A stretch of 63,273 nt of DNA, counting the filler, from Reticulomyxa filosa (lineage: Eukaryota; Protista; Foraminifera): NCBI GenBank assembly GCA_000512085.1. It is 16 parts of 16 records of this genome, joined end to end, with 100 filler letters (N's around TTAATTAATTAA, not from the genome) between each part and the next. Parts side by side here need not be neighbours in the genome. Positions count along the whole stretch, not along the records: positions 38,046 to 41,771 come from ASPP01003209.1; 15 more parts are not named here. One strand, given 5' to 3'. Position numbers and translations under genes: made by a program. The notes below the pieces were generated by a model. That model was not told where the DNA came from and did not search any database. It saw only the letters and a program-made list of their open reading frames with translations. Numbering within the stretch: the first letter of the stretch is position 1; each line of letters starts with the position of its first letter. Below, one piece after another: positions 1 to 63,273 of the stretch.

Positions 1-581
1 TATTATGAAATACATATAATTTATAAATTAAATACGTATTGTTGTTGACTTGAGTAGACGTGTTAGATGAATCTTATTTTGGATAGCCCTTTTTTGGAAC
101 GAATTTGAAAATGATCTAATGAAAAAAAAAGATTATATTTGTAAAATAATGAGTTTTGACATTTTTTTGATCACTTCTTTCGGGCTGAATCACTTTACAT
201 ACTTTATCATTCATTCTTCACTGATTTTGTACCTTTTAATATGATCCCTCAAATGTGCAAACAAAAGCAAGAAAGATTAACAGTACCTGGACCAAGATAT
301 GTCATAACACTAATAAAACAAAATTTATAATTTTCACGAACAAAATAAACGAAATTAATGTTATTTTAAAATTTTAATTAAAAATTGTTTAAATTTTTCT
401 TATAGTTGCAACAATAAACTCTAAAAGTTCATTGATAATTTTGAGTCTTGTATCAGGTTCACATATTCTTTCTACAATTATCAAATTCCTTATGTTTGAT
501 TTGTTGAATTCTAAATGCAGCACCAATACATTAATTAGGTTAAAAATAATCTCTTTGGATATTGATGTGGTATGGATAATC

Positions 582-1612
582 AATGATCTTTTGCAAATAG
601 TTTAAAAATGAAATTATCAGTTATCATTGGAGTATCACAAATGACTTTTGGATTATTTTTAAAATTATTTAATCATATACAAGAAAATAATTGGATTAGT
701 ATTCTCTTTGAATTTATTCATCAACTCATTTTTATGTTATGTTTCTTTGGATATATGGTCTTTTATAAATGGTGTATCAATTGGAGCACTTCTACTTTAC
801 CTGGTACTCCTTCACTTATTACTGTTTTAATTAAAATGTTTTTAAGCCCTGGAACTATCGATTCTGAAGTTCAAATCTTTCCTAATAAAGATTTTCAGTC
901 TATCATTCAAGTTATTTTTTTATTGTTATTGGTTTTCTCTATTCCAACCATGTTATGTGTCAAACCTTTAATTTTAAAAAGTAGATTATCCAAACATCAT
1001 CATGATCATCCTTTTGATGAATATAACCAAGAAGACAGCAAAAAACATTCAGAATTTCAAATACTTCCATTGGAAAACTATCAACCAATGGACGATGAGT
1101 CATTACATCAACATTCTCGTCATGATACTGATCATAAAGAAAGTCATGAAATGAAAGAAATTGAGTATTTTAAGAGTGTTAGTTCAAATGTTCAACATAA
1201 AGATGCTCATCATGATTACCGCGAATCATTTGGTGATATTGTTATTCATCAATTCATTCACATCATTGAATATGTATTGGGTACAATTTCAAACATTGCT
1301 TCTTATTTGCGTTTGTGGGCTTTAAGTTTGGCACCTGCAGAATTATCCGAAGTGTTTTTTGACAAAACATTACGAATAACACTCGAGAGCACTGGAGTTG
1401 GAGCTGTTATTATGAATGTGGTATCTGCAGGAGCATTCTTAATGTTCACTTGTGGAGTATTATTAATTATGGATGTTTTAGAATGCTTTTTCCGCGCTCT
1501 TTGTTTGCACTGGGTCGAATTTCAAAATAATGGTAAAGCATCATTGCCATATGAAAATGGCATTCTTTTAACAAAGTGCATTTACAGCAAAACAAACTTT
1601 GATAATTTATGA
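582..1612 (+). pseudogene. V-type ATPase V0 subunit a, C-terminal fragment (degenerate)
   Basis: Motifs NSLKMKLSVIIG, IEYVLGTISNIASYLRLWALSLA and LHWVEFQN. Lesions: SLAP for conserved SLAH, a short deletion at GYMVFYKW, no N-terminal half, and homology ends abruptly after WVEFQN. Confidence 0.85.
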
Positions 1613-1983
1613 CAGAAACGAACAACAGTGTGTAATTGGGTGCATAATTATTCAGCACTTCAAATATAAGAGTTAAATAAAATAAAACTTGATCAAACAT
1701 TATTGCCATTTGGTAATGAAAACATTTCAATGATGGCTTTTTATTAAAGATTAAAGATATTTTGTTTTTTTTAAAAATTGAATGAACAATTATTATTCTA
1801 CTGATTTATATTCTATTTGATTTGACTATTTAGCAAATTCAGAGTTAAAATTTGTTTTAAACAAACTCATTTTTATATTCAAAATAATACAAATTTATGT
1901 TGCCAAAAACATAAACAAATTCTCAGAGTGAGATTTTTTCAAAGATTTTCAGTAATTATATGTATCATCTTCTTGTATATTAA

Positions 1984-3683
1984 TTATCCATAAATACCAA
2001 TTCGACCTTTCTTTGAACAATAGCACAAATTTAAATATTTTTCATTTTTTAGTTGAATCCATTTAAGATAACTTATTCCATTATCTTCTTCATCACATTT
2101 AATAACATGTAATTCTTTCTTATTTGATCGAATATCCCAAAAACGAATTGTATTATCTGCTGATCCAGAACATATCACATTTGAATTACCAATATTACTC
2201 CCTATCAATGGTGAGTAATCAACAGTATATACAATTTTTGTATGTCCATTGAATACTTGAATTTGTTTATTGGACCGAATATCCCATAAACGGACACTTT
2301 TATCTGATGATCCAGATAATATTGTATTTAATAATTCATTTGATCCATATTTTACACTATGCACATAATCTTCATGTCCTTTGAATATATTGAATTGTTT
2401 AATTGTCTCAATATCCCATATTCGAACGGTTTTATCATATGATGCAGAGCAAATTGTATATCCATTTCCACCAATCACTCCAATATCATTCATTTTTGTA
2501 TCATTATAATTTTTATTCATATGCAATGGCGAAATATCAACACAAATAACAGCATTTTCATGTCCATTGAAAATATTTAATCCCTTTACTTTTGCAACGT
2601 CCCATAAACGAATTGTATTATCGCCGGATCCAGAAAATAAATATCTACCACCATTAAATTGTGAAAATTCAATGCTGGATATATAATCATTGTGTCCATG
2701 GAATATTTTAATTTGTTTATTATCTTTGAATTCCCAAAAACGGATTTTTTTATCACGTGATGAAAAACAAATAACATATTGATCATGATTATAATAAAGA
2801 TATGGTGCAAATTTAACACAAAGCACACTTTCCAAATCTTTATCGAATGATCGAAGTTGTTTGTTATTATTAATGTCCCATAAACGAATTGTTTTATCAT
2901 CTGATCCAGAACAAATAAATTGATCATCACCAAATATTGAATAATCGATACTCCACACAATTGACTTATGCCCAATAAATATCTTATTTAATTTTAGATC
3001 TAAGTTATTAATACTTTGTCTTGACAAATGATTTTCATTAATTTGTCTTTCTTGTTTTAATTTCAAATTTTCGTTCTTTATATTTTTTAATTATTAAAAT
3101 TATAAATAAATAAATAAATAAATAAATATATAATCAATACCTTATATTGCTGAACTATTTTTTGTAGTTCGCTAATGTATTTCACCATTAGATCATAATG
3201 AAATCTTTGGCTTAGCTTTATATGTTCATCCATTTTTCGCCTTAAGCAGCAATGGCTGCATCCAAATTTTTTAAAATGACACCAGATCATTTGAAGATGA
3301 CAATCACTTTCCAAATGTTTACTCAAATATTTAATTTTATCTTTGAAATTACATTTATCTCCTAATTTATCTCGTTTTTCTTTTTCAAACTGTAGTGGGC
3401 ATGTTACGACTAATTCGTTAACACAATATTTTGCTACCCGACTATGATAATATAAACAGTTTTTATGACCCGATATCGGGCAAGAATTTGGATTTTGGTT
3501 CAGAAATTTCTTTAAGCAATTCTCTCCAACGATTAATAATCCTTCCATATTTTTGTGTTCGTCGCAGCTAATTTCTATTGGGCTATTTGCAACTTGTTTG
3601 CAAATTAAACAAATAACAGATATTTCTTTATTTGTTTGTAAAATCCAGTTTTTATCAAAACAAGATTGTTTTTCTTCTTCCAT
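1984..3683 (-). CDS. RING-like + TRAF-type zinc finger + coiled coil + WD40 protein (TRAF7-like architecture), 2 exons
   Basis: Exon 1 from ATG 3683 has CLICKQ...CDEH...CPISGH and CNF...HLESDC...CHFKKFGC...H. A GT..AG intron at ~3077-3140 joins it in frame to ~7 GH...WD repeats ending at 1984. Confidence 0.85.
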
Positions 3684-4089
3684 TAGATAGCTTATTTTCG
3701 AGTTTTTTTTTTTAAAAACTTTCTTGAGCCGGGGAAGTTTTTTTGTGACCAACTCTAATTTTTTTTTCTATCGTTTATAAACATCTAACTCGTGCAACTA
3801 GACTATGTTTTATTCGCATCAGTTGGAAATGATGCACTTTTACGAATATTAAGAATATAATACTATTTTGACAATTAGCTCAAAAGGAATATTTCTTTTT
3901 TTTTGCAGTGATTGTAAAAAATGTCTGATGGTTGATGTTTAATGATTTCTTTGGTCCGTCTTTTGACAAACATGTCAAGCAAAGCCTTTTAATTGTTGAA
4001 AGGCTTTCCCTTTGCATTGTAGATTTTTTTTTCCTACACAATAAACTTTTTTGAATTTTCATCTTTATTACAATTTGATTACAAAAATA

Positions 4090-6830
4090 ACCACTCTGTT
4101 TCTCCCATCAACACAGTTGAAAGACTGGATCGAATATTGAGAAGATGGTTATCATTTTCAAGATATTGTCATAAGTCAATACGTAACGCTTGAATTCCTT
4201 TTCACACAATTTTTTTGTTATTGCATCTTTTTTTGCTTCTGGTACTCCCATTGTTCGATACAATACTGCAATTCGTTTCTTTTTTTCTTCGAAAATCACG
4301 TCATTGGATGGGATTTTGATCGTCGACTCCTATTCGTTTATTCATTTGTAATTTACATTTATTTGTTTATTCGAGACAAGTAGTTAACCATTATCAATGT
4401 CCATAATCGTTGTAATTTGCTCATCAGAAAGAATTTGCACAAGCAAAATTGGGTATTATTTTCCTTGGCATTTGCATCTATAAAAAATAGTTGATCGGAA
4501 ATTTCAACAAGTTTATTCTCAAGCAATTTGGAATCGACCAAAATTTTAAATTGTGTGAACAAAAACTTGAAGAATATGATTTGGTGCAAAAGATTTCGTG
4601 TTGATGATGCCAATGGACTAAATGAAGATTTGAAATTATTTAAATCTATCAGATGTATCATCGGAGGAATAGATCGATCATATCCAACCTGGCTTTATAA
4701 GTCTGTAAAGGGAAAAGGAGGAAAAAGATATCAACAAATTTTCCACATTTAGATTGTCTGCTTGAAATTCTTTGATCCATTTAATGCAATATTGTGCTTT
4801 TCCAAATTGGAATGAGTTACATTGATTGTCGGAAACTCTGATCTGAAATAGAGTGTATAAAATATCTGCAGTATATTGAAATGAATCAAGTTTATATGGA
4901 ATTTCAATGAAGAATGCCATATTTGGATTCATATGGAAACTGCAACAATCAGTGTCAATGTGTTACAAATGCAACAATTGGAATAAGAAATCATTCATTT
5001 CTTTGTCCACACAAGATGGTATATCCAAATGATGTATCATCAAATCATCTTTGGTCCTATTTTTTTGTTATTATTTCTTGATTATCCATTTCGAATTATT
5101 ATTGAATTGATATGGACGATATTGCCAAAATGTGTTGACAGTGGAATCCCAATCAATTGTACTCCTTTCTAATTTTTCTTCATCACTCTCTGAATTGTAT
5201 AATTGAACAAATGGCCTTCGATTGATTCTTTCCCGTTAAAAACGACCTTCATTCTTTCATATACAAAGAATCTTCAATGTGTAATAAAGCTATAACTTCC
5301 TTGCATTCGAATTGCTGCAAAGTGACTGCTATCTCATTTTCTCTATTAGAAGAGAAAATTACAAATAAATATGGATACATTTGTCGCAATTCAGATTGAC
5401 TTAATAACATGTGTTAATACTTTGCTCGAAATTCTTTTGTTAATTTTTCAGAAACAATACAATGTGTTCGTGCATTTTGTTTGTTGTTCTTTTTGGTGCA
5501 CAACAATGTTCGTAATAGCAAACATTCAACTTTTTCTTCTGTTGTTGTTTCTTTGCAGATTAATACATGTTCTGATCGTGGGATCATTTTAAGGCATTTA
5601 TACAAATTCGAAACTTTGGCAAACCCTTTCATATGCTCAATTATCAAATTTGGTTTGTTTCGACACAATGGACTTACTTGTGTAAGGCAATTAGTTACAG
5701 TTTCATTGTTTTTGAATTGCTCAAAATTTTCGAAGAGAGTTTACCCAATGATTGCAATGGCTGTTTGTTTTCTTTCCATTCATCAGTGATTTTGGATATA
5801 CTCTGTAAAATAGAACTGGTCGTTGGAAATAAGGCAAAATATATTTGGAAGCTAAACCATCCCAGCATCCACAAATCAAATAATGAAATTGATAAATTTT
5901 TCCAATTAAATATTGTGCATTCATTGTGAAATAGACAAGACCAGGTAATTATTTCGCAATGAAGACAATCTTTTTTCCATTTGTTCAATCCATCAATCCA
6001 TTCTATTCTGTTATTTTTAAATGTTTCAATTGAACCTTTGGCTTGTAATATCAATTTTTTCTGTTTATTTCTTCAATTTTTTTGTTCAAATTAAGCTTCA
6101 GTCGATCGAATATATTCTCGATGATGTCACAATTCAAACAAGTTCTTCCAAATTGCGATATCAATACTTCGTATTTATTCACTTTTGATTGATCTTCGCA
6201 GAAAAATTTAGAACGGTATTCAATTGATGAATTTATATTGCTCTATTGCACCACATACTCTTTTTTAAAAAAAATCTCGATTTCTTTCTTTACATTATAC
6301 ATTGTACCTTCAATGTCATATAAGCAGTGCTCACTTTTTTCTTTATTTTGAAAACCAGCATAACTTCTTTGCTTCTGTTTTTTTAAAAAATGTTGCCTGT
6401 TTGTCGCTGTTCCAACTACTTCATATCACATAATGCATAGAACATACCTCTCAGGAATTGAAATGTTTGATTTTTTGGATATGTTCTTGATGGCATTGAA
6501 CAACCTCACTTTTGTTGCTATTTTCGATTCCACTTTTTTAAATACATCTTCACAGTCTTTTTCTGTTTGTTTGGAAACTTCCTCCACAGACCTACAGTCT
6601 TGATCATCATGAAGCACTTTGCACAATGCCTCTGCATGTTCCTGTTTCATTTCAACAGATGGATTTTTCAAGAAGGGCAATATTTCGTCTTCCATGTCCA
6701 CCAGATATGTAGAATATAAAAAAATCTTTTTTGCAGAACTTTTCCTTTGTCCAGATTTGTTCAAAAAAATTACAAGTTGTGCTTCAGATTTCTGTGAAAT
6801 GCTATTATTTTAAATAAGATCTTGTTTTCT
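4090..6830 (-). pseudogene. RNF213/mysterin-like AAA+ ATPase fragment, multiply frameshifted
   Basis: Segments PRSEHVLICKETTTEEKVECLLLR, IHHLDIPSCVDKEMNDFLFQLL...NPNMAFFIEIP and YVLTYDNILKM...(shift)STVLMGETE match RNF213-family motifs as I recall them (EVLLC..TTFEEV.LLLRR; YELTTDNMLK..IMGETGCGKT). Many stops. Confidence 0.75.
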
Positions 6831-6869
6831 AACTGTTAAGACATATGTTATTAAATCGGATACCACTCT

Positions 6870-7370
6870 TATATTTTGATGTGACAACATTCACTTAACA
6901 ATGACAAATCAGCTACTTGATATCCTTTTGTTCATCATTATGGTCATAGGATAACTCGCTTCCTTTTTTTGTAATTTGATGAGTTTTTGGGATATCTCCA
7001 CACGACAAGCATCAACAATAAAAATTTTAGAAAAATCTTTGAATGATTTTATTTCATGGCAATTGAATGATGAACGTATTCTATCGATTGATACAGATTT
7101 TCCATCACTTGTTACTAATATATTTCCACTTTCTCCATGTCCACAAATAATTGTAATTCACTTTCATGAAATTGATAATTTAATTTGGCTAAAAATTTTT
7201 AAACATCTTGTTTTGTCATTTTTGGAGATAGATTACATACAATTTCATAATTTAATTCTTGTTGAAATAACTGTTTGAAATTTTTATATCATTTTTCACA
7301 TTTACAAGATTTTTCCATGTGTTATCATCATTATACTCACTAATAGCAATTATTATTACTAATGATTTTT
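6870..7370 (-). pseudogene. caspase-like (peptidase C14) relic
   Basis: Minus-strand translation gives IICGHGESGNILVTSDGKSVSIDRIRSSFNCHEIKSFKDFSKIFIVDACR, homologous to 44693-45810. Interrupted by stops and deletions. Confidence 0.8.
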
Positions 7371-7459
7371 AAGTATTACTGGTTGTAAAAATAAAATCCA
7401 AATAACATTAAATTTGTATATTCTAAAACATAAAACATTAAACAAGTTTTATTTTATGA

Positions 7460-8240
7460 ACAATGTTATTTTGACATTTTAAATTAACAAATTAATCTTC
7501 ACATTATCTGACAAAGAATGTTATTTTTGTAATTATGAAACTAACAACTGTTATTCCTATCATACTATGAAAAAACAATACAAATACATCTGCTTTTATC
7601 CTAATGATGTCCAATTGAATGGGCATTGTGTTATACAATTGCTTCATCTACAAGCCAATTCCAATGAGATTAATTTATTATCCTTTGGAGGACAATATCC
7701 AAGTCAAGTGAAACAAACATTTTCAATGAAATATAAAAATGTATGGGAAATAAGCGATGATCAACGTGACTACAAATCTGAATATGACTCTATTTCTCAA
7801 CCTTTTAACACTTGGATAGGATATAATAAAGACACTAATATTGGAAAATTAGAAGATGATTTACTATGAGTGCGTGGATTGATTGGCGGAATGAATGATA
7901 AGTTATTGTTCATTACACATTATCCAAAAAACATTGAAGTTATTGATTTGAAGACAATGAAGCCATTGACCGGAATCAAAAATAACATTATACCAAAAGA
8001 AGACCATAGATTCGGAATTAAATATCATTGTTTTGTGCCATTGACAATGAATAATGAAAAGTGATAATCATTTCATATTGTTTTGTCGAAACACAGGATT
8101 ATTAATAAAATATGATGAACAAAACAAAACATTTCAGTATGAAAAATTACCACTTTGTCCTGCTTTGAATGATTTCACTGCTTATTCATTTGCATTTCTT
8201 TACGATTTTATTTTTTTATTTGGAGGAACAAATAGCAAAT
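7460..8240 (+). pseudogene. Kelch-like beta-propeller family member, disrupted
   Basis: CYSYHTMKKQYKYICFYPNDVQLNGHCV...LLSFGG, GLIGG and FIFLFGG, split over three ORFs by frameshifts. Runs into the contig end. Confidence 0.7.
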
Positions 8241-8340
8241 NNNNNNNNNNNNNNNNNNNNNNNNNNNNNNNNNNNNNNNNNNNNTTAATTAATTAANNNN
8301 NNNNNNNNNNNNNNNNNNNNNNNNNNNNNNNNNNNNNNNN
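8241..8340. other. Artificial contig spacer N44-TTAATTAATTAA-N44 (first of 15)
   Basis: The same 100-nt linker, with stops in all six frames, starts at 10844, 12052, 17480, 18941, 22796, 30809, 32999, 36846, 37946, 41772, 43368, 48024, 60298 and 62135. Confidence 0.98.
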
Positions 8341-8790
8341 CGTGGCTTGTAAGGTTGTTCCAAATTAGAAGAAGAAAGAAGAAGCCAACTTATGTAAAAG
8401 TTGGAGCGTTTGACAAAAATACGACTTGAAAAAAGTTTGAGTGTTGACTCAACTAATTGAAAAGCAAAAATGAAAGAATGCTATCTGACTTTTTTTTTTT
8501 AAAAAAAAAAAGTAAGCTTGCCAAAATTCTTTTCAAATACGTAAATCTCTAAATCTGGTCCCTTTAAAAAAAATAAAAAAGAAATAATTTCTTTAAGTTG
8601 ATATATTTTATAAAGATGATTTTTTATATGAAAAAAGTAAAAGTGAATAAAAGAGAAAATGATTTGAAAAAATAAATTTTAGTTTTTAAAATTTATTTTT
8701 ATTTCATTTGATTTTTTTGAAATTTTCGAAAAAAAAGTTGACAATAGCGTTTTTTAAAAATATTTTCGTAAAATATCTTGTGGGAATATT
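8341..8790 (+). repeat. Direct repeat of 10229-10665 (3' end and downstream flank of a tandem RBR gene copy; unit ~1.89 kb)
   Basis: CGTGGCTTGTAAGGTTGTTCCAAATTAG... is near-identical at 8341 and 10229 over ~440 bp, with small indels. Confidence 0.92.
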
Positions 8791-9041
8791 TTCCGTTTCA
8801 AAATTTTTCCATTTTAGTTTTTAAAGATGTTTTACATATTTTTATTTTTGTTATTTTTTTGAAAAACTAAACTTTTTCAACAAAATATTTTGTAATTGTA
8901 TCAAAATATCTAAACATTTAAACTTGTAAATTTATTTTTTATTCTACTATAACAATAAACTGTAGAGAAAGTGAACCCCTTGAAAATTTTGTGTTATTTG
9001 TTTAATTAACTAACTTCTTTTCAAAAAAAAAAAAAAGAAGA

Positions 9042-10255
9042 ATGGAAGAAGAATTTAATCTTGGCGATTTTATTGCAGGAAATGTCGTTGAAATTTGTAA
9101 AAACATTGTAGTTAATAAAAGTGGTCAAAAGCGTCTTATGCTAAAAGACATTCCATCTAATTGGACATTACAATCGGACTCTGTTTAATTTTTTTTATAG
9201 AATGCAATTTTGGCTGATTATGGATTTCAAAATAATGCCATTATTTCCACTATTTGGCATGTCCTTGGGGGAGCTGCTGAGGGAAGCACACGACGTCAAT
9301 ATCCGAAGGATATAAAAACCTGGCCAAAAAATATCACAGCTGTAAAAGATGAATGTTTCAGTTGTACGTATGAGTTGATGGAGGGCTTCCATAATGCAAA
9401 AATCCCATGTTGCGGCACGGTTACATCAGCTGAGACAGCGTATCAGATGTTGAAAAGTTGGGTAACTCACTCCAAATTTATGTATTTATGTATTGTATTC
9501 ACTCCGTTTTTTTTTTATATTTTGTAGATGAAATTAATCATCGTCAATCCGGTGCTTTGAAATGTCAGTTTTCATCAAGTTGCGGAAAGCCAATATCTTT
9601 TTCATATTATGCATGGTTGGCACAGTTAACACCAGAAGAAAGTAAAGAATATAAGACAAAGTACGATCTGTATACACTTGTCAAGCCTAATTCCGATTTG
9701 CAGAAATGCCCAAATGATGAATGTGGAGCATATGTTGAAAAAAACAACTCATTTCCTATGCGGTATGTTAAAAAAAAAAAAAAAATAGTATAAATTTGAA
9801 TAATCGTGTTTTGTATCAATGTAATGGATGAATGATAATAATAGAGTCAGATGTCCAGTATGTCGTGCGTACGATTGGTGTTGGATATGCCGAGAAAAAT
9901 GGAAGGGCTCAGATTCTATGAAATGTGGAAACAGTGCGTGTGAACCTTTTGCATCCAAAATTGATATAATAGTGAATTGCAAAACAGAAACAATCAGCGG
10001 CATTCCAAATGTTCCAGTCAAGCGACTCTGCCCAAAGCCTCGATGTAGAGCAGTTGCGAAATTTGTATTTTCTTTTATGTTCAATCACTATTATTTGTTT
10101 ACATTTATGTTATTCGGTGATTGCAGATAATGGAATGGACTCAGAACTGCAAACATGTCAAATGTCCTGAATGCAAACGCGAGTTTTGCATGGTTTGTCT
10201 CAACGAATGGGTATCAGCTCATCTCAGCGTGGCTTGTAAGGTTGTTCCAAATTAG
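9042..10255 (+). CDS. Ubiquitin-like domain + RBR (RING1-IBR-RING2) E3 ligase, ~5 exons; Ubl internally shortened
   Basis: Ubl end LADYGFQNNAIISTIWHVLGG. IBR CPNDECG...RCPVC...WCWICREKW. RING2 CPKPRCRA|IMEWTQNCKHVKCPECKREFCMVCLNEW with the catalytic Cys. Stop TAG 10253-10255. Confidence 0.8.
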
Positions 10256-10960
10256 AAGAAGAAAGAAGAAGAAGCCAACTTATGTAAAAGTTGGAGCGTT
10301 TGACAAAAATACGACTTGAAAAAAGTTTGAGTGTTGACTCAACTAATTGAAAAGCAAAAATGAAAGAATGTTATCTGACTTTTTTTTTTTTAAAAAAAAA
10401 GAGTAAGCTTGCCAAAATTCTTTTCAAATACGTAAATCTGGTCCCTTTAAAAAAAGTAAAAAAGAAATAATTTCTCTAAGTTGATATATCTTATAAAGAT
10501 GATTTTTTATATAAAAAAAGTAAAAGTGAATAAAAGAGAAAATGATTTAAAAAAATAAATTTTAGTTTTTAAAATTTATTTTTATTTCATTTGATTTTTT
10601 TGAAATTTTCAAAAAAAAATTGACAATAGCGTTTTTTTAAAATACCTTGCGGAATATTTTTCGTCCTTAAAACAATAAGTTTACAAGTTTAAATGTTTAG
10701 ATATTTTGATACAATCACAAAATATTTTATCGAAAAAGTTTTAGTTTTTTAAAAAATAACAAAAATAAAAATATATAAAACATCTCTAAAAACTAAAATA
10801 GAAAAAAAACAAATGATGAGCTTAAATTTAAAAAAAAAAAAAANNNNNNNNNNNNNNNNNNNNNNNNNNNNNNNNNNNNNNNNNNNNTTAATTAATTAAN
10901 NNNNNNNNNNNNNNNNNNNNNNNNNNNNNNNNNNNNNNNNNNNGAATTCTTTTTTTACTG

Positions 10961-11950
10961 TCAATTATTCATTCTCTCATTTTTAGTTTGAACATTGTCA
11001 GTATCCTCTTTAACCAAATTGCGATGACTGTCAGAAATTTTTTGATCTTCAACAGTTGAATTTTGTGCAATATTGTCGTTCACCAACTTTTTATATCTTT
11101 TGCAATTTTTGTCCTTTTTTGCCAGATAATCTATTGTCCGTTGTATTCCTTCATCTAATGTGACAATTGGGCGATATCCCAAGTATTGCATGGCTTTTGC
11201 GTGAGAAAAGTATTGATGGCATCCCATCGTCACCACCTGTCAATCACAAACATTTTGAATAGTGTGTATTTTTTGTTTTATTTTTCAAAAAAAAAAAAAG
11301 GTTTTTTTTTTTCCATGTGTCTGGTGATGATAGGCTTCCAGCCAAACAGCCATCCAAACACCCAATAGAAAAATTCCATTAAGCAAGCAATGGCATATGC
11401 TGCGTTGAACGAAATTCGTTTAGTGGGTGCAGAGTACCCTAACGTGGTGACGATGTTGATGATGAAGCTCCAAAACATAATGGGTTCACCGTTCGTTATG
11501 AAGTACACCTTTTTTTTTTTATCCCCACACGTACACATACAAATGTTTATTTTTATACGTGTGTTTTTGAAACAATCGAAAGAGGAACGGAAAAAAAAAA
11601 AAAAGAACTTGTCCTTGAACAGCAGTGGACGAACTCAATTTGGAACTGGCCAGAATATGTGCGTGGACAACATTATCAATATAAGTAAAATCAGTGACAT
11701 TGTGTCCTTCTCCGATCATATGAGTTAATTCCCCACGTTTGGCTCTGTTAATGATTTGAGACATAAAATGAGTATCACCAGGTCCAAATACAAAATGTGG
11801 TCGTAATGCGCACGTGACCAATCGGTGAATGCCATCTTTTGTCTTGCTTCCATTTGCTGCGATCACTTTTTGTTCGGCACGACATTTACTGTACGAAAAA
11901 GTGTCCAAATGTCTTGTCGGATATACCATAGTCTCATCTCCGTCCTAGAC
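10961..11950 (-). CDS. 3-beta-hydroxysteroid dehydrogenase / NSDHL-like SDR, 5'-partial, spliced
   Basis: YSKCRAEQKVIAAN (YxxxK-type, here R), TCALRPHFVFGPGD, DFTYIDNVVHAHILA, YFITNGEP, HQYFSHAKAMQYLGYRP. Confidence 0.85.
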
Positions 11951-12249
11951 CCTCGAATCGTTTCCCCCACCCAACGTAGTCGTTGGATCCCAAATGTTGT
12001 GAGTTGTACACCAAAAAAAAAAAAAAAAACCCTCCACATAAACATACGCATNNNNNNNNNNNNNNNNNNNNNNNNNNNNNNNNNNNNNNNNNNNNTTAAT
12101 TAATTAANNNNNNNNNNNNNNNNNNNNNNNNNNNNNNNNNNNNNNNNNNNNTATATGTATATGTATATATTCGCTCTCCCCTTCTCTTGTCTTGCAGCAA
12201 CAGGATATCAATTAAAATACTCCAAAATTGTGTGATATATGTTGTCTGA

Positions 12250-14007
12250 ATGAACACATCAATGACAGTGGGATTCAAAGAGAGACCATTCATATGCTTT
12301 GAGAAATCGGAAGGATTACTCACACCAAATTTGAAATCACGGGCATCCAACGAATGGACAGAACGTACACAATTGATTCGGCTGACAGTTGAAAATAAAG
12401 CAACACCGACTCCTCCTTCGATTGTACTAAAGGCAATCAAACCGTATCAAGTCCAAGCCTTGATGGAAGAGCTGCGAGTAAGGTTGAGCATTGAGCCATC
12501 GAAAGATATCCGAATATGGCAAGTGAAAGATGACGTGCCATTGCTGGTGACATTTCCACACGCATTCCGTACCGACTGTCGTTTGATTGTCGAAGCGGAG
12601 CGCTATCCTCGACCCAACGAAAGCTTGTTATGTGTAAGCGTGTGGAACGAAAAGTCACAAACGCAATCGGAATTTGTACCTTTTCTATTCGTTAATTCAA
12701 TATCTGTGAAAGAAATTAAACAGCAAGTGTTGAAACATTTCCAATTGAATCCGGATGAATACAAGGAATGGACTCTTTATAACATTACTTACAATACTAA
12801 AAGTTTCTTTTATCAGGACGAACACACTCTCGGAGGCAAACTTAAATGCTCCAATGGCGAGCGCTTTTTGTTAGATAAAGGAGCCGGAGAAGGGTTCGAA
12901 AAACTTTCCAAACAAATTTATGCAGTCACAGACATACGCGATCTTTCTACGCCGTTTTTAAATGCAGATAAAGCAATGAGTATGGAAATGGATGGACTAA
13001 ATACGGTTTATTGTAGTGAAGAAGTCACTACTTTAGAAGTAGATGTGGACATTGACTATGACCAGCTGCGCTCCAAAATACATTCGTTGGAACAATTCAA
13101 AAATAATGTTCCATCATTTCAACATTTATTGATAAGTTGGTACGACATTGCCTATCATCGACCATTTTCATTTCCATGCTTATTTTCTGGTAAACTCACC
13201 AATCAGGTTTGTTGGTAATTATTCATTACGTTTTCTTCTACATATACATATATATATATGTATATATATATTTTTTTTTCCCTCAAAATAAATCAATAAT
13301 AAGATACAAATTTGAACTACATACATAAAAAGAAAAAATGGAATAACGAAAAAACCACATTGTTAGCAGTGGAAGTATTACCCGAACCTTTACCACACAT
13401 TTCTCAATATGCATTGTTTTTGCACATTTATTTAGCCAGATTAAAGCCAAAGGAAACAAACGGCGCTGAAAATAATAATACTAGCACTAATAACAATAAT
13501 GATAATAATAATAATAATAATAGTAACAATAACGGTAGTAATAGCAATAACAGCAATAATAATGTGGAACTGGAGTTTTGGCCTCCTGATGAACATCTAC
13601 GAATACTGTATGATGAAGGTGAACAAAAAATTACCTGGAGGCGTTTGCAAGCGCACTTAGCAACTCGATTTAAAATTAAACCAGAAAATACTTATGCAGC
13701 ATTGTATAAAGTTCGACAATTTCGATGGTTAGAATTGAATTCTTCACATGACGAGAGACACAGTTCCTTAGATGAACCTCCCTGGAGTATTAAAGGTCCT
13801 GGACGTGATGGTGACATCATTGTCGTGTTTGAATCATCTGAATATCCCTCATTCTTTAAGAAAATGGATAAGTGGCCCACACCGCCGCTGTCTGCAAAAT
13901 CCAGATTTGTAGCAGCGACAGGTGGCTATGATGAAGGATCCTATGCTACTTTGACAGATGCACCCAAACAACTTCGAGAACAACAGTTACGAATTGAAGT
14001 GGATTAA
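12250..14007 (+). CDS. Probable C-terminal part of a USP40/USP47-like deubiquitinase (tandem ubiquitin-like folds), 5'-partial
   Basis: Two long coding exons separated by a (TA)n intron. Ubl-like SVKEIKQQVLKHF. The C-terminus (EPPWSIKGPGRDGDIIVV...EQQLRIEVD*) resembles USP40/47 tails. Poly-Asn insert. No catalytic domain in the contig. Confidence 0.5.
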
Positions 14008-14701
14008 TTAGGGCATTTGGATAACAGGTGAAAAAAGGGAGTGGTGAGAGAAACAAATTTTTTACCCTCGAACTGAAACAACTTTTTTTTTGGTGATATT
14101 GTGTGTAAACGAGGGGAAACTATTTTTGGCCTCATTTTGGGAGTTCTGGTTGGGGATTAAACATTTTGAAATTGAACATTTTGCTCCAAGAAAAGCCGAA
14201 TAATAGTTTGAAAAATTGATGTTATGTGGTGTCCAACAAAAAACAAAATGGTAAATTGAAAATTTTATTATAAAAGAGGGCATGTTTTTTTTTCTTCACT
14301 TTCGTAATGTTAAAAACAACACTCAAACGCTAAGTTGTGTTCACCAAATATGTGTGAAATTTCGAAATTGAGTAATAATTTTGCAACCGTGCACTTGAAT
14401 AACTTTGCAAATTTCAATTTATCACTTATTATAAGAAAAGTGTTTGCACTCTCAAAAATGAAAATAATTTTCAATCAACGGTTAAAATAATGCACTTGAA
14501 TCGAAATTAATTTTTAAAAATATCATCAGGCGTGTGAAGGACGAAATTTTTTTTACAGAGTTGAAATTGGTCATGTGTGCATTCAAAAGGAAATTTTGAA
14601 ATTGAAAGAAAATCGTAGATTCGTTACGTTTTCTCAAGAAGATCATTCAGTAGAACTTGTATGGGCTGTAATTTACATTGAAGTCGATCGAGGAAACATA
14701 A

Positions 14702-16077
14702 TTATGACATATTTTCAATGACCATAGCCGTAGCTCCTCCACCACCATTGCAAACGGCAGCAATGCCATACCGTCCTGCGTTTTCTTTCAGGACAGTGAT
14801 TAATGTAACCAATATGCGGGCACCACTGCACCCGATCGGATGACCCAATGCAATAGCTCCTCCATACATATTAATGTTGTATGGATTAATTTTCAACAAT
14901 TGTTGATTTGCCAAAGTAACGCAGGCAAAAGCTTCATTGATTTCAAAAAAGTCCATTTCTGTGAGGCTTCTCAAATCCAATCCAGCTTTTTGCAATGCCT
15001 TCGGGATAGCCAATGAAGGGGTTGTACCAAATAACTCAGACGCTTGTTCCGCATCTGCATAGCCCAGGATTTTTGCCAATGGCTTCAAGTTGTAGTCCTT
15101 CACAGCTTCTTCACTGGCCAAAATTAACGCTGCACCGCCGTCACTTAACTGCGAGGCATTTCCAGCAGTGACAAATCCTTTTTGTTTGATTGTTGATAGA
15201 AAAATTCTATTCGCCAACAAACAACAAACAACATACCATCTTTTCCAAAAGCAGGTTTAAGATGACGTATTTTCTCTTCATTCAATTTCCAACAGCCTTC
15301 GTCTTTGTCCACCAAAGTTGGAGGCTGTCCTCGTTTTGCACTGGGCACCTCGATGGATACCAATTCTCCGTCAAACATATTCCTTTGATAAGCCATTTGA
15401 GCTCTTTGATAGCTTTCAATGGCAAAATCGTCCAGCTTGCTTCTCGTGATCGAATGTTCAATGCACAATTTGTCCGCATATGTACCCATCTCTGTTCCGT
15501 CTAATGCATCTGACAACCCATCGCGAATCATTCCATCAATCAACTTGATATTTCCCATGCGTGCTCCAAAACGTGTTTTTAGTGAATAATATGGAGCATT
15601 GCTCATCGATTCCATACCTCCAGCTTTTTTGTATTTAAAAATATGTGCGATAAAGGAGGAGAAGGAACAAATTTTGGAAAGAAAATTCCAGCGATTTTTC
15701 CTCCTCCCCCCCCCTCTTCTCATTTTCACGAAACTCAGCGCCACATGCGCATTTCCCAACTCAATGGACTGAGCACCGTAGCTCACTGCTTTCAATCCGC
15801 TGGCACAAACCTTATTTACTGTTGTACACGGCACACTATCCTTCAAACCAATGGCTCGACTGACTTGTCGCGCTGGGTTCTGCCCAACATTTGCCGACAA
15901 CACATTTCCAAATATGCACTCGTCAACCGAGTCTTTTGGAACTCCAACGCATCGGTCAAAACAACCCATTGCTGCCAACGCACCTAATTTCGGGGCCGAA
16001 AATGACGCCAGACCACCATTGAAAATTCCTATAGGGGTGCGAGAAGCTGAAGCAATATATGCGGCCCTACGTTTCAT
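14702..16077 (-). CDS. Acetyl-CoA C-acetyltransferase (thiolase II), 3 exons
   Basis: NKVCASG, GGMESMS, EINEAFA, GAIALGHPIGCSG and CNGGGGA motifs. Introns 15624-15734 and 15178-15236. Confidence 0.95.
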
Positions 16078-17069
16078 GATCTTCTTTAATTTGTGGAACT
16101 TTTCCTACAACACCTTTTTTAAACCGCTTTTCGGTCAAAACTACTTTTAATAAGGAGAAAAACAATTACTACCTATCCAAGCACTCCATGTAGCAAGACT
16201 AAGATATTTTTTCGAAGCATAACAAAACGAGAATGCTATTAGCAATAGATTAATTATAAAATGTCATAAATCAAAAATATCAACGAAATACAAAAAAATA
16301 TCTACCTGAAGTTAGTATAAAAACCAAAGTATTCCGCAATAAATAAACAAAAAATAGCAAACATAAAAAATAAAAATAATGTGTTGTAGAAAGGGACAAA
16401 ATGTTTGTAATTGACAAAAATTATTGAAAAAATAAAACCTATTTTTTGAAACATTTGAAGATTTGTACATATTTAAAAATTCAAAAAATGTTGATTTTTC
16501 ACGCGAAATCGATAATTCATAAGATACCATTTCGTGTTTAGGACTTTTATTCCTAGCTGTGGATAAATTTCCGTAAATAAAAAATATCATTTTAAAAAAT
16601 GATATTGATGCATTGCAATCGATAACTTAAATTCAGAGAATGTCAATGCGGCAAATATGCTTGTGGAAAAAGTGATGAAATTGAAGCAATGTATCTAGTT
16701 TAGGATAGAACCAATTTTTGAAAAGAGATAGTTGTCATTCAATAACGCCTGGGTGTTAAGTCTTTCAATTAAATGTTATTTCCAACGAATAATTCTTTGT
16801 CCAAGATGAAGATAGTTTAATGTGTATTTCTTTTAGTGATATTACACAAATAAAAACACTGTGAAAAAAATGCTAAACTAGAGATAATGTTTAAACACAA
16901 GCTGTCCATAAAAAGCTCACTAAAACATAGTATATTCTATAGCTTGATAGCATACAAAACGTGTAAAAAAAAAAGCAAAACAAGAAGGAGAAGCCCTGGT
17001 GAAAGATGGTTAGTTTTTTTTTTCGAAAAAATTCTTGTTTTGAGAATTTTTCATTGGAATTAGGCAAGA

Positions 17070-17331
17070 TTGATGCAAGGAAAAAAAGTGGAAAATTTTC
17101 AACAAAAATCTGGTGCACAAAAACAAGAGCTGAAAATGCAACAAGTGAGCGATTTTTTACTGTTTGACAAAGAAGTAATGCAGCGAGCAGAAAGCAAAGA
17201 GAAGCAAAAGACGGTGCAAACAACAAACGGAGAAGCAGAGACAGAAAGAAAAGGGAGCGTAAATGGTAATGACAGTCAAGAGATTGAAAAGTTGCCATTG
17301 TTGAAAGAAGAAAGTGACCCAGGAAAGAAGC
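17070..17331 (+). CDS. Possible exon of an unknown charged protein, truncated by contig end
   Basis: Purine-rich, coding-like ORF (QQVSDFLLFDKEVMQRAESKEK...). No recognisable domain. Confidence 0.3.
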
Positions 17332-17446
17332 GTGTTTTATTAATTAAAAAATTGAAGTTGTGTAATATCGTATTTGATTTTTCGGCGGAAAATGTATGTA
17401 AGCGGAATGCCTGTATTGTTTGTTAAAGCGTGATGCGAGGAAAGTT

Positions 17447-17479
<33 letters not shown>

Positions 17480-17649
17480 NNNNNNNNNNNNNNNNNNNNN
17501 NNNNNNNNNNNNNNNNNNNNNNNTTAATTAATTAANNNNNNNNNNNNNNNNNNNNNNNNNNNNNNNNNNNNNNNNNNNNATATATATATATATAAATATA
17601 TATATATATAAATATATATATATATGTATATGTATATGTATATGTAAAC

Positions 17650-18898
17650 AAAACATATTTGTCGAGACTGGAAACAAAGATGTAACCAAAACAATACGTC
17701 AAATCCAAATTTCCACTCACACTTGTGCGCAAGTGTCCCAATGCATCTCCCGTGGACAGATCGTATATTCCAATGTGACCTTTGTTTTGTGTATTATTTG
17801 TTATTGCAATTGATGTTTTTTTTTTTAATTGGGAAAAAAAAAACAGCTTAACAATCTAAAGACACAGCAAACAGATAGCCCGTTGCGCCAATGGTCTTAA
17901 TGTCATTTGCACACATAGGCATGCTTTTTTCCTTGCTTCGGTAAAGGCCTCAGAAGTGTAGGTGATTTGCTGCTGGTTCAGCACCATCATCGAGGTCACC
18001 GGCAACGCAAATAATCGCGGGAAAAATCCAAAGTTCCGTATTTCCTATTCACAAAACAAGGATTCATCGACCCCCCACCCCACCCAAGTCCACCGACAAT
18101 GTTATGTTATGTAACAGCACTCTTCTATAAGTTTTAAGAGAGAGAGAGAAAGAAATAGAAGAACCTGTGTGTCAGGATAATAGACAAACAAAATAATAGT
18201 GCCATGCTCCGTTCCAATGAAAAGTAAATTGAAGGCTTTGTAAAAGTAAGCGGACCGAGGATGGTTCCATTTCATAATGTATGTGAAAAGTGGTCTTTTA
18301 CGCCAATCGGTAGGGTTGTCCTGGTCTACTGCGTTACTTGTCATTCGCAGATAATTTTCTGACGCCGGCGAGTCGATATAATAACCGAGAGGCGCACTTG
18401 CGTTGGAATGGCTGTGCGTGTCGTCCTCGTCTTCCTTTTTTTTTCCTTGTCCTTGACACTTTTCTCTTGCCATTCCCATAGGTTTATTTTCCCTAGCATC
18501 GACTCTACATTTTCGATTTCTTTGTTCACGTTTGTGTTCGTAGTATTGCTCTCATTGTTATTATTATTATTATTATTATTATAATTATTATTATTATTAT
18601 TATTATTAGTATTAGTATTATTCGTGTCATTTGCAATTTCTTTTCCATTGGTCGTTGGTTCATCTGTTTTCTCTTTCTTTTCCTCTTCTTTGCTATCTGT
18701 CTCCTTTTTGTTCGATTTCCCCGCTCCAATGTCGCTCAGTAATGTCTCCCACCAATTTGGCTTTGTGTTGTCCGAATAAAGCGTCGAGACAGTCAGAAAT
18801 ATATTCTCATTTGCGCACGACACCAACAACACGCTCCATTCGCGCTTTTGTTTTATTGTTATTTGATTATTGTTACTGACTATTACTCCTTTTGCCAA
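17650..18898 (-). CDS. Unknown spliced protein fragment, beta-propeller-like segments plus poly-Asn
   Basis: LLFIGTEHGTIILF, GHIGIYDLSTGDALG and IFVSSLDK resemble WD-like strands. Both ends are truncated. Confidence 0.45.
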
Positions 18899-18899
18899 A

Positions 18900-18940
<41 letters not shown>

Positions 18941-19040
18941 NNNNNNNNNNNNNNNNNNNNNNNNNNNNNNNNNNNNNNNNNNNNTTAATTAATTAANNNN
19001 NNNNNNNNNNNNNNNNNNNNNNNNNNNNNNNNNNNNNNNN

Positions 19041-19076
<36 letters not shown>

Positions 19077-19077
<1 letters not shown>

Positions 19078-20722
19078 TCCAATCAAATCACGTGCGAGCA
19101 ACAAACACAACAAGTAAAATAAAAGAAGACCTGAAACTGCGGGAATCGGAAGTCCGCACGTCGGTCGCACAGAAAATGAAAGCGAATTCTGGCCAAAATG
19201 ATGTGTTTGTGCGAGACAAAAACGCAATTACGCTGGTCCAACGCTTGAGTGATGGCAAGACACAGATTCGAATAACCAAATGGATTTGTCTGTCCATTTG
19301 CATATCATTGATTTGGGATTTCACGCCTTTGGCGGAGATCGCTCATTTTTTGATAAGATCAGTGCCGTCGTGTTGGTTTGCGATGTTACCGACCCTTCAT
19401 CGCTTGATCATTTGCTGTTCAAGTTTTGTCTTTTCCAATTTCTGTCTGTCTTGTGTAAATATGTATGTGGTGGTACCTGTCGGTTTCTGTTCATATCTTA
19501 TATTTTTTTACTCCTCTGGTATAATAACATGCGAAAGGTACCAAGACTTTTTGAGCAAACTTCCTGTCGGTCGCAAACATCGCACCTCCTCTGTGGGGAG
19601 CGAATCCTCTCGTCACGGATCCGACGTTCCATTTCTGCCGGTGATTGTCGCGGCCAACAAATGCGATGAAAAAGCGAAGCGTGTGATATCGCTGCAGGAC
19701 ATTCAACACTTTGTAAAGTCCAAACTCGAGCCGGTTGTCAATGCTCAGCTCGTCGGGTCGGGACCCAGTCTCGTTGGCACTGTTCCTCCTAACACTCCTC
19801 CTTTGCCGCCCGAAGAGGCCGAATGGGACGACTTGGATGATGTCTCTTCGATTGGCACAAACAGTGCCACTAATACTCCGAAATATGCTCTGTCCAATAC
19901 GATGACCTTCCTTCCAACCCACAAAACCAATGATCACACAAACACAAATCACAATGTCGGCATATCAAGATCAAAGACAGATCTGACGCAGTTTACCTAT
20001 TTTTATGGAAATGAGGCGCCTTCCAATTTGTTCCAAGGGAGACGGCAAATCTATTCCACCATGTGGAATGCACCTTCTCTCAATGTGTTACATTCCGAAA
20101 AGGATACCTTATGGAACGAAGGAGACGACGAAGAAGAGATGGAAACACAAATCCAAACACAAAGAAGAAGAGAAAAAAGCTATCCTATTCACGCCGGTGA
20201 TGACAAGCAGTTTAATCGAGAGATTGATACCAATCCCGAAATTGTCCCATTACCAATCGATCAAAAAGTTGACATCGATGACGACAATAGTGAAGTTCAA
20301 AGCAGCAACAAACTTGTTGAACATGACAATTTTGATGATTTTTATGACGACTCTGTCCGTGTCAGCATTGTTGAATGCAGTGCTGCTACTGGAAAAAACG
20401 TTGACAAAGTTTTTGAAAAATGCACTCATAAGGTATGTGAGTTTGAAATCAGGAAAAGGAGGAGAGTCCAAAAATCTTCTACTAAATTGTAAAAAAAAAA
20501 AAAAAAAAAAAAAAGGTACTACCTTCACGGCTGAGTGAAGCTGGACACAGAAGGACAAAAACAACCGCTTTGGTAACTGCACCAATTTGGTTGCGCCAAA
20601 TTGTAGACGCTTTTGCAGATTCGGACGATGAAGCGTCCATTGCTCGCAAAGAATCCCTTGAAGATGATCGATTTCTCATTTTAGATGATGATGGAACCAC
20701 CTTGGAATCCTTGTTTGACTAA
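19077..20722 (+). CDS. Atypical Ras-superfamily GTPase, 5'-partial, with a ~200-aa insert
   Basis: LHIIDLG (G3-like), SAVVLVCDVTDPSSLD, VAANKCD (G4), ECSAATGKNVDKVF (G5). Intron 20433-20515. One apparent frameshift near 19258. Confidence 0.75.
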
Positions 20723-21348
20723 TCTTACAATATTTGCAATAACATTCATGTAATACAAACGATTCTACATAATGACATAACCTATTGTTTTCGCTGATGG
20801 TTTTAGTTTTGTTTTATTTTTTTCTTTCTTTTTCTTTGTCTTTTTTCTTAGTTTTTTTTCGAATATTTTTTTTTTAAAGATGTGGAATTTGTACTTTGTC
20901 TCGTTTTAATTTTTTGTATTTATTTCTTTCAATCGTTTATTGCCATGATGACAAATAAGTTTCTGAGCGCTTCGTGAAAAAAGCAATTTACCAGGGTGGT
21001 GTGAGGCATTGAAATGAAATTTCTGTAATATTCTTTTTTTTTATTTTTTTTTTTGAAGTCAATTGTATTTATGGAAGCCAATGTAAAATAATCTACTGAT
21101 ATAATTGCCCAACATAAACTCAAAAATTATATCAAAAAAGGGAACAGTTTGAGAGTAATCAAAAATAACTACTTGAAAAAAAAAGGTTTGAAAGCTTTGC
21201 GTCCTTTCATTCAATTATTTTCACTAGTTGCAAAATTAAACTGTTGATTTTTTTGGTGGAAAGCTTATTTGCACCGACAGGAAGCAAAAAGGAGTATGAG
21301 ATGGTAATAAGAACAGCACATTGGAAAAAAACACACTCTACATTTAAA

Positions 21349-22311
21349 CTACAAAAACATTCCGTAAGGATCATCATTACTTCCATTCCCTCGTCCTCTT
21401 CCATTTCCTCTTTTTGGTGGTTGTAAGTCGTCAGGGTCTGGACCAGGGCGTCTTCCAAGGGAGCCCGGGCCGTATGGATCAAACCTCGCACCATCAGGAA
21501 CTCCAGGTCGTGGATTTTGAGAACCTGGCAGGCCATCCCGGTTTCCAAAGCGGGGATGTCTAGGTCCCATCAAACCACCACCGATGCCACTTCCTCCAAT
21601 TCCTCCGATCCCTCCATTTGGGATAGGGTTCAAGTCACTACCAAAATCTCCGCCAAATGGATTTGGTCTATTTCGGTTGCTTTCGTAGTAATCAGGATAC
21701 GTTCCAAAATCATCAATCAAATCGATTTCTCTGTTATCTTTTTCTTTTTCTTTTTCCTTGTCCTTTTCTTTTTCCTTTTCGGTTTTGCTGGATGTTTGAG
21801 AAGGTATGACTTTGTGTGTGATTCGCTCTTCAATTAACAAAGTAAGAGCGCCAAGATCTTTGAACATCTTATCAAAGTTTGTGTTTTCGGGGGTAATTTT
21901 TTCATCTAAATTAATGTGATCCGACACGCTCAAATCCATTACAATGACATTGTCACTGCCACTTCGAACAGCCGAAATAATCAAAGAATTTTCTTCTAAT
22001 TGTAACACTTTCACCAAAATAGTTGGTGGTATTTGATCTTTTTCCTCTTTCTTTTCATCGGTGCTACTTGATTCTGTCGGTTTAGAACTTGGTTTGGTTT
22101 CACTTGAAGTCGCATTTTTTTCGACATAACGAAATGTATATAATTCATGTGAGCGATTCCATCCTTGTGGCACAGATCCAATATCCTCCAGGTACTGCTC
22201 TTGCGAGAGACCAACGAGTCGGTAGGTCTGCAAAAAAGACAAATGCACCGCGAATGCAATCAAATCATTGGGATGAGAAAAGATGGGATTGTATTTCTTC
22301 AACGATTCCAT
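21349..22311 (-). CDS. PSMF1: Proteasome inhibitor PI31
   Basis: FP domain (AFAVH...RLVG...PQGWN...YTFRY) and a Pro/Gly-rich tail (GGLMGPRHP, VPDGARFDPYGP, PDPDDLQPP) ending in GMFL. Intronless. Confidence 0.92.
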   Translation of the reverse strand: MESLKKYNPIFSHPNDLIAFAVHLSFLQTYRLVGLSQEQYLEDIGSVPQGWNRSHELYTFRYVEKNATSSETKPSSKPTESSSTDEKKEEKDQIPPTILVKVLQLEENSLIISAVRSGSDNVIVMDLSVSDHINLDEKITPENTNFDKMFKDLGALTLLIEERITHKVIPSQTSSKTEKEKEKDKEKEKEKDNREIDLIDDFGTYPDYYESNRNRPNPFGGDFGSDLNPIPNGGIGGIGGSGIGGGLMGPRHPRFGNRDGLPGSQNPRPGVPDGARFDPYGPGSLGRRPGPDPDDLQPPKRGNGRGRGNGSNDDPYGMFL

Positions 22312-22687
22312 TATATTTAGCTAATAAATTTTGATATGTTGTGAACAATAGGGTCTCCTCGCGTGAAAAGACACAAAACTCAAAAAGAAAAGAAAAGAAA
22401 ATTTGTCCAGTTGAAAAAGTATTAACTAGTTTTTCAATTTAAATTCATTTCTGTAACAAATTCGAAAGGACAATTGAAAGGAGTTCGCTCTCAATTTTAA
22501 AAAAACTGACTTAACTTTGTTGACGTACTCACAACTAACTGGTTTTGAAACCTTGCCTTCCTTACCACTTTCACTTTCTGAGCCTTAATGTGTGTCAGTT
22601 GATCCTGAACTTCTTGTTTGTGGTGGCGCTTTTGCGAACGGACGTTATTCATATAACATAACAAAAAATGAATATAAAGATATATGT

Positions 22688-22795
22688 TATTATCCAAGTA
22701 ATATTAAATTATGTGGACATTGTGTTGTAAAATTGATAAATAATGATGAATAAAATGATGTTAATACATTATTATCATTTGGTGGACAATTTCAT
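22688..22795 (+). pseudogene. Kelch-like family fragment
   Basis: YYPSNIKLCGHCVVKLINNDE*NDVNTLLSFGGQF, homologous to 7590-7700, with an internal stop. Confidence 0.65.
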
Positions 22796-23766
22796 NNNNN
22801 NNNNNNNNNNNNNNNNNNNNNNNNNNNNNNNNNNNNNNNTTAATTAATTAANNNNNNNNNNNNNNNNNNNNNNNNNNNNNNNNNNNNNNNNNNNNCCTTT
22901 TCGTATTACATTTAGTATAACCTCTTCCAGCTGACGTCTCACAGGCTTATAATCAAATATCGCAATCAAAGCAATAATCAATGGTTAAATTGTTTCTTTT
23001 TCTTTTTAAATGTACAAATATAAGTCAATCCTGTGAAGTCAAAGATATTATGTTCTTCAATAAAGCAGGTATCATTGAACATGTTTTTATCTCTGGCTCC
23101 ACTTTGGACTCCACATCACAGCTAATATCATCCATAAATGTTTTTGTTATCTCACATTCTACTTGTGTTATTCCTTTGGATTTAATTTCTTTGATTCTCC
23201 ATCTACTCGTTATTTCTAAATGCTATTCGCTGGTCCTAGCTTTCTCAATATAAAGACAATGTTCGACTTTCGAGCCTGCCAATATCGTGCATGTTAATCT
23301 TATAAATTTGTGAAACAGTTTTTATAATCAAAAATATCTTAATATTGTTGTTTTCACTACGGTCGTCATATGTTTTCTTTTTTCTTTCAAAACATAAATT
23401 TGAATTTTGTATTTTTTATATTGTCTTCACTTACGTGAAAACTGTGGTTTTTATTCCACTATGTTTGCCACTTAAAAGAGCAAACGTATTCACCGATAAA
23501 AAAAAGTAGTATCATCAACACAGAGAAAATGCGAAAAAGGGCTGTAACCCCAAACAGAACAAGGGATGTGAGGGACAGGAGGGAGAAAAAAAAAATTTGT
23601 TGAAGCCACAAAAACTCAAATTTGTATCAAATCACAACATGACACTCCACTCACTTCAGCCACACATCACCATACAATAACACGACACAACACAACACAA
23701 CACAGCACAGCACAAAAAAGACTACAAATGTGAAAAACAATAGAAAGAATATCCATTGACTTCACT

Positions 23767-24705
23767 TCACTTGTCCGCTTCGTCACCAATAGTCACCAAT
23801 ACTTTGACACTAAAATATTCATGAAGAGCACGGTTTGCCACTCCACCAATACCAAAGGCTGGCAGTATTCTTGCCATTCGAGCCGCAGCTGTTTTCCCGT
23901 ATTCCCGTCGAACGAATTTAAGCCGCTTTTCCCAAGTAGACTGCTTATTGTTATATAAATCCGATCCCAATAGGTGCAGAGGTGTCGACAGCAATTGGAT
24001 CGACACAGGGCACAACAGTTGGGTAGCAACGAGAGCTGTCTTATAACTGGAAAAATACCCATTGTCATGGAGTTTCTTTGCTAAGGCAGGCGGCAAGTTG
24101 AATGACATAGCAATTGTCATACAATCTCTGGTTAACCACAGTAGCAGAGATGTTTTCGGTACTTTCGATGGGGGAATCAGGCCAAACATTCGAGTAAAGG
24201 CACGATCTTTTGCAATGCAAATCGAGATATTCACAAAACTCACCCCCACAAACTTTGGAATATCTTTGTTCAAATGATATTTCTCACAAATATGCTCAAT
24301 CAAATTCGCACTCATGTAAGTGCAAGAATACAACGTTACAATCCAACGATACGAAGGATGCCCAAAAAATTTACCGGGCCTTTTTTTGTTTTTGTCGTTT
24401 ATGGAATTTTCTGTTTGTTCAGAGAAAAACGGTGAACAAAAAACAAACTGTTTTATAATGTCGTTGATAGTAATCTTTAACGACTCCACCATCGGTTTTT
24501 GACCGCTTGCATTCTGAAAAATAGCCTTATCCACTACGAACACAAAATCAACAATTATCTTTTAAACAGTCGACAAGTCTATATGAAAAAATTTACCAGT
24601 CGTAACGAAAGGGGACACCCCCAGCGCAGCACAACAAGCCGCCGTTAGGTCCACAGCAACGCGATAATAGACTGGAAGTCGCAGACGGGCTGGCTCAGAG
24701 GTCAT
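23767..24705 (-). CDS. Conserved uncharacterised membrane protein (fungal/protist family, distantly carrier-like), 3 exons
   Basis: SPFVTT|VDKAIFQNASG, KDRAFTRMFG, RDCMTIAMSFNLP, STPLHLLGSDLYN, ARILPAFGIGGVAN. Confidence 0.7.
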
Positions 24706-26139
24706 TATTGCTTTTTTATACAAACGAAGCAGGTGAATAAAAGGTGTTCGTGGGGATAAAGGAACTTTTGACCCTTTTGAAAAAGTTGCTTGAGTTTTGG
24801 TCCAAAGCAAAACTAAAACAAAAACATATACAGACACAACAGAAAACATGAAAATAAACAATTTTAAAAAACCCTATGTTTGTCAACTTCTCAGAATAAT
24901 TGACTTTTGAACTTTACTTTTAAATTGAACGTATAGGATAAGGCCATAGTAAAGAAGTTCTATCTGAACTTAGAAGTTCCTTTTTACAAAACTTACTTTT
25001 TTACTTTTGTTTTATATTCTTTCGTTTAGTGTTGTATTCTCTCGAAGGAGCGGTCATTTATCGAACTAATGTAGGATGAAGACGTTTAGTGTTAAGAGAT
25101 GTTTCAACGAAAACTTGAAACACAAATGGGCTAAACTACTTTATTGTTTTTGTTTCTAATTTTATTTTTGTCTTAATTTAACTTTGCCTGGCAGAAAGTT
25201 GCTGACCACACTATCACTACATTTGACACATACTGTTACTGCGACTGAACTAAGAAACATTAGCAAAGCAAGAACGAGAAAATATATTAATTGTTGAAGA
25301 TTTAAGCGCTATACTAATCAAGAATCTACAATTCAAAAATTAGCTAATATATGATGACGAATAAAAGACACATTATAATCAAAGTTAATGTTATCATTAA
25401 ACTAGAAAAAATCAAAAAATTCAATTGACATATAACAAGATATCTCAATAATATATGATCAATATGTTAGCAAATTAAGTCAAAATATTAATGGAACTAT
25501 TTGTTATGACAATTGGAGAATATGACAACACACAATTGTATTACAGTTGATAAAAATATAGAAATGAAATACATAAACAGTTTTGCCAAATCAGTATAAC
25601 AAAAGAATAATTATTTACAAACTATAAGCATATGCTATACTAGAATTCATACGAAAAAGGACTTGTGTCAATCAAAGAGAAATGAATACGTAAACTGCAA
25701 TTAAACGACGAATATTGAAATTTATTTGACATATGCATAATCAACGTGAATGCACAGTAACATGAATGAACTGAATGTAATTTAGATAAAACAAGATTAG
25801 CGACAAGTTGAACAAATAATCACAATGATTGTAATTGATAAGTTTATGAAGAAACATGGTAAAATTGGAATTTAATCAGATGTTATGTTAGTCATATGAT
25901 ATATTGAATAAGCACACTAAATTGATTAAAAACACTATTCACGTTAAGACAATTATAACAACAATATTGATCAAATATGGACGCAATTATAAAAGTTTCA
26001 AATATTAAAATTAATATTAATTGAAAATATAAATGCAACAACTTGATCTTAAAGTAGTCAAAGATAAAAATAATAACACAAAATTGAACATTATAAATTT
26101 GTAAAATCCAGATATCCAAAGGAAAATTGATAAATTAAT

Positions 26140-26600
26140 ATCATTTATCAAAAACTGTTGTCAATAAACACTTTAGTACTGGATAATACATATAGCGGAA
26201 ATGAAGCAATTAACAAAACTAATAAAATACAAACTACAAAGATACAAAAAGATAATTAATTGATTTTGTATCGTTCAATTGATTGCCAAATTTATCACGA
26301 ATATTGCTTTTTTACAATAGAATTGATCAAATTGATAATAAGAATGCAAAATGTACTTGTACAAATTTAAAAAACAATATATTCGGACAATTGAAACATG
26401 ACATGCTAAATATTCATTATTGAAATATCTAAATCAAAGCTATAGACTTATTGTACAATGTGATACTTCTAATGATGCAATTGGTGCGGTGTTGTTACAA
26501 AATCAGCAATTAATCTTTGTTCATATACAGTTTATTTCTAAACAATTTAGTACAAATTAATTAAATTGGCACAAATACAAAAAAAAATTATATGTACTGT
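26140..26600 (+). mobile_element. Decayed Ty3/gypsy-type RT-RNase H relic
   Basis: LIVQCDTSNDAIGAVLLQ...IQFISKQFSTN*LNWHKYKKKLY fits the retroelement RNase H pattern (xDASxxAIGAVLxQ...ExELxA). Upstream thumb-like remnant IAKFITNIA. Confidence 0.75.
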
Positions 26601-26608
26601 AAATAAGT

Positions 26609-26668
26609 ACAGTATATTGCAAAAAAAACTGCCATTTAGGTATGGCAGTTTTTTTTGCAATCTACTGT
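26609..26668. repeat. Near-perfect inverted repeat, 27-bp arms and 6-nt loop
   Basis: ACAGTATATTGCAAAAAAAACTGCCAT-TTAGGT-ATGGCAGTTTTTTTTGCAATCTACTGT, one mismatch. Confidence 0.95.
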
Positions 26669-27016
26669 TTTCGTCTTAATTTAACTTTTGTTTATTTTGA
26701 AATTAGCTTAAAAGAGCTATTTCCTTTTCGGTGACCTTATCTCCACAAAGCTAACCGCAGAACTCGTGAAATCTAAGAAATATTTAACAGAAGAAATACC
26801 CCTTTTTTTAATAATAGCCAAAGGCTTTTAATTTTACTTAGTATTTTAATACATCGGATTTTTAATTGCACATATTTATTCGATATTAGCAACGTGTAAA
26901 AAATGATCGCTAAAAAAAAAATGCACTTTTGTTTGTTTACAAAGAAAATCAAAATCAATGGAAAAGCTAATCAAGCAAAGATAAGAGATAAAGATATTTG
27001 CGTGCAAATGGACAAT

Positions 27017-27680
27017 TTATTTTGTATTTTGTGAACGATTTTGTTTACACTGTTCGATGATTTGCAAGTCTTTTTGTAGCAAGGCATCATCATCTTCGTG
27101 TTTGGAGATGAGTGCAGTAAACTCTGGAGGCCGAGGTTTGGAGGCAAAAAAGTGAATACAATTTTCAAGCCATTGCAGAATGGGACCTTTGGGTGTTTCA
27201 ATATTGTTTGTGTCGGGTGTAAAAATATAGTTATATTTCACAAAATTATATAATTTGCTAGTGGCAATAAGCACGGCAAGAGACAGGAACGCAACCGCAA
27301 CAGCAATGACACCTCGCATTTCCATTTTCAATAGACTTACCTCTCCGAGTTGTTGGTCAGATTGTCGACGAATTTTTTTTTCAACAAAAGTGTCATCATC
27401 AGCCCAACGGGCTATTCCATCCTCATCATAGTAGTACTCATCCCCATATTCATCCGTCAATATCTCATATCTCTCTGCATTCAAGTCTCTTCTTCTTTTT
27501 TTAGATTCGTCTTCGCCCTCTTCTTTTTCTTCATTTCTTTGTTCTTTTCTTCCTCCTTTTACTTCTTCATTTTTTTCAGAGCCTCTTTCTTTGTTTTTCT
27601 CACTTGCTTTTTTATTTCTATTACGTCGGTCTACTTGTTCATTCCCATTACTATCATCTTTTCAATATTTTTTTAGCCAT
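27017..27680 (-). pseudogene. Unknown Lys/Glu-rich single-TM protein, 5' part interrupted by stops
   Basis: Coding-like composition from ATG 27680 with in-frame stops, then a 155-aa ORF with a hydrophobic segment (VIAVAVAFLSLAVLIA). Confidence 0.4.
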
Positions 27681-28482
27681 TTTGTGTACAACATTCCAAG
27701 GAAGAAAACGTTTGGAAGATTTATTATTTTATTAAAAAAAGGTCTTTTAGTCTCTCTCTCTTCTCACTAGCTCGGACATATTACCAGTTGATGTTCCTCT
27801 GGCAGAAAATATCCTCCAGTAATCCTTCCAATATACTGTAAAGAGCTCATTTAATTCATTTTTGAATATTGGGTTTACTGTCAATGCCTTTGTCGCTGAA
27901 ATGTCATTAACTGTCACTTCGTAGCATAAACGTCGGCTACAAACATTTGCGAGAGGATTCTTGTCAAAATTAAACTTCTTTCTTGTGAGGCCTATTTGCC
28001 GAAAATGAAAAAAACCAAAATGCCCATATTTTTATTTTTTTTAAATTTGTCGTACCAATAATTACCTGATCTTATCAAGCTCGACGTTAATTTGAACATA
28101 AATGTTTTTTTTTTTATCGCCCCTTTTTAGAAAGCGTCAAAATCAGCAACCCGGTCAGTTTTTCTTTCTCTTGAACAAACTTTAGTCCGTGAAATGTATT
28201 TTAAAATTTTCTTCGTTGCTACCACTAATCTTTTGCTTTTTCAATTAAAAGCAACATACACAGTGCCCTCTTATTGAACATTTAATTGTATTACTAGTAA
28301 TATTTTTGGGTAATGCTAGCTTAATGTTTGTTGCTATTAAGATACATTGAGCAATGTATCTTTCAAACATAGTGCAATTTTTTTTTAATGCAAGAGCAAT
28401 GTACCAGTGAAATTTCACGCATATATATCACGAGTTTTTTTTAAAGCGAAAAAAAAACACAGTTATAGTAAAAAAGAAAGTT

Positions 28483-29951
28483 TTATGCTAATTTTGTCTT
28501 CAAAATGTTCTCCAGTTTAATGGTATCTGCAGCAAACAAGCGAATGCCTTCAGCAAGCTTTTCTGTGGCCATGGCATCTTCTAATCACACATCAAAATTT
28601 TAAGAGTTATCATTTGTTTTTTTTTTTGGAGAAAAAAAAACTTAACGGCACATTCCATATCTGTAATTACTTTCAGTCACATCCAATTCTTTTTGGAATT
28701 CGCAGTCTTTGGCTGTTTCAGGATCCAGTTTACGTGGTAAAGAATCGTGAGAATCTTGCAACTCTTTCAAAAATTGAGGGGCAATGGTCAATCGATCACA
28801 CCCAGCCAAAGCAACAATCTGCTCTTTATTTCGAAAAGAGGCGCCCATCACAATAGTCTTAAAGCCAAATTTTTTGTAGTACTTGTAAATAGCTTCAACC
28901 GACTTTGGCCCTGGATCGTCTTTAATTGCAAAACCGCTTACTCCCTTTTCCTTTTTATACCAATCTGTTATTCGTCCAACAAAAGGAGAGATCAAATATG
29001 CCCCACCAATTTGGGCTGCTGCCGCTGCTTGCCAAATGCTGAACAATAAGGTCATATTACAGCGGATTCCTTTGTTTGTATCATTTAAAAAAGTTTAGAA
29101 ATTTCCTTGGAATTTTCTGATTTTATTTTTTTTAATTTTTTTTTTTTTAAAATTTTACCTTTAGTTTTAAGTTGTTTGCAAACTTGGAATCCCTCCCATG
29201 TAGAAGCCACTTTGATTAAAACTCGTTCTTTTGCATCTTTAACACCTAGTTCTTCATACATGGCAATGATGCGTTCGGCGCGTTGAACCGATTGCTTGGG
29301 GTCAAAAGACAAGCGAGCATCCAATTCAGTGCTGATATTCCCCGGGATAAGTTGCATAATTCTCAGCCCAAATTCGACAGCAATTCGGTCCAATGCCAGT
29401 CCCAACAACTCATCGGAGTCTTTTTTGTTGCATTTCTCCTTTGCATAGTCGCATGCCACATTCAATATTTTGTCGTATTCCGCATTTGTTTTCGCTTCGT
29501 CTGATTTCAATTTGTCTAGTGCCTTCAATACCAAACTTGGATTGGTTGTTGCATCCGTGGGTTTGTACAACTTCATTGCCTTTTTTATTTTGTTTGTGTT
29601 TTCATTGTTTTGTTGTCGGTCCCGTCTCCTATGCATTCAAAAGAGGAGGCAAGGAGCTGAAGAAAAAATATTTATTACACTCAAGCCGCTTTGACAAAAT
29701 GTTGTTTGATATGTGTTCATTTTAGAGGTATAATTGTTCATCCACTTACTTCAATTTCGCCAGTGTCAGCCACAACTATGGTCATTTTCTAATTGATCGG
29801 GTACGTTATGTCCAGTTCCAACAGAAAAACGCAAGAGATACATTATATCAAGCTCAACAAAAAAAAAAAAAAAAAAAAAGTATTGAAATGACAGTTTGTG
29901 ATATACCGCCAGCTGTTCCAGCTGAGAAGGTGTCGAAGTCGCTTGAGACAT
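28483..29951 (-). CDS. TAL1: Transaldolase, 5 exons
   Basis: [77 protein letters not shown]. Stop TAA 28483-28485. Confidence 0.95.
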
Positions 29952-30626
29952 TTCAAATCGAATTTATATTTCTTCCGGTGTGCTCCCTTTAGGCCCAAAA
30001 ATTTTTTAAAAACACGTCGAACTTATAAAAAAGGCCGCACTGAAAACTGCAAAAGTTCTTTAAATCCATTTAAATCGAACTTTTACTTGTTTGAAAAGAC
30101 CAAATCAACAGCAGATTTGATGGCTCTAAAATTTATTGTTTGTCGTGTGAGAATTTTTGCTCGTAATTGTAACATGAAAGAACTATGTATTGTAAACTCG
30201 AAGTTGTGTTTCGAAATTTTAGGCACGGTGATTTTCTTGGTAAAAGTCACTTTTGTATTTTACAAAAAAAAAATAAAAATAAAAAATTGCACATAATGCA
30301 TGTACGTGTGAGTTTGCTGTTCCGAGAGTCGCAGCAAAAGAACAGTAAACGTTGTAAATGCATTGAAGGTAATTGCAAATAATGATAATAATAATGAAAA
30401 AAAAATCAAAAAAGAACGCTTTATCCCTACCCACGAATTTTCAAATAGAGCCACCAAGAAAGAAAAAAAAAGAACACACCAAGTAATATTTGCAATATTG
30501 AAAGTGGATTTAGCAAACACACAAATACTTGCCAATGATGGAATCAAATTCGGAGATCCATCCATATCTTTTTGTCCCACATCCATCCCACCATTCTTTG
30601 ATAATGCGATCGACTAATTTTTGGGT

Positions 30627-30657
<31 letters not shown>

Positions 30658-31299
30658 GAGTTTGTTATAATTTTTATTTATTTTTGGATTTTTGTTTTGT
30701 TTTGAATTGTACAAACCAGCAGATGCAATAGTAAATGTGTGTGTTGCCGTTCAGAGTCCTGTCCTCTTCCGCCAAAGACATGAAGGGACGAAAAAGGATG
30801 AACGGCAANNNNNNNNNNNNNNNNNNNNNNNNNNNNNNNNNNNNNNNNNNNNTTAATTAATTAANNNNNNNNNNNNNNNNNNNNNNNNNNNNNNNNNNNN
30901 NNNNNNNNAGATATTTTGTCGTTCTCGATAATGAGACGACATTAGTAATATTGTATTTTTTTTTTTCCGGTCGACAAAGCAAATGATATATGGAGGAGCA
31001 CAAAGTCGAAACTGGAAAGAATGTGGCTCCAAAAAAAACATCAATAAAGTCGAGGTCGGCGCGTGTTTAGATCAAAGATTGATTTGCTGATTGTCCAATT
31101 TCGTTTCATTTGAATCACCGATGCAAATGGCAAGATGAAATTTTGGCATTGGTTTTGTGTTATCTGTAATAATAAACAACAAATAAATAAATATGTATAT
31201 GTTTATATTTATACTTATTATTATATTTATAATAATTTGTTTTTGTGATCAATATTAGATTTGTTGGCTGTAAATTCAAAGATTAGAGTATATGCGAAA

Positions 31300-32990
31300 A
31301 AGTGGTGATTGATTTATCATATAACTGCTTGTATTTTGTACAAGAAATACAATATCAAATGCAGTGATCCAAATAGAAAAAGGCAGCTATACAGAATTGA
31401 AAGCTTGCAAAGATGATGAATTTCAACGACGATTGGTAAAGCGATCGAATACTTGCAAGGAAAACAACGATTGGAGCTATATAACAAAAAGATAGAAAAG
31501 AAACGCTTGATAGTGAATGAAAAAAGTGTAACCATATTGTTTAATGAAAAATACCATCTGATTCTTCCCACGACTATTGACCCGGATGCTTTCAATAGGA
31601 GACCATATTCGAACAAGAATTGGAACAATTTGCTTCCGAGGAAAAGTCGATTCCAAATACCAAATTGCCATTGCCATTGAGTTGGAAGATTGCAAGCCAT
31701 TAAAGAATTCATGGCTATTTACATTGGCAAGACTGATTCGACGCTTGAGCGAGTTTTGCTGCTTGTGCTTGGGCCAGTGCGACGGAGTCCAGTACCGCTT
31801 CCAGTTTGTCAACAAAGTGAAAGTGATTCTTGCAAAATGTAGTGATGTCAAGTTCATTGGATTTATGGAAGCGATCATTTTGTGGTTGATCAATGGAGAA
31901 AGGGGCACATGACAGATAAAGGGGCGCATGACTGATAAAGGGGCTGCGACAGAGAAAGGGACACATGACGGAAAATTCCATGTCGTGGGGGGTACCAACG
32001 GCGACCGTGGTAGGACCAGCACAAGAAGCAAAAAGCTTCAAAGTTGGCGACAGTGTTCGTAAAGGTGCCGCGAAATGGGTTGGAGAACGACTTTAGTCGA
32101 GACAGGAAACGAGACCCGAACTCGATAATTGATGGACCGATGATTATGGTGGAAGAAATACTCCAAGTTCGCAACAACAGTAAAAAGAATCTACTTATCT
32201 TGTGTTATCATATTTGTGCTTGTTTCAATACAGTCACCGAAAACAGTGGATGCTCGTGAAAGACAATACGAGGAAGGCACTCGGCCAGTGAACAGAAGCA
32301 AGACAAAATATCTTTGGACGAGATCAAAAAAAGATTGAAGATACAGAACGAGAGCGCGAGGAAGAAGCAGAAGTGAACAAAAATAAAGACGATAAAGCCA
32401 GGCATGGACGCGCAAAAAGCACGGTCGCGAATTTCTTAGATGTGGCTGTCGGCGATCGAGTTCAAATATTGGCAAGTGGTATGATTTATTTATTCGCTTT
32501 GAGAAGAAAAAGCCTTTGATTAATGTTGAATTTTATTTCAATGTTAGAAAGCAGACCGATGCAGCAATGATAACGATTTCGATGACGAAGACTGGACAAC
32601 ACCACGTATCCGATCTTGAATTGCACTTTCGGTTATGGCGCTTGTGGAGGTGAAGTTTTTCAAGGGAAAGTAGGAGTGGCGAAATACATTGGAGAAACAG
32701 ATTTGATGAAAGGAGACCGATTTGGAGTTGAACACATGGAACCCTTACGGCACAATGGCACATCGTGAATGTATGCCGTGGCAATTTCACTCGAGAGTCT
32801 CAATTTCTCAAGGAGGGACGACAAGTATCTCAAGTACATTGGCTATTCTCATTTTTGCATAGAGTGAAGTTATTTGCATTGAATTAAATTTGTTCTTTTA
32901 GAAATAATTTATTAAATATATAATGCTATGTTGTGTTTTCTTTGTAGACATATAGACTCCTGGTGCTCATGATGTCGATACCGCTATTTT
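31300..32990 (+). pseudogene. Multi-CAP-Gly domain gene, heavily disrupted
   Basis: LSIGDHIRTRIGTICFRGKVD...IAIELE, DVKFIGF...EKGTHDGK and KVGVAKYIGETDLMKGDRFGVE...HNGT lie in different frames with stops. Confidence 0.65.
31896..31969 (+). repeat. Four tandem ~19-bp units GA(G/T)AAAGGG(G/A)CACATGAC
   Basis: Units start at 31896, 31915, 31934 and 31952. Confidence 0.85.
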
Positions 32991-33191
32991 CAGGTGTTNN
33001 NNNNNNNNNNNNNNNNNNNNNNNNNNNNNNNNNNNNNNNNNNTTAATTAATTAANNNNNNNNNNNNNNNNNNNNNNNNNNNNNNNNNNNNNNNNNNNNAA
33101 AAAAAAAAAAAAAAATTGTTTTTTTTTTTTTTTTTTTTTTTTCCTCCTCTCATCCCTCCCCCCCCTTTCTCCTTAAAATTAAAATTACACA

Positions 33192-34156
33192 TTGGAAACA
33201 CATTCGCAAATGAACAGGAAAAATGCTTATGATTGTCTGTTTCAATTGTTTGATCCAATTGACTTTATTCCGAATACAAAACTGAAACTGAAGACCAAAT
33301 TCTCAAAAACCACGACCAATTTGCAACCATCGGTCGATGAAGAGAAAGCAAACACGACAGCGATGGACAAGCCAGGTGAGGAAGATTGTGACAATACGTT
33401 GTCAAAGATAATGCCAATACCAATACCAATACCAATACCAATGGCAATGGCGATGGAAATAACGACGGTAACAACGACAATGACAATGACAATCCCAACG
33501 AGGATGGTACACGAATCACAAAAATTAGATGCCAGTGAGATCTTGCGCTGGGAATTATTGGCCACCATGTTTCATCAGATTGACAAACGTCAGCGTCGTT
33601 TGATCATTTGCGTCGACAAGTTCTGGAACAAGGTCCGCATTGCAATGTACGAACACGCGTCAGCCAGATATGTTGCCTCGTTTCATCCGTACTTGTGGGA
33701 CGAGTTGCAACAATGGCAAAAGAAGGCCGAAAAGGAACGATTGAAACAAAAGGAAGCGTATCACGATATGGTCAAAAAACAACAGCAGTTGCGCATGCAA
33801 ATCCTCCATGGATTGCCCATTCACACTCATTCTTTTAAAACTTCCACGCATAAAGTATCTTCCAAGTCCAAAGATAAAAAAAAGACTCTAAACAATGCCT
33901 TATCCACCTCCACCTCCACCTCTTCTGCTGTTAAAAAACTGGCATCGATTGGAGGAAAGGAGGACCAAGTGACCACCAAAGGAAAACCACTGACCACAAA
34001 GACAAGTGATATTTCTGTCGTCGACCCTCTTCACACAAAAAAGCAGCCACCTGAAGAACCCTCACATTCTAGCTTACTCTCACAATCGAGCAAATTATCC
34101 TCTTCCATTGAAAGTTAGTGCAAATTGTTTTATATATGTACATATATACATATATG

Positions 34157-34194
<38 letters not shown>

Positions 34195-35194
34195 AATGTC
34201 CTTGTCACAATATTCATTGCTGATGGAAATACAGAATCAAAAGATGAATTGCACGAAGATACGAAAAAAGGAAAAGAAGAGCGTTCCTCAACAAAGTCTG
34301 CATTATCCCCCAATGACGGTGATAAAACAGCGATAAAGAAAGACGAAGATTTGAAAAAGAAACAAGATGCAGTTACTTCAAAAGGGAAAGTGTCTTCCAT
34401 TTCTGCAACCACAACATCCAGCCAACAGAAAAAATCTACCCCTATTACAAGTTCCAATGTAAATGCGAATATCAATCCAAATATTAATGCAACTGCAAAT
34501 GCAAATGCAAATGCAAATACAAATGCAAATATCAATGGAATGGTCCCTTATCCAATGACATTTGCTGCCCCTTGGTCGGCAACTGTGACGTATCCGTTTG
34601 CATCGAACATGTATGCTCCATATCCCTTTTATTCGCTGGACAACAGCAATGGATGGAATGTGTACGCATCGCCGTATTTCCCGTCCACGACAATGGCCTT
34701 TGCGAAGCCAGGCGCGGAAGAATACGCCTACGAACAATACGCTTTGCCAGTGCCGGCCATGCCTCCTCACAATGGAGGAAGCCATTCGTTCCGACCGACC
34801 AACGCCTTCCACGATTACTCGTCATTGTCATCGTCATCGTCTTCGACGTGGAATTGGAACGCAGCCAACGGATATTCGTGGAAGTCGCACTCGAGAACGA
34901 CATACTCTTCGAATCCACAGCGAACACTTCCATCTCCGTATCATGTACTTGTGTCGGAATCACACAGTTGAGCGAGGCCATTTTGTGTATATATATACAT
35001 ATATATATATATATGTATATGCCATATGTTTTTTCTGTCTTACACTTGTTCCATTCGGGAGCAGTTTTGAAATGGCATTCACAAAAACAATCATAAAGAA
35101 AAGGAAGAAGGACAAGGAGAAAGAGAAAGAGAAAAAGAAAAAAACAAAGATAAAGACAAAGACAGAGAGAGAAGCAATAACAATAGTAATAACA

Positions 35195-35235
<41 letters not shown>

Positions 35236-36845
35236 GAAAAAGTAAAAAAAAAAGAGGGAGTAAACACCTCGTTCATAGACGATACCAGAATTGGAAGGAT
35301 GTCCAAAGAATTAAAAGGGAACAATGGTGGGACGAAAGACCATGGCTATTCCTGCAAGAACGAAAGTGAGACGAGCAATGACAAAGACATGACCAACGAA
35401 CAGGTTCGAAGGTTCATCAGCTTGCCCTGTCCTCCGCAGTATTGGATCCAACGCCAAATGGATCGTCGGAAAGAACAACTGGACCGCTATCGCCAAATCG
35501 ATCAAATGGCGCTCAAAGTGCAGACCGAAGATCAAAACACTCGCAACGCGATTCGAGAGGAAATGTTGCAAAAGATCAGAGCCAAAAAAATAGAGTTGGA
35601 TCAAAAGTTTGAAATTGAAAAGCGACAACAAGAGCTCGCAAACAAGGGCAATTCAACAAACACTCGTTTGTCCTCCACTGTGGTTAACAATTCCAGCAAT
35701 GTAGTAGTAGTAGGTTCCAAAGGCATTCCCAAGCATGAGTCTATGGCCAAAGAGACCAATGCCTTGTCATTCACAATCGAAGTGCCAATGGGCGTATCCC
35801 AACGTAACACGGCGATAAGACAAGAAAAAGGGAGAATTGGTGATGACTCCCGCAATGTTATGGCTATGAATGAAGAGGAACTGAACCAAGAAGAGGAAGA
35901 AAACGACGAAGGACAATCCCAGATATCCCAAGATCCCTCTCATTATTCATTGGGATTGACACCGTCGAATCAAATGCAAATGAAATTATGGGACAAAATT
36001 GTGGAAGACGATCGTCAAAGCTTGAATAGTTTGGGCATTGACAAATTCGATGACCTGAGACTGCGTAAACATTTGGAATTTATGGCATTGGGCCGTAAGG
36101 GCGGTCGTGTGTCAACCCACCATATGGACTCGGACGGCATTGTCAGCGGTGACATGAGTCTTGGTGGTGTGGGCGCTAATGTCGATATCGATATTGATGT
36201 CGATGCTGATGCTAATGCTAATGCTAACGTTGATACTAACGCTGATGCTGATGCTAACGCTGATGCTGATGCTGATGTTGATGTTGGTGGATTGGAGGGT
36301 GACAATAAACATTCAAATGTATCGTTTTCTCCGAAAAGTGGTTACTCTCATATCGGTTATTACTCTCAGCGCTATGCGGGTCGCGCCGCAAAGACGCAAA
36401 GGCATGGCACTTTGAATGAAGCACAACTGCGAGCACACAACTCGCGTTACATGACGTCGAATTCGCATCAATATTCGCTCCCACAACCGCTTGCTGTCCG
36501 CCATTCTCCCTATTATCACCATTACCATCACCATCATCATTATCATCATTACAAAGAACACGAAAATGGAAGACCCTTTGACGAACCACCCAGCGAAAAA
36601 AAGAAAACGTACGATGCTAATTATAAGGGACATGCCATATCACAAGCAACAAACCATCCTTCCTCCCCTTCACACATTGCCTCCGATACATCCTTTTACG
36701 AACCGCTGACCAAACATAAGACAATTGTCGAAGACGATAAACGCTATGGATCGAGCAACGACGCCAACATCAAGCATAAACATCACCAAAACAACAACAA
36801 TGGCAACAATAACAATAACAATAACAATAACAATAACAATAACAA
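33192..36845 (+). CDS. Large low-complexity protein of unknown function, multi-exon, partial
   Basis: Three long ORFs (308, 240 and 532 aa) separated by (TA)n- or (AAT)n-rich introns. Coiled-coil segments and dipeptide repeats. Confidence 0.6.
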
Positions 36846-38045
36846 NNNNNNNNNNNNNNNNNNNNNNNNNNNNNNNNNNNNNNNNNNNNTTAATTAATTA
36901 ANNNNNNNNNNNNNNNNNNNNNNNNNNNNNNNNNNNNNNNNNNNNTGATTGTTCAACAAGTATGAACATAGATACTACTAATTGCGCAAATAATGGCGAA
37001 CATTTGATATGTGGTTGATACTTAAATGACAACATTACATTATGCATATCGATGATTGGCCTGTCAATTGCGTAAATAAGTGATTTCGTTAATGATGTTG
37101 ATATTAAGAAAGTGATAGTAGTAATATCAGCGTCATTGTCAGTGAATGCAGTAATTAGTCGATACGTCTATGTTTTGTTAGAATAATTTGAATATATATT
37201 GATCGGACTTTGTAGACAATTGCATTTACTTGATCAAAGATACATTAATGTATTGAAGTATGTTTATGATCGAACAGTTACTGTATTATTTTGTTAAAAT
37301 TTGTACAACTGAATCAATAAACTATCGAATTTATATTTGAGTTATCGTATTAACCATAATCAGTTTGTTGGACATACTTACTAAAAGATAATTTGTTTGA
37401 TCGATTCAGCGCAAATTTATGCAAATTAATCATAGATAATACTATCAAACGTTTGAACTTGCGTTTCATAGTATATGTAAAATTGAAATTATCACTATAT
37501 TGACTATGATAGTTTTACTACTATATATGATAAAAGAATCAATAACTGCATAATCAAGATGTTGAAATGAATATTTAAAGCTAAATAGATTACAAACGTT
37601 ATTATATGACAGAAATCTGAAATTATTTTCAAATAGTTATAATTCATGACTAAGTGCATCACTATGTTCGCATATGAAGTGATTAAATATATGTTACTGA
37701 ACAAACACTAATACAAATAACTAGTAATTTGCCATTTACGCTATCTAGTATAAAAGCAAATGCTGAAATTGCAACAACAAAATTAAATGAAAATAATGAT
37801 AATACAATTATCAATAAACTCAAATTCAAAAAGAAAAATAACTGCAAAAATTAATACGAAATATTTTGCAAATTATTAAATTTTTACTTATTTTGAGAAT
37901 GCACATTTAATCAATTATACATTATTTGATAATCATTCGTTTTCTNNNNNNNNNNNNNNNNNNNNNNNNNNNNNNNNNNNNNNNNNNNNTTAATTAATTA
38001 ANNNNNNNNNNNNNNNNNNNNNNNNNNNNNNNNNNNNNNNNNNNN

Positions 38046-38541
38046 TGGATATACTATTTGTTCTGGATCATATGATCAAACTATTCGAACATGGGATATT
38101 GAAACAACAAAACCATTGAATATATTCAAAGGGCATCAACACTGGATTAAAAGTGTAAAATATGGATCAGATAAATTATTGAATACAATATTATCTGGAT
38201 CAGTTGATACAAGTGTTCGTTTGTGGGATATTCGAACTGGTGAACAAATTCAAGTATTCAATGGACATACAAGTGTTGTATGTTCTGTTTTATATACACC
38301 ATTTTTTATAAGTGATGATATTAGTGTTGTTAATTATGATTCCAATGTTATATGCTCTGGATCATTGGATAATACAATTCGTTTTTGGGATATTCGATCA
38401 AATAAAAATGAATTGTTTATAATTCATGAGCATAAAAAAGAAAATTATAATGGAATTTTAACGATGAAAATAATTAAAAGAAAAAATAATATTCATTTAT
38501 GTTATGGCTCAATGAATAGTCATATTTATGTTTTAGGTTAA
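38046..38541 (+). CDS. WD40 family member, 3' fragment (same family as 1984-3683)
   Basis: [48 protein letters not shown]. Confidence 0.85.
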
Positions 38542-38639
38542 TTTTTTTTAAATTTATTAAGTAATCCATTTTTTCAAATGACTCTTTGTAAAATTTATTT
38601 CTAAACTTTTTATCTTTCTCGTTTAAAAAAACAAAAAAT

Positions 38640-39765
38640 CTGGTAATGTCTCAACCAGTGCGATTGGTCAAGGAAGTGCCAATTCAAACACTGAACAAGG
38701 CAATGAGCAACAGCAAGCAAAAACCGGTAAACCGTTGTACAATGAGTTAAAAAGACAACAAAGTGCAACCAAGTTTCAAGATCCAATCACTTCTTCCATT
38801 GCAAGTCAAGATGAGGTTATTTATGTCGTATTAATACACATATATTTATTTATAATTTTTTTTTTTTTTTAAATCCTTTGGATATATTATGTGCATATAT
38901 AAATAGAGGTATTTTGAACCGATTCGTGTACAATACTTCCGAGACGTGCCGATAGCTGACCTGGAGACAGTATTTCCTTGCAAACGATTGTCTTTGAAAA
39001 CAATCGACCGCATTTACTTTATCATGGTTGTCGTTCTCGGCATGTACTATCTCATTAAAGAGATGTTCACCAAACATACAGGCACACTATGGCATCATGC
39101 TATTCTTGTTGGCTGTGCCGCTCTGGTCTTTCGTGCTGTCGCATGGTACCGAGTTTTGTTTGATTTTTATTATTATTATATTTGTTAAAAAAAATTTGCT
39201 TTGTTAGACACAAGAGACACTCTATAATGCGGTGTTGAACGAGACGCTGTTTGATTCTAACATTGCCTGTGATTTATCTGCCTTGTTGAATCTTATCGAT
39301 TCATGTAACACTCAAGACCTCTTAGAAACAGTCATTGCGTATTTTGCTTTGCTTCAGGATGTTACGTAGATCTTTGCATGTGTGCAACTATTATTTTTTC
39401 AGAGCTTGGAGAAGAATGAAATCATACGTACACAATTATATACACAGAAAGAAAAAGGCGCGTTGGCAACGCCTGAGGAAGTTGATAAATACTGTGAAAA
39501 AATGCTGAAGGATAAATTTGGTGCCAAAATCGATATTGAAATCAATGACTCGATGAAGAAATTAAAAGCGTTGGGATTGGTGGAAGAAAAACTCGATATT
39601 AGCAACGACAGTCAACCCTCTTTAATTGTAAAGCCTTTGAGAGAAGGTATCGATTGTGTTCATCGTCACTGGATGAGCTTCACCTCCTCCTTTCAACAAT
39701 TGCAGAGGATTGCGGCCACTGACACAAACCAAATCCTTGAAGAAAAGAAGAGTAATATTCCTTAG
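38640..39765 (+). CDS. TMEM143/DUF3754-like protein, C-terminal half, spliced
   Basis: YFRDVPIADLETVFP, two TM segments, LLNLIDSCNTQDLLETVIAYFALL, VDKYCEKMLKDKFGAKIDIEINDSMKKLKALGLV. No N-terminal half visible. Confidence 0.75.
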
Positions 39766-39938
39766 CTTATACATACACCTTGTTTGGATACTTGTTTCAA
39801 ATAGATCTTGAACAGTGTACCTTTCTATTTCATACTTACAAATGTAGTTCAAGAGAATAAATTTTAAGCTTTTTTTTTGCAATAGAATAATTTATTTCTC
39901 TTTATTACAGTCTTTTTTTATTTAGACTTTCTTTCGTT

Positions 39939-39977
39939 TCAATTTTTGTTTTACTTTCTGGGCCGAGACAAAAAGTA
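39939..39977 (+). repeat. ~40-bp element repeated at 40847-40887 (candidate promoter element)
   Basis: TCAATTTTT(T)GTTTTACTTTCTGGGCCGA(G/T)ACAAAAA(A)GTA occurs at both sites in the same orientation. The promoter role is inference. Confidence 0.85.
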
Positions 39978-39990
39978 ATAATAAGATCAA

Positions 39991-40145
39991 ACATCTTCGC
40001 TTTTGTTCGCTGGCTCGACCCTTGTCGTAATTGCGCCCTCTACATACAGCCGGATATAATCCGCACACATCGTATAAGTCGGAGTGCTCATGTATGAAAC
40101 ATTCTACCTTTGAAAGCTTGTTACTCAAGGACAGCAAAAAGATGC
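39991..40145 (+). ncRNA. Candidate structured small RNA, antisense to the 5' end of the 41255 gene
   Basis: GC-richer island closed by CATCTT/AAGATG, with nested CCTTG/CAAGG and CATACA/TGTATG stems and a T-run after it. 40052-40081 is 28/30 reverse-complementary to 41270-41299. Confidence 0.3.
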
Positions 40146-40250
40146 TTTATTTTTTTATTTCATTGCTTTGCTATTGATAACAATCAATTAAAAGTTTGGC
40201 AAGTTAATAATAATAAAAAATTTTCGAAAATAATAACAATAAGTTTTCAC

Positions 40251-40371
40251 GCGGAATGGGCGAGATTTGAACTCACAACCAGATAGCCGTATGGCTTGTC
40301 GGTTCATCTAACAACAAATCGCAAGAACCACCACCACACGACTAAATGCTCTGTTTGAGCTACCAAACCGC
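40251..40371 (-). ncRNA. tRNA-like RNA gene with the anticodon arm replaced by a long hairpin (not a canonical tRNA)
   Basis: GCGGTTTGG-TA-GCTC AAACA GAGC-A-[~65-nt arm]-TGGTT-GTGAG TTCAAAT CTCGC-CCATTCCGC. D stem, T arm (box B) and closing stem are present; no anticodon loop. Confidence 0.7.
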
Positions 40372-41254
40372 TGAAATCTGAGCATATATATTATTTCACA
40401 TGTTTGGGATATCTTCATTTTCACAATCATAATAATAATTCTGTACAATTAAAAAAAATTCTTTTTTTAAGTCAAACAAATAAATTGATATCTTGTTTAA
40501 TGTTTAATTATGTTTTTCTTGTTCTTTTTCTTTTTTACCTTATTTACTTGGCAAATTACGAACCTCTGCCCACAGAAAAGGTTTTTTGTTTTGTGAAATG
40601 ATTAAAAAGTTTCCAAAAAAATTGAATGGAAAATAAAAATAATCATTCATACTTTTTTTATGTGAGATATACACTAACAGCACTATTCCAATATCAAACA
40701 CTGCAACTATTAATTGTTCTGGAAGTCACAATACGTCTGCACTTACTTCCACACAATCACCTAAATCGTAACTTTTATTACAATCACTAGGAGATCAACT
40801 AATTTTGCAATCACTTTAATACAAGTCTTCAATAGTTTACTCGTAGTCAATTTTTTGTTTTACTTTCTGGGCCGATACAAAAAAGTATATAATTATGATT
40901 TAGGTTTTACAGAACCAAAATAAAAAAACCGTATTCTTTGATGAACAAACATGATAGAAGAAACGAACGTTTACGTGATCTTTTGGGCTGAACAGTTAGA
41001 ACTTGACAAAAAAAAAATATTGCCTGTGTGAAAGAAGAGGCTTGAACAATGGTAACAAACCCCAAATGGAAGTCTGTAAACTGGCCTCAACAAACACATA
41101 CAATGCATGAATTATTGAATATCAAAATTTTACAAAAACATTATTTTCGTCATATTGTCGATCCAAACATTTGCAAGAATCTCCGCAATAGCTTCAAATT
41201 GAATTGAAACTGCTTACTAGTTCAGTCTATCTATCGACAATTTCGACATCATAC

Positions 41255-41680
41255 ATGAATAATCATTTGCGACTTATACGGTGTGTGCGGACTATATCCA
41301 CATCACTCATGCGTGCTCGACGCATCGACAAGTGTTTGTCGCCATCAATGAACGAATCATCTTAGTACTTACTCCCGATGTGCAAGATTGCAAATTAAAT
41401 GTCATTTACAACATCAACATTCGATCCACCATCTTTGCCATGGACAGAATGATGCCCGAGCCCATCTTGAGCGTGCATAAATCCCGGCATGAAATGGAGA
41501 CAGACAGCGTGGATGTGGACATGCAAATGGAAATGACGAGGAGAGACGCTTGAGAAGCGGATGGAGCTCGTTCCTTATTGTCAGTGAACGGGATAACAAT
41601 CACATTACCATATGGGCCATTTCCCCAACTGGAGGATTTGAACCAAAAAAAACATTTGTTTGTTTTGACTCCAAGTTAAA
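41255..41680 (+). pseudogene. N-terminus of a DDB1/RSE1(SF3B3)/CPSF1-type beta-propeller protein; two apparent frameshifts
   Basis: QVFVAINERIILVLTPDVQDCKLNVIYNINIRSTIFAM, then in another frame SFLIVSERDNNHITIWAISPTGGFEP, parallel the SF3B3 N-terminus as I recall it (EIVVSRGKILELLRPDPNTGKV...). Could be an intact gene with sequencing errors. Confidence 0.55.
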
Positions 41681-41889
41681 TTTATTATTATTATCATTTT
41701 ATTATCAAACAATGGAATAAATACGTATAGTAGCAATGCCAGCGCTAACGCAAATTTTGGCAACAATAATANNNNNNNNNNNNNNNNNNNNNNNNNNNNN
41801 NNNNNNNNNNNNNNNTTAATTAATTAANNNNNNNNNNNNNNNNNNNNNNNNNNNNNNNNNNNNNNNNNNNNCAATGAGTGTGCACAATC

Positions 41890-42357
41890 GTCGACACAGA
41901 CACAAACACACATACCCAAACAGGCCATTCTTCGAGATCTCGCTTCAATCGGGTGTAGAAACCATTCTATTTACGGTCCATTTTTTGTTTTGTTTCAAAA
42001 AAAAAAAAGGGGGATGCGAATTATTGAGGCTTTTACATTTTTTTTTTTTGGCAGGGATAAAAAAAAAAAAAAAAAGAAACTCAACGAATATCATCTGAGC
42101 TGCGGAAATCACAGATTGATCACTATTTAAAAATCACATACACATTGTTTCTTTTTGCTTTTGTTTTGTTTTTTTTTCACTCCGCAGATTACTCACATTT
42201 GCAGCATGAGCCCCGCTTCACAGATCAGTTGACCAGCAAATAAATGCATCTTCGTCTCGTCGTCCAGGGTTATATAGCGCCGTGTAGGCTGAAGAGCGGC
42301 CGTTGGATCAACAGGCTCTTGTTCTGAATGTGATTCTTTTTCTGTTATATCTGTCAT
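41890..42357 (-). CDS. Cyclin L/K/T-type transcriptional cyclin, 5' exons (not in the ORF track)
   Basis: Three exons splice to MTDITEK...LDDETKMHLFAGQLICEAGLMLQI|DQSVISAAQMIF|NGFYTRLKRDLEEWPVW, matching cyclin L helices 1-2 ([30 protein letters not shown]). Confidence 0.75.
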
Positions 42358-42836
42358 TCTTGATGCTCCAACTCAAGAATTAATGTCAAATAATCAAAAA
42401 TTTGTATCCCCCTTAGCGCTTGAAGAAAGTTCCTCATCACTCTTCCACTGCAAACGTTTTTTAAATTTTCATTTCTGTTCATTTAATGCAGTAAAGTTAT
42501 AATCATTTGTTTACACATCCAAAGATTTTAGTAAATTTTACTCGTCAAAGCCAAGGAACAATATGCACATTTTTGTGTTTTACCTTCTTCATTTGGCGAG
42601 ATTATTTTTACAAGTAGCCATTGTAACTATCGTGGCCGCATGGTGAATTTTCAAATGCAATAATCAGGAAGAAGTTTCTCGTAGACTTGCGAGAAAAAAA
42701 GTGTGAAAAACGAAGAACAAAAAAGAAGGAAACAACTCTCGTTATAACTGTCCAAAAACTAGAAAGACATTCTATAGCTAGTTGGAGCATCAACAGTGGC
42801 GCATAGAGCTTTTCCTTGCTTTTGAGTTAGATTTTG

Positions 42837-43200
42837 ATGCATAAAAATATAGTATATGCGAATCTAGTGTTGGTATACTGTTTAAACTGGTGCGTCTCAG
42901 TTCCATTGATATTATTTTCATGGTGGAGATATGAAAAGTTTAGGGCACAAATGCCCATACAAAAAAGGAATCCCAAGATAGTACGAGGAATATTAGTTTC
43001 AATACTGTTGTTGTTAGCAGTAGCAAATACTCTTGTAATGTTAGCGCCAACCCTTGACGCTTTGGGTTACAAGGAATCGACATCACTTCGAATTACCGAC
43101 AGCATTGCAAACGTACTGTACACATGCTTTTTGTATTCATTCTTGTGTCTGTCTTCGTGGAGATCTTGGATGAATTTTTATACAGTTTTTCATGTTTATT
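42837..43200 (+). CDS. Multi-pass membrane protein N-terminus (possibly 7TM-RGS-like), partial
   Basis: Three hydrophobic segments with an IQKRNP loop after TM1. The family call is tentative. Confidence 0.45.
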
Positions 43201-43467
43201 TATTCATTTATTTGTGTATCTTGTCTCTCTTTCTTTCTGTCAAAGTCTGCATGCAAACATAATGTTTCATGTTATCACACATTCTCAAAAAATACGTATA
43301 CAATCTGTGTACGTGTGCATGCACATTACTTTTTTTTTTTTTTTGAAAGGTAAATCTGACGAAAGATNNNNNNNNNNNNNNNNNNNNNNNNNNNNNNNNN
43401 NNNNNNNNNNNTTAATTAATTAANNNNNNNNNNNNNNNNNNNNNNNNNNNNNNNNNNNNNNNNNNNN

Positions 43468-43958
43468 TCTTTCATTTCCTTTGATGAAAAGAAATAAACA
43501 AGTAAACATTGTGTGTTAAACCTATTAGTGTCACGAGAATAACAAATTTTTTCCAATTTGAGTCTTGTTTCATAAAAAATTCTATTACATTGTTCCCATA
43601 TATTTAAAATCTCTGTTTTGTTCACTTGATTATCAAAATCTACCAATAACGAGAGTAAAGGCTTTTGATTTTGGGAGGATATTCTATTTATTGAAAGAAC
43701 AAAGTTGATACACTCCAGAGAAAAGATAATTGGACATGTAGATTTAATGGTCAACCTATTGTCATTGATACAGTGCAATATTTCATTTGTTTTGTTAATA
43801 TCTTCGTCACAAGAGTTCCATGCTTGTAAAATGGTTTCTTCCATAATACCAGGAAAATTCTGTTGGAGTAGCCATATATTATTGTCTCTTGTTTGCTTTG
43901 AGATCTTACCGTCTCCTATTTGCTCTGAGACCTTACCCCGCTTGTATTTTGAAGTCAT
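43468..43958 (-). CDS. Lineage-specific helical-repeat (CUE/UBA-like) protein, partial
   Basis: LLQQNFPGIMEETILQAW...DINKTNEIL resembles a CUE domain. A possible relative is the relic at 389-583. Confidence 0.4.
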
Positions 43959-44231
43959 TTACAATTAACAAAAAAAGAGTATTACGGGGGACACGTTAAT
44001 TAAAGAAGTTTACTACCTCTCCTTTTGTCAGAACCTTGATTTAGCATTATGTCACAGTTTTGCAATTTGTAATTTTTGTTGCAAAGCTAAAATACAGATT
44101 TAGAAGATTTTTTTCAAATTACTGTTAACAAAACTCTTTTTTGTCAAATTTAGCACATAAAGAAATACTTTCATTTCTTTTAGAATATTTTCACCACGAC
44201 AAAAAATACGTTTATTATTTATTGTTATGAA

Positions 44232-44555
44232 ATGGAATCATTTAAAGATTTTCCTAAAATTTTTATTATGAGTCACCAATTGATATTTTTTTTATCACTT
44301 GTTACTAATATGTTTCCATTTTCTCTACAAACAATTATAATCAATCCATCATATTTATTAGTGTTATTTCGAAGTTTAAAATTAATTTTTATTTTATCTA
44401 TAAATTCATTAAAATTTTTTTTGTCATTTTTGGTGATAGATTACATAATTTCATAATTTAATTCTTGTTCAAATAATTGTTTAAAATTTTCTTTTACATT
44501 TTTAAGATTGTTCCATGTATTATTATCATCATACTCACTAATAGCAATTATTACG
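44232..44555. pseudogene. Rearranged caspase-like relic
   Basis: Plus-strand MESFKDFPKIFI abuts minus-strand ...KYDGLIIIVCRENGNILVTSDKK. Similar to 7100-7360. Confidence 0.7.
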
Positions 44556-44692
44556 TGCATAAAATTGTTTATGTAATATTTTATTTCAAAAAAAAATAAT
44601 TGTTAAAGTAGTTTTAACAAGCCTTTCATATTCCAAGTTTTAAATCTTGCATTATCATCTAAAAGAGAATTGAACATTTTCTTTTACTGAGT

Positions 44693-46621
44693 TCATTCAG
44701 ATTGAAAGACAATGTCATACTCGGTTGTATCTTCAATTTGCACACAGTACCATTCACCACCCTTGCTTTGACGAAGTTGTTTTCGAACCATTTTTATCAT
44801 ATGATACAAAGAATAACAATTTTTGTACATTGATAATATTGTATTTGTCATACAGCTGCTAAATAATGAAAAATTAGCTACTTTATGTCCTTTTGTAGTT
44901 GACCAAATTGTTAAAAATCCATCATCATTATGTCCATAATATGTTTTATTTTCTTGTTTCCCTTTCCATTCTATTGGATATGATTTTGGAATTGCTTGAC
45001 CACGACAAGCATCAATAATAAATATTTTAGGATAATCTTGTAAAGATTGCATTTCATTACAGTCAAATAAAGTCTTTAGTTTACCAATTGATATATATTC
45101 TCCATCACTTGTTATCAATACATCTCATCATCACCATGTCCTGATATTATCATTATTAATGCATCATATTTGTTTGAATTTTTATATAATTGTTGTTCAA
45201 CAATTATATTGGTTAAAAATTCATTGATGTCATTTTTGTTCATTTTTGGATTGTCATTGCATATAAACTTATACTTTAATTCTTTTTGAAATAGTTTTTG
45301 AAAATTAGTAATATCATTATTTTTGACATTTTTAAGATTTATCCATCCTGTATCTTCCATATATTCACTAATTGCAATCATTATCACCAATGCATTTTTT
45401 ATTGTTTTTGTTTTTTCAAATATTATCTGCTGTTGCAATGAAGTCCAAATGATTTTAAAAGATGGATCATCACTTAATAATATCTCCTTCACAGATTCAT
45501 CTGTTCCAATAATATTCTTGTTCATATCAGCCAATTCAAGTTTTAAATTTTCATTTCTCATTTTTTGGAAATCACTCCATTCCAAACAATTATAACTCTG
45601 ACGAAGAAGTTCTTCAAATGTCAATTCTTTCATTTCTATCTGTTTCATTCGTTCTTCCACTTTGATATCATCTTTAGAATCTTCAGATTCCAAATAGATC
45701 CTGCATGATACAACACTTTCGTGGGAAGTGTCCATCTCGTTTAAAGATAGAGTCCGTTCCTCCACTACCAATTTTAGTTCAGAGCCAGTTTTTTTAAACA
45801 CTCGAATCATCTTTTTTTTTTTTTTATCATGTTATGTTTTTCTATCTCCCATTGATAAAACACATCATACCAAACTTTATTTACACTGTCATTTAATTTC
45901 AAAATGTAATAGCACAGGTTTTCCTTTTTCTGCAGTTCTTGTAAAACTGCTTTATGATCTCGTCGCGTATCATTCGGATAACTGTCTTCAACACCATCGT
46001 GATACATCCGATTATGAGGTGGAGCACTGACCTTTTTAATTTTGTTTATTTGACATCTTTTCTCAAATTATTTTTTTTTTTGGAGTCACTTCTTTTCTCC
46101 CTTTTAACTTAACAAATAAAGTTTTTTTAAAATAAAGAAACTCAACAATATGATGCAAAAGTTTGATTGATGCTAACCATCGAAGTTTTGTACATTCATG
46201 CAATCCACCTATGACATCTCTACATGCACCATCACCTCCTGTTGCTTTTATTTTTTCCAAAAATTGCTTAAACGCATTAATGTCTTCCGTAAAGTCCAGA
46301 ATTTCAAATGGAGGCGTATCATTGTAATCCCTTGATGTTATTTGTATTCTTTCTTTGAAAAAAAGAATTGAGAAAAATATACATACATATATGTACATAT
46401 ATACCTGTAACCAACAAATGCTAGTCTTATTTTGACGAAAGAATGACTCTCTAAAATTTCATCAACTATTTTTTGAATGTCGTTCTTGCATTTATTTATC
46501 CAACCGGACATTGAACCTGTAATTGATAATCACAAGGAAAGTTCTTCAATATAATCTATTTTTCATCTTTTTTTTTCTTACGTGCGCAATCCATAGCAAA
46601 GCACAAATCAATCAACATGTC
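44693..46621 (-). CDS. vWA domain fused to caspase-like (C14) protease; one frameshift at ~45120
   Basis: vWA: DLCFAMDC..SM, RLAFVGYRDY, ATGGDG, APPH. Caspase: ALVIMIAISEY, IISGHG, PKIFIIDACRG. Four GT-AG introns give a continuous frame up to the lesion. May be a pseudogene. Confidence 0.75.
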
Positions 46622-47274
46622 CTTTTTTTTTTTGAGATTTTCAATTGACAAGAACAAATTAAAGGGATAGACCCTTGTTATAGCGTACTTAATTTATAGA
46701 ATAAAGAGTAAAAATATCAATACAAGCACATGTTTATATTCATGCGATTTTTGAAGCTAAAACAAAGATGCCTTTTATTGAAAGGAATTGATGAAGCATC
46801 AAAGTTCACATTGCAGAAATTATAACGTGAGCGAGTAAAGTAAAGTACGAAATATGCAACAAGTTCGCTCTTCGAAGATAATTGAAAAAATGATTAAACG
46901 CATTATGTTTAATAAATTCCACATTGATGTATTTTTTGCTTAAATAGATCTTTCACAACAGAACAAAGAGAAAGTAAAAATTTCTATCATTAATATAATA
47001 CTATTTATGCATTTTTTAATGATAAAGATCAAAGTGGCAATTTACCTATTTATTATTTATTAAACAACAAATTTCTAACACAAATATTAAAAATTATTTT
47101 TTTAAAAAGTGTCATACATGTGCTTATTTTTGTGGACATACATGTATATGTATATATTAAAAATTATAATATTATGTTTATTTAGAAAATATTATTTTTC
47201 AAATCAATTTCAGTTCGTTAATATGTATATTTTTTTTTTCAATATAGACATGAATTACATTTTAAACATGATTT

Positions 47275-47560
47275 TTATTGTACATACATAACACTTTTTT
47301 TAAAGTTTTTAAATTTGAGAAACAATGAACAAATACACAAGCAATAAATGCAAACGATGAATGTCTGAATTTGTTTGTTGTTATCAACATCACATTCATG
47401 AATTGTTTGATTATATGATCCAGAACAAATGAATGAACAATCATCAAATGTTAAATAATCAATATTATACACCATGCTTGTATGTCCAGTGAATATTTTA
47501 AGCAATTTAAAAGAACATACTAATTCAAAATTGAAGGCTAATAATTGATTTTGATGAATG
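47275..47560 (-). pseudogene. WD40 family relic
   Basis: FKLLKIFTGHTSMVYNIDY...FICSGSYNQTIHECDVDNNKQIQ: one decayed repeat, then homology ends. Confidence 0.7.
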
Positions 47561-48237
47561 GCCATTAATAATATTTTCTTTTTGTTCTTCTTTATTTCAT
47601 TTATCTGTTTTTTTTTCTTCAAAATTTTTTGCTCTATTATTTGTTGTTTGCAAATCAAACAAATAAATGGGAAAATTTTACAAAAATCAACACTATTTGA
47701 AAAAAGGTCATTTCACAAATTGTTTTTACTTTTAAAATTAAAAGAGATAATATATTCTAAATGCTGAAATCATGTGATAAGAAGACAAAACATTTATTGT
47801 TAAAGATGAAAGCAAAAACAATCCTTATTTGTAAATTTCATGTAAAAAATGAATACAGCTTATTTTCCTTGTTTACATAGTTTTGTTTTCTTACTACAAA
47901 CGAAATAACAAAATATAATTGGAAAAAGAAACACATTGAATTCAAACAAGGTAAATCAATGGATATAAACATTGTTCAATTTAATGATATACAATATATT
48001 TATGTAACTTTTTATATTTTTTTNNNNNNNNNNNNNNNNNNNNNNNNNNNNNNNNNNNNNNNNNNNNTTAATTAATTAANNNNNNNNNNNNNNNNNNNNN
48101 NNNNNNNNNNNNNNNNNNNNNNNTTTTTACCCCCCCCCCCCCCATCCCCCTTTTTAAAAAATCCTTTGACAAAGGAGGAGGGGTCGGTTTAGGAGAGGCT
48201 CACATAAAAAAAAAAATTTGATAAAATAAATAAAAAG

Positions 48238-48535
48238 ATATTTCAAGAAGACACAAATGATATTGTTCATGAACAAAGCCGATTTGTTTGAAGACAAGAT
48301 TAAAACTAAGGAGTTGACGGTATGGGACGAAAACTATAAAGGCACACCAAACAGTTATGAAGAAGGACTTGAGTACATTCGAGAAAGATTTAAAGCACAA
48401 AATGAAAGCGACGAAGAGAAAACCATTTACTCACACGTTACTACGGCAACGAATCGGGAGAACGTCCAGAAAGTTTTTTACGATGTCCAACACGGAATTG
48501 TAATTAGAGCATTGGCTATTAACGGACTTATTTGA
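48238..48535 (+). CDS. Heterotrimeric G-protein alpha subunit, last exon
   Basis: MILFMNKADLFEDKI (G4), IYSHVTTATNRENVQKVF (G5), C-terminal NGLI*. Confidence 0.93.
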
Positions 48536-51500
48536 TCGTTTTACTCACTTTTTAAAGTTTTTCCTTTGATTTTTTTTTCTTTTTCTTATAATTTTTTTTG
48601 TATGGCTTTTGTTGTCTTTGGGAAAACTTGGAGAAAAAGCCTTTAAGTTGTATGACCAAAATAAAATATTGCATCGTGTGGCAATTTTTTAGGGCATTAA
48701 ATTTGTGAGTTGTAATTTGTATAGTGTGTTCTTTGGTCAACCTAATTGAAGAATTTATGCAATACATACATTTGCAATTTTTGGCTTGATATGTCTTTTT
48801 TTTCCGACAAGACTATGTTAATTACCGAATTTTGTTTCGCACGTTTTCACATTGTAGACTATTCCAAAAATTTTTAGAAGGTATAACTTCAAAAAACGTA
48901 CAAAAAAATGTAGGATATCCGAATTGCCTCTGACACTGACATCAAAACAAAATTTTTATTTGCGAAGGAAAAGATTAACATAAAAAAAAACTGCAATTAT
49001 TTTTGCAGCATGGTAATACGTGATACAGGATAATTGAGGAGCTAAAACTTTCGTGATCTCCGCCGCAAACTTATATTTTCAAAAATTAATAAAGTGTGCT
49101 AAATACGTGCAACTGGTTTAAATTAGAAATCAAAATTATTGATTTATTTATATTCACTTGCTTTTTAAAATTACTACTTGAAAAGTTTAGTTTATGTTAA
49201 TAAGTGAACTCAAGTAGATCTTACCATTATACCTTTAATCTTCCGACAAACAAAGTGCAAAAAATAAAATATTTTTGCCGATAATCATAAGACATTGCAC
49301 TTCATCACCCGCTTATGGTTATTATTTTTTGCAGAGTTTCGTTCAGGCCACAATTGGTCACGAGCACGTGTGATAAGTTTTCCCAACAAATTAAGATCAT
49401 TCAGTTTTTTTTGCCAGCAGCCTTTTTATTGTTTAATGCCAATCTAATCTCACATATCTTATCCGACAGTGAGATCGCTACAAGCTTCGAACAGCAGTGT
49501 TGATAATATTCTTGCCAAAATTTTTTACTTTTCTTCCAACAGCTTTGCACACTTGAACAACTCCCGCGTCGTCTTCATATGTGCTAGTATCAATATCTTA
49601 CAATTTTTTATAACACAAACACAAAAGCAACAACTTCGATATACTTGTCGAATAAATATAAAACATGTTGTGTGTAAATATAAAGTATTGTATGGAGATT
49701 ATTCAACGAATATGCTTGCTAAAGCAACAATTATAATACAATAACATTTTTATCGTTTGTACACTTGCATCACATAAAAACATGAAAAGCTTTTATTTAA
49801 TGGATATAATAAAAGACAAACTTGGTGACACAAACGCATGACATTTGACAATTGTACAATGAGAAACAGTTGTTGGGTTTGAACATATAAATACATTTTT
49901 CCTAGTTTTGACTGCGAGTTATATATTTATACATATTTTATATATTATTTCTTGTTATTTTTTTAAATAAAAAAGTTTAACTTGCTGAATGTTATACAAT
50001 TTTTGAAGAAGTTTCATTCGTGAGTTCGAACGCATTAATCACGATCATTAACTACATGTGCGACAATTTGTTTTATTTGAGTAAAAAGCACGCGACATCC
50101 AAAAGAAAATAGTACAAATGATTTTGTTGAGTTATACTGATTTTAGACAAAAGTTATCATTGACAAATCTTTGATGTCACTGTCGCCAACTGAAGAGGCG
50201 ATTTTGGAGTCGGCGTCTTCATAGCGCAGTTGGTTGAAAGAGTATTTTTAGAATGGCAGGGTATGGAGACAATGGAAAGCATTGCGACTAATGTATTTCA
50301 TGAGCACTTTCATATATCTTGGCCAAGCGGTCAATTGTGTTAGCGAGACTGCGATTATTCGAAGAGAGTCGATTAATAGTAATACTGTTTCCAATAGGCA
50401 TTCGATTTGATTGACTATACATGGGAAAAACTCCAAACAACAAAAATTACATAAACAACTAAATTCCATAATATACAGTAAGGTAAAAAAGAAAGTTGAC
50501 ACCTAAAATGCCACATTATAGAGATGATTGTGTTTCTCAATGAAAAAACAACATTTAATCAAAATTTTTTTTTAAAATATCTACGAATAGTGCAGTTTTT
50601 AAATATCATTTTGGTTTTTTATTAAGTCTTTATAATTTTTCAAAATTTTATTCTTTCATTTGATTTGTTAAAAAAGTTGACAATAGTGTTTTTCTCGTAG
50701 TCATGAAATTTGACAATCTTTTTTCAGAAATATTGATTGACAATTATTAGATGGAAGTTCCATAACAAGAAGAGCAAAATTTGGTGATAGAAGCATTTTA
50801 GTCACACAAACATGGATACAATGTGAAAAAAGATTAAGTAAGTCATTTTTGTCAAGAAAGAAATCTATTGCCTTGGATCTGGAGAAAAAAATGATAATAT
50901 TTTTCCTCAGATGTGAGAACGTTCAACAAAAGATGATTGATTTTCTTCATGAAAAAACAACATCCAGACATAATTTTTTTTATTTTAAAAAATATCTACG
51001 TGTAGAGCAAGTCTATATTATAAATATCTGAACGTCAAGGGAACGGATGAATTCCCAGTAGGTTAAACTTCATCAACAACTTACTTCTTACTTTCTTGTT
51101 TTTCTTTACTTTCCTTTTGTTATCTTATTTTATTATTTTAATTTCTTTCGTTTTACAAAATCAATATTCTTTTCTTAGTAAACATTTCTAGCATTTGCAT
51201 TCTACTGTATAAATGGACATGTCATTTTATGTTATCGTAAGTGTTATTTTTTAACTGTAAAATGTTCAGAAATTTGAAAAAATTTAATTTTTATACTTTC
51301 AAACGTTTAATAAAAAACATTTTTTGTTTTCAAGTTCGTAAATACACGTGTTTTTTGTTATATGTGCAATTCTTACACAAATTATTTTACAATTCCAATA
51401 ATAGAACGGTTATCAGTTATATTTGTGAAATTCTTGCTTTTAAAACTTGTAATCAAATGTAATGTTAAAAAACAGAAATATGAAAGTTTAGTAGTTAATG

Positions 51501-51663
51501 AAAAATTTAATATCTCCAACCATTTTCCAAAAGGATACACCATAATTGATTGACTTCTTCAGGTCTTACAATGGTTAACTTTATGAAGTGGACCTAAAGA
51601 TAAAAAAAGAGATGCCAATGTAACAATGACATGCCAATTTTTTTGTAAAAACAACAATCACGT

Positions 51664-53887
51664 TTATTTTTGCCCATATGCTTTTTGCCAAGCGTTTGAT
51701 AAACGCGAAGCCTCTTCTGGATGGTTTTTATGCATTTCCGCAGAATCTTCTGCCCAACACATGAACAGTGCAACTACAGCAGATCGAATGACCAACATCA
51801 CCGCCCAACACAAAAACAATCCGATAAAAAACCCAAGCACTGCAGTTCCCCAACCAAGTTCACTGGGAATGCCGTCCATTGATTTCGACATTAAAAAACC
51901 GATTATTGCTGTCACAATAGCACCAATAACAGCACCACAAGATAAAGCAAATCCAGTCTATTTTTGTTATTTTTGGAAGATGGATCTCTTTTAATAGTAA
52001 CATTTGAAACTGTCGCCAAAAAAAAAAAAAGAGTAAGTTTATAACTAAGTCATCATTGATCCACATGTCCAATCCTTTTGTCTGCAGCAAATTCCAAGTG
52101 TTTCTTGCGGATGTGAAGTAGGCTGTTTTATATGTATTCCTCTTTTAAAAGAAAGTAAGTAAGCAAAGAGATGATAAGAAAAAATAAGGAAAAACGAACA
52201 AGAGCCATAAATAGCGATTTGAGCGAACACATAAGTGTTAAACCATCGAATCAGATTTTCCACACAGGTCAGCAGACACGTCAAAATACACCCCAGCAAT
52301 GAATTGCGCTGTTGTTTGGACATGGATCGAACAGCGGCACGCAGCGTTTGTGCAACAGCCACGAGCAGTGATCCTATTCAGCAAACAACGGCCATTTGTG
52401 TGTTATAATCAATGTTTACTTCTGGACTCGCAAACAAAACCTACCCATACAAATGGATCCCAATGACTTGGTAATGGCATGACGAAAAGCAGTCCATGTC
52501 GGATTTGCGGAGGTTTGTTTTGTGAAAAACCAAACAGCAGCGACGCCGCAAACGGTCACATGAGAAATGTTTTGAAACACTGTTGATACATGTATGTATT
52601 GTATGGGCATATATATATAGATATTTTTTGGGCTGTGCGTGTGTATATGTGCATTGGAGACATGCCTTGCAAGGTCCAATAAAAGCACAAAATCAACAAA
52701 AAAGTGACTCCGCCATTGGCATGCACTCTAGTGACATAACCATAGACAAGTGCGCTCCACCAGACAATCCACGTGACCTTGCACATACATACACAAAGGA
52801 CAACAATGCAATCTATTTTTTTTTTTTTTTTTTAATAAAAACGAAAATCAAAGTCAAAACTTGGAAAGCGACGATTGTCAATTGGAGCCAGACCGTGGCC
52901 GTATTTTTTTGGATGACGCAACTGCCAATTTCCTTGATTGTGTTATTTACGTATGTGCTTTTAAACACTATGCAATACGCCAGGACACGAAAAGCGTACA
53001 CACGCACATACATACCAACAACGTCGATGCCAACGGGATGCGATGTCGAACGAAGTAAACATACAATGCAAACGATAAAAAAGATAGCAAGCATACAACT
53101 CCCACTCCAATTTGGCCCAATCCAAAGTAGACCACCGTCGCGACCAACCACAATACCACTGCACATACACACACACACACACATATATAAGCTGTGTATA
53201 ATGTGTACAAAAAAAAGGTTGAGACAAAACAGCTGCCATAGAGCATGATCTTTATGATTTGGGAGGCCCATCTATGTGATATATCATCCCATTCAATATT
53301 CCCCAAACCACCTTTGCTTCAAAAAAAAAAAAAAAAAAAAAAATTGTTGTGTTTTGAATCGAAACTTTTTCAAACACGTTGTCCACATGAAACCACACAG
53401 AATTGCAACGGCGCTCAATGTAAACAAAACGCCGACAAATTGCTTTGCACCTTTATTTGTTTGCGTTCTCAAATGGCTTGTGTGACCATCTTTATACACA
53501 CTTATCAATGCATACAACATCACTGCCATCATCTCCACCCAGGCCACCAATGGCAACATGTCATTCCATTGGCGGTTTTTATAGTTCATTCGAAGACCAT
53601 ATTCCGATTCTCCACAACCAAAATTGTCATTTTCCTCTTCTTTTTTTACTATCTTTGCTTTTGATACACCTTGTTCTGAGAACGGAGCCTCTTCTTTCTG
53701 TTTTTTGTGTTGTTCCATAGTCTGCATTCGGAATGCCTTTACAACACACAGACAGAACATGAACCTCAAGTGTTAAAGGCTGATGCTCGTAGAATTCTGA
53801 AGTATTCACTGACGGCTCTTCCGTTGCATTTTCTTCCAGGCGTTGATGAGCTTTCAAATTTGGATATAATGTTTTCTTTTCTGCCAT
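51664..53887 (-). CDS. Choline transporter-like (SLC44/PNS1) membrane protein, many exons
   Basis: RHRIPLASTLL, YWTLQ|VFQNISHVTVCG, KSLGSICMGSLLVA, IRWFNTYVFAQIAIYG, INDDL, RSAVVALFMCWAED. Confidence 0.88.
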
Positions 53888-54317
53888 TTAATGACCTCCA
53901 CGGTTCAAAGTTGGCCAACAGAATAGGGGTTACTTTTTGTAAAGCACTATTTTTAACATACAAAACCAGCTTTTACATGGCCCTCATGAAGTGGCCAATT
54001 CCTTAATGGCTCTTTATAGAAAACGTACTCTCAGCGTGTAATATGTCTTTAATAGCATGAAAATAGCTTAAGGAATAATTTGTAAAATTATAAAGACATT
54101 AAATTCGATATAACACTTCAACCAAATCGAGTGACTACTTCATCTTGTACACATCATTTTTTAATTATCCTGGTTAATACAGAGTACTCCTAAAACGACG
54201 CACAGTAACTTTTGAAGGGACAACAAAACTAAAAAACAGCATTTTCAACAGATAACAGTTTCCGAGGGGAAAAAAATTCAGTAAGGCAGAAACGAGTAAT
54301 AGACTCATTTCACCTTA

Positions 54318-55738
54318 ATGGCACAAGGTATGGGTCTTTTTTTTTTTTGAAATTTCGAAAAAGTTTGCAAGGTGAACAACACAAATCAATACACACAGAG
54401 AGCGAAAATAATGGTTCAGTGTACCCAAATCTAAATGAACCTTCGAGAGAACAAGAAACGCCGGGCGGTGCAGAGACAGGAGTGCAGGTACACGCACCAA
54501 GTGCACCTCCTGAGAACGAGATGATAGACAATGAGAGTTACTTGATGGAACCAGGAGCAGGAGCAGGGGCAGGGCCGGCGGAAGACCACAAAGAAGAAAA
54601 AGTGACCGACGACGGAGGGGAATATCCAATGATGGAAGGCATGATGACCGACGAGGGCTTTGCAGCAGAAGGTGAGGTGAACCTGGCACCAGAAGGCAAA
54701 CTAGCTCTCCCCTCAGCCGTCGTGGCCATCCCGACCCTGTCAGGGATACGTAGTGAAAACTTTAATTCGAATGCCATATGCGAACGAATACACAAGGTCA
54801 GCAGCAAATGGTTCCAAAAAAAAGTGAACATTGTACAGTGCTTAATTGACGAACTGTGTGTATTAAATGAGCCACAAAGACTGGAAGTGGTTCAATTATA
54901 TTCCAAAAAAAATAAAAAGAACAATTTGGCGAAATTGATCCGCGCAAATACGAAAGACTGTTTGCGAGACGTTCTCTTGGCGTTGACAATACCACGATGT
55001 GAGTATGACGCCCATTGGCTCAATGTGGCATTGCGAAAGAAATCAGTGAATTTGTTAATTAACATTCTTTGCGCAATGTCTTCGGAAGACGTGAAAAAGG
55101 CACGTCTCGCGTACGATGCACTTTATCCCAAAACCTCTTTACTCAAATCTGTGTTGGACCGAACGAGTGGATGGTTTCATAAACGCACGGTCCAGGTATT
55201 CTTTAGCAACCTGTTGGAAAAAGGGAGACCGAGTGATTCTGACCCCATTGACAAAAGTCTTATTAGCAAAGACGCTGAAACTTTGGTAAAGATATCGAAA
55301 AACACCAAGTTGGACAAGGCCTCGTTTGTTGAAATATTCAGCTTGCGAAGCTTTGAACACTTGGCTGCTGTGGCTGTTGAGTTTCAACGCATTTGCGAAG
55401 GCAAGGATTTAATCAGTGTTATCAAAGAGTCTTTCAAAGAGCAAAGTGAAACGGGATATGCTTGCAATGTCACTTTGTTTTATGCCACTCGTCGAAATGA
55501 ATTGTTTGCAGATTTTCTGACTAAAACCATCGCCAAGCCTGGAAAACATTACGATATGCTCACTCGCATTGTCGTCAGCCGTTCCGAAGTCGATTTGTAC
55601 AATATTTTACAATGCTATGGTCACGACAAATTTCGTGAATGGACCAACAAAGAATTTGCATCCAGCAACCGCTTTTATGGAAAAGTTGTTCATCATTTGT
55701 GCGGATTTCAAAACCAACCCACCGAAAAGAAAAAGTAA
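54318..55738 (+). CDS. Divergent annexin with a long acidic N-terminal tail
   Basis: ATG 54318, then a 44-nt intron (54328-54371). Annexin repeats EYDAHWLNVAL, LLINILC, DAETL, FVEIFSLRSFEHL, LTRIVVSRSEVDL. Confidence 0.88.
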
Positions 55739-57626
55739 CTTTCTTGCTTTGATAAATACTTTTTTGTCATTGCGCTGTTTATGCTTCTGTTACTTACTTC
55801 AACATTGTTCTTCTTGTCGTCTATACTAACACTTAAATATTAAACTTCTTATTTTGGCAAAACCTCTTTGTGTTTGTCCATTAATTAGTGTTCATTTTCA
55901 CGATCCTTCTTTTTTTACTATCCCAATTTGTAGACAGCAGTATCCATGAGTTTCATCATCCGCATAACAATTTCTTTTAAAAAAGTTAGTTTGAAGTTTA
56001 GAAAATGCAATTACGGTGTGAACAAAACAAAATGTACCCCAACAATCGCTAACTTACTTGTGAGACTAACACAAAATTACAAGAGCGTACATTGAGAATT
56101 GGCAAAAGGGAACTCAGAATGTTTAAGACAGCTGAACAATGTATCGCCTCATGATAGCGGCTTACTTGAAAGGACAAGTAAAACGAAAAATTTTCACTAC
56201 TGGTGAAAGCATTGCATCAATTAGACAAATGATCTAAATAAGAACGCCAACATTAACACGCAATCTTTCTACCCTTTTTAAAATGATAAGAATTTCCCAA
56301 GTTAAAGAAACAGAGTTGCGAAGTCACACAAAACAAGTGTATTTTCGAAATTCCCCTTAACAGTGGATTTTGGCGTGGGGTTGGAAATTAAATGACTGTA
56401 AATAATTTACTGCAAAAAAATGTACAACGATTTATCATATTTAAAAACTATATTTGTGCGCATGTGAAAATTTGTTATTCGCAAAAATCTTTGAAAATGG
56501 AATTAAACAACTCTTGAACTCCTTCATTATTTTTGGCTGATGTTTCAAAATATCTATTTTTTTATGTGTTCAACAAGATTAATTAATTATTTTAAAAAGA
56601 AATTGGTTTAATTACATAACTTAATATTATTTTGTTTGCTCCATTTCTTTATATTTTCAAGAGAATGTTCACCAATTTGATCTTTCTAGATAAATTATTA
56701 ATAGTTTTATTAATGTATATTATTATCGAAGACAAGCAACAAATATATAACCACGCCCCGAACCTTAGTGATGACAGTATAAATGTTTGTGTCGTCTCTA
56801 ACCCCATAATCTCGACTTTCTTTTAGCCACTTTGATAAATGCTCTAATGAGACCTTATCTGCTGCACTTGCCATTAAGATCAACTATCATCGATGTTTTT
56901 TAATTTGTGCTGACAAAAAAAAAAGAAAGAAAAAAGAACTGCTTGAGTATTTGCATAAAATGCTTCACGAATATCTTTGAATTTGGCGTCTCCAGAAAAG
57001 TCCCAAAAATCTACTTTAATGTTATGCTGATCATTCAATTTAAATAATTTTGTTCCATAATCTACGCCAATCGTGGGTTTATATTGTTGATAAAACTATT
57101 TGTTTTCGACAATTATTTAATCAATTATAATCTTTTTTAAATACACTGCATTACCTTTTCTTCGCAATATCTTTTAACAAGACAACTTTTTCCTACACAT
57201 GTATCACCAATTGTCAACAATTTAATTCGTGGGACACTGTTGCTTTGCATGACAGGTTTTTATTATTAATTCTACTTGTGCATGGAAATCTTTAATGAAA
57301 ATAATGCTCATAATTGCTTAGTCGTCAATTTTACCCAAAATAAATGTAGCACAACAAAGAAATAAGATACTTATTTTGTTCATTTTATTGAATGACATTA
57401 TTTATTCTTAAAGATTTTATTTTTGAAAAAAGAGTGAAAAATATGGTGTTCAAAGGTTGAGTTTTTAAACTTAAGTTTGCCCAAATACGTTTGGAGGGTG
57501 AATAGTTGGCGTCGGTATATACAGTCTATCGAACTCACCCTAAGATATGCAAGTATGCATTTTGTGGAGTTTTCATTAGATAATACCACACTCAAAAACA
57601 AACAGCTGAGTTCTTCTGTGTGACAC

Positions 57627-59870
57627 ATGCAGACGAACTTTTTGCAAAAGCTTAAAGGAAAGATCAACAAAAGTCAAACAACAAAATGTTTTGTTGTCCT
57701 TATCTTTGATTCTATTTTTTTTCGTGTTGTGTGGTTAAATCGCAGTTGAGAAAATTTATCAACAACACACAGCGGAACCGGGAGTAAATTCAACTGGCAG
57801 TACAACCACAAGCAATGAAGAAAGCAAAAAAAAAAATAAAGAGAAACGTCCCAAACAAGGGACACTAGCAAGCCCTCACGCATCTCCTCAAAGTTTTGTG
57901 TACGTATAATTAGTTGAAAAAAGCAACATACTAATAGTGCGCGCAAACATTCAGAATCGATGCAAACAAATGATTTATTGACACAACTTCCACCAATACG
58001 CGATGCTGCGACACAAGAAAAAAAGAAAGAGCTATTTATAAAAAAACTCTATCTTTGCTCCATCATTTGTGACTTTCATAATGATGTCAGTTTTGTTTTG
58101 TAAATTTGGGAGAAACTCTTTTTCGCTAGGATTTACGTACAAACAAAATACTTTAAAAAAGGGGATTTGTAAGAAGCGAAGGGACAAACAAACATTTTTG
58201 AGGAAGTGAGACCACTTGAAAGAAGAGAGTGCTTGGACAAAACATAGGACAAGGTTGAGACACTTGCACGTGAGCGCAAAAGAGAAATATTGGTAGAATT
58301 GATCGACCACTTGTCAACTTCACGAACATGGGCATCAGAGGACTCTCTGAAAGCAATCATCCATATGATCAATAGCAACTTATTTCGTCCATTGCCTCCT
58401 TCTTTGTATGGAGAGGAGGGATTCGATCCTGAAGAAGACGAGCCAACACATGACCCCGCTTGGTGAGAAAATAAGATTTTTTTTGTTTGGAAATAAAATG
58501 ACCAGAAAATTCCACATATAGCGGAGTTTTTTGTTTGATTTTTAAAGTTTGTGTTGCAAATTTACACAAAACAACGCTGAAGTGCACAATCCAAGTCGAT
58601 GTCATTGTACTTTTGAGTGAAATGTGTATTTTGAAAATATAGGGTCCATTTGCAATTTGTCTACGAGTTTCTATTGCGCTTTATTGTCAGCAATAACACT
58701 GATTTAAAGTTATTAAAAAAATTTATTGATCGGCGATTTTTATTGTCGATCATTGATTTATTTCAATCGGAAGATCCAAGAGAACGTGATTATCTAAAAA
58801 CAATTCTGCATCGCATTTATGGAAAATTCATGCATTTTCGGTCTTTCTTGAGAAAAGCCATCAGTCATGCTTTCTTTGTGGTTATTTACAATCAAGATAA
58901 ACATAATGGCTTGGCCGAATTGTTGGAAATTTTAGGTTGGTTTTTATAACTAATTACTTCTGACTTTATTTATCGTTTTTTTAAATGCCATAATTTGTTT
59001 GGTTTTATTTTGAATATAATAAATACAAACGAATGAAGGAAGTATAATAAACGGATTTGCGACACCATTGAAAGAAGAGCATGTGAGCTTTTTGCGAAGT
59101 GTATTGATGCCATTACACAAAGCGAAAGAATTGGGTCAATTTCATGCTCAATTAGCATATTGCGTTGTGCAATTCATTGAAAAGGATCCCACGCTTACGT
59201 CAATGGTTGTCAGTGGTCTCTTGAAGTTTTGGCCGATTACATCGTGCAGCAAAGAAATACTCTTTTTGAGTGAATTAGAAGAAGTGTTAGAGTTGACCGA
59301 ACAAACTCAATTTCTCAAACTAGTTGTTAAGGCCACATTTATTTTTCTTTTTTCATCCTTTTTTAAAAAAATCATTTCAATATGTATTCACATAAGATCC
59401 TTCATCCCATTTTCTCTCTGATCATTCTCATAGAACCCGCTTTTTTATCGCATTGCTGCTTGCATTGGCAGCACGCATTTTCAAGTCGCTGAGAGGGCTT
59501 TATTTTTGTGGAATAACGACACCGTTGCTACGTTCATGAGTGACCATAGACAAATAATCTTTCCTTTACTCTATCCTGCATTGCACAACAACTTGGAAAC
59601 TCACTGGAACACAACCGTCCATCAACTGACCCAGCATATTATGCAACAATTCAAAGATATGGATGGGGCGTTATTTGAAAAAGTCGAAAAGCAATTCCAA
59701 ACAGACAAAGTTAACTCCAAACGAATTTTCTTGAAATAGATTAAACTTAGACAAAACAATTACAGGAAGCGAAAGAAGAAAGAAGAAAACAGAAATGGAA
59801 AGCACTGGAGACACGCGTTCAAACAAAAGAAATAGGCAATACATCCGCTCAGCTTAAAGTGTCAGAATAA
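57627..59870 (+). CDS. Protein phosphatase 2A regulatory subunit B' (B56), multi-exon
   Basis: [72 protein letters not shown] probable homopolymer indel in the N-terminal exon (~57830). Confidence 0.95.
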
Positions 59871-60397
59871 ATAAAACAATATACTTTTTTTGCCTCGCCT
59901 CTTTCTACTAAAAAAGGAAACATAAGATCTACCTATTTCTTTCTGTGTAAAATTTTTGGTAACAAGATTTTAACAAGTCTGTTTTTTAATAAGCATTTAT
60001 CGTATGAACGTGCGTAGTCCTTTGTCCGTAATTGCTACTTTATTTTTTTATGTACGTTACGAAGTCGAATATATTGATATGCTATACGCAATTCCATGGT
60101 GGTTCCGCAAATATAATTTATTTCAAAACATTGATTTTACTACGTCGCCAAAGAAGTGCTTTTGGCGCAAATGTTATGACAGCACTTTCTCCTCCGGCTT
60201 ATCGTTTCGTTTTTTTTTCTCCAAAGGGACGGAAAAAAAGAAACGATCAAGTTGTAGGGGAAGTCCCTATTATAAATTCCCAACTACTAACGGAACGNNN
60301 NNNNNNNNNNNNNNNNNNNNNNNNNNNNNNNNNNNNNNNNNTTAATTAATTAANNNNNNNNNNNNNNNNNNNNNNNNNNNNNNNNNNNNNNNNNNNN

Positions 60398-60457
<60 letters not shown>

Positions 60458-60483
60458 TAATAATAATAATAATAATAATAATA
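60398..60483. repeat. (AAT)n microsatellite at a contig end
   Basis: ~28 AAT units. Similar (AAT)n, (TA)n and poly-A tracts end many of the contigs. Confidence 0.95.
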
Positions 60484-60521
60484 TGTAAATATAGAACACG
60501 TTTTTAATTGAAATTGAGAAA

Positions 60522-61958
60522 TTGAAGAAGGATACCAAAGGCAAACTGAAGGCAATTCAGATACAAGATGATGAAAATGCAAAAATGAAAGAAACAATCC
60601 AGAAGCATTTGCAGACCATTCAATCGAACGAAAGACAGCTTTTGGAAAAAGAAAATGAAATGAAAAAGATGCAAAGACAACATCAAGAAGGGATAGTCAA
60701 GCTGTATGCCGATATGGAGACGATAAAGAATGACTGTATTGAAAAGGAAAAGCAAACATCAATCTACTATCAGTTGATACAAGATTTGAAAGAAAAGAAT
60801 GCAAAACTGACACAAGGTTGTAAAAATGCAATTGAAAGCAAAAATCCGGAACAAAGAGAAGAAATTGAATTGATGAATCAACATTCTTCTTCTTCTTCTT
60901 CTTCTTTTTCTTCTGTTGTAAATTTTGATTTATTTCGTTCTGCTAAGTTACTTAAGACTTTTCATGGACATACTTCTGCAGTGTCGAGTATTGCTTATTT
61001 ATCATTGCGTGATGAAGAATTCCTTTGTTCTGGATCATTGGACAAAACGATTCGCGTATGGGATATGAAAACCACCAAACAGGTCAAAGTGTTGAATAGA
61101 CATCTCGAGTGTGTGTGGTGTGTGAAATTTTCATCATATCATTATCACGACAATTGTCGTGTAACCATTTGTTCGGCGAGTGACAAAGTCATTCAGTTTT
61201 GGGATTTGAAAACGAAAACGGTGATCCAATCATTTACTGAACATATCAATACAGTTAGCAGCATTGAATTTTCACCATTCAATCGTGGTCGATATTTATG
61301 CTCTGGGTCATTCGATACAACCGTTCGTCTATGGGATATCGATCAATATATTGTATTGCATACCCTCAAAGGACACACCGACGACGTTTTGTGTGTTGAA
61401 TTTTCACCATTGCAAAGCAGTGCCAATGATAACCATAAAAGTAATGGCATTGGCATCATTGGTGGCAATGGATATACCATTTGCTCTGGATCATATGATA
61501 AAACTATTCGATTATGGGATGTCGAAACAGCAAAAGAGTTGACTGTATTTAAAGGACATGACGACACACTATGGAGTGTAAAGTACTCTCCATATGGATC
61601 GGACATTGGAGGCAGTAGTGGAAATATAATTTGTTCTGGATCGTGGGATAAAACGGTTCGCTTATGGGATATTCGATCCAAAGGACAAATTCAAGTGTTC
61701 AATGGACATACCAATTATGTCACTTGTGTTGATTTTTCACCATTTACACACATCATCTACTCTGGATCAAATGATAATACAATTCGCTTTTGGGATGTTC
61801 GAACAACGAAACAAATGCATATCATCAATGGCAATGCACGTGATGTGGAGGTGTCATGTCTTTTATTTTATTCGCCAAAAAGTAAGATCAACAATAGCAG
61901 CTGTGGCGATATCTTATGCTATGGGTCAACTGGTGGCTCCATACATATGTGGGGATAG
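60522..61958 (+). CDS. Coiled coil + WD40 protein, 3' exon (same amplified family as 1984-3683)
   Basis: Coiled coil, poly-Ser, then ~7 GH..WD repeats with the family signature [24 protein letters not shown]. Confidence 0.9.
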   Translation: MKKDTKGKLKAIQIQDDENAKMKETIQKHLQTIQSNERQLLEKENEMKKMQRQHQEGIVKLYADMETIKNDCIEKEKQTSIYYQLIQDLKEKNAKLTQGCKNAIESKNPEQREEIELMNQHSSSSSSSFSSVVNFDLFRSAKLLKTFHGHTSAVSSIAYLSLRDEEFLCSGSLDKTIRVWDMKTTKQVKVLNRHLECVWCVKFSSYHYHDNCRVTICSASDKVIQFWDLKTKTVIQSFTEHINTVSSIEFSPFNRGRYLCSGSFDTTVRLWDIDQYIVLHTLKGHTDDVLCVEFSPLQSSANDNHKSNGIGIIGGNGYTICSGSYDKTIRLWDVETAKELTVFKGHDDTLWSVKYSPYGSDIGGSSGNIICSGSWDKTVRLWDIRSKGQIQVFNGHTNYVTCVDFSPFTHIIYSGSNDNTIRFWDVRTTKQMHIINGNARDVEVSCLLFYSPKSKINNSSCGDILCYGSTGGSIHMWG

Positions 61959-62234
61959 ATTTAATTCCTCACAGCATATAATATTCTTCATCTTGTTTTT
62001 TATTCAAAATTTACACAAGTATTGTAAGTCAATTGGAATCAGTTTTGAATTTAAATTAATCTTTTTGTACAAAAGTACTTTTTTTCATTTGTGTCAAACA
62101 TAATTTGAAAGATTTCCGTTTGCTTTTTTTTTTTNNNNNNNNNNNNNNNNNNNNNNNNNNNNNNNNNNNNNNNNNNNNTTAATTAATTAANNNNNNNNNN
62201 NNNNNNNNNNNNNNNNNNNNNNNNNNNNNNNNNN

Positions 62235-62928
62235 ATGAGAGCATCATGTTGTCAAGGAATTTCTTTTACTCCTTTCTCGAATGTTATTACTTTTAATACA
62301 TTTATCAAATTTAAGTCAAAGATATTGACAAAACAAGAAGATGATTTGTTGTTGTCATATTTACCAAAAGGAAAAGAAAGTAAAGTGACATTATTATATC
62401 GTGGAAGTAATGATGGATTTGGAATAGGTACTTTTCATCAGAAATGTAATGGAAAAGGAGCAACAGTTACAATTATATTATCTGATCAACTCAATCATGT
62501 TTTTGGTGGTTTTACCAATGCTCATTGGAGAGGTGGCAATGGTAATTTTGTTCATGATGCAGGAGCATTTGTGTATTTGTTGAGAAGTGGAAAAGGTGAC
62601 AATCCTCAAAAATTCACTATCAAATCTGGACATGAACAACATGCAATCTATAACAGTTCATCATATGGTCTAACATTTGGTAAGAAAGTAAAAAATAAAA
62701 AAATAGGATTGATAACAATATTTATGTTCAAATGTTTTTTTTGTTATTGTTTTCATATCCATTTTTATTATAGGTGGTGGACATGACTTATACATCTGTA
62801 ACAATTGCAATTCAAATACAAATAATTCCTGCAATCCAGGCAGTTACGATGGTCCAATTGACAATACAAGACTGGCAGGTGCAAATACATTCAAAGTGAA
62901 AGAGATAGAAGTGTATTTGGTGGAATGA
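62235..62928 (+). CDS. TLDc domain protein, 2 exons, probably 5'-partial
   Basis: LLYRGSNDGF..TFHQKCNGKGATVTII...VFGGFT..W, GLTFG|GGHDLYI...FKVKEIEVY. Intron ~62680-62773. Confidence 0.92.
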
Positions 62929-63273
62929 AAAAGAAAATTGGAATTTTTGACATTTTGTAAGTTTTGAATTTAAATTTTGAACTCTTTGTTGTCTCAATTT
63001 AAAAAGTTGGCAAATTTGCATCCAATAAAAATGTCCAAAAAGTAAAAAAGTGTTCTAACACTAAAAGTAACACAAAAACAATAAAATTATTTTATATAAA
63101 ATGTGGTCCATTGATTGGCTTGATGAGTCTTCATTTGTTGATCTTGCGCATATTCTTTCTCCGTCATGTTTCTTGGGACACATGGATGCTGTTGAGCAAA
63201 AAACATTCTTTTTATTGTCAAATTCTACTTTTTTTATTTTATTTTTACCTCCCATTGTGTAGTTTTATCATTA

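What the first reader, a model, noticed from the sequence alone, without database searches (positions are those of the whole stretch)
40251..40371. tRNA-like Pol III-type gene with the anticodon arm replaced by a long irregular hairpin
Seen (minus strand): U8-A9, D stem GCTC/GAGC with a shrunken loop (AAACA, no G18G19), variable region TGGTT, and a canonical T arm GTGAG-TTCAAAT-CTCGC. The closing stem GCGGTTTGG/CCATTCCGC spans 9 positions with two U:U pairs and can extend through TTTCA/TGAAA. In place of the anticodon arm is an unbroken 12-bp helix TAGTCGTGTGGT/GCCATACGGCTA (three G:U), then GGTTC/GAACC and an apical loop. T-runs follow ~20-35 nt downstream. Established: intron-containing pre-tRNAs keep U33, a purine at 37 and a bulged 3' splice site; none is present here. 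Inference: the retained pairing with G:U wobbles suggests a selected tRNA-mimic ncRNA (comparable in concept to tRNA-like SRP-associated, Y or vault RNAs) or a SINE head, rather than random decay.
Basis: partly seen in the sequence, partly recalled or inferred. Interest (0 to 1): 0.8.

Follow-up and report, generated by a model that had tools for sequence, protein, structure and literature searches.

The report
tRNA-like gene lacking an anticodon
A 122-base stretch of a foraminiferan (Reticulomyxa filosa-type) genome folds like a transfer RNA whose anticodon arm is replaced by a long hairpin, and a second, strongly diverged copy keeps the same fold, so it is most likely a small structured RNA gene derived from a tRNA and not a working tRNA; whether it is expressed could not be tested.

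Summary
There is a cloverleaf with a canonical T arm, a 4-bp D stem with a 5-nt loop lacking GG, and a 9-bp closing stem with two U:U. A 61-nt irregular hairpin stands where the anticodon arm should be (MFE -47.8 kcal/mol, z -4.2). ARAGORN, with or without introns, and Rfam do not recognise it. The piece is Reticulomyxa filosa-like. Contig ASPP01022928.1 carries a second copy, only 66% identical. That copy keeps the short D loop, the T loop, the long hairpin, an extended closing stem, a nearly identical 21-nt apical block and a downstream T-run. Eight of 31 consensus pairs changed on both sides and still pair; simulations give P of about 0.001-0.06 depending on the null. No splice register gives both copies a canonical anticodon loop. 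The element lies in a 0.5-0.9 kb segment that is absent from a third related contig and sits in opposite orientations in the other two. No further copy was found in 65 kb of sampled R. filosa contigs or in metagenomes. Best reading (about 0.5): a Pol III-type, tRNA-derived, non-decoding structured RNA gene. Main rival: a decaying or selfish tRNA-derived repeat.

The parts
40250..40371 (-). tRNA-like cloverleaf core (122 nt): closing stem, D-like arm, long hairpin, T arm
   Evidence: Sequence. The MFE fold equals the cloverleaf, z -4.15. Covariance model of the two copies scores 170 bits on the minus strand and 7.8 on the plus strand.
40363..40371 (-). 5' strand of the closing (acceptor-like) stem, GCGGTTTGG. 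Pairs with 40251-40259; two U:U mismatches.
   Evidence: In the second copy the same positions are Watson-Crick (U-A, U-A), and pair 6:67 is A-U instead of G-C.
40372..40376 (-). 5' extension of the closing stem (TTTCA), pairing with TGAAA at 40245-40249
   Evidence: MFE with flanks, -50.5 kcal/mol, z -4.58. The second copy also extends its closing stem to 12 bp with different letters. RNAalifold pairs 11:144 and 16:139 changed on both sides.
40348..40362 (-). U8-A9 plus D-like arm GCTC-AAACA-GAGC: partial A box (TAGCTCAA), 5-nt loop without G18G19
   Evidence: The second copy has TAACTCAATTAGAGC; 10 of 13 D-arm positions are identical.
40284..40344 (-). 61-nt irregular hairpin in place of the anticodon arm: 12-bp helix with three G:U, small internal loops, 5-bp helix, 19-nt apical loop
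   Evidence: The hairpin is kept in the second copy, with G-C/C-G and U.G/A-U exchanges.
40310..40330 (-). Apical block TGGTTCTTGCNATTTGTTGTT, 20 of 21 identical in both copies (upper helix 5' strand plus most of the apical loop)
   Evidence: apex 24/29 identical against 66% for the whole element.
40260..40276 (-). T arm GTGAG-TTCAAAT-CTCGC, a good B-box match
   Evidence: (17-nt local match to the T arm of the tmRNA model). The second copy has ATGGG-TTCAAAT-CCCTT, with an identical loop and pairs 49:65 and 52:62 exchanged.
40215..40230 (-). T-runs (TTTT at 40227-40230, TTTTTT at 40215-40220), candidate Pol III terminators 20-35 nt past the cloverleaf
   Evidence: The second copy has a T10 run 14 nt past its cloverleaf.
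40397..40450 (-). Upstream block (about -79 to -26), better conserved between the copies than the element itself; possible upstream promoter element (inference only)
   Evidence: columns 369-455: 84% identity against 66% in the element and 56% in the 25 nt next to it.
39993..40846 (.). Variable segment carrying the element. Absent from contig ASPP01040122.1 (L016). Present in the opposite orientation, about 25 nt further right, in ASPP01022928.1 (L001).
39939..39982 (+). Left copy of a 44-47-nt direct repeat flanking the variable segment (right copy 40847-40893)
40847..40893 (+). Right copy of the flanking direct repeat

Best explanation
This is a tRNA-derived, RNA polymerase III-type gene for a small structured RNA of about 125-150 nt that no longer decodes. 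It is one of at least two diverged paralogous copies in Reticulomyxa filosa.

Shown here:
- The minus strand folds into a four-way junction with a closing stem that runs beyond 7 bp, a minimal D-like hairpin, a canonical T arm, and a roughly 20-bp irregular hairpin where the anticodon arm should be.
- A second copy with a third of its letters changed keeps this fold.
- Neither copy offers a canonical anticodon loop.

Inferred:
- The T arm (B box) and the TAGCTCAA motif (partial A box) act as the internal Pol III promoter, perhaps helped by the conserved block at -79 to -26.
- Transcription starts a few bases upstream of the cloverleaf and stops at the T-runs 14-35 nt downstream, so the paired leader and trailer stay in the RNA.
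- The acceptor/T-arm module keeps the RNA recognisable to tRNA- or La-type binding proteins.
- The long hairpin, with its conserved U/G-rich apical loop, is the working part, as a protein-binding or base-pairing surface.
For: Fold and stability: (z -4.2 and -4.6), and for the second copy (z -2.9).

Second copy at L001:1038-1158 with the same architecture.

Consensus structure: 31 pairs, all paired in both copies. Eight changed on both sides and four on one side. Slid controls give 0-2 double changes.

Simulations:
- Neutral mutation at the observed divergence almost never keeps the fold. Shared MFE pairs are 14 exact and 36 within 2 columns, against null means of 1.5 and 5 (P 0.001-0.009).
- A stricter null that randomises only the columns that differ gives P 0.01-0.04.

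Promoter-like letters are kept: T loop 7/7, T arm 12/17, D arm 10/13, apex 24/29, against 66% overall.

T-runs lie downstream in both copies.

Strand: three G:U in the 12-bp helix, and -50.5 against -34.2 kcal/mol for the two strands.

Not a tRNA.

The element and its immediate flanks are more diverged than the non-coding DNA further upstream (66% and 55% against 80%; P 0.0017 and 4e-6). This fits heavy transcription-associated mutation with selection on the fold only.
Against: - There are only two copies, at related loci, so the covariation statistics are weak. RNAalifold on neutrally mutated pairs already yields 4-4.5 'compensated' pairs, P(>=8) = 0.02-0.06.
- Each copy carries mismatches in helices: the window has U:U at 3:70 and 4:69 and two mismatches at the hairpin base; L001 has A.C in the D stem and U.U in the T stem.
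- Paired positions are not significantly more variable than unpaired ones (43/70 against 37/52 identical, P 0.34).
- The L001 copy folds about as well on either strand.
- No further copies were found in 65 kb of the genome or in metagenomes.
- The A box is only partial, and the TATA-like run at -25 to -13 is ordinary for 33% G+C DNA.
- Compensatory-looking changes inside a hairpin can arise by template switching during replication, without selection on RNA (established knowledge, not tested here).
Confidence: 0.5

Rival explanations
1. A tRNA-derived repeat or pseudogene (a SINE-like or otherwise mobile or duplicated piece of DNA) with no cellular function. On this reading the cloverleaf and hairpin are inherited from the ancestor, and partly kept by gene conversion or template switching rather than by selection on an RNA.
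For: - Helix mismatches in both copies.
- The element lies in a segment that is absent from one related contig and inverted between the other two.
- The window has other window-specific insertions and a 30-nt inverted repeat nearby.
- The covariation statistics are only marginal under the RNAalifold null.
- The L001 hairpin is a near-perfect palindrome that folds equally well on both strands.
- Prior knowledge: most unrecognisable tRNA-like sequences in repeat-rich eukaryotic genomes are of this kind.
Against: - The fold is kept at 34% divergence far more often than under neutral mutation. Compensation also occurs in the closing stem, whose strands are 110 nt apart, which is hard to explain by local template switching.
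- The tRNA-like part is not at the 5' end of the inserted unit, and the ends of the two inserts are not alike.
- T4 to T10 runs follow at once, which SINE bodies avoid.
- No other copy was found in 65 kb by BLAST, T-arm scan or covariance model.
Confidence: 0.28
2. A working nuclear tRNA gene with a 44-50-nt intron. On this reading the long hairpin is the anticodon-intron helix of the precursor.
For: - Pre-tRNA introns do extend the anticodon stem (established knowledge).
- In the window copy the register TAGTC/GGCTA is followed by G-U-GUG-G...C, which resembles a tRNA-His loop.
- At relaxed thresholds ARAGORN calls Gly(ACC) with an intron in L001 and Asn(GTT) in the window.
Against: - At default thresholds ARAGORN with introns finds nothing in either copy. 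Rfam finds no tRNA even at E 10.
- Enumerating all registers gives no U33/R37 loop at all in L001. In the window it does so only with 3 nt at position 26 and a 7-nt variable loop.
- The relaxed calls disagree on amino acid and on intron position.
- There is no G18G19, no bulged splice site (the helix is 12 bp without a break), and two U:U in the acceptor stem.
Confidence: 0.08
3. A tRNA-like processing signal of the mascRNA or 't-element' kind. On this reading RNase P and RNase Z cut at the cloverleaf to make the 3' end of a non-coding transcript that comes from the conserved upstream 0.35-0.47 kb.
For: - The upstream part of the segment is non-coding yet better conserved than the element (80% against 66%).
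- The acceptor stem plus T arm, the minimal substrate of RNase P and RNase Z, are the tRNA features that are retained.
Against: - The closing stem is extended by 5-7 further pairs into the leader and trailer in both copies. That is unlike known RNase P substrates of this kind.
- T-runs follow directly downstream, as for a unit of its own.
- No transcript evidence of any kind.
Confidence: 0.07

Closest known systems
Vault RNAs (Pol III; Rfam RF00006)
   Same: The order of parts matches: 5' strand of a terminal stem, A-box-like TAGCTCA motif, variable central hairpin, B-box/T-arm-like hairpin, 3' strand of the terminal stem, T-run. Length is about 90-140 nt. The comparison with vault RNA anatomy rests on my own knowledge.
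   Different: No Rfam Vault match even at E 10. This element keeps a real D-like arm and a four-way junction. The major vault protein had not been found in rhizarian genomes as of 2013 (PMC3762200); that survey predates the R. filosa genome. No protein partner was tested.
Intron-containing nuclear pre-tRNAs
   Same: Cloverleaf with the anticodon stem prolonged by a long helix. Internal A and B boxes about 85 nt apart. Downstream T-run.
   Different: No canonical 7-nt anticodon loop shared by the copies. No bulge at the would-be splice sites. No G18G19. Not detected by ARAGORN or Rfam.
tRNA-derived SINE heads and BC1-type tRNA-derived small RNAs
   Same: Derived from a tRNA, retains the B box, and has lost decoding features. 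Lies in DNA that differs between related loci.
   Different: The tRNA-like part lies 350-475 nt inside the variable segment, not at its 5' end. Terminator T-runs follow at once. There is no A-rich or LINE-like tail, and no dispersed copies were found in 65 kb.
tRNA-like small RNAs such as mascRNA, and the tRNA-like module of bacterial Y RNA (YrlA)
   Same: The acceptor/T-arm mimic is kept while the anticodon region is remodelled, and the RNA does not decode. The comparison rests on my own knowledge.
   Different: mascRNA has a shortened, not a lengthened, anticodon arm and is cut out of a long Pol II transcript. In YrlA the RNA ends lie in the stem that replaces the anticodon arm, whereas here the ends lie in the acceptor-like stem. 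No Rfam match to either.

Membership tests
Nuclear tRNA gene (with or without intron) | Recognised by a tRNA finder at its normal threshold | tested here: not met
   ARAGORN default and with introns finds 0 genes in the piece and in L001. Only relaxed thresholds (ps85, ps70) give calls, and those disagree with each other.
Nuclear tRNA gene (with or without intron) | Match to the Rfam tRNA model RF00005 | tested here: not met
   No tRNA hit at E up to 10 in the piece or in L001. The only related hit is a 17-nt local match of the T arm to the tmRNA model (8.3 bits).
Nuclear tRNA gene (with or without intron) | 5-bp anticodon stem with a 7-nt loop, U33 and purine 37, at canonical spacing | tested here: not met
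   Enumeration of all registers and cut positions: none in L001; in the window only with 3 nt at position 26 and a 7-nt variable loop.
Nuclear tRNA gene (with or without intron) | G18G19 in the D loop to lock onto the T loop | tested here: not met
   The D loops are AAACA (window) and AATTA (L001).
Nuclear tRNA gene (with or without intron) | T arm: 5-bp stem with a TTCRANY loop | tested here: met
   GTGAG-TTCAAAT-CTCGC. L001 has ATGGG-TTCAAAT-CCCTT with one U.U.
Nuclear tRNA gene (with or without intron) | Bulged splice sites (bulge-helix-bulge or anticodon-intron pair) if an intron is present | tested here: not met
   The predicted fold has an unbroken 12-bp helix across both would-be splice sites. 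This is a prediction only.
tRNA-derived SINE | tRNA-related head at the 5' end of the inserted unit, followed by a body and an A-rich or simple-repeat tail, flanked by short target-site duplications | tested here: not met
   The variable segment starts 350-475 nt upstream of the tRNA-like part. The two inserts have unlike ends. The window's flanking repeat is 44-47 nt.
tRNA-derived SINE | Many dispersed copies | tested here: inconclusive
   Two copies at related loci. None in 65 kb of eight other R. filosa contigs by BLAST, T-arm scan or covariance model. None in metagenome contigs. The whole genome could not be searched.
Vault RNA | Match to Rfam RF00006 | tested here: not met
   No hit at E up to 10.
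Vault RNA | Major vault protein (and TEP1) present in the organism and bound to the RNA | not tested
   No query sequence for MVP was available from a tool. The 2013 survey found no MVP in rhizarian genomes (PMC3762200), before the R. filosa genome was published.
Pol III type 2 transcription unit | Internal A box and B box and a downstream run of four or more T | tested here: inconclusive
   The B box is good in both copies. The A box is partial (TAGCTCAA / TAACTCAA, no GTGG). T4/T6 and T10 runs are present downstream.
Y RNA | Match to the Rfam Y_RNA model | tested here: not met
   No hit at E up to 10. The Ro-binding helix was not examined separately.

The most novel reading that the evidence does not exclude
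Foraminifera express a so far undescribed class of Pol III RNAs built on a tRNA chassis. In these RNAs the anticodon arm has been replaced by a long effector hairpin with a conserved U/G-rich apical loop. The genes evolve fast under selection for the fold only, and they sit in small DNA segments that are gained, lost and inverted between paralogous loci.
Probability: 0.3. Interest if true: 0.75.

Novelty: new variant of a known kind. Interest (0 to 1): 0.5.

Why it matters
My literature searches found no description of such an RNA in foraminifera; reported RNA genes there amount to ordinary tRNA genes. A tRNA chassis reused for a non-decoding RNA would add a rhizarian example to a short list that includes vault RNA, BC1, mascRNA and the bacterial YrlA module. 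It would also give a handle on Pol III promoters in this group. The pair of copies further shows a gene-sized fold surviving 34% divergence while its surroundings changed less. That makes it a small natural test case for transcription-associated mutation against structural selection. If it turns out to be a decaying repeat, it is an ordinary feature of a repeat-rich genome.

Tried and rejected
- ARAGORN with introns and Rfam at E 10 on both copies gave no tRNA or any other family.
- tRNA-His(GUG) with an intron: tempting in the window copy, but rejected because the geometry is abnormal and L001 has no equivalent.
- tRNA-Sec (9-bp acceptor stem): rejected. The T stem is 5 bp (9+5, not 9+4), there is no 6-bp D stem, no UCA, and no separate variable arm (reading).
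- Intron-encoded C/D box RNA: a C-box-like AGATGA occurs in the window only and there is no D box. Rejected.
- Metagenome scan with the conserved 21-nt apical block: 14 hits, all one unrelated bacterial gene.
- Sampling of eight further R. filosa contigs (65 kb): no copy and no tRNA.
- Coding potential of the conserved upstream part: none.
- Target search for the apical loop among the fetched loci: self matches only.
- Terminal inverted repeats or short target duplications around the variable segment: none convincing.
- A miniature inverted-repeat element inserted at a TA in the anticodon loop: considered. The hairpin arms differ between the copies by paired changes, which does not fit a fixed transposon end.
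Splice registers were only enumerated inside a script from the stored files.

Full report
**What is there.**
- A 9-position closing stem, 40371-40363 with 40259-40251, with two U:U.
- TA at the place of U8-A9.
- A D-like arm GCTC-AAACA-GAGC (40360-40348) with no GG in the loop.
- A 61-nt hairpin (40344-40284) that starts with an unbroken 12-bp helix holding three G:U. It continues through small internal loops into GGTTC/GAACC and a 19-nt apical loop.
- A 7-nt linker ending in TGGTT.
- A canonical T arm GTGAG-TTCAAAT-CTCGC (40276-40260).

The minimum-energy fold of the 122 nt is exactly this cloverleaf: -47.8 kcal/mol, z -4.15, none of 200 shuffles as stable. With five more bases on each side the closing stem grows by TTTCA/TGAAA and the energy falls to -50.5 kcal/mol (z -4.58). 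The complementary strand reaches only -34.2 kcal/mol. TTTT and TTTTTT runs lie 20-35 nt downstream.

**Not a recognisable tRNA or other known family.** ARAGORN finds nothing in the piece, either in the tool's default mode or when I ran it with introns allowed. Only at 70% of its threshold does it call this place, as Asn(GTT) with a 26-nt intron at position 30, among 22 other calls that are plainly noise. Rfam at E up to 10 gives no tRNA, vault, Y or SRP hit. The only related line is a 17-nt local match of the T arm to the tmRNA model.

**Organism and a second copy.** The ORF at 39382-39765 is 96% identical to the Reticulomyxa filosa protein RFI_26410. Upstream lie a WD40 fragment and a DUF3754 exon, so this is nuclear DNA of R. 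filosa or a very close relative. The contig that encodes RFI_26410 is ASPP01022928.1 (L001). It is collinear with the piece at 93-97% identity, except for a stretch that matches in inverted orientation at only 78%. That stretch holds a second copy of the element at L001:1038-1158 on the plus strand.

**The second copy** has:
- a clean 7-bp acceptor-like stem (U.G, then six Watson-Crick pairs), which extends to 12 bp with its flanks;
- TA;
- ACTC-AATTA-GAGC;
- a 67-nt hairpin that begins with the 8-bp helix TGTACACG/CGTGTACA;
- the T arm ATGGG-TTCAAAT-CCCTT;
- a T10 run 14 nt downstream.

It folds at -35.7 kcal/mol (z -2.9), though about as well on the other strand. Rfam finds nothing in L001 either. 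ARAGORN calls it only at 85% threshold, as Gly(ACC) with a 48-nt intron at position 32. That agrees with the window call in neither amino acid nor intron site.

**How the two copies compare.** Over the element they are 66% identical (80/122).
- The T loop is identical.
- The D arm (10/13) and the apex (24/29, including a 21-nt block with one difference) are better kept.
- The 3' strands of the hairpin (6/12) and of the closing stem (3/7) are the most changed.
- The overall difference between paired and unpaired positions is not significant (43/70 against 37/52, P 0.34).

**Consensus structure.** RNAalifold on the MAFFT alignment recovers the cloverleaf with 31 pairs, all paired in both copies. 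Eight pairs changed on both sides and four on one side. The double changes lie in the extended closing stem, at acceptor pair 6:67 (G-C/A-U), at T-stem pair 52:62 (A-U/G-C), and in the hairpin (G-C/C-G, U.G/A-U and others). Sliding the 3' partners by 1-3 columns gives 0-2 double changes and 36-48% pairing.

**Simulated nulls.** The structure was derived from these same two sequences, so I simulated three nulls.
- RNAalifold on a copy and a neutrally mutated version of it (same number and spectrum of changes) already gives 4-4.5 'compensated' pairs on average. P(>=8) is 0.02-0.06.
- The two real copies share 14 MFE pairs exactly and 36 within two columns. The null means are 1.5 and 5, giving P 0.001-0.009.
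- When only the columns that really differ are randomised, P is 0.01-0.04.

My reading is that the fold is kept better than neutral drift allows, but with two sequences the evidence is suggestive and not conclusive.

**No shared anticodon.** In a script I enumerated every combination of 1-3 nt at position 26, a 4-7-nt variable loop, a 5-bp stem with at most one mismatch, and every cut position that leaves a 7-nt loop with U33 and a purine at 37.
- L001 has no solution.
- The window has solutions only for the stem TAGTC/GGCTA, with 3 nt at position 26 and a 7-nt variable loop. There the anticodon would be CAU, GAU, GUU or GUG, depending on where the cut is placed.

The His-like reading (G-U-GUG-G...C) therefore looks like a by-product of a GT-rich helix. 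Together with the missing G18G19, the unbroken helix across both would-be splice sites and the U:U pairs, this makes a working intron-containing tRNA unlikely.

**Transcription signals (inference).**
- The T arm is a good B box in both copies.
- TAGCTCAA / TAACTCAA is a partial A box about 85 nt upstream of it.
- T-runs follow in both copies.
- A block at about -79 to -26 is 84% identical between the copies, against 56% for the 25 nt next to the element. It could be an upstream promoter element.
- The TATA-like run at -25 to -13 is unremarkable in 33% G+C DNA.
- The sense strand is assigned from the T loop, the T-runs and, in the window copy, the G:U pairs.

**An unexpected pattern.** The element (66%) and its immediate flanks (55-56%) are more diverged than the 0.35-0.47 kb of DNA upstream of it in the same segment (80%; P 0.0017 for the element alone, 4e-6 with the flanks). 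That upstream DNA shows no coding signal. Possible causes are heavy transcription-associated mutation of an active Pol III unit, gene conversion from other family members, or template switching within the hairpin. None was tested.

**Genomic setting.** A third R. filosa contig, ASPP01040122.1 (L016, found through the protein cluster), matches both flanks but lacks the whole segment.
- In the window the segment is 39993-40846. It is bracketed by a 44-47-nt direct repeat (39939-39982 and 40847-40893).
- In L001 a 0.53-kb version sits about 25 nt further right, in the opposite orientation.
- The ends of the two inserts are not alike, and the parts downstream of the element do not align.
- The window has a further 365-bp stretch (41133-41497) that L001 lacks. 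A 30-nt inverted repeat links it to 40052-40081.

So the element lives in DNA that is being gained, lost, duplicated and inverted between paralogous or allelic loci. It is not a clean transposon and not a SINE in the usual sense, because the tRNA-like part lies 350-475 nt inside the unit and is followed at once by terminators. The draft state of the 2014 assembly may account for part of this picture.

**Search for more copies.**
- A scan of metagenome contigs with the 21-nt apical block gave 14 hits, all the same unrelated bacterial gene.
- I fetched eight further R. filosa contigs through WD40 paralogues (65 kb).
- BLAST with both segments, a T-arm scan, ARAGORN and a covariance model built from the two copies found nothing there. 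The training copies score 175 and 170 bits; the next best score is 14 bits.

This only bounds the family at fewer than roughly one copy per 20 kb. The R. filosa genome as a whole could not be searched with the tools at hand.

**Interpretation.**
- Best reading (about 0.5): a tRNA-derived Pol III-type gene for a non-decoding structured RNA. The acceptor/T-arm module and the promoter boxes are retained, and the long hairpin with its conserved apical loop is the functional part.
- Main rival (about 0.28): a tRNA-derived repeat or pseudogene whose fold persists through ancestry, gene conversion or template switching.
- A working intron-containing tRNA: about 0.08.
- A mascRNA-type processing signal for an upstream transcript: about 0.07.

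**Comparison with known kinds.** The order of parts (terminal stem, A-box motif, variable hairpin, B-box hairpin, terminal stem, T-run) most resembles vault RNA. However, Rfam's vault model does not match, and a 2013 survey found no major vault protein in rhizarian genomes (PMC3762200). Literature searches found no description of such an RNA in foraminifera.

Noticed in passing
window 39993-40846, with L001:685-1218 and L016:1280-1292: The 0.5-0.9 kb segment carrying the element is absent from one R. filosa contig. It is present in the plus orientation in a second contig and in the minus orientation in the window, at insertion points about 25 nt apart. The ends of the two inserts are not alike.
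   Followed up: partly
window 39939-39982 and 40847-40893: A 44-47-nt direct repeat (91% identical) brackets the variable segment in the window. The related contigs have a single copy of this sequence.
   Followed up: partly
window 41133-41497: A 365-bp, G+C-richer stretch present in the window but absent from L001 (junction at L001:1466). It shares a 30-nt inverted repeat (41270-41299 against 40052-40081, 93%) with the window-specific DNA just downstream of the tRNA-like element.
   Followed up: partly
window 40372-40850 against L001:685-1037: The non-coding DNA upstream of the element is better conserved between the two copies (80%, blocks up to 88%) than the element (66%) and its immediate flanks (55-56%). 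There is no coding signal in any frame.
   Followed up: partly
window 38116-38541, 38946-39188, 39382-39765 (+): Neighbouring genes: a WD40-repeat fragment of a family with hundreds of R. filosa members, a DUF3754 exon, and the C-terminal exon of the RFI_26410 / RFI_36693 protein.
   Followed up: partly
L016:371-528 against L001:1685-1839 and window 41717-41771: The third contig carries an inverted copy of the piece's right end directly upstream of its gene. The locus family is therefore rearranged in more than one place; either segmental duplication or draft-assembly artefacts could explain this.
   Followed up: no
L002-L015 (metagenome contigs): The conserved 21-nt apical block matches exactly one bacterial gene that was sampled 14 times in gut-type metagenomes. 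This is a chance match with no tRNA-like context.
   Followed up: yes
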